Positions 1-64,000 of a stretch of DNA of 64,000 nucleotides are shown piece by piece. The notes under the pieces were generated by a model. It ran no database searches, was not told where the DNA came from, and saw nothing but the letters and a program-made list of their open reading frames with translations. Every line of letters begins with the position of its first letter. Position 1 is the first letter of the stretch. The position numbers were made by a program, and so were the translations under genes. Origin of the DNA: Eledone cirrhosa (Eukaryota); contig OZ024741.1 of NCBI GenBank assembly GCA_964016885.1, positions 10,602,001-10,666,000 on the forward strand, written 5' to 3'.

Positions 1-500
1 TACACACATATACTGAGTTACATACACACAGCTACTTCGTTACATACACACAGATCTACTGAGTTACATACACACATCTACTGAGCTACATACACACATC
101 TACTGAGTTACATACACACAACTACTTAGTTACATACACACATCTACAGAGTTACATACACACAACTACTTAGTTACATACACACAACTACTGAGTTACA
201 TACACACAACTACTTAGTTACATACACACATCTACAGAGTTACATACACACACATCTACTACGTTACTTACACACACATCTACTGAGTTACGTACACACA
301 CATCTACTAAGATACATACACACACATCTACACAGTTACATACATATATCTAATGTGTTACAGACACACTTTTCTACTGAGTTACATATACACACATCTA
401 CTGTGTTACATACACACATATCTAGTGAGTTACATACACACTCATCTACTGAGTTACATATACACAGCTACTGTGTTACATACATACATCTACTGAGTTC
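1..500. repeat. Minisatellite, ~22-24 bp unit (CATACACACATCTACTGAGTTA)
   Basis: About 20 degenerate tandem copies; runs off the left edge of the window. Confidence 0.9.
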
Positions 501-526
501 CGTGATTTAAAAATTTTAGGAGAAAG

Positions 527-2425
527 TCACGACCTGGGTTAGTAGTCATTACCTCGGTTAGTAGTCCTTACCTGGCTTAGTAGTCTCGACCTGGATTAGT
601 AGTCAATACCTGGGTCAGTAGTTACTACCTGGGTTAGTAGTCAATACCTGGGTCAGTAGTCACGACCTGGGTTAGTAGTCACGACATGGGTTAGTAGTCA
701 CTCCCTGGATTACGTGTCATGACCTGGGTCAGTAGTCATGACTTGGGTTAGTAGTCACGACCTGGGGTAGTAGTCACGACCTGGGTTAGCAGTCACGACC
801 TGGGTCTGTAGTCACTACCTGGGTTAGCAGTCACGACCTGGGTTAGTAGTCCTACCTGGGTTAGTAGTCAGGACCTGGGTTAGTATTCACTACCTGGGTT
901 AGTTGTCACTACCAGGGTAAGTAGTCACGACCTAGGTTAGTAGTCCCTACCTGGGTTAGTAGTCACGACCTGGGTTACTAGACACAACCTGGGTTAGTAG
1001 TCACTAAATGGGTTAGTAGTCACGACCTGGTTTAGTATTCATGATCTGGGTTAGTAGTCACTACCTGGTTTAGTAGTCACGACTTGGATCAGTAGTCACT
1101 ACCTGGTTTAGTAGTCTTTACCTGGATCAGTAGTTACGACCTGGGTTAGTAGTCACTAGCTGGGTTAGTATACACTACCTGGGTTAGTAGTCACTACCTG
1201 GGTCAGTAGTCACTACCTGGGTTAGTAGTCACTACCTGGGTCAGTATTCACTACCTGGGTTAGTAGTCGTTAACTGGGTTAGTATTCACTACCTGGGTTA
1301 CTAGTCACGACCTGGGTTAGCAGTCACTACCTAGGTTATTAGTCATTACCTGGGTTAGTAGTTACTACCTGGGTTAGTAGTCACGAGCTGGTTTAGTAGT
1401 CACGACCTGGGTTTGTAGTCACTACCTGGCTTATTAGTCATTACCTCTGTTAGTAGTTACTATCTGGGTTAGTAGTCACGACCCCGGTTAGTAGGAACTA
1501 CCTGGATCAGTAATCATTACCTGGGTTATTAGTCATTACCTGGATTAGTATTACAACCTGGGTTAGTAGTCACTACCAGGATCAGTAGTCACTACCTGGG
1601 TTAGTAGTCACTACCTGGGTTACTAGTCACGACCTGGTTTATTAGTCACGACCTGGGTCAGTAGTCGCTACCTGGGTCAGTAGTCACTAGCTGGGTTAGT
1701 ATTTACTACCTGTGTTAGTTTTCACTACCTGGGTTAGTAGTCACTAGCTGGGTTAGTATTTACTACCTGTGTTAGTTTTCACTACCTGGGTCAGTAGTCA
1801 CTAGCTGGGTTAGTATTTACTACCTGTGCTAGTTTTCACTACCTGGGTTAGTAGTCACTAGCTGGGTTAGTATTTACTACCTGTGTTAGTTTTCACTACC
1901 TGGGTTAGTAGTCACTAGCTGGGTTAGTATTTACTACCTGTGTTAGTTTTCACTACCTGGGTTAGTAGTCACGACCTGGGTCAGTATTCACTACCTGGGT
2001 TAGTAGTCACGACCCGGGTTAGTAGTCATTAACTGGGTTAGTATTCACGACCTGGGTTAGTAGTCCCGGCCTGGGTTAGTAGTCACTAGCTGGGTTAGTA
2101 TTCACGACCTGGGTTAGTAGTCACGATCTGGGTTAGTAGTCATTACCTGGGTTAGAAGTAAACGACCTGGGTTAGTAGTCACTAGCTGGGTTAGTAGTCA
2201 CTACCTGGGTTAGTAGTCACGACCTGGGTTAGTAGTCACGCCCTGGGTTAGTATTCACTACCTGGGTTACTAGACACGACCTGGTTTAGTAGTGACTACC
2301 TTGGTTAGCAGCCACGACCTGGGTTAGTAGTCACTACCTGGGTTAGTAGTAAACGACCTGGGTTAGTAGTCACTATCTGGGTTAGTAGTCGTTACCTGGT
2401 TTACTATTCACTACCTGGGTTAGTT
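527..2425. repeat. Minisatellite, 20-bp unit (ACCTGGGTTAGTAGTCACG/T type)
   Basis: About 95 tandem copies with 20-bp period; a 60-bp (3x20) higher-order block is repeated about 5 times at ~1680-1965. Confidence 0.95.
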
Positions 2426-5400
2426 ACACCAATCTACATCGCACCAAGCTATTGATCTGGGTGTGAAAAGTTTTCTTCCCGTTTCTTTTTTTTTTTTGTT
2501 TGTGTGCTTAACACCCAATCTGACATTAAAGGTGCTCCCAATTGACTATTTTTTTTCCACTTATCAATAATTATGACATGGAAACCTGATGAAAATGACT
2601 AGCTTTGTAGAAAAAAGAGGGAGAATGTGGGTGGAAATACCATTTACAAAGCTAGCCATTTTTTATTGCAGCGGAAGTCATATTTTTTGTTAATATGTTA
2701 AAAGCATAGTCCACTGTGAGCATCTTGTAAGTTGATAGCACATGCAAAAATGAAGGAAATATTTTTTTTCTAACATAAATCAAAGTGGAAATTTAAATCC
2801 TCACTTATAACAAAGCACACCACAGCACATTAATCTACCCCAATTCACACCATATACTTCTCTATATGGTAAATTTATTACAGAACACCTACTACCATTT
2901 ACATCACACCATGGTATGGAGATCAATGTGACAAATTTTCTACCGTCTTTTTATTTTTGGGGGTAACCACCTCAAACTAACATCAAAGGTGCTTGCAAAT
3001 GACTATTTTCCCACACATTATCATTGAATATGACATGGGAATCTATCGTTTACAATTGGTTTCCATTTCATAACTTCACGAAACCAAACCAAACCACACC
3101 AAACCAAGATACACCATACTACATCACACCAAGCTATTGATCTTGGTGTGAAACATTTTCTTCCCGTTTCCTTTTTTTTTTTGTGTGTGTGCTTACCACC
3201 CAATCTGACATTAAAGGTGCTCCCAATTGACTATTTTTTTTTCCACTTATCAATAATTGTGACATGGAAACCTATCGAAAATTACTATCTTTGTAGAAAC
3301 TTCACCAAACCACACCATACTACATCACACCAAGATATTGCTTTTGGCGTGACAAATTTTCAACTGGCATTTAAAAATTTTTTTTTAATTTTGATTTTGT
3401 GCTTAATTTGACATAAAAGGGGCTCGCAAATTACTATTTTATGCACATATTATTAATGGTTATGACATGGAAACCTGATGAAAATGACTAGCTTTGTAGA
3501 AAAAAGAGGGAGGATGTGGGTGGAAATACCATTTACAAAGCTAGCCATTTTTTATTGCAGCGGAAGTCATATTTTTTGTTAATATGTTAAAAGCATGGTC
3601 CATTGCGAGCATCTTGGAAGTTGATAGCATATGCAAAAATGAAGGAAACATTTTTTTTCTAATATAAATCAAAGTGGAAATTTAAATCCTCACTTATAAC
3701 AAAGCACACCACAGAACATTAATCTACCCCAATCCACACCATAAATTCACGATAACCATACTTCACTATATGGTAAATTTATTACAGAACACCATGGTAT
3801 GGAGATCAATGTGACAAGTTTGCTACCTGCTTTATTTTTTTTTTTTTGTGGTTACCACCTCAAACTAACATCAAAGGTGCTTGCAAATGACTATTTTCCC
3901 ACACATTATCAGTGAATATGACATGGGAATCTATCGTTTACAATTGGTTTCCATTTCATAACTTCACTAAACCAAACCAAACCACACCATACCAAGTTAC
4001 ACCATACTACATCGCACCAAGCTATTGACCTTGGTGTGAAACATTTTTTTCCCGTTTCCTTTTTTTGTTTTCTGTGTGCTTACCACCCAATCTGACATTA
4101 AAGGTGCTCCCAATTTACTTTTTTTTTTCACATATCAATAATTATGAAACGCAAACCTGTCGAAAATGACTATCTTTGTAGAAACTTCACCAAACTACAC
4201 CATACTAGATCACACCAAGTTATTGATTTTGGTGTGACAAATTTTCATCTGGCATTTTTTCTTTTTCCTTTTTTTTGTGCTTACCACCCAATTTGACATA
4301 AAAGGAGCTCGCAAATTACTATTTTATGCACATATTATCAATGGTTATTACATGGAAACCTGATGAAAATGACTAGCTTTGTAGAAAAAAGAGGAAGGAT
4401 GTGGGTGGAAATACCATTTACAAAGCTAGTCATTTTTTATTGCAGTGGAAGTCATATTTTTTGTTAATATGTTAAAAGCATAGTCCACTGCGAGCATCTT
4501 GGAAGTTGATAGCACATGCAAAAATGAAGGAAAAATGTTTTTTCTAACATAAATCAAAGTGGAAATTTAAACCCTCACTTATAACAAAGCACACCACAGC
4601 ACATTAATCTACCCCAATTCACACCATATACTTCTCTATATGGTAAATTTATTACAGAACACCTACTACCATTTACATCACACCATGGTATGGAGATCAA
4701 TGTGACAAATTTTCTACCGTCTTTTTATTTTTGGGGGTAACCACCTCAAACTAACATCAAAGGTGCTTGCAAATGACTATTTTCCCACACATTATCATTG
4801 AATATGACATGGGAATCTATCGTTTACAATTGGTTTCCATTTCATAACTTCACGAAACCAAACCAAACCACACCAAACCAAGATACACCATACTACATCA
4901 CACCAAGCTATTGATCTTGGTGTGAAACATTTTCTTCCCGTTTCCTTTTTTTTTTGTGTGTGTGCTTACCACCCAATCTGACATTAAAGGTGCTCCCAAT
5001 TGACTATTTTTTTTTCCACTTATCAATAATTGTGACATGGAAACCTATCGAAAATTACTATCTTTGTAGAAACTTCACCAAACCACACCATACTACATCA
5101 CACCAAGATATTGCATTTGGTGTGACAAATTTTCAACTGGCATTTAAAAATTTTTTTTTAATTTTGATTTTGTGCTTAATTTGACATAAAAGGGGCTCGC
5201 AAATTACTATTTTATGCACATATTATTAATGGTTATGACATGGAAACCTGATGAAAATGACTAGCTTTGTAGAAAAAAGAGGGAGGATGTGGGTGGAAAT
5301 ACCATTTACAAAGCTAGCCATTTTTTATTGCAGCGGAATTCATATTTTTTGTTAATATGTTAAAAGCATGGTCCATTGCGAGCATCTTGGAAGTTGATAG

Positions 5401-8400
5401 CATATGCAAAAATGAAGGAAACATTTTTTTTCTAATATAAATCAAAGTGGAAATTTAAATCCTCACTTATAACAAAGCACACCACAGAACATTAATCTAC
5501 CCCAATCCACACCATAAATTCACGATAACCATACTTCACTATATGGTAAATTTATTACAGAACACCATGGTATGGAGATCAATGTGACAAGTTTGCTACC
5601 TGCTTTATTTTTTTTTTTTTGTGGTTACCACCTCAAACTAACATCAAAGGTGCTTGCAAATGACTATTTTCCCACACATTATCAGTGAATATGACATGGG
5701 AATCTATCGTTTACAATTGGTTTCCATTTCATAACTTCACTAAACCAAACCAAACCACACCATACCAAGTTACACCATACTACATCGCACCAAGCTATTG
5801 ACCTTGGTGTGAAACATTTTTTTCCCGTTTCCTTTTTTTGTTTTCTGTGTGCTTACCACCCAATCTGACATTAAAGGTGCTCCCAATTTACTTTTTTTTT
5901 TCACATATCAATAATTATGAAACGCAAACCTGTCGAAAATGACTATCTTTGTAGAAACTTCACCAAACTACACCATACTAGATCACACCAAGTTATTGAT
6001 TTTGGTGTGACAAATTTTCATCTGACATTTTTTCTTTTTCCTTTTTTTTGTGCTTACCACCCAATTTGACATAAAAGGAGCTCGCAAATTACTATTTTAT
6101 GCACATATTATCAATGGTTATTACATGGAAACCTGATGAAAATGACTAGCTTTGTAGAAAAAAGAGGAAGGATGTGGGTGGAAATACCATTTACAAAGCT
6201 AGTCATTTTTTATTGCAGTGGAAGTCATATTTTTTGTTAATATGTTAAAAGCATAGTCCACTGCGAGCATCTTGGAAGTTGATAGCACATGCAAAAATGA
6301 AGGAAAAATGTTTTTTCTAACATAAATCAAAGTGGAAATTTAAACCCTCACTTATAACAAAGCACACCACAGCACATTAATCTACCCCAATCCACACCAT
6401 ATACTTCACTATATGGTAAATTTATTACAGAACATCTACTACCATTTACATCACACCATGGTATGGAGATCAATGTGACAAATTTGCTACCTGCTTTTTT
6501 TTTTTTTGTGGTTACCACCTCAAACTAACATCAAAGGTGCTTGCAAATGACTATTTTCCCACACATTATCAATGAATATGACATGGGAATCTATCGTTTA
6601 CAATTGGTTTCCATTTCATAACTTCACAAAACCAAACCAAACCACACCAAACCAAGATACACCATACTACATCACACCAAGCTATTGATCTTGGTGTGAA
6701 ACATTTTCTTCCCGTTTCCTTTTTTTTTGTGTGTGTGTGCTTACCACCCAATCTGACATTAAAGGTGCTCCCAATTGACTATTTTTTTTTCCACTTATCA
6801 ATAATCGTGACATGGAAACCTGTCGAAAATTACTATCTTTGTAGAAATTCACCAAACCACACCATACTACATCACACCAAAATATTGCTTTTGGTGTGAC
6901 AAATTTTCAACTGGCATTTAAAAAATTTTTTTTTATTTTGATTTTGTGCTTAATTTGACATAAAAGGTGCTCGCAAATTACTATTTTATGCACATATTAT
7001 TAATGGTTATGACATGGAAACCTGATGAAAATGACTAGGAGGATGTGGGTGGCAATACCATTTACAAAGCTAGCCATTTTTTATTGCAGCGGAAGTCATA
7101 TTTTTTGTTAATATGTTAAAAGCATAGTCCACTGCGAGCATCTTGGAAGTTGATAGCATATGCAAAAATGAAGGAAACATTTTTTTTCTAATATAAATCA
7201 AAGTGGAAATTTAAATCCTCACTTATAACAAAGCACACCACAGCACATTAATCTACCCCAATCCACACCATAAATTCACGATAACCATACTTCACTATAT
7301 GGTAAATTTATTACAGAACACCATGGTATGGAGATCAATGTGACAAGTTTGCTACCTGCTTTATTTTTTTTTTTTGTGGTTACCACCTCAAACTAACATC
7401 AAAGGTGCTTGCAAATGACTATTTTCCCACACATTATCAGTGAATATGACATGGGAATCTATCGTTTACAATTGGTTTCCATTTCATAACTTCACTAAAC
7501 CAAACCAAACCACACCATACCAAGTTACACCATACTACATCGCACCAAGCTATTGACCTTGGTGTGAAACATTTTTTTCCCGTTTCCTTTTTTTTTGTGT
7601 GTGTGTGCTTACCACCCAATCTGACATTAAAGGTGCTCCCAATTGACTATTTTTTTTCACATATCAATAATTATGAAACGCAAACCTGTCGAAAATGACT
7701 ATCTTTGTAGAAACTTCACCAAACTACACCATACTAGATCACACCAAGTTATTGATTTTGGTGTGACAAATTTTCATCTGGCATTTTTTCTTTTTCCTTT
7801 TTTTTGTGCTTACCACCCAATTTGACATAAAAGGAGCTCGCAAATTACTATTTTATGCACATATTATCAATGGTTATTACATGGAAACCTGATGAAAATG
7901 ACTAGCTTTGTAGAAAAAAGAGGAAGGATGTGGGTGGAAATACCATTTACAAAGCTAGTCATTTTTTATTGCAGTGGAAGTCATATTTTTTGTTAATATG
8001 TTAAAAGCATAGTCCACTGCGAGCATCTTGGAAGTTGATAGCACATGCAAAAATGAAGGAAAAATGTTTTTTCTAACATAAATCAAAGTGGAAATTTAAA
8101 CCCTCACTTATAACAAAGCACACCACAGCACATTAATCTACCCCAATCCACACCATATACTTCACTATATGGTAAATTTATTACAGAACATCTACTACCA
8201 TTTACATCACACCATGGTATGGAGATCAATGTGACAAATTTGCTACCTGCTTTTTTTTTTTTTGTGGTTACCACCTCAAACTAACATCAAAGGTGCTTGC
8301 AAATGACTATTTTCCCACACATTATCAATGAATATGACATGGGAATCTATCGTTTACAATTGGTTTCCATTTCATAACTTCACAAAACCAAACCAAACCA

Positions 8401-11400
8401 CACCAAACCAAGATACACCATACTACATCACACCAAGCTATTGATCTTGGTGTGAAACATTTTCTTCCCGTTTCCTTTTTTTTTGTGTGTGTGTGCTTAC
8501 CACCCAATCTGACATTAAAGGTGCTCCCAATTGACTATTTTTTTTTCCACTTATCAATAATCGTGACATGGAAACCTGTCGAAAATTACTATCTTTGTAG
8601 AAATTCACCAAACCACACCATACTACATCACACCAAAATATTGCTTTTGGTGTGACAAATTTTCAACTGGCATTTAAAAAATTTTTTTTTTATTTTGATT
8701 TTGTGCTTAATTTGACATAAAAGGTGCTCGCAAATTACTATTTTATGCACATATTATTAATGGTTATGTCATGGAAACCTGATGAAAATGACTAGGAGGA
8801 TGTGGGTGGCAATACCATTTACAAAGCTAGCCATTTTTTATTGCAGCGGAAGTCATATTTTTTGTTAATATGTTAAAAGCATAGTCCACTGCGAGCATCT
8901 TGGAAGTTGATAGCATATGCAAAAATGAAGGAAACATTTTTTTTCTAATATAAATCAAAGTGGAAATTTAAATCCTCACTTATAACAAAGCACACCACAG
9001 CACATTAATCTACCCCAATCCACACCATAAATTCACGATAACCATACTTCACTATATGGTAAATTTATTACAGAACACCATGGTATGGAGATCAATGTGA
9101 CAAGTTTGCTACCTGCTTTATTTTTTTTTTTTTTGTGGTTACCACCTCAAACTAACATCAAAGGTGCTTGCAAATGACTATTTTCCCACACATTATCAGT
9201 GAATATGACATGGGAATCTATCGTTTACAATTGGTTTCCATTTCATAACTTCACTAAACCAAACCAAACCACACCATACCAAGTTACACCATACTACATC
9301 GCACCAAGCTATTGACCTTGGTGTGAAACATTTTTTTCCCGTTTCCTTTTTTTGTTTTCTGTGTGCTTACCACCCAATCTGACATTAAAGGTGCTCCCAA
9401 TTTACTTTTTTTTTTCACATATCAATAATTATGAAATGCAAACCTGTCGAAAATGACTATCTTTGTAGAAACTTCACCAAACTACACCATACTAGATCAC
9501 ACCAAGTTATTGATTTTGGTGTGACAAATTTTCATCTGGCATTTTTTCTTTTTCCTTTTTTTTGTGCTTACCACCCAATTTGACATAAAAGGAGCTCGCA
9601 AATTACTATTTTATGCACATATTATCAATGGTTATTACATGGAAACCTGATGAAAATGACTAGCTTTGTAGAAAAAAGAGGAAGGATGTGGGTGGAAATA
9701 CCATTTACAAAGCTAGTCATTTTTTATTGCAGTGGAAGTCATATTTTTTGTTAATATGTTAAAAGCATAGTCCACTGCGAGCATCTTGGAAGTTGATAGC
9801 ACATGCAAAAATGAAGGAAAAATGTTTTTTCTAACATAAATCAAAGTGGAAATTTAAACCCTCACTTATAACAAAGCACACCACAGCACATTAATCTACC
9901 CCAATCCACACCATATACTTCACTATATGGTAAATTTATTACAGAACATCTACTACCATTTACATCACACCATGGTATGGAGATCAATGTGACAAATTTG
10001 CTACCTGCTTTTTTTTTTTTTGTGGTTACCACCTCAAACTAACATCAAAGGTGCTTGCAAATGACTATTTTCCCACACATTATCAATGAATATGACATGG
10101 GAATCTATCGTTTACAATTGGTTTCCATTTCATAACTTCACAAAACCAAACCAAACCACACCAAACCAAGATACACCATACTACATCACACCAAGCTATT
10201 GATCTTGGTGTGAAACATTTTCTTCCCGTTTCCTTTTTTTTTGTGTGTGTGTGCTTACCACCCAATCTGACATTAAAGGTGCTCCCAATTGACTATTTTT
10301 TTTTCCACTTATCAATAATCGTGACATGGAAACCTGTCGAAAATTACTATCTTTGTAGAAATTCACCAAACCACACCATACTACATCACACCAAAATATT
10401 GCTTTTGGTGTGACAAATTTTCAACTGGCATTTAAAAAATTTTTTTTTTATTTTGATTTTGTGCTTAATTTGACATAAAAGGTGCTCGCAAATTACTATT
10501 TTATGCACATATTATTAATGGTTATGACATGGAAACCTGATGAAAATGACTAGGAGGATGTGGGTGGCAATACCATTTACAAAGCTAGCCATTTTTTATT
10601 GCAGCGGAAGTCATATTTTTTGTTAATATGTTAAAAGCATAGTCCACTGCGAGCATCTTGGAAGTTGATAGCATATGCAAAAATGAAGGAAACATTTTTT
10701 TTCTAATATAAATCAAAGTGGAAATTTAAATCCTCACTTATAACAAAGCACACCACAGCACATTAATCTACCCCAATCCACACCATAAATTCACGATAAC
10801 CATACTTCACTATATGGTAAATTTATTACAGAACACCATGGTATGGAGATCAATGTGACAAGTTTGCTACCTGCTTTATTTTTTTTTTTTTTGTGGTTAC
10901 CACCTCAAACTAACATCAAAGGTGCTTGCAAATGACTATTTTCCCACACATTATCAGTGAATATGACATGGGAATCTATCGTTTACAATTGGTTTCCATT
11001 TCATAACTTCACTAAACCAAACCAAACCACACCATACCAAGTTACACCATACTACATCGCACCAAGCTATTGACCTTGGTGTGAAACATTTTTTTCCCGT
11101 TTCCTTTTTTTGTTTTCTGTGTGCTTACCACCCAATCTGACATTAAAGGTGCTCCCAATTTACTTTTTTTTTTCACATATCAATAATTATGAAACGCAAA
11201 CCTGTCGAAAATGACTATCTTTGTAGAAACTTCACCAAACTACACCATACTAGATCACACCAAGTTATTGATTTTGGTGTGACAAATTTTCATCTGGCAT
11301 TTTTTCTTTTTCCTTTTTTTTGTGCTTACCACCCAATTTGACATAAAAGGAGCTCGCAAATTACTATTTTATGCACATATTATCAATGGTTATTACATGG

Positions 11401-12604
11401 AAACCTGATGAAAATGACTAGCTTTGTAGAAAAAAGAGGAAGGATGTGGGTGGAAATACCATTTACAAAGCTAGTCATTTTTTATTGCAGTGGAAGTCAT
11501 ATTTTTTGTTAATATGTTAAAAGCATAGTCCACTGCGAGCATCTTGGAAGTTGATAGCACATGCAAAAATGAAGGAAAAATGTTTTTTCTAACATAAATC
11601 AAAGTGGAAATTTAAACCCTCACTTATAACAAAGCACACCACAGCACATTAATCTACCCCAATCCACACCATATACTTCACTATATGGTAAATTTATTAC
11701 AGAACATCTACTACCATTTACATCACACCATGGTATGGAGATCAATGTGACAAATTTGCTACCTGCTTTTTTTTTTTTTGTGGTTACCACCTCAAACTAA
11801 CATCAAAGGTGCTTGCAAATGACTATTTTCCCACACATTATCAATGAATATGACATGGGAATCTATCGTTTACAATTGGTTTCCATTTCATAACTTCACG
11901 AAACCAAACCAAACCACACCAAACCAAGATACACCATACTACATCACACCAAGCTATTGATCTTGGTGTGAAACATTTTCTTCCTATTTCCTTTTTTTTT
12001 TTGTGTGTGTGTGTTTACCACCCAATCTGACATTAAAGGTGCTCCCAATTGACTATTTCTTTTCCACTTATCAATAATTATGACATGGAACCCTGTCGAA
12101 AATGACTATCTTTGTAGAAACTTCACCAAACCACACCATACTACATCACACCAAGATATTGATTTTGGTGTGACAAATTTTTTTTTATTTTTGTAATTTT
12201 TATTTTGTGCTTAATTTGACATCAAAGGTGCTCGCAAATTACTATTTTATGCACATATTATTAATGGTTATGACATGGAAACCTGATGAAAATGACTAGC
12301 TTTATAGAAAAAAGAGGGAGGATATGAGTGGAAATACCCTTTACAAAGCTAGCTATTTTTTATTGCAGCGGAAGTCATATTTTTGTTAATATGTTAAAAG
12401 CATAGTCCATAGTTGTGGTTACCATCTCAAACTAACATCAAAGGTGCTTGCAAATGACTATTTTCCCACACATTATCAATGAATATGACATGGGAATCTA
12501 TCGTTTACAATTGGTTTCCATTTCATAACTTCACCAAACCAAACCAAACCACACCATACCAAGTTACACCATACTACATCGCACCAAGCTATTGATCTTG
12601 GTGT
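2425..12604. repeat. Satellite array, ~870-890 bp monomer, alternating A/B monomers forming a ~1.76-1.77 kb higher-order dimer
   Basis: Anchor GTGAAACATTTT recurs at ~3148, 4036, 4922, 5808, 6696, 7564, 8452, 9323, 10210, 11081 and 11969. Identical spurious ORFs recur at 6569, 8325 and 10083. About 11.5 monomers. Confidence 0.95.
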
Positions 12605-13681
12605 CTGCTCAGCCTGGGTTGTTCCCTATGGCTTGAGGGGACTTCACAACCTAGGGTGTTGTTACTATTATTTTGCCAACATCTATATAACACAAACACA
12701 TTTTAATTTACTTGATTTCTGATTTTCAAGTTCCAATTTTAAATCTTGATTTCTCTTTATTAATTTGTTATTTGTTTTCTCCCCTCTTCACTGTATCACC
12801 TTATATTTATTTTTAAGTTGAGATTGATTATAACACAAACACATTTTGTTTGATTATCTTATTTTAACATCTTTAATCCTCATACCAACTATCCAACATA
12901 TTTCTGACCTTGAGATTGGTTATAGCACACACACACTTTATCCTACTTTATTTGAATCTTCATTTTATTTTTCACTTCTCCATATTCATTTTCATTACTT
13001 TTTCACCAATTTTTCTTTATTCTTTATTCTTTATTCTCTATTTATTATTTATTTTCAAATTATACAAATTATATTATTTATTTTCTGTTTTCTTCATTTA
13101 TTGCCTTATATTTCTTCATATACATGGAAGAACTCACCCCCCCCCCCACCACCACCACCACTATGAGAGATGGTGGCAGGAGGGATGAAGAAAAAACACA
13201 CACTGGATACTTCTAAATTGTCAGCAGCAGCAAGACATAAGCTGACCACAACACCAACAACACTACCAAAATAATGGTAGAGGTCAAATGTACTTAACAA
13301 TAGCAAACACAAACACTACAGGGAGCCTCACCCCAGAAAGAATTCTATAGACTTCTGACTGAGGAATGCTCTCAGAACTGACCAATGGGAAGTTTGACAC
13401 TTTTTTTGTTATTTTGTTCCTTTAACACCTTGTCTCTTCTACCACTTTATCAATTTTTTAAGCTAACTCCAACAATAACAACACTTAGAATGAGGAATGT
13501 TCTAACAACTGACCAATGAGAGGAGAAGAGGCCCTTTGACACTGAAATTCGTTTGTTTGAATTCATATGATTCCAGTTCCTCAGTGAAATAACAACCCAA
13601 CCAGGAACTGGGCATATCAGAGTATTGACAAAATTATACACCTCAACAACATATGTACTTGTCTATACCACACTAATTCAG

Positions 13682-13736
13682 ACTGCCTGAAGAGGTCACA
13701 GCCAAAGATGGCTGTCACTGAAATATATATAGCAGT
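13682..13736 (+). ncRNA. Minimal type-I hammerhead ribozyme motif (PLE pseudo-LTR type)
   Basis: ACTGC-CTGAAGA-GGTCACAGCC(AAAGAT)GGCTGTCACT-GAAA-TATATATA-GCAGT. Stem I ACTGC/GCAGT, intact core, palindromic stem III with AUA site, immediately followed by AATAAA (13737-13742). Confidence 0.8.
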
Positions 13737-14121
13737 AATAAACGAAGCTAAATTTTAAACATTTGACTTTTTATTTAACTTTATTTTACATTACTCCGGA
13801 GTAACCAAACCAACCTGCGCACTTCGTCGAGTGCTCCAGCCTGCATACTGAGATGTTGGTATACAACCATCATATACTCAAAATCTCTCTATATATATAT
13901 TTAATAATTGTCTATAATAGACAATTATTAACTATATAAATAAATAAATAAATAAATGCCATTGTTAATTAACAAATTTAATTAACTAATACCTTAACAC
14001 TTCACACAAAGTAAAATATTTTGTTTTAAACATTTTCTAACCCAGAAAAAAGAGAAGAAAATAAAAGGAAAAAAAAAAATTTTTCTTCCTAATAATCGTC
14101 TTTTTCTCCCTATTTTCATAC

Positions 14122-14202
<81 letters not shown>

Positions 14203-14205
<3 letters not shown>

Positions 14206-14396
14206 CGGGGGAAATGTGGTAAGGAACCAGGTGGACCGTAACGCACCAAAGTACTCAATACTTAGGGTAGTAGAGTGGGTAATAGGAACGAGTAGGACCC
14301 CGACGGCTGAGCTCAAGCCGTTTCGACGGCTAATTCTGGACGTCCAGAATTAGCCGTCGAAACGGCTTGAGCTCAGCCGTCGGGGTCCTACTCGTT

Positions 14397-14401
<5 letters not shown>
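14203..14401 (-). mobile_element. Short (TA)n-embedded element end with a 120-bp perfect palindrome and the 3' half of a hammerhead
   Basis: 14282-14401 is a zero-spacer palindrome centred on GGAC|GTCC. It contains GAAAC-GGCT-TGAGCTC-AGCC-GTC (HHR stem III with GUC site). Homologous copy at 61431-61600. Confidence 0.65.
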
Positions 14402-14443
<42 letters not shown>

Positions 14444-14473
14444 ACTTGTGTGCTCCTTCTCCACATTTTATAA

Positions 14474-14507
<34 letters not shown>

Positions 14508-14511
<4 letters not shown>

Positions 14512-14976
14512 GCGAAATCTGTCCACGCCTTGAACCCTGGGTGACACCTAAAAGTCAAATTCTAGGTCACCATCCTCTTTGGTGTGGACAGGTTCATTCG
14601 TGAGCTATCCCTTCGAGGTGGGAGACAGAAAGCGACAGGTATATAAAGCCTGTATATTCCCATGTTTTACACAGAGCGATTGGAGCAGTACACTATTACA
14701 AGTTATGTGAAAGATTCACCGCATTACAAGCTATGTGAAAGATTCACCGCTACCTTCAGGCCGCAGAGGTCTACAGACCATTACTCTCTCTCTCCTGGTC
14801 TCAGACTTCACCAGCCTCATGAACCAACAACAAAATAACATTGTCAACCTTCGCAACTCGTGGTAACTTGTTTATTGTTCTTTTTGACTAAAGTGAAGTA
14901 AACCTTTTTATATATGAAGTAATTCAGCTATTCTTGTTATTACATCTAACAATATCTATTAATACCCTTCGTTACA
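14508..14976 (+). mobile_element. Solo LTR of an LTR retrotransposon inserted in (TA)n
   Basis: Begins TGTAGCGAA and ends TTCGTTACA (TG...CA with short terminal inverted repeat). Internal TATATAAAG (~14640) and AGTAAA (~14897). No ORF. Confidence 0.7.
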
Positions 14977-15007
14977 TATATATATGTATATAGATATATA
15001 TATATGT

Positions 15008-17798
15008 GATATGAGAAGACGTGACAGAGTGTCTGTTGTAAACACTAAATCCCTCCCCCATGAAGAATGCACCTCCCAACATAGACTGATAATTAGCGAC
15101 CTCATAGTCAGGACGAGACGTACTCGACAGCAGAAGAGGACTATCCTCAGGAGAAAAATATGGAAGCTAAAGGACTCCACAGCCAGAAATAAATTTAAAA
15201 GCATATTACTTGTTGCTTTCGACAGTAAGGAAGAGCATTTAGAGTCGTACAATATAGAGGAACAGTGAGAATTCCTGAAAGCAAACCTGCTGATGGCGGC
15301 AGACGAAGTCTGTGGCTGGAGCAGGCCTATAGACAAGAGGAGAGTAACATGGTGGTGGAACAGTAAGGTGGAGGGGTCAATTAAGGCCAAAAAGCAGGCT
15401 TGGAAAGTATGGCGGGATGGGGGAAGTAGAGAAGACTATTACGTGGCCAGGAGGGAAGCTAGGAGACAAGTGTACTTCGCAAGAAGGGAAGCAGAGGAAA
15501 GAAAGTTCAAGCATGTTCTACAACGCGAGGACCAAAAACGTGAGGTGTTCAGGATTGCTAGGCAATGTGTCAAGGAAAACCGTGATATTGTCGGGGAGAA
15601 GTGTGTACTTAATGATGATGGTGTACTTGCCATCACTGACGCTGATAAGAAGGTAGCTTGGAAGTGTCACTACGAAAGGCTACTAAATGAGGAGAATAAA
15701 TGGGAGAAAGACAGTCTCCCCCACATCGACCCAATAGAGGGACCAACAGTGTTTGTCGAAGGTAGTATAATAAGTAAGGCAATCAAAGATATGAAGACGG
15801 GTAAGGCGGCTGGGCCTTCGGAAATAGTTGCTGAAATGCTGAAAGCCTCTGGAACGGTGGGACACACCATGGTCTCCCGGATAGTAAACCAAGTCATACA
15901 GAATGGGGTTGTTCCGAAGGACTGGCGTAGCAGCATCATCATTAACTGCTACAAGGGTAAAGGAGATGCCCTAGATAGGAGTAACTATAGAGGCATTAAA
16001 TTAATCGACCAGGTCATGAAGGTCACAGAAAAAGTAATAGCGCAACTAATCAGAGAGAGAATTGATCTAGATGAAATGCAGTTCGGGTTTTTGTCAGGCA
16101 AAAGTACCACGCTCTTTTCATTGTACGACAACTACAGGAGAAGTACCTAGCTAAAAGTAAACCCCTATACTTAGCTTTTGTCGACTTGGAGAAAGCCTTC
16201 GACAGAGTACACCGTTCCATTATCTGGTGGGCTCTTAGAAAACTAGGTGTTGATGAATGGCTTGTGAGAGCTATACAAGCCATGTATAAAGAAACAGTCA
16301 GCAAGGTTAGAATTAACAACGAATATAGTGAAGAGTTTAGCGTAAAAGTTGGTGTTCATCAGGACTCCGTTATTAGTCCGCTACTATTTATTATTGCCCT
16401 TCAGGCTATAACAGAGGAGTTCAAGACCGGCTGCCCATGGGAACTCCTATACACAGATGATCTAACGCTCATAGCTGAATCAATGGCTGAACTAGAGAAG
16501 AAATTCCAAACATGGAAGCATGGCCTAGAATCAAAAGGCCTTAAAATTAACCTGTCTAAGACTAAAGTTCTAGTTTGTAGGAAAGAAAATAAGGCGCCGG
16601 TCCCATCCGGGAAATGGCCATGTTCAGTGTGTAGGAAAGGAGTAGGTAGAAACTCCATTTTATGTCCCAAATGCAAAGTATGGATGCATAAAAGATCTAG
16701 TGGGATCACAGGTAAGCTAACTAAGAACATAGATTTTATGTGGCCGGTGCTCTGGTGCAATAAGTAGCAGCAAGTGCCCACAAAATACTAGCTCTTTCAA
16801 TTGCACAGATGGTTCTATAGAAATAGTGGACAGCTTCCGTTACCTGGGTGACAAAATCAGCAGTGGGGGAGGGTGCTCTGAAAGTACAGTAGCTAGAGTC
16901 AGAACTGGTTGGAAAAAGTTCAGAGATCTTATACCACTATTAACCGCTAAAGGGTTTTCCCTAAAAATGAAAGGCAGGCTGTATGATACCTGCATACGAA
17001 CAGCAATGTTGCATGGCAGTGAGACCTGGGCATTGTGTGCAGAGGATATACGCAGACTAGAGAGGAACGAAGCTTGCATGCTCCGCCGGATGTGTAATAG
17101 TAATATACGTGAACGGCAAAGCATAAACGAACTAAGGGAAAAATTAGAAATAAGAGGGATCAGATGTTGTTTACTCGAGAGAAGGCTACGTTGGTACGGT
17201 CACGTGATGCGCATGAAAGACGACAGCTGTATAAAAAAGTGCAGGGCAATAAAAATAGACGGTAGCCACGGAGTAGGCAGATCCAGAAAAACCTGGGTCG
17301 ACTTGATAAATTCCGACCTCACACACTTACACCTCTCCAAGACAATGTCACTGGACCGAGATCTTTGGCGCTACACAGTAATAGAGAAGACCCGCCTTAC
17401 CTAAATACAAAGTAAAACCTACTACAGTCATTAAACACCTCTAACAAAATACACCCCCGTCCCACTAGCCCTACCCCATCCACACCACCCCTTTCAATGT
17501 AAAGTTATGTTGGTACCACAACATCCAGGCCGAAACAAATGAGGTCGTGTAGGTGTCACGACAAAAAAACACACAGTCCACGCTGTAATGTGGCCGTGTA
17601 GGTAACACGGTAAAAACCTCCCAGTTCCACACTGTAAATGTGGTTGGTGTTAGGAAGGGCATCCATCCGTAGAAAACCCGCCAGACAGTCCTATTCGAGC
17701 AAGACAACCACTCTTGCCTCAAGTGGGAAAACTCCCGTCCAAACCCATGCAAGCGTGGAATATGGACGTTAAACGATGATGATGATGATGAAGATGAT
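15008..17798 (+). mobile_element. 5'-truncated, decayed RTE-clade LINE (APE C-terminus, RT, C-terminal domain, 3'UTR, (GAT)n tail)
   Basis: ORF pieces contain SQHRLIISDL (APE end), KGKGDALDRSNYRGIKL, QFGF, EKAFDRV, GVHQDSVISPLLF, YTDD, FRYLG and MLHGSETW. Split by stops and frameshifts. 3' end ...GGACGTTAAAC(GAT)n. Confidence 0.9.
15293..17404 (+). pseudogene. Disrupted RTE reverse transcriptase ORF
   Basis: Three consecutive ORF fragments (15293-16150, 16186-16767, 16826-17404) in different frames carry successive RT motifs. Confidence 0.85.
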
Positions 17799-17813
17799 GT
17801 GTGTGTGTGTGTG

Positions 17814-17900
17814 CAGTATATACTCAAATATAAGCCGAGGATTATGGGACCGAAAAATCAATGGTAGAAAGGGGATTCGGCTTATATTCAGCATCAATAT
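17814..17900 (+). mobile_element. Possible left end of a pogo/Tigger-type MITE
   Basis: CAGTATATACTCAAATATAAGCCGAG with the internal complement CGGCTTATATTC resembles pogo-like MITE termini. No clear matching right terminus. Confidence 0.3.
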
Positions 17901-19469
17901 TTTGACGATTTTCAATGAAAGCAAAACATCGTTTATTTCCGTATTACTACCACGCGTAAGTGGAGTTACTTGGTAGTAATACGGAAATAAACGATGACGA
18001 ATGACGTCACCTTCGCCTGCTTTCACGACTGACAGCTATATATCACGTGAACACAATCACATTATTCTTTCAAAAGGAAAGGTCTGGCGCCATTTTTCTC
18101 CAGTGTTAATGTTAATGTTAACAAACGCAGGAGAACAGAATAAACAGCATTACAACTTATATCCACATTAATGATGACAAATTGTAAAAGCAAAAGATAA
18201 GAAAATGTAAGTAATATCAAATAATTATTAAAAAGTGTTGAATTTAAAAACGTTCAGTCTGACGGCTGAGTTATGTATATGTATGTTACAGTCGCATTAC
18301 ACGAATAATTAAGTTTCATACATACATATATATGTATGTATATATATGTATTTTATTTTATGAAAGCGCACCATAATTTGCCTTGGTGGCCCTTGAAATA
18401 TGTATAATAAAATAAATATGGTTTTATAAATATTTATTAATATATTGTATATATATATATATATATGTATTAGAATTGGTGCTCGGAAATAGCTATATAT
18501 ATATGAATGTATATACAGTGTATTTTGCAATACACTGTATGCTTAATTAAAAGCATTTCGAAGACCTTATGCTATTGTTTTAGAGTAGTGACAGACTCAC
18601 TTATTTTAATTTCAGCAAACAGGGGGAGAGATAAAGCTGAAATTATTATGTTGATTTGTCACGAACCTTAAGATAATCCTTATTCCCTATAAATAACTGT
18701 AATCGAATTGCATGCATACACATATATATATACATACACAATTCCCACATATACATACATATACGTACGCACACAAATAGGTAGATATGCATCACATATA
18801 TATATATACATACAGATACATATACACGCATAAAACATACGTACACGTATATCAATACACACATATATATAGATACACACATATAGAGAGAGAAATATAT
18901 ATAAATACAGTACATAGTATAATTGAAGTACATAAAATACAAAAGAATTATGTTAGGATTTGGAAGTATAATTATAAGCAATATAAATTTAAAACAATAT
19001 ATCTTTAAAAATATTATAGAATATTTCAAGTTATAATTTTAAAATATGTTTAATAAATTTAGTATAACATTTTCTGCGTATATTTAACTTAATTTTATAT
19101 CCATAAGAGAAAGAAAAATAAACCTTCAAAAGATAAACTTTGGAAAATAGGAGAAACTATCAAAAAATGTTTTCCCCTCTTAATAGCTTTCAGTATATTT
19201 CTCTAGAAGATTTTATTATATTTATTTATATTTCGGAAGAAATGTTTTTTTTACTTGAGTGTATAAGCAGGAATCTAATGAAGGAATCTAATGATTTATC
19301 GATAGGTTCAATATATCAATAGAATTAATTAATTAATTATATATTACATTTTAAATTTATATGTAAATGTTGAGTTCAATCTATGTCTACAGCAACTGAA
19401 TAAATTGTTCCCTAAGTTCAGGGAATTTTTGGTCTTTAATATAAAGAATATTTCCTCTATACAAAGATG

Positions 19470-22354
<2,885 letters not shown>

Positions 22355-22710
22355 ATCATCATCATCATCATTCATCATCATTTCATTTTACGTCCGCTTT
22401 TCCCTGCTTGCAAGGGTGGGACGGGAACTGATTCTGGCTTGATTTCTACAGCTGGATGCCCTTCCTAACACCAACCTCATTTACAGTGAGTGCTGGGTGC
22501 TTTTTTGCCGTGGCACCTCCACGACCACTTTGTAGTGGAATGATAGAGACTGGTATCCCTATCATCTCATTTCTACAGCTGAGTAAACTGGAGCAATGTG
22601 AAATAAAGTGTCTTGCTCAAGGAAACAACACATCACCCGGTCTGAGAATTGAACTCACAACCTTTTGATTGCAAGGCCAATGCTCTAACCACTAAGCCAT
22701 GTGCCTCCAC
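22355..22710 (-). mobile_element. tRNA-derived SINE with RTE-type 3' tail
   Basis: Minus strand has A box TGGCTTAGTGG, B box GAGTTCAATTC and central CCTTGAGCAAGACACTT. Its tail GGTTGGTGTTAGGAAGGGCATCCA...GGACGTAAAATG...(GAT)n matches the 3' end of the RTE LINE at 17642-17798. Confidence 0.85.
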
Positions 22711-22957
22711 GTATGTATATATATATATGTATGTATATATATATATGTATGTATATATATATATGTATGTATATATATATATGTATGTATATATATATAT
22801 GTATGTATATATATATATGTATGTATATATATATATGTATGTATATATATATATATGTATGTATATATGTATGTATGTATATATATATGTATGTATGTAT
22901 ATATATATGTATGTATGTATATATATATGTATGTATGTATATATATATGTATGTATC

Positions 22958-22989
<32 letters not shown>

Positions 22990-23139
22990 TGTATGTATAT
23001 ATGTATGTATGTATGTATGTATCTATGAATGTATATATATGTATGTATATATATATGTATGTATATATATATGTATATATGTATGTATGTATGTATATAT
23101 GTATGTATGTATGTATATATGTATGTATATATATGTTAT

Positions 23140-23778
23140 GTCAGGTCACCAGTTGGTGCTACTGGTAACATGTATCCCAGTACAACCTGTCTCATGGTCG
23201 GGTCGTTGGCGACTAAACTGGCAACCCCACCAAGGTTTCTTAGTGAGGAGGGTGACTTTGGACATCCTGCAGGACTAAAAACAAAACCTGTCAAAGGGCA
23301 AAGGAGCTCTTAAGAGTCAATGGCCATCCAAAATCACCGGGAGAGATGACCCCTTTAGCCTTAGTCAAGGCAGAATTCTAGGAGAAGGAAAACTCTGATA
23401 TAACACCTGCAACCCTGATGGTATCCAATGATGTTGACTTGTTCTTCTTTTTGGTAAATAGCATCTTGGTTAAGAGAGTGGGACTGGCTTTGTGCAGTGC
23501 CTTTGCTCACTATAAAAGCTTCACGGCACAGGCATTGCTTTATATCTGGAGATCTCTCTGCACTTGTCCTCACATGGGCCCAGCACTATGTGTCAATAAT
23601 TGTCCTACCATGGGCCTAGCACTATGTGTCAATAATTGTCACAGGTGTAGTGTTTGTACCAGAGGTTTCAAGTCGCTGGCTGGACTAAAAAGTCACACTC
23701 GTTCAGCGCTTCGGTAGGGGTTATCCTACATGGATGTAAAGTAGTGGCCGTACTCGAAAACGAGTTGGCAGCCACCAT
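23140..23778 (+). mobile_element. ~610-bp non-autonomous bipartite RTE-derived element, copy 1 (with ~30-bp internal duplication)
   Basis: Starts GTCAGGTCACC. Contains RTE-5'UTR-like CTAGGAGAAGGAAAACTCTGAT. 3' part encodes [21 protein letters not shown] (RTE C-terminal zinc-finger-like motif) and ends in the stem-loop CTCGAAAACGAG...CAGCCACCAT. Confidence 0.75.
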
Positions 23779-23909
23779 GTATATATGTATGTATGTATAT
23801 ATATATGTATGTATGTATATATGTATGTATGTATATATGTATGTATGTATGTATGTATATATGTATGTATATATATATGTATGTATATATATATATATGT
23901 ATGTATATA

Positions 23910-23942
<33 letters not shown>

Positions 23943-23951
23943 ATATGTATG

Positions 23952-23983
<32 letters not shown>

Positions 23984-24091
23984 TGTATATATATATGTAT
24001 GTATGTATATATATATGTATGTATATATATATATGTATGTATGTATGTATGTATATATGTATGTATATATGTATGTATATATGTATGTATG

Positions 24092-24177
<86 letters not shown>

Positions 24178-24221
24178 TGTATGTATGTATGTATATGTAT
24201 GTATGTATGTATGTATATATA

Positions 24222-24697
24222 TTATTGTGGTAATTGTCTTATTCAGGACTAGTCTGAGTTTAATGATTCTTGCATTTACCCTGTACACTGAGATTACTTT
24301 ATCTACCCACTTGTCAGCTAATAGTATACCTACACCACCCATCCCATCGTCATTTCCCACCCAGAAAAATTTGTAGCACCGACTTTTTCCTACAAGGACT
24401 CTAGCAGACTCTCCTCTCCATCTAGTCTCTTGCACACAGCATACATCAACTTCCTTTCGCTCTAGCATGTCTACGATTTCTCCTGCTCTTCCTTTCATTG
24501 AGCCTACATTGATGGTACCAACTCGGAGTTTTGGGCATTTGTCGACACTCGTAGGTAAGGGTCTCTGGGTTGGCGCTTCACGTGGGTGCTTGGTAGCTCG
24601 CAGATTCATATTTCATCTATTGATTCAGAGTTGCTCAAATGTATTCTCAGCTCATCCATCCATAACGGTGGGAAAATTGAGGGCTAGAAGAACAGAA
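24222..24697 (-). mobile_element. 5' fragment of an RTE LINE (APE endonuclease N-terminus)
   Basis: ORF from 24609 reads [11 protein letters not shown]...[10 protein letters not shown]...GGVGILL...[11 protein letters not shown]; truncated by microsatellite. Confidence 0.85.
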
Positions 24698-25061
24698 TAT
24701 GTTTATATATGTATATATATGTATATGTGTTTATATATATATATGTGTTTATATATATATGTGTTTATATGTGTGTATATATGTATGTATATATATATAT
24801 GTATATATATATCTATGTATATATATATATGTATGTATATGTATGTGTGTATATGTATGTATATGTATATGTATATGTATGTATATGTATATGTATATGT
24901 ATATATATGTGTATGTATATATATGTATATATATATGTGTGTGTATACGTGTGTGTATATACATGTGTATATGTACATATGTATATATACATGTGTATAT
25001 ATGCATGTGTATATGTGTATGTATATATATATGTATATATATGTATATATGTATATATGGG

Positions 25062-25093
<32 letters not shown>

Positions 25094-25275
25094 GGTATGT
25101 ATATGTATGTATATATATGTATGTATAGGTATGTATATGTATGTATATATATGTATATATAAGTATATATATGTATGTATATATATGTATATATATGTAT
25201 ATATATATGTGTATATATAAGTATATATATGTATGTATATGTATGTATGTGTAAGTATATATATGTATGTGTGTG

Positions 25276-25328
<53 letters not shown>

Positions 25329-25329
25329 G

Positions 25330-25386
<57 letters not shown>

Positions 25387-25600
25387 GTATGTATGTATAT
25401 ATATGTATATATATATATGTATGTATATGTATGTATATATATATATGTGTGTATATATATGTATATGTATATATAAGTATATATATGTTTATATATATAT
25501 GTATGTGTATATGTGTATATATAAGTATATATATGTATGTATATATATGTATATATGTATGTATATATATGTATATATGTATGTATATATATGTATATAT

Positions 25601-26210
25601 GTCAGGTCACCAGTTGGTGCTACTGGTAACATGTATCCCAGTACAACCTGTTTCATGGTCGGGTCGTTGGCGACTAAACTGGCAACCCCACCAAGTTTTC
25701 TTGGTGAGGAGGGTGACTTTGGACATCCTGCAGGACTAAAAACAAAACCTGTCAAAGGGCAAAGGAGCTCTTAAGAGTCAATGGCCATCCAAAATCACCG
25801 GGAGAGATGACCCCTTAGCCTTTGTCAAGGCAGAATTCTAGGAGAAGGAAAACTCTGATATAACACCTGCAACCCTGATGGTATCCAATGATGTTGACTT
25901 GTTCTTCTTTTTGGTAAATATCATCTTGGTTAAGAGAGTGGGACTGGCTTTGTGCAGTGCCTTTGCTCACTATAAAAGCTTCATGGCACAGGCATTGCTT
26001 TGTATCTGGAGATCTCTCTGCACTTGTCGTCACATGGTACCATGGGCCCAGCACTATGTGTCAATAATTGTCACAAGTGTAGTGTTTGTACCAGAGTTTT
26101 CAAGTCGCTGGCTGGACTCAAAAGTCACACTCGTTCAGCGTATCGGTAGGGGTTCTCCTACATGGATATAAAGTAGTGGCCGTACTCGAAAACGAGTTGG
26201 CAGCCACCAT
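25601..26210 (+). mobile_element. ~610-bp bipartite RTE-derived element, copy 2
   Basis: Near-identical to copy 1; same termini; flanked by TATG repeats. Confidence 0.75.
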
Positions 26211-27548
26211 ATGTATGTATATATATATATATGTATATGTATGTATATGTATATATATGTATGTGTATGTATATGTATATGTATGTATATGTATGTATAT
26301 GTATGTATATATATATATGTATATGTATGTATATGTATGTATATATATATATGTATGTATATGTATGTATGTGTGTATGTGTATATGTATGTATGTGTAT
26401 ATGTGTGTGTATGTATATGTATGTATATGTATGTATATGTGTATATATGTATATGTATGTATATGTATGTATATATATATATGTATATGTATGTATATGT
26501 GTATGTGTGTATATGTATGTATATGTATGTATGTGTATATGTATATGTATGTATATGTATGTATATGTATGTATATGTGTATATATGTATATGTATGTAT
26601 ATGTATGTATATATATATGTATATGTATATGTATGTATATGTATGTATATGTATGTATGTGTATATGTATGTATGTGTGTATATGTATGTATATGTATAT
26701 GTATGTATGTGTATGTATATGTATATGTATGTATGTGTATGTATATGTATATGTATGTATATGTATGTATATGTATATGTATGTATATGTATGTATATTT
26801 ATATATATATATATGTATATGTATGTGTGTGTATGTATGTATATGTATGTATATATATATGTATGTATATGTATGTATATGTATATGTATGTATATGTAT
26901 GTATATATATATGTATGTATATGTATGTATATGTGTATGTATGTATGTATATATGTATGTATGTATGTATATATATATGTATGTATATATATATGTATGT
27001 ATGTATATATGTATGTATGTATGTATGTGTATATGTATGTGTATGTATGTATATATATATATGTATGTATATGTATATGTATGTATATGTATGTATATAT
27101 ATATGTATGTATATGTATGTATGTATGTATGTATATGTATGTGTATGTATGTATATATATGTATGTATGTATATGTATGTATGTATGTATGTATGTATAT
27201 GTATGTATGTATGTATATGTATATATGTATGTATGTATATGTGTATGTATGTATATGTATGTATGTATATGTATGTATGTATGTATGTGTATGTGTATGT
27301 ATGTATGTATATGTATGTATGTGTGTATGTATATGTATGTATGTATGTATGTATATGTGTATGTATGTATGTGTATATGTATGTATGTGTATATGTATGT
27401 ATATATATATGTATGTATATATATATGTATGTATGTATATATGTATGTATATGTGTATGTATGTATGTATGTATATATGTATGTATGTATGTATATGTGT
27501 ATGTATGTATGTATATATGTATGTATATATGTATGTATGTATGTATAT

Positions 27549-28158
27549 GTCAGGTCACCAGTTGGTGCTACTGGTAACATGTATCCCAGTACAACCTGTC
27601 TCATGGTCGGGTCGTTGGCGACTAAACTGGCAACCCCACCAAGGTTTCTTGGTGAGGAGGGTGACTTTGGACATCCTGCAGGACTAAAAACAAAACCTGT
27701 CAAAGGGCAAGGGAGCTCTTAAGAGTCAATAGCCATCCAAAATCACCGGGAGAGATGACCCCTTAGCCTTTGTTAAGGCAGAATTCTAGGAGAAGGAAAA
27801 CTCTGATATAACACCTGCAACCCTGATGGTATCCAATGATGTTGACTTGTTCTTCTTTTTGGTAAATATCATCTTGGTTAAGAGAGTGGGACTGGCTTTG
27901 TGCAGTGCCTTTGCTCACTATAAAAGCTTCACAGCACAGGCATTGCTTTATATCTGGAGATCTCTCTGCACTTGTCATCACATGGTACCATGGGCCCTGC
28001 ACTATGTGTCAATAATGGTCACAAGTGTAGTCTTTGTACCAGAGTTTTCAAGTCGCTGGCTGGACTAAAAAGTCACATTCGTTCAGCGCATCGGTAGGGG
28101 TTCTCCTACATGGATATAAAGTAGTGGCCGTACTCGAAAACGAGTTGGCAGCCACCAT
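27549..28158 (+). mobile_element. ~610-bp bipartite RTE-derived element, copy 3
   Basis: Near-identical to copies 1 and 2; same termini. Confidence 0.75.
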
Positions 28159-28763
28159 ATATATATATATATGTATGTATATATATATATATGTATATAT
28201 ATGTATGTATGTGTATGTATGTATATATATATGTATGGATATATATGTATGTATGTATGTATATATCTATATGTGTATGTATATGTATATATATATGTAT
28301 GTATATGTATATATATATGTATGTATATGTATATATATATGTATATGTATATGTATATATATATGTATATGTATATATGTATGTATATGTATATGTATAT
28401 ATATATGTATATGTATATATATATGTATATGTATATGTATATATATATGTATATGTATATATATATGTATATGTATATGTATATGTATATATATATGTAT
28501 ATGTATATATGTATATATATGTATATGTATATATATATGTATATGTATATATATATGTATATATATATGTATATATGTATATATATATGTATATGTATAT
28601 ATATATATGTATATGTATATATATATATGTATATATATATGTATATATATATGTATATGTATATATATATGTATATATGTATATGTATATATATATGTAT
28701 ATATGTATATGTATATGTATATATATATATATGTATATATATATGTATATGTATATATATATG

Positions 28764-29417
28764 AAAACAAATAACGAAACGAAATTAAATTTCGTTTCGT
28801 TTGTAACTCACTTTTGTATGACTGACGCTTAAACAATTAAGTTAAAGATGTACATCCATATATGTATACTGAAATACTAGTATGTATATGAATACACACA
28901 CGTATACATATGTAGATGTACCAAGTTTTTTCACTGGTCACTTTACTGTGAGTGGCCAGCTATTCTGTATGTAAACACACAGACAAACCGGTTTTTAGAG
29001 TCATACTGGTTTTTGAGGAAACACCTTTCCTCTATTCTCCAGAAAGCCAGACAAGGAATATTGAACTAGTTTCGTTGTTGTTACAACTCATCAGCAATAT
29101 TTACCTATCTTCCGGCCTTTCTAGAGAATCATAAAAGTACATATCGTTATATGCTTTTTCTATGAAAATTAGTAGTGGGCAGACTAATTTGCATAGAGTG
29201 TGAGTAAGTACCGGTTCAACGGAGACGATAAAAACAAATAACGAAACGAAATTAAATTTCGTTTCGTTTGTAACTCACTTTTGTATGACTGACGCTTAAA
29301 CAATTAAGTTAAAGATGTACATCCATATATGTATACTGAAATACTAGTATGTATATGAATACACACACGTATACATATGTAGATGTACCAAGTTTTTTCA
29401 CTGGTCACTTTACTGTG
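28764..29417 (-). mobile_element. Retrozyme-like / non-autonomous PLE: 467-bp unit in a 1.4x partial tandem with a hammerhead
   Basis: 187-bp direct repeats at 28764-28950 and 29231-29417 flank a core containing a canonical HHR. No meaningful ORF. Flanked by TA/TATG repeats. Confidence 0.75.
29057..29101 (-). ncRNA. Minimal type-I hammerhead ribozyme
   Basis: Minus strand: AATATTG-CTGATGA-GTTGT(AACA)ACAAC-GAAAC-TA-GTT-CAATATT. 7-bp stem I, perfect core, 5-bp stem II, palindromic ACTAGT stem III, GUU site. Confidence 0.88.
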
Positions 29418-29533
29418 TATAGGTATATATGTGTATAGGTATATATATGTATAGGTATATATATAAATGTATATATATATGTATATATATATATGTATAT
29501 ATATATATGTATATATGTATATATATATTGTAT

Positions 29534-30143
29534 GTCAGGTCACCACTTGGTGCTACTGGTAACATGTATCCCAGTACAACCTGTCTCATGGTCGGGTCAT
29601 TGGCGACTAAACTGGCAACCCCACCAAGGTTTCTTGGTGAGGAATGTGACTTTGGACATCCTACAGGACTAAAAGCAAAACCTGTCAAAGGGCAGAGGAG
29701 CTCTTAAGAGTCAATGGCCATCCAAAATCACCGGGAGAGATGACCCCTTAGCCTTTGTCAAGGCAGAATTCTAGGAGAAGGAGAATTCGGATATAACACC
29801 TGCAACCCTGATGGTACCCAATGATGCTGACTTGTTCTTCTTTTTGGTAAATATCATCTTGGTTAAAAGAGTGGGACTGGCTTTGTGCAGTGCCTTTGCT
29901 CACTATAAAAGCTTCACGGCACAGGTATTGTTTTATATCTGGAGATCTCTCTGCACTTGTCGTCACATGGTACCATGGGCCCAGCACTAAGTGTCAATAA
30001 TTGTCACAAGTGTAGTGTTTGTACCAGAGTTTTCAAGTCGCTGGCTGGACTAAAATGTCACACTCGTTCAGCGTATCGGTAGGGGTTCTCCTACATGGAT
30101 ATAAAGTAGTGGCCGTACTCGAAAACGAGTTGGCAGCCACCAT
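29534..30143 (+). mobile_element. ~610-bp bipartite RTE-derived element, copy 4
   Basis: Same family; shares diagnostic 5' variants with copy 5. Confidence 0.75.
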
Positions 30144-31171
30144 ATATGTTTATATATGTATATATATATATGTATATATGTTTATATGTTTATATATGTA
30201 TATATATATATGTATATATATATATGTATATATGTATATATATATATGTATATATGTATATATATATGTATATATGTATATATATATGTATATGTATATA
30301 TATATATATGTATATGTATATATATATGTATATATATATGTATATATATATGTATATATATATGTATATATATGTATATATATGTATATATATATGTATA
30401 TATATGTATATATGTGTATATATATATGTATATGTATATATGTGTATATATATGTGTATATATATATGTATATATGTGTATATATATATATGTGTATATA
30501 TATATGTGTATATATATATGTATATATATATATATATGTATATATATGTATATATATATATGTATATATATATATGTATATATATGTATATATATGTATA
30601 TATATATATGTATATATATGTATATATATATATATATGTATATATATGTATATATATATATGTATATATATGTATATATATGTATATATATATATGTATA
30701 TATATGTATATATATGTATATATATGTATATATATATATGTATATATATGTATATATATATATGTATATATATGTATATATATATATGTATATATATGTA
30801 TATATATATATGTATATATATGTATATATATATATGTATATATATGTATATATATATATGTATATATATGTATGTATATATGTATATATATGTATATATA
30901 TATATGTATATATATGTATGTATATATATGTATATATATATATGTATATATATGTATGTATATATATGTATATATATATATGTATATATATGTATATATA
31001 TGTATATGTATGTATATATATGTATATATATGTATATATATATATGTATATATATATATATGTATATATATGTATATGTATATATATGTATATGTATATA
31101 TATATGTATATATATGTATATATATATGTATATATATATATGTATATATATATATGTATATATATATATGT

Positions 31172-31211
<40 letters not shown>

Positions 31212-31374
31212 GTATATATATATATGTATATATATATATGTATATATATGTATATATATGTATATATATATATGTATATATATGTATATATATGTATGTA
31301 TATATATGTATATATATATATGTATATATATGTATATATATATATGTATATATATATATGTATATATATATATG

Positions 31375-31423
<49 letters not shown>

Positions 31424-31448
31424 GTATATATATATATGTATATATATG

Positions 31449-31479
<31 letters not shown>

Positions 31480-32240
31480 GTATGTATATATATATGTATG
31501 TATATATATGTGTGTATATATATATGTGTATGTATATATATGTGTATGTATATATATATGTATATTTATATATATGTATGTATATATGTATGTATATATA
31601 TATGTATATATATGTATGTATGTATATATATATGTATGTATATATATATGTATGTATATATATATGTATGTATATATATATGTATGTATATATGTATGTA
31701 TGTATATATATATATGTATGTATATATATATGTATGTATATATATATGTATGTATATATATATGTATGTATATATATATGTATGTATATATATATGTATG
31801 TATATATATATGTATGTATATATATATATGTATGTATATATATATATGTATGTATATATGTATGTATATATATATGTATGTATATATATATGTATGTATA
31901 TATATATGTATGTATATATATATGTATGTATATATATATGTATGTATATATATATGTATGTATATATATATGTATGTATATATATATGTATGTATGTATA
32001 TATATATGTATGTATATATATATGTATGTATGTATATATATATGTATGTATGTATATATGTATGTATGTATATATGTATGTATGTATGTATATATGTATG
32101 TATGTATATATGTATGTATGTATATATGTATGTATGTATATATGTATGTATGTATATATATATGTATGTATATATATATGTATGTATATATGTATATATA
32201 TATGTATGTATATATATATGTATGTATATGTATATATATG

Positions 32241-32271
<31 letters not shown>

Positions 32272-32494
32272 GTATGTATATATATATGTATGTATATGTA
32301 TATATATGTATGTATATATATATATGTATGTATATATGTATGTACGTATGTATATATATATGTATGTATATATATATGTATGTATGTATATATGTACGTA
32401 TGTATATATGTATGTATGTATGTATATATGTATGTATGTATGTATATATGTATGTATGTATATATGTATATATGTATATATATATATATATATC

Positions 32495-32924
32495 TGAGTG
32501 AGTCTCTTGGTCAGTGTCCAAGTCTCAGACCCATACAGCAGCACAGACTCCACTACAGCAATGAAGAGGCGGATTTTCAGGTCTCTACGAAGGTCCGACT
32601 TCCACACCGATCTCAAGCTGTGACACGCCGCCCAGGCCTTGCTCTTCCTCTCAACCACATCATCTCAAAAAGTCAGCTCAAATGTGACACAGAAGACTGA
32701 GGTTGGCTGGACATGCTCACCGACATCCAGAGTTGACATTGCACTCAGTGCTCCTTTGGGAGCCCCTACATGGACACACTAGAAGTGGAAGACCAAGGTT
32801 AACATATGTTGATGCCCTAAGGACAGACACTGGTCTGTTGGAGATGCAGGATATGGCAGCGATAATGGACAGAGACCGCTGGAGAGAACTCGTCCCTGGA
32901 TCTCGGGAATTTAACCCGCCTTAG
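32495..32924. mobile_element. RTE/RTE-X-like LINE 3' fragment with inverted 5' part
   Basis: Minus strand 32495-32658 encodes [15 protein letters not shown]...[16 protein letters not shown]. Plus strand ~32660-32924 encodes the downstream [12 protein letters not shown]...GRPRLTYVD...DRDRWR-stop. Confidence 0.8.
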
Positions 32925-33005
32925 ATATAGATATATATATATATATATATGTATGTATATGTATATATATGTATATGTATATGTATATATATATGTATGT
33001 ATATG

Positions 33006-33086
<81 letters not shown>

Positions 33087-33151
33087 GTATGTATGTATAT
33101 GTATATATATGTATATATATATATGTATGGATATATATATATATAGATGTA

Positions 33152-33188
<37 letters not shown>

Positions 33189-33303
33189 ATATATATGTAT
33201 ATATATATATATATATATATGTGTGTATATATATGTATATATATATATATATATGTGTGTATATATATGTATATATATATATATATATGTGTGTATATAT
33301 ATC

Positions 33304-33336
<33 letters not shown>

Positions 33337-33337
33337 G

Positions 33338-33369
<32 letters not shown>

Positions 33370-33405
33370 TATATGTGTATATATATTTATATGTGTATAT
33401 ATATG

Positions 33406-33439
<34 letters not shown>

Positions 33440-33478
33440 TATATGTGTATATATATATATATGTGTATATATATATAT

Positions 33479-33556
<78 letters not shown>

Positions 33557-33573
33557 ATATATATATATATGTG

Positions 33574-33608
<35 letters not shown>

Positions 33609-33627
33609 GTATATATATGTGTATATG

Positions 33628-33729
<102 letters not shown>

Positions 33730-33783
33730 TATATGTGTGTATATATGTATATATATATATATATATATGTGTGTATATATATC

Positions 33784-33866
<83 letters not shown>

Positions 33867-34063
33867 GTGTGTATATATGTGTGTATATATATGTATATAT
33901 ATATATATATATGTGTGTATATATATGTATATATATATATATATATACATATATATATGTGTGTATATATATGTATATATATATATATATATACATATAT
34001 ATATGTGTGTATATATATGTATATATATATATATATATACATATATATATGTGTGTATGTATG

Positions 34064-34182
<119 letters not shown>

Positions 34183-34223
34183 ATATATATGTATATATAT
34201 ATATATATATATATGTGTGTATA

Positions 34224-34266
<43 letters not shown>

Positions 34267-34369
34267 ATATATATGTATATATATATATGTGTGTGTGTAT
34301 ATATATGTATATATATATATGTGTGTGTGTGTATATATATGTATATATATATATATATGTGTGTGTATA

Positions 34370-34428
<59 letters not shown>

Positions 34429-34457
34429 ATATATATGTATATATATATATGTATTAG

Positions 34458-35054
34458 AATTTACCTTCTAATACCAGAACAAGAACTCTCCCTCCCACAG
34501 TCCACAAAGGTCGTCAAATCCTACCCAAACCATCATCTACACCTCTCACAACACACACACCCACATACCCACCCACTCGAAACCCCATCATTTGCCGCTA
34601 CTCTCTACGCTATAGAATATGTACGGATAGTGGCTGCAAATTCACCCATTTACCTAGGACAAAACGATCTATCCCCACAAACAGCCCCCACCATAATACA
34701 TACTCTAATTTAACACCAACACAACCACCAATAACTCAAACAAGGAATCCACAAATCTGCCGTTTTTCCCTGCGAGACAGATTGTGTTTAGACCGGGATT
34801 GTCCCTTTACCCATCTCCCGGGGACCCGTCGGACAAATGAAAATAAAATTATAAATAAAAGCAAAAACAAAAACCATAACCTACATAAAAATAACCACTA
34901 CCACAGTCACCAACAGTCTTCTAAACAGGAAACTTCTTCCTCTTTTTTAGCCATAATGAATCTGGCAAAAGAACTGGAAAAAAACATTCGAGCTATCACC
35001 CAGCACCACCCTCCACTATCACCCCACTGCACAAACTCCCATTGCTGCCATTAA
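34458..35054 (+). CDS. LINE ORF1 C-terminal part with two CCCH-type zinc fingers (partial)
   Basis: Stop-free frame containing [19 protein letters not shown] and [19 protein letters not shown] (C-x8-C-x4-C-x3-H); start lost. Confidence 0.7.
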
Positions 35055-38000
35055 CAAACAAACAAATTAACAACACACCAAAACAATTAAAACCATCCAC
35101 TCTCGCCTCTACATTTTTGCTTAACGCCCAAGGCATCAGCCCTTCCACCAATACTCAAAAATGGAAGATCAAATTCCTAGAGGACTGGATTGATGTCCAT
35201 CCAAACCACATCCCTTTCTTCGTCCTCACTGAAACCCATCTCAGTAACCTCCACTTGGAAGCCGAGGTGAAAGTGAAAAATTTCAAGGCCATCCGTGCTG
35301 ATTGCGCTGGCAGAAGAAAGGGCGGAACTGCCATTTATGTCCATAATTCTTTCTCAACAGAGGCTATGAACATATTCACTAATGGATACTGTGAAGCAGT
35401 CACTGTATTCAGTCAAACCAACAACCTATTAGTAGTTGGGCTCTATAGGCCACCCCAAACGCCTGTACCATGCTTCAAGGAATGCCTCAACAGCATAAAG
35501 TGTTTCATCCAAGAGTGTCACCATGACAACATCTTAATGATGGGGGACTTCAACCTCCCCGGAGTTGACTGGTCCACAAACAGCCTGCCACCAGGTTCTT
35601 CTGCCTCAACCTCTGACAGGGAAGCTGTGGAATCGCTTCTTGACTTCATGGATGATTTCTTCCTATCTCAACTGGTGCTCGAACCAACGAGGTGCCACAA
35701 AAACGTCCTAGACTTAATTTTCAGCAATCACACTGACAATATCCACAATATTGCAGTGGAGAAAACTCTACTCTCTGATCATGACATGGTTCTCTGTGAT
35801 CTGAGATTCCACCGTCCAATATACAAACCCAATGTCATCTCTCCTGTCGATCCGTTTGACGCTATGGATTTCCACAATGCAAACTGGGAAGCGATCAGTC
35901 ATGATCTTGCACATGTCGACTGGTCCTTCACGCACACTCATACACCCACTAACATCAAAAAGTCCTGGCAGACATTTGTGGACACTGTTACAAACATATG
36001 TGCTAAACACACCCCATTAAGAACTATAAACAAATCTAAGAGCAGAATCCCTAGAAATAGAAAAACGCTCATCAGAAAAATTAAGAGAACGAACAAAAAA
36101 ATCAAGAATCTGAAATACTGTCAGCAGCAACACATCAACTTGACTGCCATTTCATCACTAGAGATTAAAAAACATAACCTCCAAAACAACATAATGTCCC
36201 TCATCAACAATCAGAGAAGAGCTGAAGAGGCCTGGGCCATTGAGAAGATCAAACTCAATCCCAAAGTGTTCTTTTCATTTGCAAAAAAACACAAAATCAC
36301 TGGCTCTACTGTTGGCCCTCTAATTGATGAAAATGGCACTCTTCAAGACAATGCTAAAACCATGGGTGAGATACTGCAGAAACAATACTGCTCTGTTTTC
36401 AGCAATCCTAATATGGCCGATCTGGGCTGTATCGGCGATGTTACTCCCCATTACACCTTATCGGACATAACGTTTGGCGCCCCTGATGTCTTGGCGGCAA
36501 TAAAGGAAATCAAGCATAATTCAGCAGTAGGTCCCGATAGGTTCCCTGCTTGTGTCTTGAAGGCGTGTCAACACCAACTTGCATCTCCTCTTGCCAATCT
36601 GTCGCGGAACTCACTGGATGCTGGATATGTGCCAGAAAACCTTCTATCCCAGTCTGTTGTCCCAGTTTTCAAAAAGGGAAACAAATCCCTTGCCGTGAAT
36701 TACCGTCCAATCTCACTCACCTCTCATATCATTAAGGTATTTGAGCGAGTGGTGAGATCGCGAATGACCCACTTCCTTGAGAGTAACAATATGCTGAACT
36801 CCAACCAGCATGGATTCCGTAATGGAAGGGATTGCCTGACGCAGCTACTGCATCACTTTGATGACATTTTGAGAGCCTTGGGAGAGGGTTCCAACACTGA
36901 TGTTATCTACCTTGATTTCAGCAAGGCCTTTGACAGGGTTGATCATAACATTCTACTGCGAAAGCTGTCCAATATTGGTGTCACTGGAAAGCTGCTGCAG
37001 TGGATCAAGAGCTTCCTGTCAAACAGAACCCAACGTGTTGTAGTTGAGGGAGTCAAATCAAGCCCAGCCAAAGTCAGTAGTGGGGTCCCACAAGGCACTG
37101 TGTTGGGCCCACTTCTCTTCATCATCTATATTAATGACATCACTGACATCATCAAACACAGCAACATGAAAATTTTCGCTGATGATTCCAAGCTCCAAAA
37201 GGTCATCAATGGCGTGGATGACCGGATAAGCCTTCAGTCAGACATACTGGCTGTTACCCAATGGGCAGAAAAGAACAACATGTTACTGAACGAAGACAAA
37301 TTCGAACTGATCCACTTTGGAAAAGAGGATGCTCTGAAACTCCCGTACTCCCTTCCCTCCGGGGAAACTCTCGTGGCATCTAACAACATCAGAGACTTGG
37401 GAGTAACCGTGGACAGCAACATAAGCTGGACCACGCATATAAGCAGCAAAGTTGACATGGCCCGCAGAATGTGTTCCTGGATCCTCAGAACCTTCCAGTC
37501 GAGAGATTCCCGCACCATTATCCTTCTCTTCTCTACTTTCGCCCGACCACACCTTGAATACTGTTGTCCACTGTGGTCTCCCCACACGAAACAAAGTATC
37601 ATGAAACTTGAAGCTCCTCAAAGGGCAATCACGAAAAAGATAGATGGCATGTCAGACCTTGACTACTGGGGTCGATTAGAAAACCTGAAACTTTACTCAC
37701 TCCAACGTCGCCGTGAGCGTTATATTATCTGCATGATGTGGAAAATGTTCCATCATCACTGCCCAAATGATGTTGGCATCGCCTTCAAGATACACCCAAG
37801 GCTTGGGCCCCGTGCTATCCGTCCCATTCAAAAATCTAAATCGCAACTCATAACAACAATACAGCACAATTATTTCACCCCAATCGGCCCTGCTCTCTTC
37901 AACATCACACCAGGACACGTCAAAACAGAAACTGACCACACAAAATTCAAGAAGTCTTTGGACAAATTCCTCCAAGTAATCCCGGACAAACCACCCACAC

Positions 38001-38062
38001 CCGGATATCTCTCCGCAAACAGTAATTCTCTTCTCGAATGGGCCATGGTGCCCAAATCCTGA
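34925..38062 (+). CDS. LINE ORF2: APE endonuclease + reverse transcriptase (CR1 group)
   Basis: Over 1000 codons open. APE motifs LNAQG, LTETHL, GLYRPP, MGDFN, LDLIF, SDH; RT motifs [42 protein letters not shown]. Frame opens after TAA at 34922-34924; the supplied track starts it at TTG 35042. Confidence 0.93.
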
Positions 38063-38681
38063 ATTGAAAGACTTCGCCAGGTGGTGCTATTAAGTTAGAC
38101 ATGGCCTGGGCCAATACTGGCCAAAACATTTCAAAGTTATTCAAAGTTATATGTATATATATGTATATATATATATATGTATATATATATATGTATATAT
38201 ATATATGTATATATATATATGTATATGTATATATATATATGTATATGTATATATGTATATATATATGTGTGTATATATATATGTGTGTATATATATATGT
38301 ATATGTATATGTATATATATATGTATATGTATATGTATATATATATGTATATATATATGTATATATATATATGTATATATATATGTATATATATATGTAT
38401 ATATATATGTATATATATATGTATATATATATGTATGTATATATGTATGTATATATATATGTATATATATATGTATATATATATGTATATGTATATGTAT
38501 ATGTATATATATATGTATATGTATATGTATGTATATATATATGTATATGTATATATATATATATGTATATGTATATATATGTATATATATATATGTATAT
38601 GTATATGTATATATATATGTATATGTATATATATGTATATATATATATATATATATATGTATATGTATATGTATATATATG

Positions 38682-38712
<31 letters not shown>

Positions 38713-39365
38713 GTATATATATGTATGTATGTATATATATGTATATGTATATATATGTATGTATATATATGTATATGTATATATATGTATATATATGTAT
38801 ATATGTATATATGTATATATATATATGTATATATGTATATATATATATATATGTATATGTATGTATATATATATGTATGTATATATATATATATGTATAT
38901 GTATATATATATATGTATATATATGTATATATATGTATATATATGTATATATATGTATATGTATATATGTATATGTATATATGTATATGTATATGTATAT
39001 ATATGTATATATATATGTATATATATGTATATATGTATATATATATGTATATATATATATGTATATATATATATGTATGTATATATGTATATATATATGT
39101 ATATATATATATGTATGTATATATGTATGTATATATGTATATGTATATGTATATATGTATATGTATATGTATATATGTATATGTATATATGTATATGTAT
39201 ATATGTATATATGTATATATGTATATGTATATGTATATATGTATATGTATATATATATATGTATATGTATATATGTATATATGTATATATATGTATATAT
39301 GTATATATATGTATGTATATATATGTATATATATATATGTATATATGTATATATATGTATATATG

Positions 39366-39397
<32 letters not shown>

Positions 39398-39511
39398 TGT
39401 ATGTATATATGTATGTATATATATATATATGTATGTATGTATATATGTATATATATGTATGTATATATATGTATATATATATATGTATATATGTATATAT
39501 ATGTATATATG

Positions 39512-39543
<32 letters not shown>

Positions 39544-39597
39544 TGTATGTATATATGTATGTATATATATATATATATGTATGTATATATGTATGTA

Positions 39598-39633
<36 letters not shown>

Positions 39634-41214
39634 TATATATATATGTATGTATATATGTATGTATATATGTATATATGTATATATGTATATATATATATGG
39701 TTATACTTGGGGAGGGTCATATTTGTGTAATATTGCCAGAATTAATAATAGAATTAAATACATATATATATATGCATATATGTATATATATATATGTATA
39801 TATGTATGTATATATATGTATATATATATGTATATATATATGTGTATATATATGTGTATATATATGTGTATATATATGTGTGTATATATATGTATATGTA
39901 TATATGTATATATATATGTATATGTATATATATATATGTATATATGTATATGTATATATATATGTATGTATATGTATGTATGTATATATATATGTATGTA
40001 TATGTATGTATGTATATATATATATGTATATATGTATATGTATATATATATGTATGTATATGTATGTATGTATATGTATATATGTATATATGTATATGTA
40101 TATATATATGTATGTATATGTATGTATGTATATGTGTATATGTATATATATATGTATGTATATGTATGTATGTATATGTATATATATATGTATATATATG
40201 TATATGCATATGTATATATATGTATATATATATTGATATATATATATGTATATATATATGTATATATATATGTATATATATGTGTATATATATATGTATA
40301 TATATGTATATATGTATATGTGTATATATATGTATATATATGTATATATATGTATATATGTATATGTGTATATATATGTATATATATGTATATGTGTATA
40401 TATATGTATATATATGTATATGTATATATATATATGTATATATATGTATATGTATATATATATATATGTATGTATATATATATATGTATATATATGTGTA
40501 TATATATGTATATATATGTATATATATATGTATATATATATGTATATATATATGTATATATATATGTATATATATATGTATATATATATGTATATATATA
40601 TGTATATATATATGTATATATATATGTATATATATATGTATATATATATGTATATATATATGTATATATATATGTATATATATATGTATATATATATGTA
40701 TATATATATGTATATATATATATGTATATATATATATGTATATATATATATGTGTATATATATATGTGTATATATATATGTGTATATATATATGTGTATA
40801 TATATATGTATATATATATATGTGTATATATATATGTATATATATATGTATATATATATGTATATATATATGTATATATATATGTATATATATATATGTG
40901 TATATATATATGTATATATATATATGTGTATATATATATGTGTATATATATATGTGTATATATATGTGTGTATATATATGTGTGTATATATATGTGTATA
41001 TATATATTTGTGTATATATATATTTGTGTATATGTATATGTGTATATATATGTGTATATGTATATGTGTACATATATGTGTATATGTATATGTGTATATA
41101 TATATGTGTATATATATGTATATATATATGTATATATATATGTATATATATATGTGTATATGTATATATGTCTATATATATATGTATATATATATATGAG
41201 AGTATATATATATG

Positions 41215-41245
<31 letters not shown>

Positions 41246-41546
41246 GTATATGTATATATATATATATGAGTATATATATATGTATATATATGTATATGTA
41301 TATATATATATATGAGTATATATATATGTATATATATATGTATATATATATATGTATATATATATATGTATATATATATATGTATATATATATATGTATA
41401 TATATATATGTGTATATATGTATATATATATATGTGTATATATGTATATATATATATGTGTATATATGTATATATATATATGTGTATATATGTATATATA
41501 TATATATGTATATATATATATGTATATATATATATGTGTATATATG

Positions 41547-41577
<31 letters not shown>

Positions 41578-42205
41578 GTATATATATATATGTGTATATA
41601 TGTATATATATATATATGTATATGTATGTATATATATATATATATATGTGTATATATGTATATATAAATATATGTATATGTATGTATATATATATATATA
41701 TATGTGTATATATGTATATATAAATATATGTATATGTATGTATATATATATATATATATGTGTATATATGTATATATAAATATATGTATATGTATGTATA
41801 TATATATATATATATGTGTATATATGTATATATAAATATATGTATATGTATGTATATATATATATATATATGTGTATATATGTATATATAAATATATGTA
41901 TATGTATGTATATATGTATATATATATATATGTGTATATATGTATATATAAATATATGTATATGTATGTATATATATATATATATATATGTGTATATATG
42001 TATATATAATATATGTATATGTATGTATATATATATATATATATATATGTGTATGTATGTATATATATATATATATATATGTGTATATATATATATATAT
42101 ATGTGTATATATATATATATATATGTGTATATATGTATATATATATATATATGTATATATGTGTATATATGTATATATATATATATATATATATGTGTAT
42201 ATATG

Positions 42206-42236
<31 letters not shown>

Positions 42237-42433
42237 GTATATATATATGTATATATATATATATGTGTATAGGTGTATATATGTATATATATATATGTAT
42301 ATATATATATATGTGTATAGGTATATATGTGTATAGGTATATATGTGTATAGGTATATATATGTATAGGTATATATATATATGTATATATATATGTATAT
42401 ATATATATGTATATATGTATATATATATTGTAT

Positions 42434-43044
42434 GTCAGGTCACCACTTGGTGCTACTGGTAACATGTATCCCAGTACAACCTGTCTCATGGTCGGGTCAT
42501 TGGCGACTAAACTGGCAACCCCACCAAGGTTTCTTGGTGAGGAATGTGACTTTGGACATCCTACAGGACTAAAAGCAAAACCTGTCAAAGGGCAGAGGAG
42601 CTCTTAAGAGTCAATGGCCATCCAAAATCACCGGGAGAGATGACCCCTTAGCCTTTGTCAAGGCAGAATTCTAGGAGAAGGAGAATTCGGATATAACACC
42701 TGCAACCCTGATGGTACCCAATGATGTTGACTTGTTCTTCTTTTTGGTAAATATCATCTTGGTTAAGAGAGTGGGACTGGCTTTGTGCGGTGCCTTTGCT
42801 CACTCACTATAAATGCTTCACGGCACAGGCATTGCTTTGTATCTGGAGATCTCTCTGCACTTATCGTCACATGGTGCCATGGGCCCAGCACTATCTGTCA
42901 GTAATTGTCACAAGTGTAGTGTTTGTACCAGAGTTTTCAAGTCGCTGGCTGGACTAAGTCACACTCGTTCAGCGCATCGGTAGGGGTTCTCCTACATGGA
43001 TATAAAGTAGTGGCCGTACTCGAAAACGTGTTGGCAGCCACCAT
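42434..43044 (+). mobile_element. ~610-bp bipartite RTE-derived element, copy 5
   Basis: Same family; 5' half and upstream flank match copy 4. Confidence 0.75.
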
Positions 43045-43073
43045 GTATATATGTATATGTATATATATATGTA

Positions 43074-43143
<70 letters not shown>

Positions 43144-43332
43144 GGTTTGAGGTTCACCATTGTATAGAGGTGGTCTATTCCGTATGGTCAATCGTAATGC
43201 AATAATATAGAGTACTCAACGTAAGGCAGTTCAACCGTCTTTGATTTTGTAGTTGGTGGTGCTATTACGGAGTTAAATATTATAATGAAATGACAGGAGG
43301 CTGGATTTGTGTAAATCCTTGAAAGGTTTATT

Positions 43333-43390
43333 ATACTATGATCATTTCAATGACCGGGTTCCGTATGAATCCGGTGATATCATCAGGTAT
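43333..43390 (-). ncRNA. Minimal type-I hammerhead motif in a pseudo-LTR-like fragment (~43141-43535)
   Basis: Minus strand: ATAC-CTGATGA-[ACCGGATTC(ATACG)GAACCCGGT stem]-GAAA-TGATCA-TA-GTAT-AATAAA. Palindromic GATC loop, AUA site, poly(A) signal; the fragment ends in (TA)n. Confidence 0.78.
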
Positions 43391-43714
43391 TCGAAATATA
43401 ATACGTGAATGTAATAGATAAAATCCATGGGGCTGAAAATCGAGGACCCGAGGGCGACCGCTATTCTGTTCCTTCAACCTCAGCCGGTCGCTCTCGAGTG
43501 ACGTGGCTAAATTTTATAGTATGCTACTACCGGTCAGATAAACGAAAACAGAAAGGGATGGGAACATAGATTAACGTCAATCTCATGACACAAGGTAAAA
43601 GAAAGAAAGAAAGGAACGAGAGAGAAGGGGGAAGAAAGAAGAGAAGCCAGGCTTAACCCTGGCTTCTCTTCTTCTTTCTTCCCCCTTCTTCTCTCTCCTT
43701 CCTTTCTTTCTTTC

Positions 43715-46700
43715 TGTCCAAGTTGCCATCGGGACCGAAGACGCAGCAAAGGTTGCCAAGGAAACTGTTTACGGTTCCAAAACCAAGCAAGTCTACAAGG
43801 TCCAGCTGAACAAGAACAATGGTCCTCGAAAGAACCATCAGCAGTCTTATTCCACAGACCAGGAGATGTGCTACCGATGTGGAAAGGCCCACAAAGCAAC
43901 AGACTGCCCCTTCAAAGAAGCCAAATGTCATTTTTGTGACAAAAAGGGACATTTGCAAGCGGTGTGTAGAAAGAAACAATATCAGCAACGTGATCATCGC
44001 TCACAGAATTACGTGAAAAGAATCACGAAAGCTGAGCTAGTCAAGGCGATCCTTGGTGAAGTTCCCCACGATACTCATAGTTTGAATGTGCCAATAACAA
44101 TCCAGAACAGACTTTTCACAATGGAATTGGACATAGCTACTACAGGCAATTTTGTTTCCTTGTCAGTTTGGAAACAATTAGGAAAACCGAAGCTGCAATA
44201 TGTCAAACATCGCTTTGAATCTGCCAGCAAGCACGACCTGCCCGTTCTGGGAACTTTCATGGGCCAAACCAAGGATCCAACGACCGGTAAACGGAATGCA
44301 ATACTCTACATCGTCACCAAGATCCCTGATCTTAATTTGCTGGGACGAAACGCTATCCAGACTCTGGAAATTTCCGTGGACAATGCTCTAGGATTGAAAA
44401 GCATAGACAGCCAGGCCAAGAGTGAGGGTGCAGAAGCGATGCATCCAAAGACCTCAAATGAGCCCTATATTTCCATGCAACGAGATTGTCACATGTGTGA
44501 TGAATTCCCAGATCTCTTCAATCAAGAATTGGGATGTCTTAATGACTTCGAACTGGAAGTGAAGTTCAAGTCGGACGCGACACCGGTCTTTCATAAGACA
44601 CGCTCGGTCCCGTTTGCTCTTCGTGATGACCTGGCCAAAGGTTACGAAGAAGGCATCGCCAAAGGAATCTGGAAGCCAATACAGTTCAACCAATACGGAA
44701 CGCCAGTGGTACCGATTCGTAAAGCACATACTTCAGGCAACCTGAAGCCCAAACTACGGATTTGTGGTGACTACTCTGTGGGAATTAATGACCAACTTGC
44801 AGATCATCGTCATCCAATGCCACTCCCAGAGGAACTGATGCAGAAGCTCGGGGGTGGATTCGGATACACAAAGATTGATCTTGCTGATGCCTATAATCAG
44901 ATCAAGCTGGCTCGCACTCAGCACTCACCGTGGGGTGCTCCTGCAGGAACGACTCCCTTTCGGAATCAAGTCAGCACCTGGTTACTTTCAGGAGATCATG
45001 GAAAACCTGACTCAAGATCTACCTGGTGTGGCCGTCTTCCAGGACGACATGCTCGTCAGTGGGAAAGATGCAAACGATCACCTGAACAACCTAAAGTGTC
45101 TGCTCACACGTCTGTGCGACAAAGGACTCAGATGTCGCCGTGACAAGTGCCAGTTTGCACTACCCAGTGTGGAATACCTTGGACACACCTTGTCGGCTGA
45201 AGGGATCGCGAAGGGATCCAAGGTCGAAGCAGTTTCAAAGATGCCACCTCCAACGAACGTCTCAAGCTTGAAGTCTTTCCTGGGTTCAGTTCAGTTCTAT
45301 GGAAAGTTTATCCCAAACCTGGCCAGCATGGCAGAGCCACTCTATTGCCTTACGAAAAAAACGACTACTTGGAAGTGGGGAGATGAAGAACAGTCAGCTT
45401 TCGATCAGTCGAAAAATGTGCTTTCATCGGATCGAGTTCTGATACACTTCGATCCAAACAAAACTTTGGGACTGGCTTGCGACGCGTCAAACGTTGGTAT
45501 TGGAGCAGTCCTGTTTCATCGCTATCCTGATGGAAGCGAGCGCCCAATATCCAATGTGTCCAAGACTCTTACTTCTGCACAGCGTAACTACGGATAAATT
45601 CAAAAGGAAGCCCTGGCCATCATATTTGGCTTGCAGAAGTTCTATCAGTATCTGTACGGACATCAGTTTATACTCGTAACTGACCACAAGCCACTGACAT
45701 CACTGTTCAGTCCGAGGAAAGGGACGCCACTTCTCGCTGCTAACCGACTAGCACGGTGGGCCCTGTGGCTAAACCAGTTTGACTACATCATCGAATATCG
45801 GAAAACAGCGGATCATGGCAATGCAGATGCCCTCAGTCGCTTGCCATTTGGTAATGACTTTGACAGGAAGGAAAATGGTGAAGACATGGACATGGTGTGC
45901 GCCATCAAAGCTCTGTCTTCAAGTCCAACCTATCGATGCTAACGTCCTCCGTCAAGAGTCAGGGAAAGATCCAGTGATATCTACAGTGATACGCTACGTC
46001 CGTGAAGGCTGGCCACCAAAGAATACTGAGATCAATGACGAAGTCAATAAGTTCCGGAAGTTATCGGATTCACTCAGTATCTGCCACGGATGCCTTATCC
46101 ATGGATCGAGAGTTGTGATTCCACATAGCTTACAGCCAAAGATCCTCAATCTTCTGCATCTCGGACACTTTGGCATGGAGCGCATGAAACAATTGGCAAG
46201 AACTGCTGTTTATTGGCCTGGTATCGATGCTGCTATAGAGAAAACCAGTCGACAATGTGATTTGTGTGGTGAACATCAAAACCAGCCATCCAAGTCTCCA
46301 GTTCACCCATGGATGTTACCTGAAAAGCCGTGGAGCCGCTTACACCGGGACCACGCAATAAATTTCATGGGCAGTAATTGGTTGGTGATCACGGATGCTT
46401 ATTCAAATATCCATGCATTCATCCTACGTCATCCACGTCCTCCAGAGCCACTTTAGATCTGCTTGAAGAAGACTTTGCGCACTTCCGATTTCTTCACACG
46501 CTAGTCACCGATAACGCACCAACTTTTGTTTCTGAGGAGTTCCAGAGCTGGTGCAAAGAATGTGGGATCACGCACCTGACAGGGGCACCTTACCACCCAG
46601 CTACCAACGGAGCAGCGGAACGTTTGGTGCAGACCTTCAAACAAGCTCTGAGGAAGACTTCTCTTCCGCCGAAGCGAGCACTTCAAGAGTTCTTGATGCA

Positions 46701-47569
46701 GTACCGGAGAACACCGACATCCAGTGGATTCTCTCCGAGTGAACTTTTGAATCACCGGCAGATACGGACAAGGATTGATTCTCTGCTGCCCTCGCCAGCA
46801 CACATCGCTCAAGGCAAGCAGTCTAAGAAAGCATATAAGTCTCAGATGACTCCGGACTCGGCAGGTGTCGCTAAGGCAGTACAAGGCTGGAGATCCTGTG
46901 TATGCACTGTACTACGGACCTCGCCGAGACAAAGATCCCCGATGGGTACCAGCAATCATTAAGAAGTCATTGGGTACTCGCTGCTTCAACGTTAAGGTCA
47001 TACCTCATGGCCCGGTGTGGAGACGACACTGGGAACAGCTGCAACCGCGGTACACTACTGAGGAAGACGATGAACCTGGTGATGCAGTAGACACTGTTTT
47101 TGAATTTGCAACAGATCACCCGATGGAGATCTCGGAAATCGTGCCACTAACTCCAAGACAGACCAGACACAAGACCTTATTGCCCGTTCCAGAGTATGGA
47201 CCAGACAATCGAAGACGGTCCAAGAGAACTCGTAAACCCCCAGAGAGACTTTGCTGTTGATGCTTCTTTTGTCGCATCAATTTCGGTGGGGAGGTGTTGT
47301 ATGGACTGGGAATCGAACTCACAACCTCATTGTTGTATGGACTGTTAAATTCGTTTTATTCAATTTACACGTGCTCACACATTTGCATATGAATCACGTG
47401 ACCTGGGCAGTCAGTCAGCGTTGGTATTAAAAACTCGGTCACAGACTGATTCTCTTACTTTGTTATTCTGCTACTGTGAGGAGGGGCGTTTTGGTTCTTT
47501 CGTACAATACACAAATTATTTGATATAACTCGTTGTGTTTTCTCTGCGAGTACCGAGAGGAATACAACA
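43715..47569 (+). mobile_element. Decayed Ty3/Gypsy LTR retrotransposon (Mag-like), 5' end lost
   Basis: Double knuckle CYRCGKAH..C/CHFCDKKGHLQAVC, protease MELDIAT, RT (LRICGDY, IDLADAYNQ, RLPFGI, FQDD), RNase H (LACDASNVGIGAVL, TDHKPL), integrase (LHLGH, VYWPG, LVTDNA, APYHPATNGAAER). Multiple frameshifts and stops. Confidence 0.92.
47295..47569 (+). repeat. 3' LTR of the Gypsy element
   Basis: Polypurine tract GGTGGGGAGG directly before TGTTGTAT; ends ATACAACA (8-bp terminal inverted repeat). Confidence 0.8.
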
Positions 47570-47952
47570 TCCATAGTGCTTTTACCTGGTACAAAGCCAA
47601 ACTGCATTTCATCTCGATCAATTCAGTCTCTAATCAGTTGAGTAAGAACTCTTTCTGTGACTTTCATGACCTGGTCAACTAACTTAATGCCCCTATAGTT
47701 TCCTCTATGCAGGGCGTCTCCTTTGCCCTTGTAATATTTGACGATGATAATGCTACACTAGTCATTTGGTATAACCCCATTCTGTATTACATGGTTCACT
47801 GTCTGGGAGTTCTCTACTACCCCCCTCCTGCCATTCTTTCCAAGTCTCCTTTTTTCCCTTGATGGACCCCTCCACCTTACTGTTCCACCACCAACTCACT
47901 CTCCTCCTACCTTACTGTCTGCTCCAGCCACAGATTTCATCAGCAGCCTTCA
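47570..47952 (-). mobile_element. Internally deleted RTE LINE fragment
   Basis: Minus strand encodes KAADEICGWSRQ, KGKGDAL..NYRGIKLVDQVMKV and MQFGFVPGKSTM; homologous to 15290-16110. Confidence 0.8.
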
Positions 47953-48152
47953 NNNNNNNNNNNNNNNNNNNNNNNNNNNNNNNNNNNNNNNNNNNNNNNN
48001 NNNNNNNNNNNNNNNNNNNNNNNNNNNNNNNNNNNNNNNNNNNNNNNNNNNNNNNNNNNNNNNNNNNNNNNNNNNNNNNNNNNNNNNNNNNNNNNNNNNN
48101 NNNNNNNNNNNNNNNNNNNNNNNNNNNNNNNNNNNNNNNNNNNNNNNNNNNN
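47953..48152. other. Assembly gap (200 N)
   Basis: Run of N. Confidence 1.
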
Positions 48153-48154
48153 CT

Positions 48155-48733
48155 AGAACACATAGATATCACTCAATTTTCAATAGACATACAATTAAAT
48201 TAACCTACTCATCCACCAAAAATTTAGCACAAAATATCAATAGAATAAATAATAGGAACTTAAAACCTAGTGATAACAGCATAAATAATATACAAGTTAA
48301 CAAATGTAACTGTAGAGATAGATCTAAATGTCCGTTAAATAACAACTGCTTAGTTAAAAATATAGTATACAATTGTAATGTTAATACTGACTCTAATTCT
48401 TTTAACTACGTCGGTTCCACATCGACGGAATTTAAACTTCGCTATAATAACCACAAGAATTCTTTCACAGATCCAAGTAAAAAATCTTCAACGGCACTAT
48501 CAGGCGTACTATGGCAACTTAAGCTAGATAACGTTAGATATTCGACGGCTTGGAATATAGTCTCAAGAGGGATTCCTTTTAATTCATCCTCTGAAACATG
48601 TGACCTCTGCGCAGAGGAGATATTCTTTATACTAAAATCTAAAAATTCCCTTAATCTACGGACAAATTTATTCAGTTGTTGCAAACATAGATTAAACTCA
48701 ACGTTTAAATATAAATTTAAATTTAAAATGTAG
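48155..48733 (+). CDS. C-terminal part of a Penelope-like (Naiad-type) ORF: thumb + GIY-YIG endonuclease (partial; absent from the ORF track)
   Basis: Manual translation, stop-free from the gap: HSIFNRHTIKLTYS...CNCRDRSKCPLNNNCLVKNIVY...YVGSTSTEFKLRYNNHKNSF...TALS...W..K...W...CDLCAEE...LNLRTNLFSCCKH, TAG at 48731-48733. Confidence 0.82.
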   Translation, partial: RTHRYHSIFNRHTIKLTYSSTKNLAQNINRINNRNLKPSDNSINNIQVNKCNCRDRSKCPLNNNCLVKNIVYNCNVNTDSNSFNYVGSTSTEFKLRYNNHKNSFTDPSKKSSTALSGVLWQLKLDNVRYSTAWNIVSRGIPFNSSSETCDLCAEEIFFILKSKNSLNLRTNLFSCCKHRLNSTFKYKFKFKM

Positions 48734-49232
48734 TATATTTAGTTTGATTTATAATTATATGGGAAACTAGCCGATAAATCTTTGATTCTCTTTTTATTCT
48801 TTTTATTTTTATTTTGTTTGTTTAAACATTCTTCATGAAAAATTAAGCTATCCTAAAAGTTGATGCTCCAAATATTTCGAATAAACGTTACACTAGATAA
48901 ACTTCTATATTAAATATAAGAACACATGTAGACCAAATTGGGCATCCTATACTTTTTGAAATGATCTTTACTAGATGCGATTTGATAGATAATTTTTGGC
49001 TTTATCTGTTTTTCGACTCTGATGTTTATAATGAACTTGGCAATATATTGTCAATTAATTTTGAAGGGTTGATCTTTGTGGTTTATTTTATTTTTATTAT
49101 TGTAGTATTTCCTAATTTTTATTTTTAATATTCTTAATATGTAAATTTTTTAATATGTAATATTTTTAATATTTTTAATATGTAATATTCTTTCGTAATA
49201 TTTCTTAGTTTTCTATTTTATTATTACTTATT

Positions 49233-49420
49233 GTGGATTGGCAGTATCGGTAGAGGGTCGGACGCCATGCTTTGACGCATAGTTACGGCCCTTGCCATTC
49301 TGAGTTCAAATCCCGCCGAGGTTAAGTTTGCCTTTCATCCTTACGGGGTCGATAAAATAAAGTACCAGTAATGCACTGGTTAATTGCTGGCCTTGTGCCA
49401 AAAGTCGAAACAATTATTAT
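49233..49420 (+). mobile_element. tRNA-derived SINE with Nin-like central domain, nested in the PLE 3'UTR
   Basis: B box GAGTTCAAATCC (49302-49313), then GCCTTTCATCCTTACGGGGTCGATAAAATAAAGTACCAG and an (ATT)n tail; absent from the paralogous copy at ~63355. Confidence 0.8.
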
Positions 49421-50279
49421 TGTTATTTTTAGTTTTGTTTCCGATATATTTTTATTTTTATTTTTATTAGTATAGTGAAATCTGCTCTATCTTTGCTTGA
49501 TAGACTGAAATAGAATATTGACTCTATATACACATATGTATACTTAAATTTTTATACCACATTGAGAATACTTTCCGTGAACTTAAGGTTTGCAGAATTA
49601 ATCATGTACATTCACATAGATGTTTGTAATTATCACATAAACATATGAATTTTTTAAAAAACTAAACATAAGATCATTAATTTTCACACATTGTGGATAC
49701 ATATCTCATTCAGGAATACTGATATTTACAATGTAGAGGCTGGTTTTGTAAATACTAATACCTCTATATTAAAACAGAGGTTTTTTACGCCTCGCATGTG
49801 TCTGGTTTTTTTTCTCTCTCTTTTTTTCTCTCTCTATATTTTTTTCCTCTCCCTATATAACAGCTGGTTCTCCCTCCATATATCTCCCTTACATTAATAC
49901 TAGAGCTAAATAAATGAATAAATAAATAAATGTATCATTGATACGTTATTCAACAGTCGTCCCACTACCTAGCTTTCTATATATATCTATCTATCTCTAT
50001 TTCCTCTCTGTCTATATATATATATATCTCTTTCTGTTTCTTTACATGAAGTTCTTCTCTTTATCTATCTTTCCATCTCTCTATTTTGTTCCATGCATTT
50101 CTTCTTTTTCTTTTTCTTCGTTTTCTGTCTTTCTTTCCTTTTTTCTCTCTTTTTCTCTCTTTCTCTCTCTCTTTCTTTCTCTTTGTGTACAATTTTGTCA
50201 CTACCAAATCAACCTTCTCAAATGCAAGTAGATGTTACGGTATGTCGAATCTATTTATCTATAAAACTGTTTATATTGT

Positions 50280-50343
50280 ATTTTGTCTGAGGAAGGCATA
50301 GCATATTGTTAATATGATATCCCTGAAATATATATAATGAAAT
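50280..50343 (+). ncRNA. Minimal type-I hammerhead motif (partly degenerate stems)
   Basis: ATTTTGT-CTGAGGA-AGGCATAGCATATT(GTT)AATATGATATCCCT-GAAA-TATATATA-ATGAAAT, overlapping AATAAA. Confidence 0.68.
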
Positions 50344-50434
50344 AAATATGGTTTTATAAATATAGTTTCCATTTATTTAATATTGTATATTTATATATAT
50401 ATATTTATATATATATATATATAGAAATATATAT

Positions 50435-50465
<31 letters not shown>

Positions 50466-50468
50466 AAT

Positions 50469-50623
<155 letters not shown>

Positions 50624-50825
50624 AATATATATATATAAATATATAGATAAATCTACCAAGAGTTTACGGTAGTGTCCAATCCGTATGAAGAACTCAATGT
50701 ATTCCGGATATCATGGAAAGAAGAGATGTAATGAAAAATCACATTCGGTGAAAGATAAACGGTATACAGAGTCAAGATAAAATATTAAACAAATAATGAA
50801 TAAACAATGAGACATATATACATAT

Positions 50826-50946
<121 letters not shown>

Positions 50947-51102
50947 AAAGAATAGAGGTGTAACACACAAGTTATTATATATTGGTAAACGGAATAGAAA
51001 ATGCTGACAAATTGTTCACAGTTGAAAAATGGTTTAATTAGGAATAAAAGAGTATTAGTGATTGTATGGGTTAGTATTCAGTTGTGGTTTTAAGTTTTTA
51101 AG

Positions 51103-51141
51103 TTTTTACCGGTTGCGCATTTCTAAATGCTTTTCAAAAAT
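51103..51141 (-). ncRNA. Degenerate U3:A8-variant hammerhead motif
   Basis: Minus strand TTT-TTGAAAA-GCATT(TAGA)AATGC-GCAAC-CG-GTA-AAA. GAAA is mutated to GCAA; downstream sequence resembles 55041-55130. Confidence 0.5.
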
Positions 51142-51174
51142 AATTTTGAGATAGAGTGTCCGTGATGTTTGCTC

Positions 51175-54122
51175 AAGTCTACAACAACCATACGATTTAA
51201 AATCGATAGAGGAAGAAGATTCGGGACAAACAGATAAAAAATATCAATAAAACAATACGTCAATAATTTAAATGAATGTAAAATCATACCCGGACCCACT
51301 AGACAGGTGTTAAATCTAGCTTCATGGGTTTCTGTAAATCCTTAGACTGTACTCTATCAGCTCACATATAAATATAAAAGCCTACTAGAGTAAGCGGAAC
51401 GGAGTTTTACTTTCTCAACGAGTTTTTTCCTGGCGGCAGAGGAGCCAACTACCAGTGAAAAACGCACATGGCATTAGACAAGGGAGATGACCCCTATATC
51501 CGCGAAAACAATTCGAGTGAATGTGGAAATACACATATCGAATTAGAGTGCTCAATAGACATGTTAAAATAAAACAAAAGCTATTCATCACTCAATAGAA
51601 TCGACAAAAATGAGCAATAAAATTAACTGGTGGATAGCTATGTCCAGAGCTAAATATATTAGAAAGATCGAGTATCGAAAAATCGGCGCACGAGTTCACG
51701 ATAAACGAGATTCGATATGAGCGGCAGAGGGCTCAATAATTCAGATGAATCAGAGCTATAACTATCGTTAAAATACCGTCACATATAGAACAAGTCTACA
51801 ATCAACCATACGATTTAAAATCGATAGAGGAAGATTCGGGACAAACAGATAAAAAATATCAATAAAACAATACGTCAATAATTTAAATGAATGTAAAATC
51901 ATACCGGACCACTAGACAGGTGTTAAATCTAGCTTCATGGGTTTCTGTAAATCCTTAGACTGTACTCTATCAGCTCACATATAAATATAAAAGCCTACTA
52001 GAGTAAGCGGAACGGAGTTTTACTTTCTCAACGAGTTTTTTCCTGGCGGCAGAGGAGCCAACTACCAGTGAAAAACGCACATGGCATTAGACAAGGGAGA
52101 TGACCCCTATATCCGCGAAAACAATTCGAGTGAATGTGGAAATACACATATCGAATTAGAGTGCTCAATAGACATGTTAAAATAAAACAAAAGCTATTCA
52201 TGACTCAATAGAATCGACAAAAAATGAGCAATAAAATTAACTGGTGGATAGCTATGTCCAGAGCTAAATATATTAGGAAGATCGAGTATCGAAAAATCGC
52301 GCACGAGTTCACGATAAACGAGATTCGATATGAGCGGCAGAGGGCTCAATAATTCAGATGAATCAGAGCTATAACTATCGTTAAAATACCGTCACATATA
52401 GAACAAGTCTACAATCAACCATACGATTTAAAATCGATAGAGGAAGATTCGGGACAAACAGATAAAAAATATCAATAAAACAATACGTCAATAATTTAAA
52501 TGAATGTAAAATCATACCCGGACCCACTAGACAGGTGTTAAATCTAGCTTCATGGGTTTCTGTAAATCCTTAGACTGTACTCTATCAGCTCACATATAAA
52601 TATAAAAGCCTACTAGAGTAAGCGGAACGGAGTTTACTTTCTCAACGAGTTTTTTCCTGGCGGCAGAGGAGCCAACTACCAGTGAAAAACGCACATGGCA
52701 TTAGACAAGGGAGATGACCCCTATATCCGCGAAAACAATTCGAGTGAATGTGGAAATACACATATCGAATTAGAGTGCTCAATAGACATGTTAAAATAAA
52801 ACAAAAGCTATTCATCACTCAATAGAATCGACAAAAAATGAGCAATAAATTAACTGGTGGATAGCTATGTCCAGAGCTAAATATATTAGGAAGATCGAGT
52901 ATCGAAAAATCGGCGCACGAGTTCACGATAAACGAGATTCGATATGAGCGGCAGAGGGCTCAATAATTCAGATGAATCAGAGCTATAACTATCGTTAAAA
53001 TACCGTCACATATAGAACAAGTCTACAATCAACCATACGATTTAAAATCGATAGAGGAAGATTCGGGACAAACAGATAAAAAATATCAATAAAACAATAC
53101 GTCAATAATTTAAATGAATGTAAAATCATACCCGGACCCACTAGACAGGTGTTAAATCTAGCTTCATGGGTTTCTGTAAATCCTTAGACTGTACTCTATC
53201 AGCTCACATATAAATATAAAAGCCTACTAGAGTAAGCGGAACGGAGTTTTACTTTCTCAACGAGTTTTTTCCTGGCGGCAGAGGAGACAACTACCAGTGA
53301 AAAACGCACATGGCATTAGACAAGGGAGATGACCCCTATATCCGCGAAAACAATTCGAGTGAATGTGGAAATACACATATCGAATTAGAGTGCTCAATAG
53401 ACATGTTAAAATAAAACAAAAGCTATTCATCACTCAATAGAATCGACAAAAAATGAGCAATAAAATTAACTGGTGGATAGCTATGTCCAGAGCTAAATAT
53501 ATTAGAAAGATCGAGTATCGAAAAATCGGCGCACGAGTTCACGATAAACGAGATTCGATATGAGCGGCAGAGGGCTCAATAATTCAGATGAATCAGAGCT
53601 ATAACTATCGTTAAAATACCGTCTTATATAGAACAAGTCTACAATCAACCATACGATTTAAAATCGATAGAGGAAGATTCGGACAAACAGATAAAAAATA
53701 TCAATAAAACAATACGTCAATAATTTAAATGAATGTAAAATCATACCCGGACCCACTAGACAGGTGTTAAATCTAGCTTCATGGGTTTCTGTAAATCCTT
53801 AGACTGTACTCTATCAGCTCACATATAAATATAAAAGCCTACTAGAGTAAGCGGAACGGAGTTTTACTTTCTCAACGAGTTTTTTCCTGGCGGCAGAGGA
53901 GCCAACTACCAGTGAAAAACGCACATGGCATTAGACAAGGGAGATGACCCCTATATCCGCGAAAACAATTCGAGTGAATGTGGAAATACACATATCGAAT
54001 TAGAGTGCTCAATAGACATGTTAAAATAAAACAAAAGCTATTCATCACTCAATAGAATCGACAAAAAATGAGCAATAAAATTAACTGGTGGATAGCTATG
54101 TCCAGAGCTAAATATATTAGAA
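51175..54122. repeat. Tandem array of a ~614-bp unit (~4.8 near-identical copies)
   Basis: CAAGTCTACAA anchor at ~51175, 51791, 52404, 53018 and 53634; last copy truncated at (TA)n. Confidence 0.95.
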
Positions 54123-55045
<923 letters not shown>

Positions 55046-55100
55046 GTGAGGTTTTTTTTACAAAATGAAAGATAACCGAGGTGTCCTACACGAGTGGAAG

Positions 55101-55401
55101 TATAAAGAAAAAGGGATGAAATCGAAAATGCAACTGAAGTCTTATTTTTTTAAAAATATATATATTTATTTGGTTCCTTTACCGGTTTCGCAGTTCTTCT
55201 GCTTTTCAAAAGGTGAGTTGAGATGGAGGGTCTGTGGTTTTTCTCACATCTGATGTGAGAAAAACCACAGACCCTCCATCTCAACTCACCTTTTGAAAAG
55301 CAGAAGAACTGCGAAACCGGTAAAGGAACCAAATAAATATATATATTTTTAAAAAAATAAGACTTCAGTTGCATTTTCGATTTCATCCCTTTTTCTTTAT
55401 A
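55101..55401. repeat. Perfect 301-bp palindrome (150-bp arms, 1-nt spacer) from an HHR-bearing element end
   Basis: Centre CTCACATC-T-GATGTGAG at 55251. The left arm continues as unique sequence to ~55041; (TA)n on both sides. Confidence 0.93.
55289..55326 (+). ncRNA. Minimal hammerhead with compensatory U3:A8 core (mirror copy at 55176-55213, minus strand)
   Basis: CCTT-TTGAAAA-GCAG(AAGAA)CTGC-GAAAC-CG-GTA-AAGG, followed closely by AATAAA. Confidence 0.78.
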
Positions 55402-55644
55402 TATATATATATATAGATATTTCGTTTCTGAATTTGTTTAGCAAGATTCTTTATCTGAAATCGTGTGTTGAAACCGATATTGTTATACTTTGGGAGGGTC
55501 ATGTTGCCAATAAGAAACACACGCACCAGTTGCTTTCACTTCAATTTATTATATATTTATAAATTTATAAATTTACAAATCTACAAACTTATAAATTTCT
55601 GGTTGGTTGGTTGGTTCCACAACCAGATAGTTGTTTATATATAT

Positions 55645-55689
55645 AGTCATAGTCCTTTCGTCACACACTCTGTGACCTCTTCAGTGACT
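55645..55689 (-). ncRNA. Minimal hammerhead in the 3' pseudo-LTR
   Basis: Minus strand AGTCA-CTGAAGA-GGTCACA(GAGTG)TGTGAC-GAAA-GGAC-TA-TGACT. Confidence 0.7.
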
Positions 55690-55966
55690 GGGGATTCCTT
55701 TCTTCGTTTCTGTGCCTTTTCTTTCTTCTATCCTACGCCATTTTGTTTCTGTGTGTGTGTTGTGTGCTCAGTTTGCGCATGTGCCACATCCGGGTGTCTG
55801 TGTGTGTTTGTGTTCATTTTTCTATTTGTTTATTTATTTATTGTTGGTTGGTTGTTTGTTCTATGTGTGTGTGTGTTTACATTTTGTCCTGTGTGTGTTT
55901 TCATTTTGTGTGTGTTTTCAATTGTAAGTTGTTTGTTCTATGTGTGTGTGTGTTTTCATTTTGTCC

Positions 55967-58900
55967 TTAATTGTAAGTTGTGATGTTGCTGTTCCACTCA
56001 TATTTTCTATTTAATTTTGGTTTTAATTCTTTTATGCTTACTGCCTCTGTAATTTGCCTAAACATTGCGTCTTTTCTGTGCGTGGATTCTATTTTTATTT
56101 CTATGCTCTCTAATCTACCCCTGTGTTCTATCTTAGCATGTTGGTAGAGCACAGATGATTCTTTATTATCTTGGAGGTCTCGCCAGTGTTCATTTATTCG
56201 TTCCCCTATACTACGAGCTGTCTCACCTATGTACACTATATTTTTGTTTCTACATTGTCCTTCAGTACATCTTATGCTATACACTACATTTCTAGTTTTA
56301 CAGTTAATATGGGGGCTTATTCTACAGGTTATACATTTCTTATCTATACATGAGGGTCTTTGGAACGGGTATGTCTTGCTAATAAGTGTTTTTACGGAGG
56401 TACCAGGTCTTTCTACTATCTTAATATTGAGGTTATGTTTATTTAGGGCCCTTCTAAATTTGTAGGCTAGTTCGCCTCTAGGGGTTGTATTGATGAACAT
56501 TACACTCTGGTATTTATTGCTATCATACCATGAGTTTATTTTATTGGCCTTGTTCCTAGTTATTTCTATTCTATTCCAAAATTTGCTCCTATACAAGGGG
56601 CAGGTCCCATTTATGTCATTATTTACCATTTTTTCCCATTTGGTTCTGGCTCCTCTATACACTCTGATTCTATCTCTCTGATTGTAGCCAGAGAACTGCA
56701 TACGGTGGATGAAGTGTTGTATGTGTCTCTCTAGTTCTTCGGGGTTGCACATGCGGGACACATTTCTCATCACCCGTACCAAATCCGCAATCAGTATGTT
56801 GATTTTGGTATGGTCCGAAATGGCCGAGTTTCGGTGGATCAGATGTTTGGAAGTCATGGGTTTGGCATAATGGGAATGGAGGATTTGTTTTTGGTTGTTA
56901 ATGGTATCTAACCAGAGCTCTGTGTCTAGTACAGGTAATCGATGGTTGGGGTGTCTACTTGGGTAGTCTATAGTAACTCTAATGCTCTGGTGGATGGAGT
57001 TTGCTATTTGCTGGATGCTTTCCATTGTGTTTTCCTCTAGTTCCTGACTGTTCTTTAGTGGGGGTGTCTTAACTACGATGTTTATATCATCTACGTAGCG
57101 GGTGTACATTATCAGGGTTAAGCTGTCTTCTAATTGTTCATTAAGTTTTTGTTTAAGTCTACTGTCCCACCATACCATGAATAAATTAGCTATGTCGCCT
57201 GCAATGCTAACACCAATGGCTGCTCCTTCCTCTTGGGCATATGTTTTACCATTAAATTTGAACATATGTTCCTTAAGGGTTAATTTTATTCTGGCCCCTA
57301 CCGCATGTGCAATCATTTTCTTCAGTTCATCATGGTTTTCGGGTGTCCGTATGGCTCTGGTCCACCCGTTCTATCTATCTGTGTGGGTTTTCTTGGCCAT
57401 TGAGGTAATGGTAGGTGGTCTGCCTCTTGCTGGTCTTGTAGGGCACAGGTTGCTAAGGTCATAAGTGTCTAGGTAACTATTACTATGGGTAAGCTTAAGT
57501 AGAAGTCCCAGCTCACTGGTATCAATCCCACGGAACTCAACCTTGCTCTCGCTGATCATTTCTACGCATTTCTCCACAGCAAAATCCACGTCAATAGATG
57601 GATACAGGGACACAACATCCATACTGCCTATTATGCAGTTTGTTAGGTCCCCAGATCGGTTACCCGCGCCGATTCCGCTGAGGAGGTCCTCCGTGCTGTC
57701 ACACACATCTGGGGACATTTCAATGATGGGGCGTATGATCAGGGAGAGCAAGTAGGACAGTCTGTAGTTACTAGCAATGTTAGCCCCACAGACCGGCCGT
57801 GTTGGTGGTCCCGCGACAGGGTCACAGCCCGTTTTATGGTCTTTTCGAAGCCCATACAACGCCGGCACGTCATTGTTCCAGGCCTGGAAGTTGTTGGCAG
57901 TCCTTTTGTTGGGCTGCATTATATTCGTCCACATCACCATTTGGGCATTGAGGGCTTTTTCTCTATCCTCATGCTCTTGTGGTGTTACTTCTCTTGTGTT
58001 AGTGATGTGGGGTTGCATTGCCTGGATGTAGTTTGGCAGGCTGTCAACCGACATTCTGCCAGACTTGTCTGTTGGAAAGCATGCTCTCTCTCCATTACGC
58101 GAGCGCTGCATGAGCTTACGCAAGCCATTTGCAGATTTTTCTCCCAGTTGCTGGGCCTCCATTCTATTTTGCTTTTTGCTATACTGTTCTATAATATTTC
58201 TAAGTTCGGATCTAACTATACTAAATTGTGCTTCTGTTTGTTCATCGACCTGCGACGGCAATTGCGTGCGTTTGTTAAATGGTAAAGTCGTGGCGTAGAC
58301 TCGTCGCAGGTCGAATGATTTATCGGAGGGATTATAAAACGGATAGTTCCAGGCTGCTGCGTTATGTGTACTAGTGCTATTGTTATTGTTAGTTGTGTTG
58401 TTTCTATTTCTATTTCCACCAACAGCCTCATGGTTGTTTCTATGTCTCTCATAATTACTCCTGTCTCTTTCCACTGGCTCATTGTTGTTATCTACCCTAT
58501 TTTGTGTGTCTGTGTGTTCGTCTTGGTTTATTATCTTTGTCCTTAGTCTCCCTTTTTCCTTTTAATCCTATTACTTTCCCTTATTTCTGTGATTTCTGTG
58601 CTACTGTCATTACTTGTTTTCTGTGTCTGTGTGTTTGTTAAGGTTGTGGTGGTTGTGAGAGGCATTGAATGAGTGTGTGTGTTGTTGTTGTTGATGTGTG
58701 TTGTTGTTGATGTGTGTTGTTGTTGTCTCCGTGTGTGTTATTGTTGTTGTGTGTGTTGTTATTGTTGTTTGTGTCTGCGTGTCTGTTGTTGTTGTTTCTG
58801 GGTATGTTGTTATTGTTGTTGTTGATGTGTGTGTTGTTTTTATTGTTGTTTGTGTCTGTGTGTCTGTTGTTGTTGGGATGTGTGTTGTATGTGTGTGCGT

Positions 58901-59664
58901 ATATTGTTGCTTTTGTTTTTGTTTTTGTTTTTGATGCTCCAGCGTAGTTTTGTAAATGATTTTTCTATTTCTGACAGATAACTAATCATATTTACCTTCT
59001 TGAATGTTGCAAATTTCGGGGGCAAGCATAACACAGACATTTTGTCATTATCTATTCTTGTGTTCCCATATATATTGGTGTTTTTGTTGTTGAACTCTTC
59101 TGTTAATGAGGTGTAGGCCATGTTTATACCGTCGATTTTGTCGGGATATCTATTGGTATTCTCTATAGTATCCTGACTTAGATTTTTCTGTTTAAGCCAC
59201 TTTAGTTTCCTGTTAAAGTGCTTATCACATTCTTGAGTAATGTACTGTTCTTCAGGGCGTATAAGGCTTATAAATATTAGTTTCTCTCTTGGTGTGGTGA
59301 TCCTAGCTAATTCTTGTATTAGGTTACGCTTTTGTTTTTCTTGATGACTTAATTCTCTATAGATCTTCTTTTTTATGTTTAGAATTAATGTTCGTTTTAG
59401 CCTATCTGCTTGTTTTTTGGTGAGTTGTAATCTTCTAACGTCGGTATTGATGGTGTTGGTGTAGATTCTGGATGAGGCACACTGCTTTATGAAGTATAGT
59501 TGTCGAGATGTTATGGTTTTTCGTAGACAACAGAACATGTTGGTTTTCAGTATCTTGTTAGCCTGGCTAAAGCTTACGATATTTCGTTTCTGAATTTGTT
59601 TATCAAGATTCTTTATCTGAAATCGTGTGTTGAAACCGATATTGTTATACTTTGGGAGGGTCAT
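55967..59664 (-). pseudogene. Frameshifted PLE polyprotein (N-terminal domain, RT, Cys linker, GIY-YIG)
   Basis: Pieces: MTLPKYN...LCLPPKF; TDKSGR, LYGLRKDHK, RPVCG, SMDVVSLYPSI; QEEGAAIG, RYVDD, CIDKKCITC, VVY...YIGET.R...R..EH, LNRKYEW. A (CAA)/(CA)-rich segment interrupts at ~58500-58930. Confidence 0.87.
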
Positions 59665-59796
59665 GTTGCCAATAAGAAACACACGCACCAGTTGATTTCA
59701 CTTCAATTTATTATATATTTATAAATTTACAAATTTATAAATTTATAAATTTCTGGTTGGTTGGTTGGTTCCACAACCAGATAGTTGTTTACATAT

Positions 59797-59841
59797 AGTC
59801 ATAGTCCTTTCGTCACACACTCTGTGACCTCTTCACTGACT
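59797..59841 (-). ncRNA. Hammerhead in the 5' pseudo-LTR with C3G core mutation
   Basis: Same as 55645-55689, but the core reads GTGAAGA. Confidence 0.6.
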
Positions 59842-61400
59842 GGGGATTCCTTTCTTTGTTTCTGTGCCATTCCTTTCTTCTATCCTACGCCATTTTGTTT
59901 ATGTGTGTGTGTTGTGTGCTCAGTTTGCGCATGCGCCACATCCGGGTGTCTGTGTGTGTTTATGTTCATTTATCTATTTGTTTATTTATTTATTTATTTA
60001 TTTACATGTTATTGGTTGGTTGTTTGTTCTACGTGTGTGTGTGTTTTCATTTTGTCCTTAATTGTAAGTTGTGATGTTGCTGTTCCACTCATATTTTCTA
60101 TTTAATTTTGGTTGTAATTCTTTTATGTTTATTGCCTCTGTAATTTGTCTAAACATTGCATCTTTTCTGTGTGTAGATTCTATTTTTATTTCTATGTTCT
60201 CTAATTTACCCTTGTGTTCTATCTTAACATGTTGGTAGAGTACAGATGATTCTTTATTATCTTGAAGGTCTCGCCAGTGTTCATTTATCCGTTCCCCTAT
60301 ACTACGAGCTGTCTCACCTATGTACACTATATTTTTGTTTCTACATTGTCCTTCAGTACATCTTATGCTATACACTACATTTCTAGTTTTACAGTTAATA
60401 TGGGGGCTTATTTTACAGGTTATACATTTCTTATCTATACATGAGGGTCTTGCTAATAAGTGTTTTTACGGAGGTACCTGGTCTTTCTACTATCTTAATA
60501 TTGAGTTTATGTTTATTTAGGGCCCTTCTAATTTGTGTGTGTAAATATATGCGTATATTACTTCGTTAACCTCTGTATTAACTCAACAACTATTTAGCTT
60601 TGACAGTGTTGTCCCACTCATGTATACTATTGAAGATGAAAAGAAAGACTGTAAACACTGGCTTATCTTTATAATTTAAAATTGATACACACTTCGATAC
60701 TCTGTACATGCCAAACTCTTACTTTTGCCTCATGACAGCTAGTTTTACACGCCGTAACGTTAGATACATTATACCCCCCACCTAAGTAATGTCAGGGTCT
60801 CCTCAAATAATTTATTAATAGCATTGTTGTAATTGTTGTTATTGTTCTAATTGAATGCCATTACTACTTCATATAGTAGCCTGTATATTCTTTTCTTGCC
60901 TGTGTATTTTCTTCATTCTCGCATGCTCCGAAGATCTGACTGGTTATAATTTTGTATTGGCGATCGAGTAACGTGAAAATAAGCGAATAGCGATCTCTAG
61001 ACCTACCAGTTCAGAGAAACAATTGTCAGCTATAAGATTAAAAACCTTTTTTGTATAGCAAACCATGTCAACCTTCTTTCCTGATTTATTATTACTCCAA
61101 GTGTTTACAAAATAGGAATTACGGCATACCCGCAGCATATCTATGAAAACGCCTTGTTGAGTCAAACCAAGCCAAGCGTTAATATCATCCACTACCTGGA
61201 ATACCACAACTGGACTTTACCTAAGTGGACTGCATTTAACTATTATTTGTTACCCCGTATATATATATATTATATATATATATATTATATATATATATTA
61301 TATATATATTATATATATATATATATATAGATATATAATATATATTATATATATATATATATTATATATATATATATTATATATATATATTTATATATAT

Positions 61401-61430
<30 letters not shown>

Positions 61431-61432
<2 letters not shown>

Positions 61433-61596
61433 AGGAACCAGTAAGACCCCGACAGCTGAGCACAAGCCGTTTCGACGGCTAATTCTGGACTGCTAATTCG
61501 GTGTCTTACTGGTTCCTATTACCCACTCTACTACCTCAAGTATTGAGTACTTTGGTGCGTTATGGTCCACCTGGTTCCTTACCACATTTCCTTCGT

Positions 61597-61600
<4 letters not shown>
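61431..61600 (+). mobile_element. Second copy of the 14203-14401 fold-back element, with one arm partly deleted
   Basis: ATAGGAACCAGTAAGACCCC...AATTCTGGAC then ...GTCTTACTGGTTCCTATTACCCACTCTACTACC...CGTTA; (TA)n flanks. Confidence 0.8.
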
Positions 61601-61679
<79 letters not shown>

Positions 61680-61775
61680 ATATATATAATATATATATAT
61701 ATATAATATATATATATATATTATATATATATATAATATTTATATTATATATATTATAAATATATATATATATAT

Positions 61776-61809
<34 letters not shown>

Positions 61810-61820
61810 ATATATATATA

Positions 61821-61868
<48 letters not shown>

Positions 61869-61943
61869 TATATAATATATATTTATTATATATATATATA
61901 TAAATATATATATATTATATATATATATTATATATATATATAT

Positions 61944-61977
<34 letters not shown>

Positions 61978-62078
61978 ATATATATAATTAATATATATAT
62001 ATTATATATATATATATAATTAATATATATATATTATATATATAGATATATAGATATATATATTATATATATATATTA

Positions 62079-62123
<45 letters not shown>

Positions 62124-62127
62124 ATAT

Positions 62128-62214
<87 letters not shown>

Positions 62215-62242
62215 ATATTATATTATATATTATATATATATA

Positions 62243-62334
<92 letters not shown>

Positions 62335-62340
62335 GTATAT

Positions 62341-62372
<32 letters not shown>

Positions 62373-62431
62373 ATATCATATATATTATATATATATATAT
62401 TATATTATATATATTATATATATATATATAT

Positions 62432-62486
<55 letters not shown>

Positions 62487-62572
62487 ATATATATAATATA
62501 TATATATAATATATATTTATTATATATATATATATATAAGTATATATATATTATATATATATATTATATATA

Positions 62573-62603
<31 letters not shown>
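61601..62603. repeat. (TA)n microsatellite
   Basis: Direct reading. Confidence 0.97.
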
Positions 62604-62604
<1 letters not shown>

Positions 62605-64000
62605 GAGGGATTCCTTTTAATTCATTATCTGAGACATGTGACCTCTGCGCAGAGGAGATATTCTTTATACTAAAATCTAAAAATTCCCTTAACCTACGGA
62701 CAAATTTATTCAGTTGTTGCAAACATAGATTAAACTCAAAGTTTAAATATAAATTTAAATTTAAAATGTAGTATATTTAGTTTGATTTATATTTATATGT
62801 GAACTAGCCGATAAATTTTTTGATTCCTAAATCTTTGATTCCCTCATTTTACTCCTTTTTTTATTGTTTATTTTTATTTTATTTTATTTTTATTTTTATC
62901 TAAACATTCCTCATGAAAAATTAAGCTACCCTAAAAGCCGATGCTCCACATTTTTTGAATTAACCTTACACTAGATAAACTTCTATATTAAATATAGGAA
63001 CATATGTAGACCTAATTGGACATCATAATCTTTTTGAAATGTTCTTTGCTAGATGTGATTTGATAGATAATTTTTGGCTTTGTCTTGTAATGAACTTGGC
63101 AATATATTGTCAATTAACTTTGAAGGGTTGTTCTTTGTGGTTTATTTTTATTTTTATTTTTATTTTTATTTTTATTTTTTAGTATTGTAGTATTCTATAA
63201 TATTTTTTTATTGTTTATTTTATTTTTAATATCTTTAATATGTAAATTTTTAATACGTAATATTTTTTAATACGTAGTATTTTTAATATGTAATATTTTT
63301 ATTATGTAATATTCTTTCGTAATATTTTTTTTAGTTTTCTATTCTATATTTTTACTTATTATTATTATTGTTATCTTTTTATTTTTAGTTTTGTTTATAA
63401 TATAATATATATTTTTATTAGTATATTGAAATCTGCTCTCTATTTCTGCTTGATAGATAATCTTGTAGAGTAATGACAGGAATAATAATACGCTCAAATT
63501 TTTATACCACATTGAGAATGCTTTCCGGTAATTTAGAGTTTGCAGAGTGAATCAGTTGGATTCACATGGATGTTTGTAGCTGTCACATAAACATATGAAT
63601 TTTTTAAAACTAAACATAAGATAATTAATTTTCACACATTATGGATACTTGTTTCATTCAGGAATACTGATATTTACAATATAGTGTAAGTTTTATAAAT
63701 ACTAATACATTAAAACATAGGGTTTTCTACGCCTCGAATATGTCTGGCTATTTTTAAATTTTTTCTCTCGCTATTTTTTCCTCTCTCTATATTTTTTTCT
63801 CTCTATATATATATCTCCCTTACATTAATACTTGAGCTAAATAAATAAATAAATAAATAAATGTATCATTGATACACTTACTCAAAATGACCTCCCACTA
63901 CCTAATTTTCTATATATATATGTATCTATCTCTATTTCCTCTCTCTATATATATATATATATCTTTCTGTTTCTTTACATGAAGCTCTTCGCTTTATCTA
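62604..64000 (+). mobile_element. 5'-truncated paralogue of the Naiad-like PLE at 48.2-50.4 kb
   Basis: Starts GAGGGATTCCTTTTAATTCA (matches ~48567) and is collinear through the 3'UTR; lacks the SINE insertion; runs off the window. Confidence 0.85.

Follow-up and report, generated by a model that had tools for sequence, protein, structure and literature searches.

The inverted repeat at positions 14203-14401 of the window (the whole 64,000-nucleotide stretch of Eledone cirrhosa DNA analyzed here) is a stub of a (TA)n-targeting Penelope-like element (PLE) with Hydra-clade motifs, one of many thousands in this genome. Such an insertion probably consists of two cDNAs, primed by both nicked target strands at two fixed sites on one likely capped RNA, that ran off the template's 5′ terminus and were joined head to head. 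The proposal builds on what is observed in the genomic copies, i.e., their layout, fixed ends, common stop, extra G, pairing of a tailed with a tail-less arm, and a subfamily shared by both arms, to which we add a putative 5′ cap and a presumably single RNA. By itself, the window locus is ordinary.

As originally predicted, the core of the insertion is an exact palindrome of 60 + 60 bp with zero spacer (14282-14401, centered at 14341/14342). A 79-nt tail extends one arm on the − strand out to 14203, and the whole sits between (TA)n tracts (Table 1). In element coordinates, 0 is the last T of ..GTTCCTAT (window position 14401 on the + strand and 14282 on the − strand), the central G of GTCCAG is −59, and the tail runs from +1 to +79/80. 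The paralogue at 61431 had been described as turning at the same point, and its inverted arm indeed ends at the same ATAGGAAC, reaches the same point, and carries its own variants in both arms; the inverted arm is, however, the longer of the two (−60 versus −21).

Table 1. Coordinates of the palindromic insertion, its target, and its paralogue within the window
Feature	Position	Strand	Remark
Tail-less arm, element −59 to 0	14342..14401	+	Ends at the inner, putative RT start site, followed by (TA)n
Same 60 nt within the tailed arm (−59 to 0)	14282..14341	−	
79-nt tail	14203..14281	−	Ends at the outer, putative RT start site (..CGTTAT)
Head-to-head junction	14341..14342		Both arms 1 nt short of the putative transcription start (A at −60)
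Hammerhead 3′ half (stem II 3′ strand, GAAA, stem III, GUC, stem I 3′ strand)	14352..14387	+	GAAA 14359-14362; GUC 14379-14381; mirrored on the − strand
(TA)n target tract, left	14110..14202		Start approximate
(TA)n target tract, right	14402..14440		
Paralogous insertion	61431..61598		Other subfamily
Paralogue, tail-less arm	61431-61491	−	Reaches −60
Paralogue, filler	between 61491 and 61498		6 nt, templated
Paralogue, tailed arm	61498-61598	+	Starts at −21

Amplification is known to generate perfect palindromes with no spacer as artifacts and could have yielded this one as well. The mirror-image DNA at 14282-14401 was nevertheless confirmed as real and not due to chance, and an assembly chimera is unlikely, because the same junction recurs at 191 loci genome-wide (control, 0), in several subfamilies with differing flanks (15 loci viewed), and because the insertion is present three times, in a duplicated segment (7.2 kb at 96.8%) of this 3.0-Gb genome. 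A fold-back chimera arising in the library or the assembly is scarcely credible also in view of the aged and mismatched arms at these loci, the fixed and family-specific ends, and independent short-read contigs that traverse the center, with only 29 letters on one side, i.e., fewer than the 31 of the bridging rule. Within the window, the segment from 2300 to 19900 is duplicated at G000:C2 11.67 and 12.70 Mb and contains a tandem repeat of ~880/1770 bp (2.3 to 12.6 kb) and a decayed LINE ORF (15269-17404), which we take to be RTE-like from our own reading of its translation. There is also another hairpin at 43590-43720, with a 16-bp perfect core at 43636-43673, and a 200-N assembly gap at 47953-48152.

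The tail 23-mer has 20,260 exact matches genome-wide, and the tail-less end has 19,564. Longer copies run through a 1.2-kb 3′ region into an ORF, and tandem arrays with a period of 3.53 to 3.55 kb (unit of ~3.54 kb) form pseudo-LTRs (pLTRs); in these tandem parents, the tail continues into the ORF side (..TTAT/CTAG, a natural junction with 334 matches). The arrays hold open frames of 784 to 786 aa, with the first ATG ~170 nt after position 0. Motif inspection of the single ORF identified the RT motifs FDIESYY and YRDD together with a GIY-YIG endonuclease (VIY..YIG) at the C terminus, while Pfam and PDB searches with the same ORF gave 0 hits and no significant hit, respectively. The prediction of a PLE pLTR fragment with half a hammerhead was thus correct. 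A MITE or Helitron origin was rejected, since the ends correspond to the putative RT start sites of an RT-encoding parent. Near-identical head-to-tail arrays with three to four full units and intact ORFs (L307-L312) are likely recent sources, and other PLE families adjoin some copies (L064:5832-8319, L073:6385-8785, and L067:8265-8870).

A pLTR with an adjacent inverted 5′-truncated copy and a one-sided tail is the layout published for endonuclease-positive (EN+) PLEs, as far as the available text of PMC8557442 and PMC3846280 goes, and the inverted truncated copy and one-sided tail that define EN+ PLEs are present here. The insertion unit described there also shares with ours the head-to-head arms with a tail on one side, the junction palindromes, the tandem parents, and the microsatellite target. 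However, the published tail measures 30 to 40 nt versus 79 to 80 nt here, and, unlike in the published cases, most of our insertions halt at one fixed point with an extra G. By motif inspection, the protein carries RWR104, DKT184, CNCPDRSIC639, CNLCSEE737, and LNKKDELVTACKH755 and lacks GxKF/Y and CX2-5CxxC. Going by the portion of PMC8557442 available, our family agrees with the Hydra clade in the C-terminal position of the GIY-YIG, RWR in place of RWK, DKT, a CxCx5C linker, CxxC preceding E and CxH following N, the lack of GxKF/Y and CCHH, a single Cys in the GIY-YIG core, and the (TA)n target. On the other hand, the published unit is generally <3 kb versus 3.54 kb, and the hammerhead core of our family is U3-A8 or C3-A8 with a long stem II. 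With the canonical hammerhead missing from the pLTR, the filing within Hydra is provisional and rests on the protein motifs.

The 3′ half of a hammerhead (3′ strand of stem II, GAAA, stem III, GUC, and GGGG) is present in the window copy as the original prediction described it. The 5′ half is absent on both arms and the catalytic core is incomplete, so this copy cannot form a ribozyme. The missing half had been expected to be CUGAnGA, with CTGAnGA upstream of the stem in full-length copies, but none of the 78 long arms carries this canonical core; instead, positions −105 to −99 read UUGAGAA in 32, CUGAGAA in 32, UUGAUAA in 6, and other sequences in 8, i.e., the U3-A8 variant is found in 38 of the 78 and CUGAGAA in 32. 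CGAAA is conserved in 71 and GUC in 67 of the same arms. Fold-back points had been expected to pile up at the loop of stem II, with the turn at the tip of this stem. They do pile up at one point, but stem II is long, its loop lies at about −71 to −64, and the turn falls 5 to 12 nt 3′ of it. In 44 near-identical rows (94% identity), 95.6% of the cells of the hammerhead pair, with no compensatory change, and the three-way fold was the MFE structure in two of five parent copies. Rfam gave no hammerhead match at the window palindrome locus and no match on the intact parent pLTR.

The U3-A8 hammerhead is a known PLE variant (PMC4209133, available part), and the Schistosoma Cercyon hammerheads described there are type I, with a U3-A8 core, and located in the pLTR, as predicted for our family; ours differ in the long stem II, the 6-bp stem III, and the putative start site that splits the ribozyme. 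In several loci (L031, L057, L058, L064, L066, L215, and L224), the stem II loop at −73 to −66 reads AACATTTT, its reverse complement AAAATGTT, or AAAATTTT, often differing between the two arms of one insertion; this variation may mark a hot spot of micro-inversion or indicate that the templates differed. The window holds two further hammerhead motifs: a minimal type I hammerhead on the + strand (13682-13735), at another repeat end, with a canonical CUGAAGA, a 10-bp stem II, and a palindromic stem III (fold z = −2.6), and a motif on the − strand (29041-29112) that matches Rfam HH9 with 37.7 bits (E value of 6e-6), below the gathering score.

Arm ends were compared in 93 of the first 100 tail matches listed plus the first 30 tail-less ends, all within the first 25.5 Mb of a single chromosome (C1). 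Among these sampled loci, 132 arms extend as far as −53, of which 116 terminate between −53 and −64 and 16 are long. Shorter arms are excluded from this count by the anchor, close to which a mutation may mimic an early end. Both arms end within this zone in 38 of the 64 pairs with short junctions, and solo arms stop at the same point as paired ones; runs of A added to the cDNA mimic ends at −61 to −63. In the long arms (n = 78), the stop corresponds to an A at −60 within T(T/C)AGT, preceded 29 to 31 nt upstream by TATT(C/T)A, which we take to be Inr-like and TATA-like motifs, respectively. These motifs point to a putative transcription start at A−60, inside the pLTR, and an internal promoter in the pLTR has been reported for the Penelope element of D. 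virilis (PMC2377424, text available in part). Four of 30 ORF-attached loci start close to −60 and bear a short inverted arm (L258, L259, L263, and L285). Just upstream of the putative start, at about −76 to −71, one subfamily (L097, L102, L271, and L273) has AATAAA, a possible LTR-like polyadenylation signal, and others have GATAAA.

A second (TA)n-targeting family is represented in the window at 55101-55401 by a palindrome with 150-bp arms, a 1-nt spacer, and a tail reaching to about 55040. Each arm carries a complete U3-A8 hammerhead motif, and the center coincides with the start site predicted from a TATA box 30 nt before it. This family has 6,107 matches genome-wide, and the 96 arms fetched comprise 34 long and 62 short ones. 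Of the latter, 41 end within −1 to +4 of an A located 30 nt after a perfect TATAAAA, which therefore supports run-off at a start site; three arms show a minor stop at −11. The main stop of this second family lies ~35 nt upstream of its hammerhead, outside any of its stems, which argues against a reading of the −60 stop as a structural block to the RT or a site of RNA cutting or splicing. Such a reading, which we regard as very improbable, could draw on the position of the stop, which falls in the distal stem II helix on its 3′ strand, and on a sequence resembling a splice acceptor (TTTTCATTTAG). It conflicts with the long copies that pass through the helix, the TATA-like spacing, the extra G, and the heterogeneous upstream sequence. 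With no common exon or leader upstream, a splice or trans-splice acceptor was rejected as the cause of the stop. Cleavage at GUC was also rejected, because the ends would then fall at −19; in the 64 pairs there was no clear pile-up at the cut site and few ends nearby.

At −61, the long arms have T in 71 cases and C in 3. However, 3,903 arms genome-wide have a purine there (88 G and 12 A among the first 100 matches listed), and 9 of the 10 sampled arms that end exactly at −60 are preceded by G. Across 30 consecutive loci, 12 G and 3 A were not explicable by the partner arm or the flank, while 11 G and 4 A were. The extra G occurs on tailed and tail-less arms alike, and six insertions picked for a G on both arms (L287-L292) have 0 to 6 nt between them. 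The junction expected from annealing two GACTC cDNA ends was found at 423 loci, versus 191 for the zero-spacer junction. Since an extra G at full-length L1 5′ ends has been attributed to the cap (PMC11702581, partial text), the G seen here is, by analogy, presumably a cap-templated addition, although the RT could also have added it through a terminal-transferase preference where the end is uncapped. Against a capped run-off stand the window's own junction, which has no extra G, the G cases that can be read from the partner arm (11 of 23, about half), and the second family, in which the cap signature did not replicate, G preceding only three of eight informative arms among the 96 fetched, with no clear extra G.

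The two arms of an insertion are almost always of different kinds. A tail-less inverted partner accompanies 69 of the 103 tail ends, 2 others make up one tail-tail insertion, and for 32 none was found; the 31 tail-less ends include 26 that are paired with a tailed arm, none paired with a tail-less one, and 5 for which no partner was found. Thus, 69 of 70 insertions with inverted partners combine one tailed and one tail-less arm, although two tail-less/tail-less pairs in L067 speak against double priming. Both ends of the element read TAT at the (TA)n join. Three diagnostic sites agree between arms in 47, 48, and 46 of 48 pairs (24, 24, and 17 expected), and 45 of the 48 share the subfamily haplotype in both arms. 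The inverted arm had been proposed to be made or homogenized per insertion, and the shared haplotypes favor the first option. Ongoing homogenization was rejected: rare variants occur on one arm in 39 cases and on both in 8, 6 of the latter from a minor subfamily, so the arms age separately. Of the 23 pairs with a long arm (one duplicated locus included), 17 are long/long, 2 long/stop, and 4 long/shorter.

We propose that a promoter inside the pLTR would start a capped RNA at A−60, within stem II of the hammerhead, and the RNA end would therefore lack the 5′ half of the ribozyme. The GIY-YIG nuclease would then nick both (TA)n strands, each 3′ end pairing with UAU at position 0 or +80, and two RTs would copy 60 and 140 nt until they reach the cap, where a cap-templated C or a stretch of A would often be added. 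The two cDNA ends would be trimmed and joined via 0 to 5 nt of microhomology or filler, the zero-spacer junction being one outcome, and priming at the downstream pLTR of a tandem transcript would give the long/long pairs. Separate strand transfer of each short cDNA was rejected as the main route to long copies, given the scarcity of long/stop pairs relative to long/long ones. In several mini-tandems (L260 and L313-L316), a copy runs from near −60 (−44 in L316) into the ORF side and is joined to a second arm starting near −60, which suggests that a cDNA can switch from the 5′ end of the RNA to a site further inside and that ORF-side sequence is part of the template. We put forward more tentatively, as somewhat less than an even prospect, that double priming is obligate, with one protein dimer, both nicked strands, two fixed sites, and a single capped RNA. 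Every insertion would then start as two "strong-stop" cDNAs, most of them joined at the cap end into 200-bp hairpin stubs, while some would jump from the cap end to the RNA (as in L260 and L313-L316), seeding partial tandems and pLTRs in a retrovirus-like manner; the promoter would split the hammerhead so that the 5′ copy in the RNA cannot self-cut.

The arms could in principle derive from one cDNA. The original prediction invoked snap-back of the cDNA on the ribozyme hairpin, for which we found no support: the stop lies 3′ of the loop, the inverted arm is often longer, solo arms stop alike, G appears on both arms, and the junction predicted from snap-back on the distal stem II hairpin was found 0 times among all fetched loci. 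In another version, which dispenses with the ribozyme hairpin, the tail-primed cDNA would, on arriving at the end of the RNA, fold back over a few bases (through the RT or Pol theta) and serve as its own template before switching at TAT to the other (TA)n end. Self-priming was proposed earlier (PMC3846280, in the part available), and a fold-back accounts for the shared variants, the tailed/tail-less pairing, the long/long pairs, and the templated fillers at junctions. Yet a copy cannot exceed its template, and the tail-less arm is longer by at least 15 nt in 13 of 64 pairs versus 2 with a longer tailed arm (P = 0.007; some of the 13 may be later deletions, and L116 is an alignment artifact). 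Longer tail-less arms were also found in the window paralogue and in L066 (reaching −3302), L068 (−1462 versus +3), and L217 (−607 versus −8). There are, moreover, tail-less solo ends, and G occurs on tail-less arms and, with loops of 0 to 1 nt, on both arms. The frequently longer tail-less arm and the G on both arm types argue for two cDNAs over one folded back, which we consider improbable as a general route, although it may hold for a minority, perhaps zero-spacer junctions such as 14341/14342.

Two cDNAs could also have run off two RNA molecules held by the dimer, usually from one source locus. A PLE dimer has been predicted (PMC11167929, text available in part), one RT would not need to displace the cDNA of the other, and 7 of the 15 long pairs inspected have arms with unlike 8-nt stem II loops. 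This arrangement is unlikely, though, as it needs another reason for the near-obligate tailed/tail-less pairing (69/70) and for the 17 long/long versus 2 long/stop pairs, and the subfamilies match in 45 of 48 pairs. Priming on a single RNA, which we prefer, has difficulties of its own: its putative start site and cap are deduced from the DNA, a shared subfamily would be expected as well of two sister RNAs made at one locus, and, in addition to the loop differences, 3 of the 48 short pairs differ at one diagnostic site.

The inverted end plus tail was already known in PLEs; double priming with cap run-off is what we propose for it. In the available portions of the respective papers, self-priming on an antisense template was proposed for the junction palindromes (PMC3846280), nuclease resolution of an intermediate is the other published explanation of PLE ends (PMC8557442), and circular templates were proposed for the tandems (PMC4209133). 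In the texts covered by our literature search, we found no account of PLE double priming with run-off at the cap, although the older PLE reviews (2005 and 2006) may contain related proposals. The closest biochemical parallel is Poseidon_Ac, a PLE of the anole, which in vitro cuts and extends both strands, with RT starting at two internal sites that bound the tail and with no requirement for ribozyme cleavage (PMC11167929, partial text). Its target-primed reverse transcription (TPRT) resembles our proposal in the extension of both strands, the two internal start sites bounding the tail, the AT-rich target, and the use of uncleaved RNA. That text, in the part available, reports neither primer/start-site homology nor a preference of either site for one strand, and inverted arms are not among its subjects; in our family, TAT is common to the target and both sites, which are used as a pair. 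Twin priming of L1 is similar in that an inversion arises when primers on opposite strands act on a single RNA and in the extra G at full-length 5′ ends, but the L1 segments adjoin each other with hardly any overlap and the position of the second site varies (PMC11702581 and PMC10191854, both in part), whereas our family has two fixed sites and completely overlapping copies, resulting in a palindrome.

How PLE tandem and inverted repeats form has been named an open task (PMC8557442, available part). In the roughly 20,000 natural products of this Penelope-like family, the models can be told apart by signatures at the level of single bases: the fixed stop, the extra G on one arm or on both, the strict pairing of tailed with tail-less arms, a shared subfamily, and inverted arms that exceed their supposed template. 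These signatures argue against the published idea of self-priming, map a candidate start site from DNA, and lead to precise predictions for the in vitro system already established. If true, double priming would explain the long-puzzling inverted ends of Penelope-type elements.
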